5,192 nt of DNA from the NCBI RefSeq assembly GCF_018420025.1, contig NZ_JAEDAM010000065.1:1-5192 (forward strand). The letters are read 5' to 3'. The notes beneath the pieces are model-generated. The model searched no databases and had not been told where the DNA came from. It worked only from the letters and a program-made list of their open reading frames with translations. The DNA comes from Candidatus Vampirococcus lugosii (lineage in GTDB: Bacteria > Patescibacteriota > Gracilibacteria > Absconditabacterales > Absconditicoccaceae). Made by a program: the position numbers and the translations under genes. Shown one piece after another: positions 1-5,192 of this stretch; positions within the stretch are counted from its first letter, which is position 1, and each line of letters starts with the position of its first letter.

Positions 1-1
1 C

Positions 2-646
2 TTTATATTATGAAATATTAGATATGATTTGGTATGAGAAATTATGAAAAATACTTTACTTACTAGGAAAACGATAGTAAAAATTTTATCAAAAATTCAT
101 ACTATTAAATTTGAGCAATTCAAAATCAATCCAGAAGATTTTATCAAAAAAGTATCTAATTTTATAAATGAACAAAAAGCTTCAACATTGATAAACAATA
201 TTGTTTATAATGCAATAGATCAAAAATATGATAGTGATATATTTACTATAAATAATTTCAAATGATCATTGAAAGACAATATTTTACAAGTGCAAAAACA
301 TATTTATGATTATGTCAAAACGGATTCACAAGTAGAAAGAAATTTAGCTTGAGAACTTGAAACTTGAGAAATTTTAGTATATGCAAAGTTGCCTTCTTCA
401 TTCAAAATACCAACTCCGATATGAAACTACAATCCAGATTGGGCAATTGTAATTGATAAAAAAGATGTTAAATATGTTTATTTCATTGCTGAAACAAAAT
501 GAAGTTTGGAAACTTTACAATTAAAATGAGCAGAAGATTTAAAAATACAATATGCAAAAAAACATTTTGAAGCTCTTTGAAATAATGATATTAAATATGA
601 AGTTATTGCCTGATATTCTGATTTGATGCAGGAAGTTTTTAGGTAG
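2..646 (+). CDS. res: Type III restriction endonuclease Res subunit, C-terminal 214 codons (5' end lies off-window), including the PD-(D/E)xK nuclease domain; requires TGA=Gly
   Basis: The frame of position 2 is open from the window edge to TAG 644-646 if the 10 in-frame TGAs (11, 35, 263, 350, 365, 422, 500, 527, 578, 611) are sense. The track ORF 44-265 is an internal fragment. The translation reads ...LTRKTIVKILSKI...HIYDYVKTDSQVERNLAGELETGEILVYAKLPSSFKIPTPIGNYNPDWAIVIDKKDVKYVYFIAETKGSLETLQLKGAEDLKIQYAKKHFEAL... It has the nuclease core P-D (434-439) and E-x-K (491-499). It also matches the KLPxxFxIxTPxGxYxPDWA / ETKG / KHF pattern I remember from COG3587-type Type III Res C-termini. There are no GGN codons in the fragment, so all Gly would come from TGA. 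Family call from memory, not searched. Confidence 0.8.
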
Positions 647-711
647 TTTGATTTTGGAAAATATAAGTTTATTAAAATATAAATAAAGTAAAATAAATAA
701 ATGAGCTTCAA

Positions 712-749
712 AAAAAATATTTAAATTTTATATTTAAAAAATATTTAAA
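712..749. repeat. 14-bp perfect direct repeat AAAAAATATTTAAA (712-725 and 736-749) in the res-helicase intergenic spacer
   Basis: Read directly from the sequence: two identical copies 24 bp apart, separated by TTTTATATTT, and each contains the self-complementary core AAATATTT. The sequence is low-complexity A/T, so chance occurrence is not negligible. Confidence 0.4.
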
Positions 750-754
750 AAGAA

Positions 755-782
755 TTGATTAAATTATAATAATATATATAAT
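755..782 (+). promoter_or_regulatory. Putative sigma70-type promoter for the helicase operon: -35 TTGATT (755-760), 16-nt spacer, -10 TATAAT (777-782)
   Basis: The -10 hexamer is a perfect consensus match and the -35 is 4/6, with 16-nt spacing, about 40 nt upstream of ATG 822 in the only sizeable intergenic gap (647-821). TATAAT-like strings are common by chance in DNA this AT-rich, and promoter rules in this lineage are not established. Confidence 0.35.
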
Positions 783-802
783 GAATTTTAATTATATATA
801 TT
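771..802. repeat. Perfect 12-bp inverted repeat AATATATATAAT (771-782) / ATTATATATATT (791-802) with an 8-nt spacer, followed by TTTT (803-806)
   Basis: The arms are exact reverse complements as read from the sequence. The left arm contains the putative -10 box, and the element ends 20 nt before the helicase ATG. It could be an operator, a weak all-A/T hairpin, or low-complexity coincidence. Confidence 0.4.
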
Positions 803-821
803 TTTTGAAATTTAAAATAAA

Positions 822-3800
822 ATGCAATTATTTGATAATAAAACTCAAAAAGTTTGATATGACCTTAAAAATACTATTTGAAAAAATACTAAATTAAGTG
901 TAGCAGCTGCAATATTTTCTATTTATTGATTTGATAGTTTAAAAAAAGAATTATCAAATATTGATGAATTAAATTTTATATTTACAGATTGAGCATTTAT
1001 TGAAAAATCTAATAATAAAAAAGAAAAAAAATTATTTGAAATTAAATCAGATAATATAAAAAAAGCAATATCATGAACTGATTTTGAAATAAATCTAAAA
1101 AATAAAATGAAAGGTAGAAAAATTGCAAAAGAATGTAAAAAATGGATAGATTGAAAAGTAAAATTTAAATCTAATATTTCTTGAGATTATATACAAGAGC
1201 AATTTATTGTAGATAATAATGATCAAAAAATTATTTATCAATGAATAGAACAATTTAGTAGTTCATGATTTGGTTTTGAAAATGATAATTCTATTATAAG
1301 AAATATTATTAAAATTAATGATTATCAAATGAGTAAATCTTTTTTGGATTCTTTTAATCAAGTTTGGAATGATAATGAATCATTAAAAGATATAACTGAA
1401 GAAGTAGTTGATTATATTTCAAATTTATATAAAGAAAATTCTCCAGAATTTGTATATTATTTTACTTTATATAATATATTTGATGAATTTTTGGAAGATA
1501 TATCAGAAGATGAATTAGCAAATGAAAAAACAGGTTTCAAAGAATCTGTAATATGGAATCAAATGTTTGATTTTCAAAAAGATGCAGTTTTATGAATAAT
1601 AAATAAACTTGAAAGATATAATGGTTGTATACTTGCTGATAGTGTATGACTTGGTAAAACATTTTCAGCATTAGGAGTTATTAAATATTATCAAGAAAGA
1701 AATAAAAGTATTTTAGTTTTATCTCCCAAAAAATTATGAGATAACTGGCTTACTTTCTTAAATAATTATGAAGATAATTTACTTGTCAAAGATAGATTAA
1801 ATTATGATGTTTTATATCATACAGATTTATCAAGAAATAAATGAGATTCAAATTGAATTGATTTATCTCGTATAAATTGGTGAAATTATGATTTAATAGT
1901 AATTGATGAATCACATAATTTTAGAAATAATGTATCTAGAAAAGATAAAACTACTCGTTATCAAAAATTATTGAATAATATAATAAAAAAATGAGTAAAA
2001 ACTAAAGTTTTGATGCTTTCAGCAACTCCTGTAAATAATAAATTTACTGATTTAAAAAATCAAATATCACTTGCTTATGAATGAAATACAAACATAATTG
2101 ATGAAAAAATGGAAGTTTCAAAATCTATAGATACTATTTTATCAAATGCACAAAGAACATTTAATGAATGGTCAAAACTTGATTTAGAAAAAAGAACTTC
2201 TACCGAATTACTTAAAAGATTAAATATTAATTTTGATTTTTTTAAATTACTTGATTGAATAACTATTGCTAGAAGTAGAAAACATATAGAAAAATATTAT
2301 GATATATCCAAAATATGAAATTTTCCAAATAGACTTAAACCAAAAACTATAAGATCTAATATAACAAACTTGGAATCATTTATAAGTATAAAAGAATTAT
2401 ATGAATCTTTGTCAAAACTTAATATGTCAGTTTATAACCCATTTAATTATATACTTCCAAGTAAAATAAATTTTTATGATGATATTTATGATACAAATAT
2501 AGATACTTTTAGAAGTTTGAAACAAAATACAAGAGAACAGAGTTTGCAAAAACTTATGAAAGTAAATTTTTTAAAAAGATTAGAAAGTTCTATTGATTCT
2601 TTTAGAATTACTTTATGAAAATATATTTTAAAAATTGAAGATATTATTGCTAATATTGAAAAATTTGAAAAATATTGAACCAAAACAAATACAGATTTAA
2701 TTCAATACAATGAAGATGATATTGATGAAGATAATGATGATTGGATAGATGATGAATTTAGTGTATGAAATAAAGTAAAAATTAATCTTGAAGATATGGA
2801 TACATTATCTTGGAAGCAAGATTTACAAAAAGATTTATATATTGCTAGTGAAATATTAGAAGAAATGAATTTTGTTGAACCACAAAATGATAGTAAATTA
2901 AATGATTTGAAAGAAATTATTAAAAATAAAATTGAAAATCCTATAAATGAATGAAATAAAAAAATTATTATTTTTACAGCTTTTACTGATACAGCAAATT
3001 ATTTATACCAAAATTTAATTGATTATAATAAAAATTTTTGATTACAAACAGCAAAAATAAGTTGAGATTGAGTAAATGAATGTAGTTTTAAAACAGATAA
3101 ACAATTTAATAATTTACTTATAAATTTTTCTCCTATATCAAAATCAAGATCTAAATCAAAAGAAAATAATACTCAAATTGATATATTGATAGCAACAGAT
3201 TGTATAAGTGAATGACAAAATTTACAAGATTGCGATTATCTTATAAATTATGATATACATTGGAATCCTGTGAGAATTATTCAAAGATTTTGAAGAATTG
3301 ATAGAATATGATCTCAAAATAAAGATATACAACTTGTAAATTTCCGACCTCAATTATCTCTTGATGATTATATTGATTTGAAAAATAGAGTAGAAAATAA
3401 AATGAATATTGTATGAACTACAGCAACATGAGAAAATATTTTGACCAATAAATCAAGTGATCTTGAGTTTAGAAAAAAACAATTAGAGAAATTACAAAAT
3501 GAAGTTGTAGATATAGAAGATATGGATACAGGAATTTCTATTATGGATTTATGATTAAATGATTTTAGAATGGATCTCATAAATTATATAAATCAAAATT
3601 GAAAATTTAAATGAATACCTTATTGAATGCATACAGTTTGTAAAAAAAATTTATCTAAATGAATTGATGAATGAGTAATATTTATATTAAAAAATATTAA
3701 TAATGAAATTAATATTGAAAATACAAATCAATTACACCCGTTTTATGTAGTTTATATAAATAAATATTGAAAAATTTTATCTAATCATATCAATGTAAAA

Positions 3801-4067
3801 CATACTCTTGATGTTTTAAAATCTATATCTAAATGATATAATGAAGCTATAAAAGAAGTTTATGAATTATTTAATGAAGAAACTCAAGATTGAAAATATA
3901 TGGACAAATATTCTGAATTATTAAATCAATCTATACAATCAATTATAAGTATAAAAAATGAAACAGATATAGATAGTTTATTTAATGATTGATGAACATC
4001 TGATATAATGAATAATATTAAATGATTAAAAGATTTTGAACTCATTACTTTTATTGTTATCAAATAA
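822..4067 (+). CDS. SNF2-family (superfamily 2) DNA helicase/translocase, 1081 aa, with an N-terminal His-free domain (possibly a degenerate PLD-like fold) and an uncharacterised C-terminal domain of about 240 aa; requires TGA=Gly
   Basis: I translated codon by codon. There is no TAA/TAG in frame from ATG 822 (preceded by in-frame TAA 813-815) to TAA 4065-4067, with about 43 in-frame TGAs by hand count. Track ORFs 1329-1595 and 2370-2618 are fragments of this frame. Helicase motifs: FDFQKDAV (1566-1589); I ILADSVGLGKT (1629-1661, Gly=TGA 1647-1649); II VIDESH (1899-1916); III LSATP (2016-2030); V ATDCISEGQNLQ (3192-3227, Gly=TGA 3213-3215); VI HWNPVRIIQRFGRIDRIGS (3258-3314, Gly=TGA 3291-3293 and 3309-3311). 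The N-terminus MQLFDNKTQKVGYDLKNTIGKNTKLSVAAAIFSIYGFDSLKKEL resembles the N-termini of PLD-fused SNF2-like helicases as I remember them. Confidence 0.93.
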
Positions 4068-4069
4068 TT

Positions 4070-4690
4070 ATGATTTTAGAACTACCAAAAAATTGTTTAG
4101 TAGATAAATTTGTATCAAAGACTAAGTTTACATCTCAGGTACTTGTTAATACTAAACTCAAAGATGAGTTTACTCGTGAGATAAAAAGAATAACTTGGAA
4201 ATATAAACTTGCAGAAACTACTCTGATGATACAAGCAACTCAAAAAGTAAAAGAAATACAAATATTTGAGATAGAACTAAAGAATAAAGAGATACCAAAA
4301 AATGTACTCAAACTTATAGATAAACTTATTCCTTACTATATACTTTATTATTTCAAATATGAAAATAATTTTGCTTTTTGAATAACTCTCAAAGATAATG
4401 TAAGTAAAGATTATTATTTTTCAGACTGGAACGAAGAGTTAAAATTTAACTTTCATGCTATAAATCTAAAAATAGTACTAGAAAATATTATAAAGCAATT
4501 TATAAAAAGAGTAGATACAGATAATAATAACTTCCAAGATATAATTGAAAAAGACAAACAAATAACTATACTAACCAAAGAAATACAAGCATTAAAAAAT
4601 AAGATAAAACAAGAAAAGCAATTTAATAAAAAAGTAGAACTCAATAAAACTTTGCAAGAGAAACAAAAGCTTTTGTGAAAACTTAAATAA
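4070..4690 (+). CDS. DUF4391-like protein of unknown function, 206 aa, with a charged coiled-coil-like C-terminal tail; probably translationally coupled to the helicase
   Basis: ATG 4070 lies 2 nt after the helicase stop. The frame is open to TAA 4688-4690 with two sense TGAs (4379-4381, 4676-4678). Track ORF 4070-4381 is the N-terminal half. The sequence is MILELPKNCLVDKFVSKTKF...EIKRITWKYKLAETTLMIQATQKVKEIQIFEIELKNKEIPKNVLKLIDKLIPYYILYYF...YYFSDWNEE...KQEKQFNKKVELNKTLQEKQKLLGKLK. The LPK start, the ITWxYKL segment, EIQIFEIxL, LIDKxIPYxIL and the KQFNKKVELN tail match my recollection of Pfam DUF4391, a family usually encoded next to SNF2-type helicases. Confidence in the CDS itself is high. 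Confidence in the family call is about 0.65. Confidence 0.85.
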
Positions 4691-4711
4691 TTTATATACT
4701 AATATAGTAAT

Positions 4712-5101
4712 ATGGAAATTATATGATTAATAGTTATAACATATTTAATTATTATATTTGTAAATAGTTTTAGATCTCCATATAAAAAAAGATCAAAAGG
4801 AAGTTCTTACAATAATAATTACTATAAAAACAATACAAATGATGAAGATAATCTTCGAACTAATACTTATGATCAGCTCTGGGATAAGTACAAAGCAGAA
4901 ACAAAAACTCCACCACTTAATGCATTGGTTTCACGGGCATATGAAAACGGAGAAATATTCTCTGGAAGAAACAATTTTGATGATTTGAACCAAGAAGATA
5001 AAAAAACCATCTTAAGAATAGCTATATGTATATCTAAAAAAAAAGCTGCAGAAAAAGCTTTAGAAAAAATGATGGATATGAATCAATCAGGTGGATATTA
5101 A
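4712..5101 (+). CDS. Hypothetical small protein, 129 aa, with an N-terminal transmembrane anchor; absent from the standard-code ORF track
   Basis: ATG 4712 lies 21 nt after the DUF4391-like stop. TGA at codon 5 (4724-4726) hides the ORF under the standard code. 129 codons run to TAA 5099-5101 without TAA/TAG, which is improbable by chance in DNA this AT-rich. The sequence is MEIIGLIVITYLIIIFVNSF (hydrophobic helix), then RSPYKKRSK (basic), an N/Y-rich linker, and ...TNTYDQLWDKYKAETKTPPLNALVS.AYENGEIFSGRNNFDDLNQEDKKTILRIAICISKKKAAEKALEKMMDMNQSGGY. I recognise no family. Codon usage differs from the neighbouring genes (see findings). Confidence 0.6.
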
Positions 5102-5140
5102 TTAAAAACTTAACTAATTTATTTTATAAAACAACTACTT

Positions 5141-5192
5141 ATGCAAAAACTAGACCTACAAACTTTTGATAGTTTATCAAAAAATATAGAAG
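5141..5192 (+). CDS. Possible 5' end of a further plus-strand gene (MQKLDLQTFDSLSKNIE...), product unknown
   Basis: This is the first ATG after in-frame TAA 5111-5113, and the frame is open for 17 codons to the window edge on the same strand as the cluster. It is too short to evaluate. Confidence 0.25.
   Translation, partial: MQKLDLQTFDSLSKNIE

What the first reader, a model, noticed from the sequence alone, without database searches (positions are those of the whole stretch)
1..5192. Whole window is recoded: TGA encodes glycine (translation table 25), so standard gene calling fails here
About 56 in-frame TGAs (hand count: 10 in res, about 43 in the helicase, 2 in the DUF4391-like gene, 1 in the small ORF) interrupt frames that otherwise run for up to 1081 codons without TAA/TAG. 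The amino-acid identity can be read from invariant positions. TGA occupies the Walker-A glycine of SNF2 motif I (ADSV-TGA-LGKT, 1647-1649). It also occupies the motif V glycine (SE-TGA-QNLQ, 3213-3215), both motif VI glycines (QRF-TGA-RIDRI-TGA-S, 3291-3293 and 3309-3311) and the ETK-TGA of the Res nuclease (500-502). Composition agrees. In the helicase, GGN supplies only about 7 Gly and TGG about 9 Trp. TGA=Trp would therefore give about 4.8% Trp and 0.6% Gly, which is implausible, while TGA=Gly gives about 4.6% Gly. This places the DNA in Gracilibacteria/Absconditabacteria (SR1) or one of their mobile elements or phages. Every annotation of this locus made with table 11 or table 4 will be wrong.
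Basis: partly seen in the sequence, partly recalled or inferred. Interest (0 to 1): 0.75.

Follow-up and report, generated by a model that had tools for sequence, protein, structure and literature searches.

The report
UGA-as-glycine recoding in Vampirococcus contig
The window is a whole 5.2-kb contig of the predatory bacterium Candidatus Vampirococcus lugosii, and all its genes read TGA as glycine; the reading is correct, but it is the published genetic code 25 of this lineage, so nothing new.

Summary
There are 56 in-frame TGAs (10, 43, 2 and 1) in four same-strand ORFs that end only in TAA or TAG. ORFs of at least 150 codons cover 0% of the window under the standard code and 87% when only TAA/TAG are stops.

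Against 120 homologues per gene, 37 of 43 helicase TGA columns, 6 of 10 Res columns and the one conserved DUF4391 column are glycine columns. These include the Walker-A, motif V and motif VI glycines and the ETK-G of the nuclease. Profiles built from standard-code homologues rank Gly first of 20 residues (helicase 1928 bits, against 1830 for Ala and 1772 for Trp). TGG columns are Trp in 97-100% of homologues.

The window proteins are identical to GenBank/RefSeq proteins of Candidatus Vampirococcus lugosii (Absconditabacteria) on a 5192-bp contig. The genome paper (PMC8080830) states UGA=Gly and used Prodigal table 25. This is therefore already known, and interest is low.

The tRNA-Gly(UCA) and RF2 tests could not be run on the parent genome.

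Side observations:
- Relatives in public databases are mistranslated with Trp.
- Newer RefSeq versions are truncated at the last sense TGA.
- An independent assembly joins the two contig ends.

The parts
2..646 (+). C-terminal endonuclease domain (214 codons, 10 in-frame TGA, 0 GGN) of a type III-like restriction enzyme Res subunit. It is cut at the contig start and ends in TAG.
   Evidence: Pfam RE_endonuc PF19778, 118.4 bits with G against 108.0 with W. PADLOC REase_III positions 772-986/989. Identical to MBS8122280.1. TGA columns 422 and 500 are Gly in 115/119 homologues.
647..821 (.). Intergenic spacer, GC 7.4%.
   Evidence: no Rfam family and no tRNA.
822..4067 (+). SNF2-like 'helicase-related protein', 1081 codons, with 43 in-frame TGA, 7 GGN and 9 TGG. 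It ends in TAA.
   Evidence: Pfam SNF2-rel_dom, ResIII and Helicase_C. PADLOC C3a139 'HKD+Snf2', 425 bits. Identical to MBS8122281.1/WP_213349705.1. 37/43 TGA columns are Gly-majority.
1647..1649 (+). TGA at the Walker-A / motif I glycine (ADSV-G-LGKT).
   Evidence: Homologue column: G 108, W 11; the W rows are table-4 mistranslations.
3213..3215 (+). TGA at the motif V glycine (SE-G-QNLQ).
   Evidence: Column: G 107, W 12.
3291..3311 (+). Two TGAs at the motif VI glycines (QRF-G-RIDRI-G-S).
   Evidence: Columns: G 108/W 11 and G 115/W 4.
4023..4025 (+). Last in-frame TGA of the helicase. It is a sense codon (Gly), but the newer RefSeq protein WP_244831606.1 stops just before it.
   Evidence: Column: G 107/W 12. 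The 13 residues after it are conserved, with D, F, L and F invariant in 119 homologues.
4070..4690 (+). DUF4391 protein, 206 codons, 2 in-frame TGA (4379, 4676), 0 GGN. It ends in TAA.
   Evidence: Pfam DUF4391, 131 bits. Identical to WP_213349707.1. Column 4379: G 93, W 19, A 4.
4712..5101 (+). Small ORF of 129 codons with a hydrophobic N-terminus, 1 TGA (4724) and 5 GGN. The family is rare.
   Evidence: Present in the protein library as P0362 with G at the TGA, plus five distant homologues. No Pfam, PADLOC or NCBIfam family.
5141..5192 (+). First 17 codons of the N6_N4 DNA methyltransferase of the same operon, cut by the contig end.
   Evidence: MQKLDLQTFDSLSKNIE against MQNLDMETLNSLDNNIE (L001) and MQKLDMLTPDMLRENIE (L123), the methyltransferase N-termini in relatives.

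Best explanation
The window is a complete 5192-bp contig of the Absconditabacteria (SR1) epibiont Candidatus Vampirococcus lugosii. This organism uses genetic code 25: UGA is a glycine sense codon and only UAA and UAG terminate.

Shown here:
- All genes on the contig are continuous only if TGA is read through.
- The residue required at those positions is glycine.
- In this 21% GC DNA, TGA has become the main glycine codon (56 TGA against 12 GGN, 82%).

Inferred from established knowledge of code 25 (Campbell et al. 2013 PNAS 110:5540, cited in PMC8080830; not read here): UGA is decoded by a dedicated tRNA-Gly with anticodon UCA charged by GlyRS, and release factor 2, which recognises UGA, has been lost.

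The genes themselves belong to a widely transferred operon: SNF2-like helicase, DUF4391, N6/N4 methyltransferase and type III-like Res. In this contig it is truncated or permuted.
For: - TGA counts and ORF structure.
- Column tabulation: 37/43 helicase, 6/10 Res and 1/2 DUF4391 TGA columns have Gly as the commonest residue. TGG columns are W in 97-100% of homologues and GGN columns are G.
- Twenty-residue scan against HMMs built from standard-code homologues only. G is best in all three genes: helicase 1928.3 against A 1829.5 and W 1771.8; Res 362.5 against S 348.5 and W 334.4; DUF4391 294.4 against A 291.8 and W 288.1.
- Pfam scores are G > X > W for four domains.
- Identity to V. lugosii GenBank/RefSeq proteins that carry G at every TGA, on a contig of 5192 bp. 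Taxonomy is Absconditibacteriota.
- The genome paper says UGA is reassigned to glycine and that genes were called with Prodigal table 25 (PMC8080830). Code 25 is called 'well-established' for both lineages in PMC10746230.
- A 76%-identical relative (L001, GC 21%) has 47 in-frame TGAs in the same gene, and 42 of them fall on Gly-majority columns.
- Lineage-level mechanism: a conserved 79-nt cloverleaf tRNA with anticodon UCA occurs in 59 loci, mostly labelled Gracilibacteria. In those loci long-ORF cover rises from 0.13 to 0.84 when TGA is not a stop.
Against: - Nothing in the window contradicts the explanation.
- Six helicase TGA columns are not Gly in homologues: K at 879, P at 990, E at 1152, N at 1182, S at 2256, and an invariant D at 3414. 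This is what about 35% divergence predicts, but it shows that not every site is informative.
- Pfam's broad DUF4391 model scores W (133.2) and A (132.7) slightly above G (131.1). This is a single non-conserved column of that model, and close homologues have G there.
- The parent genome's tRNA-Gly(UCA) and the absence of prfB were not verified.
Confidence: 0.97

Rival explanations
1. TGA encodes tryptophan (translation table 4, as in Mollicutes), not glycine.
For: Table 4 also removes the interruptions. Fourteen of 120 helicase homologues and about 20 DUF4391 homologues in the database show W at these columns. Pfam DUF4391 scores W 2 bits above G.
Against: - The W-bearing homologues have almost no GGN glycine (for example P0002: 57 W, 4 G). 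Their W codons are TGA in the DNA (47 of 57), and 42 of those lie on Gly-majority columns, so they are table-4 mistranslations of code-25 relatives.
- In the 105 standard-code homologues these columns are Gly. W ranks 17th of 20 in the helicase HMM scan, 156 bits below G.
- True TGG columns are W in 97-100% of homologues.
- W would replace the Walker-A glycine and the motif V and VI glycines.
Confidence: 0.01
2. Standard code: the locus is a heap of pseudogenes, or an assembly artefact of whole-genome amplification, in which TGAs are real stops.
For: The DNA came from MDA/MALBAC-amplified material. The Res gene is truncated and the methyltransferase is cut.
Against: - There are 56 TGAs but not a single in-frame TAA or TAG across 1081 codons in 21% GC DNA (P about 1e-29 or less).
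- The TGAs sit specifically on Gly columns.
- Non-TGA positions are about 65% identical to functional homologues over the full length.
- Independent relatives show the same pattern.
Confidence: 0.005
3. The code is 25, but the contig is not chromosomal. It would be a small circular or tandemly repeated mobile element (or amplification product) of a code-25 cell, carrying a deletion derivative of the helicase-DUF4391-methyltransferase-Res operon.
For: - An independent Logan assembly of run SRR13241708 (L124) joins window 5192 directly to window 1-30.
- The contig ends fall exactly at methyltransferase codon 17 and at about residue 770 of Res.
- The gene order is a cyclic permutation of the canonical helicase-DUF4391-Mtase-Res order seen in L001, L122 and L123.
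- The Polaribacter homologue lies next to an integrase and a D5-type primase.
Against: - The join rests on the 30-nt (k-1) overlap at the end of one contig.
- Amplification chimeras can create such joins, and so can a branch in the assembly graph (a full-length copy and a deleted copy coexisting).
- The 5.2 kb contains no replication or mobilisation gene.
- The Res frame stays open for only 7 codons across the join and has no start codon there.
Confidence: 0.2

Closest known systems
Genetic code 25 (Candidate Division SR1 / Gracilibacteria code; UGA = Gly)
   Same: In-frame TGA falls at conserved glycines, TAA/TAG are the only terminators, the genome is AT-rich, and the organism belongs to Absconditabacteria. 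The recoding of this very genome is published (PMC8080830).
   Different: Nothing differs in kind. The one notable point is how far TGA has displaced GGN: 82% of Gly codons on this contig, and 86% in the helicase.
Genetic code 4 (Mollicutes and others; UGA = Trp)
   Same: UGA is a sense codon in an AT-rich reduced genome. Automated pipelines translate code-25 relatives this way.
   Different: The residue is Gly, not Trp. TGA and TGG columns are cleanly separated, G against W.
Helicase-DUF4391-N6_N4 methyltransferase-type III Res operon (PADLOC candidate C3a139 'HKD+Snf2' for the helicase; REase_III for Res)
   Same: The helicase is 64-66% identical over its full length to proteins of Polaribacter, Aequorivita, Labilibaculum, Dojkabacteria and Omnitrophota. 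DUF4391 follows directly, as in L001, L122 and L123.
   Different: Only the last 214 residues of Res and the first 17 codons of the methyltransferase are present here. Res lies upstream of the helicase instead of downstream. A lineage-restricted small ORF sits between DUF4391 and the methyltransferase start. The N-terminal 245 residues of the helicase contain no histidine in this protein and no highly conserved histidine column among the homologues, so there is no HKD motif.

Membership tests
Genetic code 25 (UGA = Gly) | Conserved genes are interrupted by in-frame TGA but never by TAA/TAG, and genes terminate with TAA/TAG only. | tested here: met
   56 in-frame TGAs. All four complete stops are TAA or TAG. 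Long-ORF cover is 0% under three stops and 87% under TAA/TAG only.
Genetic code 25 (UGA = Gly) | TGA aligns with conserved glycine (not tryptophan) in homologues from standard-code organisms. | tested here: met
   44 of 55 TGA columns have Gly as the commonest residue, including the Walker A, motif V and motif VI glycines. G is best of 20 residues in three independent HMM scans.
Genetic code 25 (UGA = Gly) | The organism belongs to Absconditabacteria (SR1) or Gracilibacteria (BD1-5/GN02). | tested here: met
   The proteins are identical to Candidatus Vampirococcus lugosii entries on a 5192-bp contig. The lineage is Candidatus Absconditibacteriota.
Genetic code 25 (UGA = Gly) | The genome encodes a tRNA-Gly with anticodon UCA. 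| not testable with these tools
   The window is a whole contig with no tRNA, and the other contigs of the genome could not be reached. At lineage level only, 59 of 120 pattern hits are one conserved 79-nt tRNA(UCA) in Gracilibacteria-labelled MAGs whose ORFs need TGA read-through. The acceptor-stem Gly identity bases were imposed by my search pattern, so they are not independent evidence.
Genetic code 25 (UGA = Gly) | Release factor 2 (prfB) is absent. | not testable with these tools
   This needs the whole genome. No tool here searches a single named assembly.
SNF2-family (SF2) helicase | An N-terminal SNF2/ResIII ATPase lobe with Walker A and DExH, plus a Helicase_C lobe with motifs V and VI. 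| tested here: met
   With TGA=G: SNF2-rel_dom 43.7, ResIII 32.0 and Helicase_C 57.6 bits, all above the Pfam cut-offs. The motifs GLGKT, DESH, SEGQNLQ and QRFGRIDRIG are present.
DISARM DrmD / anti-phage PLD-helicase (NCBIfam equivalogs) | Score at or above the curated equivalog cut-off. | tested here: not met
   DrmD scores 151 bits against a cut-off of 610. phospholipD_antiphage scores 127 against 1100. The protein is related through the helicase core only.
Type III restriction enzyme Res subunit | A full-length protein with a ResIII helicase region followed by a C-terminal RE_endonuc domain. | tested here: not met
   Only the C-terminal 214 residues are present (REase_III profile positions 772-986/989). 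The frame has no start codon even across the putative circular join.

The most novel reading that the evidence does not exclude
The contig may be a circular or tandem deletion derivative of a promiscuous helicase-DUF4391-methyltransferase-Res defence operon. That operon is shared at about 65% identity with many standard-code phyla, has entered a code-25 lineage, and has since had 82% of its glycine codons converted to TGA. If so, it would be a datable natural example of a defence island crossing a genetic-code boundary and then becoming non-transferable back. That bears on the 'code as HGT firewall' idea discussed for SR1.
Probability: 0.15. Interest if true: 0.3.

Novelty: already known. Interest (0 to 1): 0.08.

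Why it matters
For annotation it matters in practice. Under table 11 the contig yields no ORF of 150 codons or more. Under table 4 it yields proteins with Trp in the Walker-A and helicase motif V/VI glycines. Both kinds of error are visibly present in public protein collections for relatives of these genes.

Scientifically it adds nothing to what is known. UGA=Gly has been established for SR1/Gracilibacteria since 2013 and is stated for this genome in its 2021 description.

Tried and rejected
- Exact look-ups of table-11 ORF fragments (4727-5101, 4070-4381) and of P0241 found no contig.
It stopped at 120 rows, none from Vampirococcus or labelled Absconditabacteria. It therefore gives lineage-level support only.
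- Campbell et al. 2013 (PMC3619370) is not held. Hanke et al. 2014 has no statement on tRNA or RF2.
- The Pfam DUF4391 score favouring W over G looked like counter-evidence. Single-site variants showed it comes from one column where A scores as well as W. Close homologues have G there.
- Selenocysteine or programmed read-through was considered and rejected. There are 56 sites in four genes, all on Gly columns, and neither Rfam (gathering threshold) nor ARAGORN found any RNA element or tRNA in the window.
- I asked whether the small ORF's GGN preference marks a recent import from a standard-code donor. This is rejected as unsupported. Its only homologues carry W where it has GGN-Gly (EKWEI against ENGEI), so they look like code-25 relatives themselves.
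- A literature search for DUF4391 gave nothing on function.
Full report
**1. The observation**

The window is 5192 bp with 20.8% GC. With TGA, TAA and TAG all counted as stops, the longest stop-to-stop frame is 125 codons. With only TAA/TAG as stops, four same-strand frames appear: 2-646, 816-4067 (1084 codons), 4022-4690 and 4703-5101.

- Res fragment: 10 in-frame TGAs.
- Helicase (ATG 822 to TAA 4067, 1081 codons): 43 TGAs, with 7 GGN and 9 TGG.
- DUF4391 gene (4070-4690): 2 TGAs.
- Small ORF (4712-5101): 1 TGA.

A TAA/TAG-free run of 1084 codons in this composition has probability 3e-29 (observed triplet frequency) to 3e-44 (base composition). ORFs of at least 150 codons cover 0% of the window under the standard code and 87% when TGA is not a stop.

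**2. Which amino acid**

I translated TGA as X and collected 120 homologues for each of the three larger genes.

*The helicase.* It has very close full-length homologues (63-66% identity) in many standard-code bacteria, including Polaribacter, Aequorivita, Labilibaculum, Dojkabacteria and Omnitrophota, so the alignment is unambiguous.
- Gly is the commonest residue in 37 of the 43 TGA columns. Examples: Walker A (1647) G 108; motif V (3213) G 107; motif VI (3291, 3309) G 108 and G 115.
- The nine TGG columns are Trp in 97-100% of sequences, and the seven GGN columns are Gly.

*Res.* The two strongly conserved TGA columns (422, and the ETK-TGA at 500) are Gly in 115 of 119 homologues. Six of the ten columns have Gly as the commonest residue.

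*DUF4391.* Column 4379 is G 93, W 19, A 4. Column 4676 is variable.

*Profile scans.* HMMs built only from homologues with no W at any TGA column, scored against the query with each of the 20 residues substituted, put Gly first in all three genes:
- Helicase: 1928.3 bits, against 1829.5 for Ala and 1771.8 for Trp.
- Res: 362.5, against 348.5 for Ser and 334.4 for Trp.
- DUF4391: 294.4, against 291.8 for Ala and 288.1 for Trp.

Pfam agrees for Helicase_C (G 57.6, X 42.1, W 36.9), SNF2-rel_dom (43.7, 35.6, not reported), ResIII (32.0 against 24.6 for W) and RE_endonuc (118.4 against 108.0).

*The one discordant number.* Pfam DUF4391 scores W 133.2 against G 131.1. This comes from a single column at which Ala scores 132.7, so the column is not conserved in that broad model.

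**3. The Trp residues in some homologues are mistranslations**

Fourteen helicase homologues carry W at 12-35 of the TGA columns and have very few Gly overall. For P0002 (76% identical) I fetched the DNA, L001, a Logan contig with GC 21%.
- 47 of its 57 'W' are TGA codons, and all 10 remaining are TGG.
- 42 of the 47 TGAs lie on columns that are Gly-majority in standard-code homologues, and all 10 TGGs lie on Trp columns.
- All six genes on that contig have many in-frame TGAs and end in TAA or TAG.

So relatives of this lineage show the same recoding, and public collections hold them translated with table 4.

**4. Where the DNA comes from**

The best hits are proteins of Candidatus Vampirococcus lugosii:
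- Helicase: MBS8122281.1 / WP_213349705.1, 1081 aa.
- DUF4391: WP_213349707.1, 206 aa.
- Res fragment: MBS8122280.1, 214 aa, partial.

All are on a contig of exactly 5192 bp. They are identical to the window translation at every non-TGA residue and have G at every TGA. The window is therefore that whole contig. NCBI taxonomy places the species in Candidatus Absconditibacteriota.

The genome paper (Moreira et al. [quoted passage not shown] It also says that CDSs were predicted with Prodigal translation table 25. PMC10746230 calls code 25 in these lineages 'well-established'.

**5. Mechanism**

*Shown here.* TGA is a sense codon for Gly, TAA/TAG are the only terminators, and TGA supplies 56 of 68 Gly codons (82%) on the contig.

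*Inferred from established knowledge of code 25* (Campbell et al. 2013, cited in PMC8080830; I could not read it). A tRNA-Gly with anticodon UCA decodes UGA, and RF2 is absent.

*What I could and could not test.* I could not test the tRNA or RF2 on the parent genome. The contig has no tRNA, and no tool reaches the other contigs.

I used the single genome-contig scan for a tRNA-shaped pattern with anticodon UCA and Gly-type acceptor ends. It stopped at 120 rows, with none from Vampirococcus.
- 63 loci hold a cloverleaf tRNA(UCA). 59 of these are one highly conserved 79-nt gene.
- By record label, the 59 are 38 Gracilibacteria, 10 'Peribacteria', 5 Patescibacteria group, 1 Altimarinus and 5 unlabelled.
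- In those 59 loci, median long-ORF cover is 0.13 with three stops and 0.84 with TAA/TAG only. In the other 61 loci it is 0.94 and 1.00.
- Rfam assigns the one reported example (L013) to the general tRNA family.

This links a UCA tRNA to TGA recoding in the sister lineage. The acceptor bases were imposed by my pattern, and no Absconditabacteria genome was reached, so it counts only as supporting context.

**6. What the genes are**

The helicase has SNF2-rel_dom, ResIII and Helicase_C domains. Its best match is the PADLOC candidate model C3a139 'HKD+Snf2' (425 bits). It falls far below the equivalog cut-offs for DrmD, DpdE, ZorD and the anti-phage PLD-helicase.

In relatives the conserved order is helicase, DUF4391, N6_N4 methyltransferase, then Res (ResIII + RE_endonuc, about 1011 aa). 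This is seen in L001, L122 (Polaribacter, next to an integrase and a D5-type primase) and L123.

In the window the order differs:
- The first gene is the last 214 residues of Res.
- Helicase and DUF4391 follow.
- Next comes a small ORF whose only homologues look like code-25 relatives.
- Last come 17 codons that match the methyltransferase N-terminus.

**7. Topology (side finding)**

A Logan assembly of run SRR13241708 (L124, 4542 bp) matches window 682-5192 and then continues for 30 nt into window 1-30. The two ends of the contig are therefore adjacent in that assembly.

The join puts methyltransferase codon 17 next to about residue 770 of Res, out of frame. The Res frame stays open for only 7 codons across the join and has no start codon.

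This fits a circle or tandem array carrying a deletion of most of the methyltransferase and Res. It equally fits a branch point in the assembly graph, or a chimera from whole-genome amplification (the DNA was MDA/MALBAC amplified). I could not decide between these. It does not affect the code assignment.

**8. Verdict**

Novelty: already known. Interest is low.

The practical points worth passing on are the mistranslated relatives in public databases and the newer RefSeq versions of two proteins that end at the last sense TGA. For the helicase, the tail removed by that truncation is conserved across homologues.

Noticed in passing
window 4023-4067 and 4676-4690: RefSeq holds two versions of two proteins. 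The helicase exists as WP_213349705.1 (1081 aa) and the later WP_244831606.1 (1067 aa). DUF4391 exists as WP_213349707.1 (206 aa) and WP_244831607.1 (202 aa). Each later version stops exactly before the last in-frame TGA, while still reading all earlier TGAs as Gly. The helicase tail that is removed is conserved (D, F, L and F invariant in 119 homologues), so the short forms look like an annotation artefact that treats a sense TGA as the stop.
   Followed up: partly
window 5192|1 junction; L124 4483-4542: An independent Logan assembly (SRR13241708) runs from window 682 to 5192 and straight on into window 1-30, so the contig ends are adjacent (a circle, a tandem array, a graph branch or an amplification chimera). 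The join fuses methyltransferase codon 17 to about residue 770 of Res, out of frame. This makes the gene order a cyclic permutation of the canonical helicase-DUF4391-Mtase-Res order, with about 4 kb missing.
   Followed up: partly
window 2-646: GenBank names this product 'Type III restriction-modification system methylation subunit, partial'. In fact it is the C-terminal endonuclease domain of the Res subunit (PF19778; PADLOC REase_III 772-986/989). Many database homologues are stand-alone proteins of about 226 aa that start about 12 residues upstream of the window's first residue.
   Followed up: partly
database homologues P0002-P0008, P0015, P0019, P0037, P0048, P0076, P0079, P0092; P0122, P0126, P0147 and others; about 20 DUF4391 hits: Public protein collections hold relatives of all three genes with Trp at conserved Gly columns and almost no Gly. 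These are code-25 genes called with table 4. This was verified at the DNA level for P0002 on L001.
   Followed up: yes
window 4712-5101: The small ORF uses GGN for 5 of its 6 glycines, while the other three genes use TGA for 55 of 62 (Fisher p = 4e-4, post hoc). Its GC is 26%, against 20% for the helicase. Its five distant homologues carry W where it has GGN-Gly, so they are probably code-25 genes too. The function is unknown. The N-terminus is hydrophobic.
   Followed up: partly
L006 16-90, L036 4985-5055, L075 1799-1871, L108 269-341: Four tRNAs of 71-75 nt have a Gly-type acceptor stem (GCG.../...CGCU) but anticodon UCA. They lie in high-GC contigs labelled Anaerolineaceae, Akkermansia, Archangium and Gemmatimonadales, which are standard-code taxa. 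They may be UGA-suppressor glycine tRNAs or mutated copies. Rfam assigns L006 and L036 to the general tRNA family (74 and 52 bits).
   Followed up: no
window 3414-3416: This TGA (Gly) sits in a column that is Asp in all 119 homologues, including the code-25 relatives. It is a lineage-specific D-to-G replacement at an otherwise invariant position of the helicase C-terminal region.
   Followed up: no
window 2653-2658 against L124: The Logan assembly has one extra A in an A-run (A5 in the window, A6 in L124). This splits the helicase into two called genes there. The GenBank contig keeps the frame intact.
   Followed up: yes
window 822-1560 (helicase residues 1-245): The best PADLOC model is named 'HKD+Snf2'. 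However, the N-terminal 245 residues contain no histidine in this protein, and none of the highly conserved columns among 119 homologues is His. The N-terminal domain therefore cannot carry a catalytic HKD motif.
   Followed up: partly

What the first reader, a model, noticed from the sequence alone, without database searches (positions are those of the whole stretch)
2..5101. Type III Res + SNF2 helicase + DUF4391-like + small membrane protein: candidate uncharacterised restriction-associated defence module
All four genes are co-oriented. A Res nuclease/helicase subunit is followed, after a 175-bp spacer with its own candidate promoter, by three genes packed with 2-nt and 21-nt gaps. These are a 1081-aa SNF2 translocase with no recognisable nuclease catalytic motif, a DUF4391-like protein and a TM-anchored 129-aa protein. 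A canonical Type III system needs only Mod and Res. To my knowledge the function of an extra SNF2 helicase with a DUF4391 partner is not experimentally defined, although I recall the pair recurring beside Type III-like methyltransferase/Res genes in diverse bacteria. Inference: the helicase/DUF4391 pair could be a second ATP-dependent translocase/sensor layer that works with or regulates the Res nuclease, or an independent defence system sharing a defence island. Finding it in a code-25 CPR genome is unusual, because these small episymbiont genomes are poorly surveyed for defence content and default-code pipelines miss their genes.
Basis: partly seen in the sequence, partly recalled or inferred. 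Interest (0 to 1): 0.8.

Follow-up and report, generated by a model that had tools for sequence, protein, structure and literature searches.

The report
Type III restriction operon with helicase add-on
The window is a piece of a widespread but unstudied four-gene restriction-modification operon, in which an ordinary Type III methylase and nuclease pair is preceded by a very conserved SNF2 motor protein and a small partner of unknown fold; in this contig the methylase and most of the nuclease are missing and the contig closes on itself.

Summary
Read with TGA as Gly, the + strand encodes a Res C-terminal nuclease domain (2-646), a 1081-aa SNF2 ATPase (822-4067), a DUF4391 protein (4070-4690) and a 129-aa membrane protein (4712-5101). 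The first 17 codons of the Type III Mod start at 5141, so Mod lies downstream, not upstream. The source is Candidatus Vampirococcus lugosii, and the window is the whole 5192-bp contig.

In relatives the order is always SNF2, DUF4391, Mod, Res. SNF2 is directly upstream of DUF4391 in 58/61 loci, Mod follows in 58/58 and Res in 39/39. These loci span bacteria and DPANN archaea. Mod and Res are EcoP15I homologues. The same Mod-Res clade sometimes occurs alone, but SNF2 and DUF4391 never do. They are therefore a dependent accessory module, not a neighbouring system.

DUF4391 has no known fold and no conserved catalytic residues. The helicase's "HKD" database label is not supported. ORF4 is a lineage-specific passenger.

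Res upstream of SNF2 is seen in 0/80 loci. A second assembly shows the contig end joined to its start, so this adjacency reflects a circle, a tandem copy or an amplification chimera. I found no published study of how the add-on works.

The parts
2..646 (+). Res (Type III restriction subunit), C-terminal 214 residues only: PD-(D/E)xK endonuclease domain with PD at 434-439 and ETK at 491-499; stop codon at 644-646
   Evidence: PF19778 at 1.6e-34; PADLOC REase_III at 5e-54 covering model positions 772-986 of 989. 87% nucleotide identity to the 3' end of the 1010-aa Res of L001. Motifs located.
647..821 (.). 175-nt AT-rich spacer between the Res stop and the SNF2 start. It has no counterpart upstream of SNF2 or downstream of Res in relatives. 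The Logan contig L005 starts at position 682, inside it.
   Evidence: blastn matches to L001, L002 and L006 stop at 647 and resume at 822-835. The promoter-like site at 755-782 scores 10/12 but such sites are not enriched over shuffles. No Rfam hit.
822..4067 (+). SNF2-family ATPase/translocase, 1081 aa. It has a conserved N-terminal domain of unknown fold (aa 1-231, nt 822-1514), RecA lobe 1 (nt 1557-2057), RecA lobe 2 (nt 2898-3311) and a conserved C-terminal region.
   Evidence: Pfam SNF2-rel_dom at 2.3e-11 and Helicase_C at 1.7e-15. Motifs I-VI intact. Orthologues are 66-76% identical over the full length across phyla, and the E. coli plasmid version is 51% identical.
4070..4690 (+). DUF4391 protein, 206 aa, starting 2 nt after the SNF2 stop: an alpha/beta domain (aa 1-145) followed by a basic C-terminal helical hairpin (aa 155-205, motif EKQFNKKVELN)
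   Evidence: PF14335 at 7.7e-38. AlphaFold2 model with pLDDT 88.7 and pTM 0.79. No PDB or BFVD fold match.
4712..5101 (+). ORF4, 129 aa: an N-terminal TM helix, an N/Y-rich linker and a small conserved C-terminal domain. It is a lineage-specific passenger in the variable slot between DUF4391 and Mod.
   Evidence: No Pfam or PADLOC family. Only 5 relatives in 1.84e9 representatives. No relative among the slot ORFs extracted from the 80 related loci. L001 has no gene in that slot, and L002 has a 212-aa membrane protein there whose first 60 residues give no match.
5141..5192 (+). Mod (Type III N6-adenine methyltransferase), first 17 codons plus 1 nt, cut by the contig end
   Evidence: MQKLDLQTFDSLSKNIE matches the N-terminus of the 627-629 aa N6_N4_Mtase of L001 and L002. 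Window 5106-5191 is 88% identical at nucleotide level to L001.
1..30 (+). Sequence that directly follows position 5192 in the independent assembly L005, forming the junction 5192|1. It joins Mod codon 17 to about Res codon 796, out of frame.
   Evidence: L005 equals window 682-5192 followed by window 1-30. The Mod frame runs on for 24 codons and then stops, and the window has no terminal overlap.

Best explanation
The window carries part of a conserved four-gene variant of a Type III restriction-modification operon. The native order is SNF2 helicase, DUF4391, Mod, Res.

Shown: Mod and Res are true EcoP15I-type proteins. Mod has the DPPY methyltransferase motif. Res has Walker A and DEPQ ATPase motifs and a C-terminal PD..ExK nuclease, so Mod and Res supply site recognition, self-methylation and cleavage. 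The SNF2 protein has all ATPase motifs but no demonstrable nuclease domain. DUF4391 has no conserved catalytic residues. The pair occurs only with this Mod-Res clade, whereas that clade occasionally occurs alone.

Inferred: SNF2 and DUF4391 form a motor-plus-adaptor subcomplex. DUF4391's alpha/beta domain and basic coiled-coil hairpin act as the bridge that docks the motor on the Mod2Res enzyme. The subcomplex adds ATP-driven double-strand DNA translocation to restriction. This could provide active long-range communication between sites, or clear bound proteins, and so widen the set of DNA substrates that a diffusion-based Type III enzyme can cut. I put about 0.9 on 'integral accessory module of a Type III RM' and about 0.35 on this specific motor role.

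In this contig the operon is incomplete. Mod stops at codon 17 and is joined out of frame to the last 214 codons of Res. The apparent 'Res then SNF2' order reflects a self-closing assembly (a circle, a tandem copy or a whole-genome-amplification chimera), not the native layout.
For: -
- In the DUF4391-centred sample of 80 genome loci, SNF2 is directly upstream in 58/61, Mod is downstream in 58/58 and Res in 39/39. All are co-oriented, with median gaps of 11, 37 and 19 nt.
- The same order is annotated on E. coli IncFIB, Acinetobacter and Leuconostoc plasmids. On the Lactococcus plasmid only an IS-interrupted 'SNF2-related' fragment is annotated upstream of DUF4391-MTase-Res.
- In the Mod-centred sample, 30 of 33 loci with at least 5 kb upstream have SNF2, and all 30 have DUF4391. 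Three of these DUF4391 proteins are divergent and were recognised only by Pfam. Res follows in 24/24.
- Bare Mod-Res of the same clade (61-62% identity) occurs in Pelotomaculum and Desulfonema with no remnants of the pair.
- L001 Res matches EcoP15I Res (4zcf_C) at 1.6e-78. L001 Mod matches EcoP15I Mod at 4.5e-70.
- SNF2 is the most constrained component. Median identities over 42 complete cassettes are SNF2 66%, Res 60%, Mod 53% and DUF4391 50%.
- In a diverse DUF4391 alignment only K17 and T51 are invariant, and the rest of the conservation is hydrophobic.
- Res upstream of SNF2 occurs in 0/80 loci.
Against: - There is no experimental or structural evidence that SNF2/DUF4391 contacts Mod or Res.
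- The full-length helicase model is poor (pLDDT 56.9). The N- and C-terminal domains therefore remain unassigned and could hide an activity.
- About 10% of this Mod-Res clade lacks the pair, so the pair is not needed for basic restriction-modification. Its role could equally be regulatory.
- For this genome, no Vampirococcus Mod orthologue appeared among the top Mod hits. The system may be non-functional here.
Confidence: 0.65

Rival explanations
1. SNF2+DUF4391 is a control or safety module rather than part of the cutting machinery. It might strip stalled Type III complexes or nucleoid proteins from host DNA so that methylation stays complete. It might instead delay restriction after horizontal transfer, which would limit self-killing.
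For: - The cassette is highly mobile. It sits on plasmids, next to serine recombinases in L001 and L002, and in phyla from E. coli to DPANN archaea.
- The pair is placed first in the operon.
- Mod-Res works without it in some genomes.
- From my own knowledge: the SNF2 relative RapA is known to remove stalled complexes from DNA.
Against: Nothing in the sequences separates this reading from the motor-for-restriction reading. A 1081-aa protein kept at 66% median identity seems a heavy investment for a pure safety device, though that is only an argument from plausibility.
Confidence: 0.2
2. SNF2+DUF4391 is an independent defence system that merely shares a defence island with a Type III RM.
For: SNF2 helicases are effectors in several defence systems, and the helicase gives weak partial hits to DrmD, BrxH, HmaA, ZorD and DpdE. 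Defence genes do cluster: L093 also carries DpnII, extra methyltransferases and HicAB.
Against: - The pair was never found without Mod-Res (58/58 and 39/39).
- The order and strand are invariant, and the gaps are often only a few nucleotides.
- No nuclease or other effector domain is demonstrable in either protein.
- PADLOC has no model for DUF4391.
Confidence: 0.06
3. For this particular contig, the 'Res, 175 nt, SNF2' arrangement and the Mod|Res junction are artefacts of multiple-displacement amplification and assembly. On this view the Vampirococcus chromosome carries an ordinary, complete SNF2-DUF4391-ORF4-Mod-Res operon.
For: - The genome was assembled with SPAdes from MDA/MALBAC-amplified DNA of about 10 cells, and only contigs longer than 2.5 kb were binned (PMC8080830).
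- The contig ends fall exactly on the gene-order breakpoints, as expected at assembly-graph branch points.
- L005 stops 30 nt (k-1) beyond the junction and starts at 682 inside the spacer.
- The junction is out of frame.
- Res upstream of SNF2 is seen in 0/80 relatives.
Against: - The junction is present in two assemblies.
- No Vampirococcus Mod orthologue was found among Mod homologues.
- A closed 5192-nt path needs either two chimeric joins or a real circle or tandem copy.
Confidence: 0.5
4. SNF2+DUF4391 is an anti-anti-restriction layer. It senses or removes phage inhibitors of Type III enzymes, such as DNA mimics or DNA-coating proteins, and so restores restriction.
For: It occurs only together with the RM pair. 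The RM pair can exist without it. Backup layers appended to modification-based systems are described as a recurrent theme (PMC12839542).
Against: A sensor of fast-evolving phage proteins would be expected to evolve quickly. Here SNF2 is the slowest-evolving component. DUF4391 evolves faster, but no hypervariable patch was examined.
Confidence: 0.08

Closest known systems
Canonical Type III restriction-modification (EcoP15I / EcoP1I: Mod2Res)
   Same: Mod is an N6_N4 methyltransferase with a DPPY motif. Res has an SF2 ATPase and a C-terminal PD-(D/E)xK nuclease. The cassette proteins match the EcoP15I chains at E 1e-70 to 1e-78. PGAP names the E. coli version 'type III restriction-modification system endonuclease'.
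   Different: Two extra obligatorily linked genes, SNF2 (1081 aa) and DUF4391, precede Mod-Res in about 90% of this clade. From my own knowledge, the canonical systems have none.
Type-2 BREX-related (BR) / Hma systems: HKD-SNF2 helicase + DUF3780 + N6-MTase + DUF499 ATPase (PMC12839542; HmaA tested in PMC11232893)
   Same: The operon logic is the same: a large SNF2 helicase with an extra N-terminal domain, a small standalone alpha+beta protein with no known homologue, an N6-adenine methyltransferase and a second large NTPase. The PADLOC model named 'HKD+Snf2' matches the helicase over its full length (5e-128).
   Different: No DUF499 ATPase is present; Type III Res takes that position. The small protein is DUF4391, not DUF3780. 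The N-terminal domain has no His and no PLD/HKD signal. The HmaA model matches only aa 605-833 (1.8e-27).
Class 1 DISARM (DrmD SNF2 helicase + DrmMI adenine methylase + DrmABC)
   Same: An SNF2 helicase is coupled to an N6-adenine methyltransferase in a modification-based defence operon. DrmD is the best named NCBIfam and PADLOC relative of the helicase core.
   Different: The DrmD equivalog score is 151 bits against a cut-off of 610, and it covers only aa 567-845. No DrmA, DrmB or DrmC genes are in the cassette.
CglI / NgoAVII-type ATP-dependent restriction enzymes (separate R nuclease and N helicase-like ATPase subunits); from my own knowledge
   Same: They are a precedent for a restriction system in which a separately encoded SF2 ATPase must cooperate with the nuclease subunit.
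   Different: The protein families are unrelated (PLD/B3 nuclease and DEAD-type N protein), there is no Type III Mod/Res, and nothing was tested here.

Membership tests
Type III restriction-modification system | Res subunit with a C-terminal PD-(D/E)xK endonuclease domain homologous to EcoP15I-type Res | tested here: met
   Window 2-646 matches PF19778 at 1.6e-34 and PADLOC REase_III at 5e-54. PD is at 434-439 and ETK at 491-499. The full-length relative (L001) matches 4zcf_C at 1.6e-78.
Type III restriction-modification system | Res SF2 ATPase/helicase domain present | tested here: not met
   The contig holds only the last 214 of about 1010 residues. The ATPase part, seen in L001 (GTGKT, DEPQ), is absent from the window, and the upstream sequence is replaced by the junction to Mod codon 17.
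Type III restriction-modification system | Mod subunit: N6-adenine methyltransferase (N6_N4_Mtase, DPPY) adjacent to Res | tested here: inconclusive
   Only 17 codons of Mod are in the window (5141-5191), and they match the Mod N-terminus of L001 and L002. Complete Mod proteins in relatives carry PF01555 and DPPY and match EcoP15I Mod at 4.5e-70. No Vampirococcus Mod was found.
SNF2 family ATPases | Helicase motifs I, II, III, V and VI in two RecA lobes with an SNF2-type insertion | tested here: met
   GLGKT 276, DESH 362, SATP 400, SEGQNLQ 796 and QRFGRIDRIG 821. PF00176 and PF00271 are above their cut-offs. PDB hits are SNF2h, ISWI and RapA.
DUF4391 (PF14335) | Full-length match above Pfam's gathering score | tested here: met
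   131.1 bits against a cut-off of 29.9, aligning protein 3-200 to model 1-230 of 232.
HKD(PLD)-nuclease + SNF2 helicases (PADLOC C3a139; Type-2 BR helicase) | N-terminal PLD-fold domain with the HxK(x)4D catalytic motif | tested here: not met
   - There is no histidine in aa 1-240 of the Vampirococcus protein or in the clade consensus.
- None of 9 diverse members gives a PLDc Pfam hit.
- The N-terminal domain alone gives no hit to PDLC01075 or to any PLD-helicase model, and none in NCBIfam.
- hhalign against a genuine PLD nuclease gives probability 0.6%.
- A degenerate PLD fold cannot be excluded, because the structure model is poor.
Hma / DUF499-centred BREX-related systems | DUF499 (BrxC-like) AAA+ ATPase in the operon | tested here: not met
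   The cassette genes in L001, L002, L006, L007 and L093 carry only SNF2, DUF4391, N6_N4_Mtase and ResIII+RE_endonuc Pfam families. The family is defined in PMC12839542.
Class 1 DISARM | DrmD equivalog plus DrmA (DUF1998 partner), DrmB and DrmC | tested here: not met
   NF038317 DrmD scores 151 bits against a cut-off of 610 and matches only partially. No such neighbours are seen in the cassettes.

The most novel reading that the evidence does not exclude
The SNF2-DUF4391 pair turns a diffusion-based Type III enzyme into a four-component, actively translocating restriction machine. That would be a distinct mechanistic class of ATP-dependent restriction-modification, with DUF4391 as a new-fold adaptor. 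The class would have spread by horizontal transfer across bacteria and DPANN archaea, and it would cut DNA that canonical Type III enzymes cannot, such as single sites or sites all in one orientation.
Probability: 0.3. Interest if true: 0.75.

Novelty: new variant of a known kind. Interest (0 to 1): 0.55.

Why it matters
Type III restriction enzymes are a textbook two-subunit system. Their long-range communication along DNA was debated for decades. A large clade of them almost always carries a dedicated SNF2 motor that is more conserved than the restriction enzyme itself, plus a partner protein with no known fold. This clade gave 255 loci in one species-level genome scan, spanning E. coli plasmids, CPR bacteria and DPANN archaea.

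No paper in the searchable library addresses DUF4391 or this four-gene unit. Annotation pipelines name the four genes separately, and PADLOC has no model for DUF4391. Natural E. coli plasmid versions exist, so the function can be tested directly by deletion and point mutation in a standard host.

For genome annotation, the result also means that 'helicase-related protein' and 'DUF4391' genes next to Mod/Res should be treated as part of one system. For the Vampirococcus genome, this contig should not be read as an intact or natively ordered locus.

Tried and rejected
- **HKD/PLD nuclease in the helicase N-terminus.** The PADLOC name 'HKD+Snf2' suggested it, and I rejected it. The domain has no His. 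There is no PLDc hit in Pfam, NCBIfam or PADLOC when the domain is scanned alone. The profile comparison with a real PLD nuclease is negative.
- **Full-length helicase structure.** Mean pLDDT was 56.9 because the alignment lacks diversity. Foldseek returned only generic SF2 motors.
- **Finding the rest of Vampirococcus Mod/Res.** The Mod homologue search returned no Vampirococcus protein. The genome is not in the genome-contig collection. Exact look-ups of a table-11 DUF4391 fragment and of ORF4 found nothing. The cluster look-up gave only the known contig.
- **ORF4 as a system component.** Rejected.
- **A dedicated promoter in 647-821.** It cannot be told from background.
- **RNA elements and repeats.** None were found.
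- **Membership in DISARM, BREX, Zorya, Dpd or Hma.** Only partial helicase-core similarity, far below the cut-offs.
- **Phage carriage.** Only 2 phage records and 6 of 2.9 million viral contigs carry DUF4391.
- **Literature.** Searches for DUF4391, PF14335 and C3a139 returned no functional study.


Full report
**What is in the window.** The window is 20% GC, and under the standard bacterial code its + strand is broken into short ORFs. Reading TGA as a sense codon opens four long co-oriented frames at 2-646, 822-4067, 4070-4690 and 4712-5101. TGA stands for glycine. It lies on the invariant glycines of SNF2 motifs I, V and VI. At 33 of 42 aligned TGA positions, eight standard-code orthologues have Gly, and at none do they have Trp. 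TGA outnumbers GGN codons 56 to 12. An exact protein match identifies the source as Candidatus Vampirococcus lugosii. It also shows that the window is the entire 5192-bp contig. The genome paper confirms code 25, MDA/MALBAC amplification of about ten cells and SPAdes assembly. It mentions only 'one type III restriction enzyme' (PMC8080830).

**Gene identities.**
- ORF1 is the last 214 residues of a Type III Res: PF19778 at 1.6e-34 and PADLOC REase_III at 5e-54 on model positions 772-986 of 989. Its PD (434-439) and ETK (491-499) nuclease motifs are intact.
- ORF2 is a 1081-aa SNF2 ATPase with all helicase motifs intact.
- ORF3 is a full-length DUF4391 (7.7e-38).
- ORF4 has one N-terminal hydrophobic helix and matches no family.
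Its 17 codons (MQKLDLQTFDSLSKNIE) are the N-terminus of the 627-629 aa N6_N4 methyltransferase that follows DUF4391 in the closest relatives. Mod is therefore downstream, not upstream.

**The conserved unit.** The closest recoded relatives (L001, L002, L006, L007) all show the order SNF2, DUF4391, Mod, Res. So do the E. coli IncFIB, Acinetobacter and Leuconostoc plasmids. On the Lactococcus plasmid only an IS-interrupted SNF2 fragment remains upstream.

A species-level genome scan with a DUF4391 profile found 255 loci, of which 80 were kept. They include CPR lineages, DPANN archaea, Omnitrophota, Desulfobacterota, Bacteroidota, Planctomycetota, Fibrobacterota, Firmicutes and Gammaproteobacteria. 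Among loci with enough flanking sequence, SNF2 lies directly upstream of DUF4391 in 58/61. Mod lies downstream in 58/58 and Res in 39/39. All are co-oriented, with median gaps of 11, 37 and 19 nt.

Mod and Res are genuine Type III proteins. L001 Res matches EcoP15I Res at 1.6e-78, and L001 Mod matches EcoP15I Mod at 4.5e-70. Both carry the expected catalytic motifs.

**Direction of the dependency.** I sampled from the Mod side, blind to DUF4391. Of 33 metagenome loci with at least 5 kb upstream, 30 have SNF2, and all 30 have DUF4391. Three of those DUF4391 proteins are divergent and only Pfam recognises them. Res follows in 24/24. Two or three loci carry the same Mod-Res clade alone. So do Pelotomaculum and Desulfonema (61-62% identity), with no remnant of the pair. 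SNF2+DUF4391 therefore depends on Mod-Res, but Mod-Res does not depend on it. This argues against an independent neighbouring system and for an accessory module of the Type III enzyme. Over 42 complete cassettes the median identities are SNF2 66%, Res 60%, Mod 53% and DUF4391 50%. Orthologues in other phyla are 66-70% identical over the full length. The motor is therefore the most constrained part.

**What the two extra proteins are.**
- DUF4391 gives a confident AlphaFold2 model (pLDDT 88.7). It has an alpha/beta domain followed by a basic helical hairpin.
- The model has no significant match in PDB or BFVD, and the sequence has no PDB relative.
- Across the most diverse members only K17 and T51 are invariant. 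No acidic or histidine residues are conserved. I therefore read DUF4391 as a non-enzymatic adaptor.
- The helicase matches the PADLOC model 'C3a139 HKD+Snf2' over its full length. That name comes from a cluster seen near type III CRISPR loci and was never characterised (PMC6546367).
- The HKD label fails for this clade. The N-terminal 231 residues contain no histidine. They give no PLD signal in Pfam, NCBIfam or PADLOC when scanned alone. They do not align with a real PLD nuclease.
- The full-length structure model is too weak to assign the N- and C-terminal domains. The only demonstrable nuclease in the system is therefore Res.

**ORF4 and the slots.** The three junctions of the cassette are insertion slots. 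Inserts are present in 10/76 loci between SNF2 and DUF4391, in 27/74 between DUF4391 and Mod, and in 21/59 between Mod and Res. The inserts are the usual passengers of restriction operons: RhuM, PDDEXK_3, Bro-N, KilA-N, 23S_rRNA_IVP and ORF6N. ORF4 occupies the slot between DUF4391 and Mod but resembles none of them. It has only five distant relatives in 1.84 billion representatives, apparently all in recoded low-GC genomes. The two relatives with readable context sit just after a TaqI_C-domain enzyme and a GmrSD enzyme. ORF4 is a lineage-specific passenger, not a core part.

**The contig's odd topology.** No related locus has Res upstream of SNF2 (0/80). The 175-nt spacer matches nothing in relatives. 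An independent Logan assembly (L005, 99.98% identical) equals window 682-5192 followed directly by window 1-30. The contig's end therefore joins its start. The join links Mod codon 17 to about Res codon 796 without overlap and out of frame.

The contig ends coincide exactly with the gene-order breakpoints. L005 also stops k-1 nucleotides past the join. I infer from this that the assembly graphs branch there, so reads for fuller Mod/Res paths may exist. Against that, no Vampirococcus Mod was found among Mod homologues. I cannot decide between an amplification or assembly artefact and a real circle, tandem copy or deletion derivative. Either way, 'Res followed by SNF2 with its own promoter' is not the native layout. 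The promoter-like site in the spacer is not above background.

**Mechanism.**
- Shown: the gene families, the intact catalytic motifs, the strict one-way linkage, the operon compaction and the conservation ranking.
- Inferred: SNF2 and DUF4391 form a motor-adaptor subcomplex that docks on Mod2Res and adds ATP-driven translocation on double-stranded DNA. From established knowledge, canonical Type III enzymes use ATP as a switch for one-dimensional diffusion and need two head-to-head unmethylated sites. A dedicated translocase could extend communication or clear obstacles, and so broaden the range of cuttable targets.
- Alternatives: a safety or establishment role, or an anti-anti-restriction role. 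An independent system is unlikely.

**Comparison with known systems.** The unit is a Type III RM by its Mod and Res, but it differs from every described Type III system in having the two added genes. The nearest published architecture is the Type-2 BREX-related/Hma system: HKD-SNF2 helicase, small DUF3780, N6-methyltransferase and DUF499 ATPase (PMC12839542; HmaA was tested in PMC11232893). The defining DUF499 and HKD features are absent here. Similarity to DISARM DrmD is partial and far below its cut-off.

I found no paper on DUF4391, PF14335 or this four-gene unit. The library lacks most subscription journals, however. Databases already annotate the four genes piecemeal.

**Verdict.** This is a new variant of a known kind: a real, widespread and apparently unstudied unit. 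It can be tested directly with the natural E. coli plasmid versions, which occur in 10 of 5426 complete genomes. This particular contig holds an incomplete and probably rearranged or misassembled copy.

Noticed in passing
window 5192|1 (junction); L005 4483-4542: The contig closes on itself. A second assembly runs from window 5192 straight into window 1-30, fusing Mod codon 17 out of frame to the last 214 codons of Res. L005 also begins at window 682, inside the spacer. This could be a circle, a tandem copy, a deletion derivative or an MDA chimera, and it remains unresolved.
   Followed up: partly
window 4712-5101; L090 689-1096; L091 1260-1637: ORF4 belongs to a tiny family (5 relatives in 1.84e9 representatives) of membrane-anchored proteins. 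They share a conserved C-terminal motif (VPPLDSLV.RAYE..I.S..DKKTILRIAI) and appear confined to TGA=Gly genomes. In all three readable contexts the gene sits directly after a restriction-related gene: DUF4391/Mod, a TaqI_C-domain enzyme, or GmrSD.
   Followed up: partly
L008-L087, between the core genes (e.g. L014 12475-13491, L030 9550-10000, L052 4023-4932): All three junctions of the four-gene cassette act as insertion slots. They hold recurrent small genes: RhuM (16 loci, mostly between Mod and Res), PDDEXK_3, Bro-N/DinD-like, KilA-N, 23S_rRNA_IVP four-helix-bundle and ORF6N proteins.
   Followed up: yes
L017, L018, L070 (Woesearchaeota, Nanoarchaeia); one search hit list: The cassette occurs in DPANN archaea and in many CPR lineages. 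Its DUF4391 proteins are 45-54% identical and its helicases 66-70% identical to those of free-living bacteria, which implies repeated cross-domain horizontal transfer of a 9-kb operon into very small genomes.
   Followed up: no
L001 7352-9025 and 13441-15423; L002 1-1662 and 8616-9248: In the closest relatives the cassette lies on apparently mobile DNA. Serine recombinases flank it and a DUF5906 protein lies nearby. It also carries extra cargo: an SLFN/AlbA_2 protein between Mod and Res in L001, and a Fic-like protein (HPFxxGNGR) after Mod in L002.
   Followed up: no
L058 4190-8041, L074 5843-9587, L044 11553-15193: Some cassettes give a Mod tblastn span of about 3.7-3.9 kb instead of about 1.9 kb. 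In L058 and L074 the summed score is roughly double (2113 and 1973); in L044 it is not (1354). This suggests two tandem Mod genes, or a duplicated or fused Mod, before Res.
   Followed up: no
L020 7783-9049, L081 9152-9469, L069, L088 2102-5167: A few loci show decay of the add-on. The SNF2 gene is truncated or reduced to a remnant in Scalindua (L020) and Methyloprofundus (L081). It is interrupted by an IS21-family element on a Lactococcus plasmid (L088). One locus (L069) has DUF4391 with no detectable partners.
   Followed up: no
window 822-1514 (helicase aa 1-231): The N-terminal domain is strongly conserved: 53 columns are invariant across members as distant as the E. coli plasmid version, including Q125 and the motif FEINLKN..G..IAKEC..WI. 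It matches no family in Pfam, NCBIfam, PADLOC or PDB. A region of about 30 residues (aa 57-87) is predicted to be disordered.
   Followed up: partly
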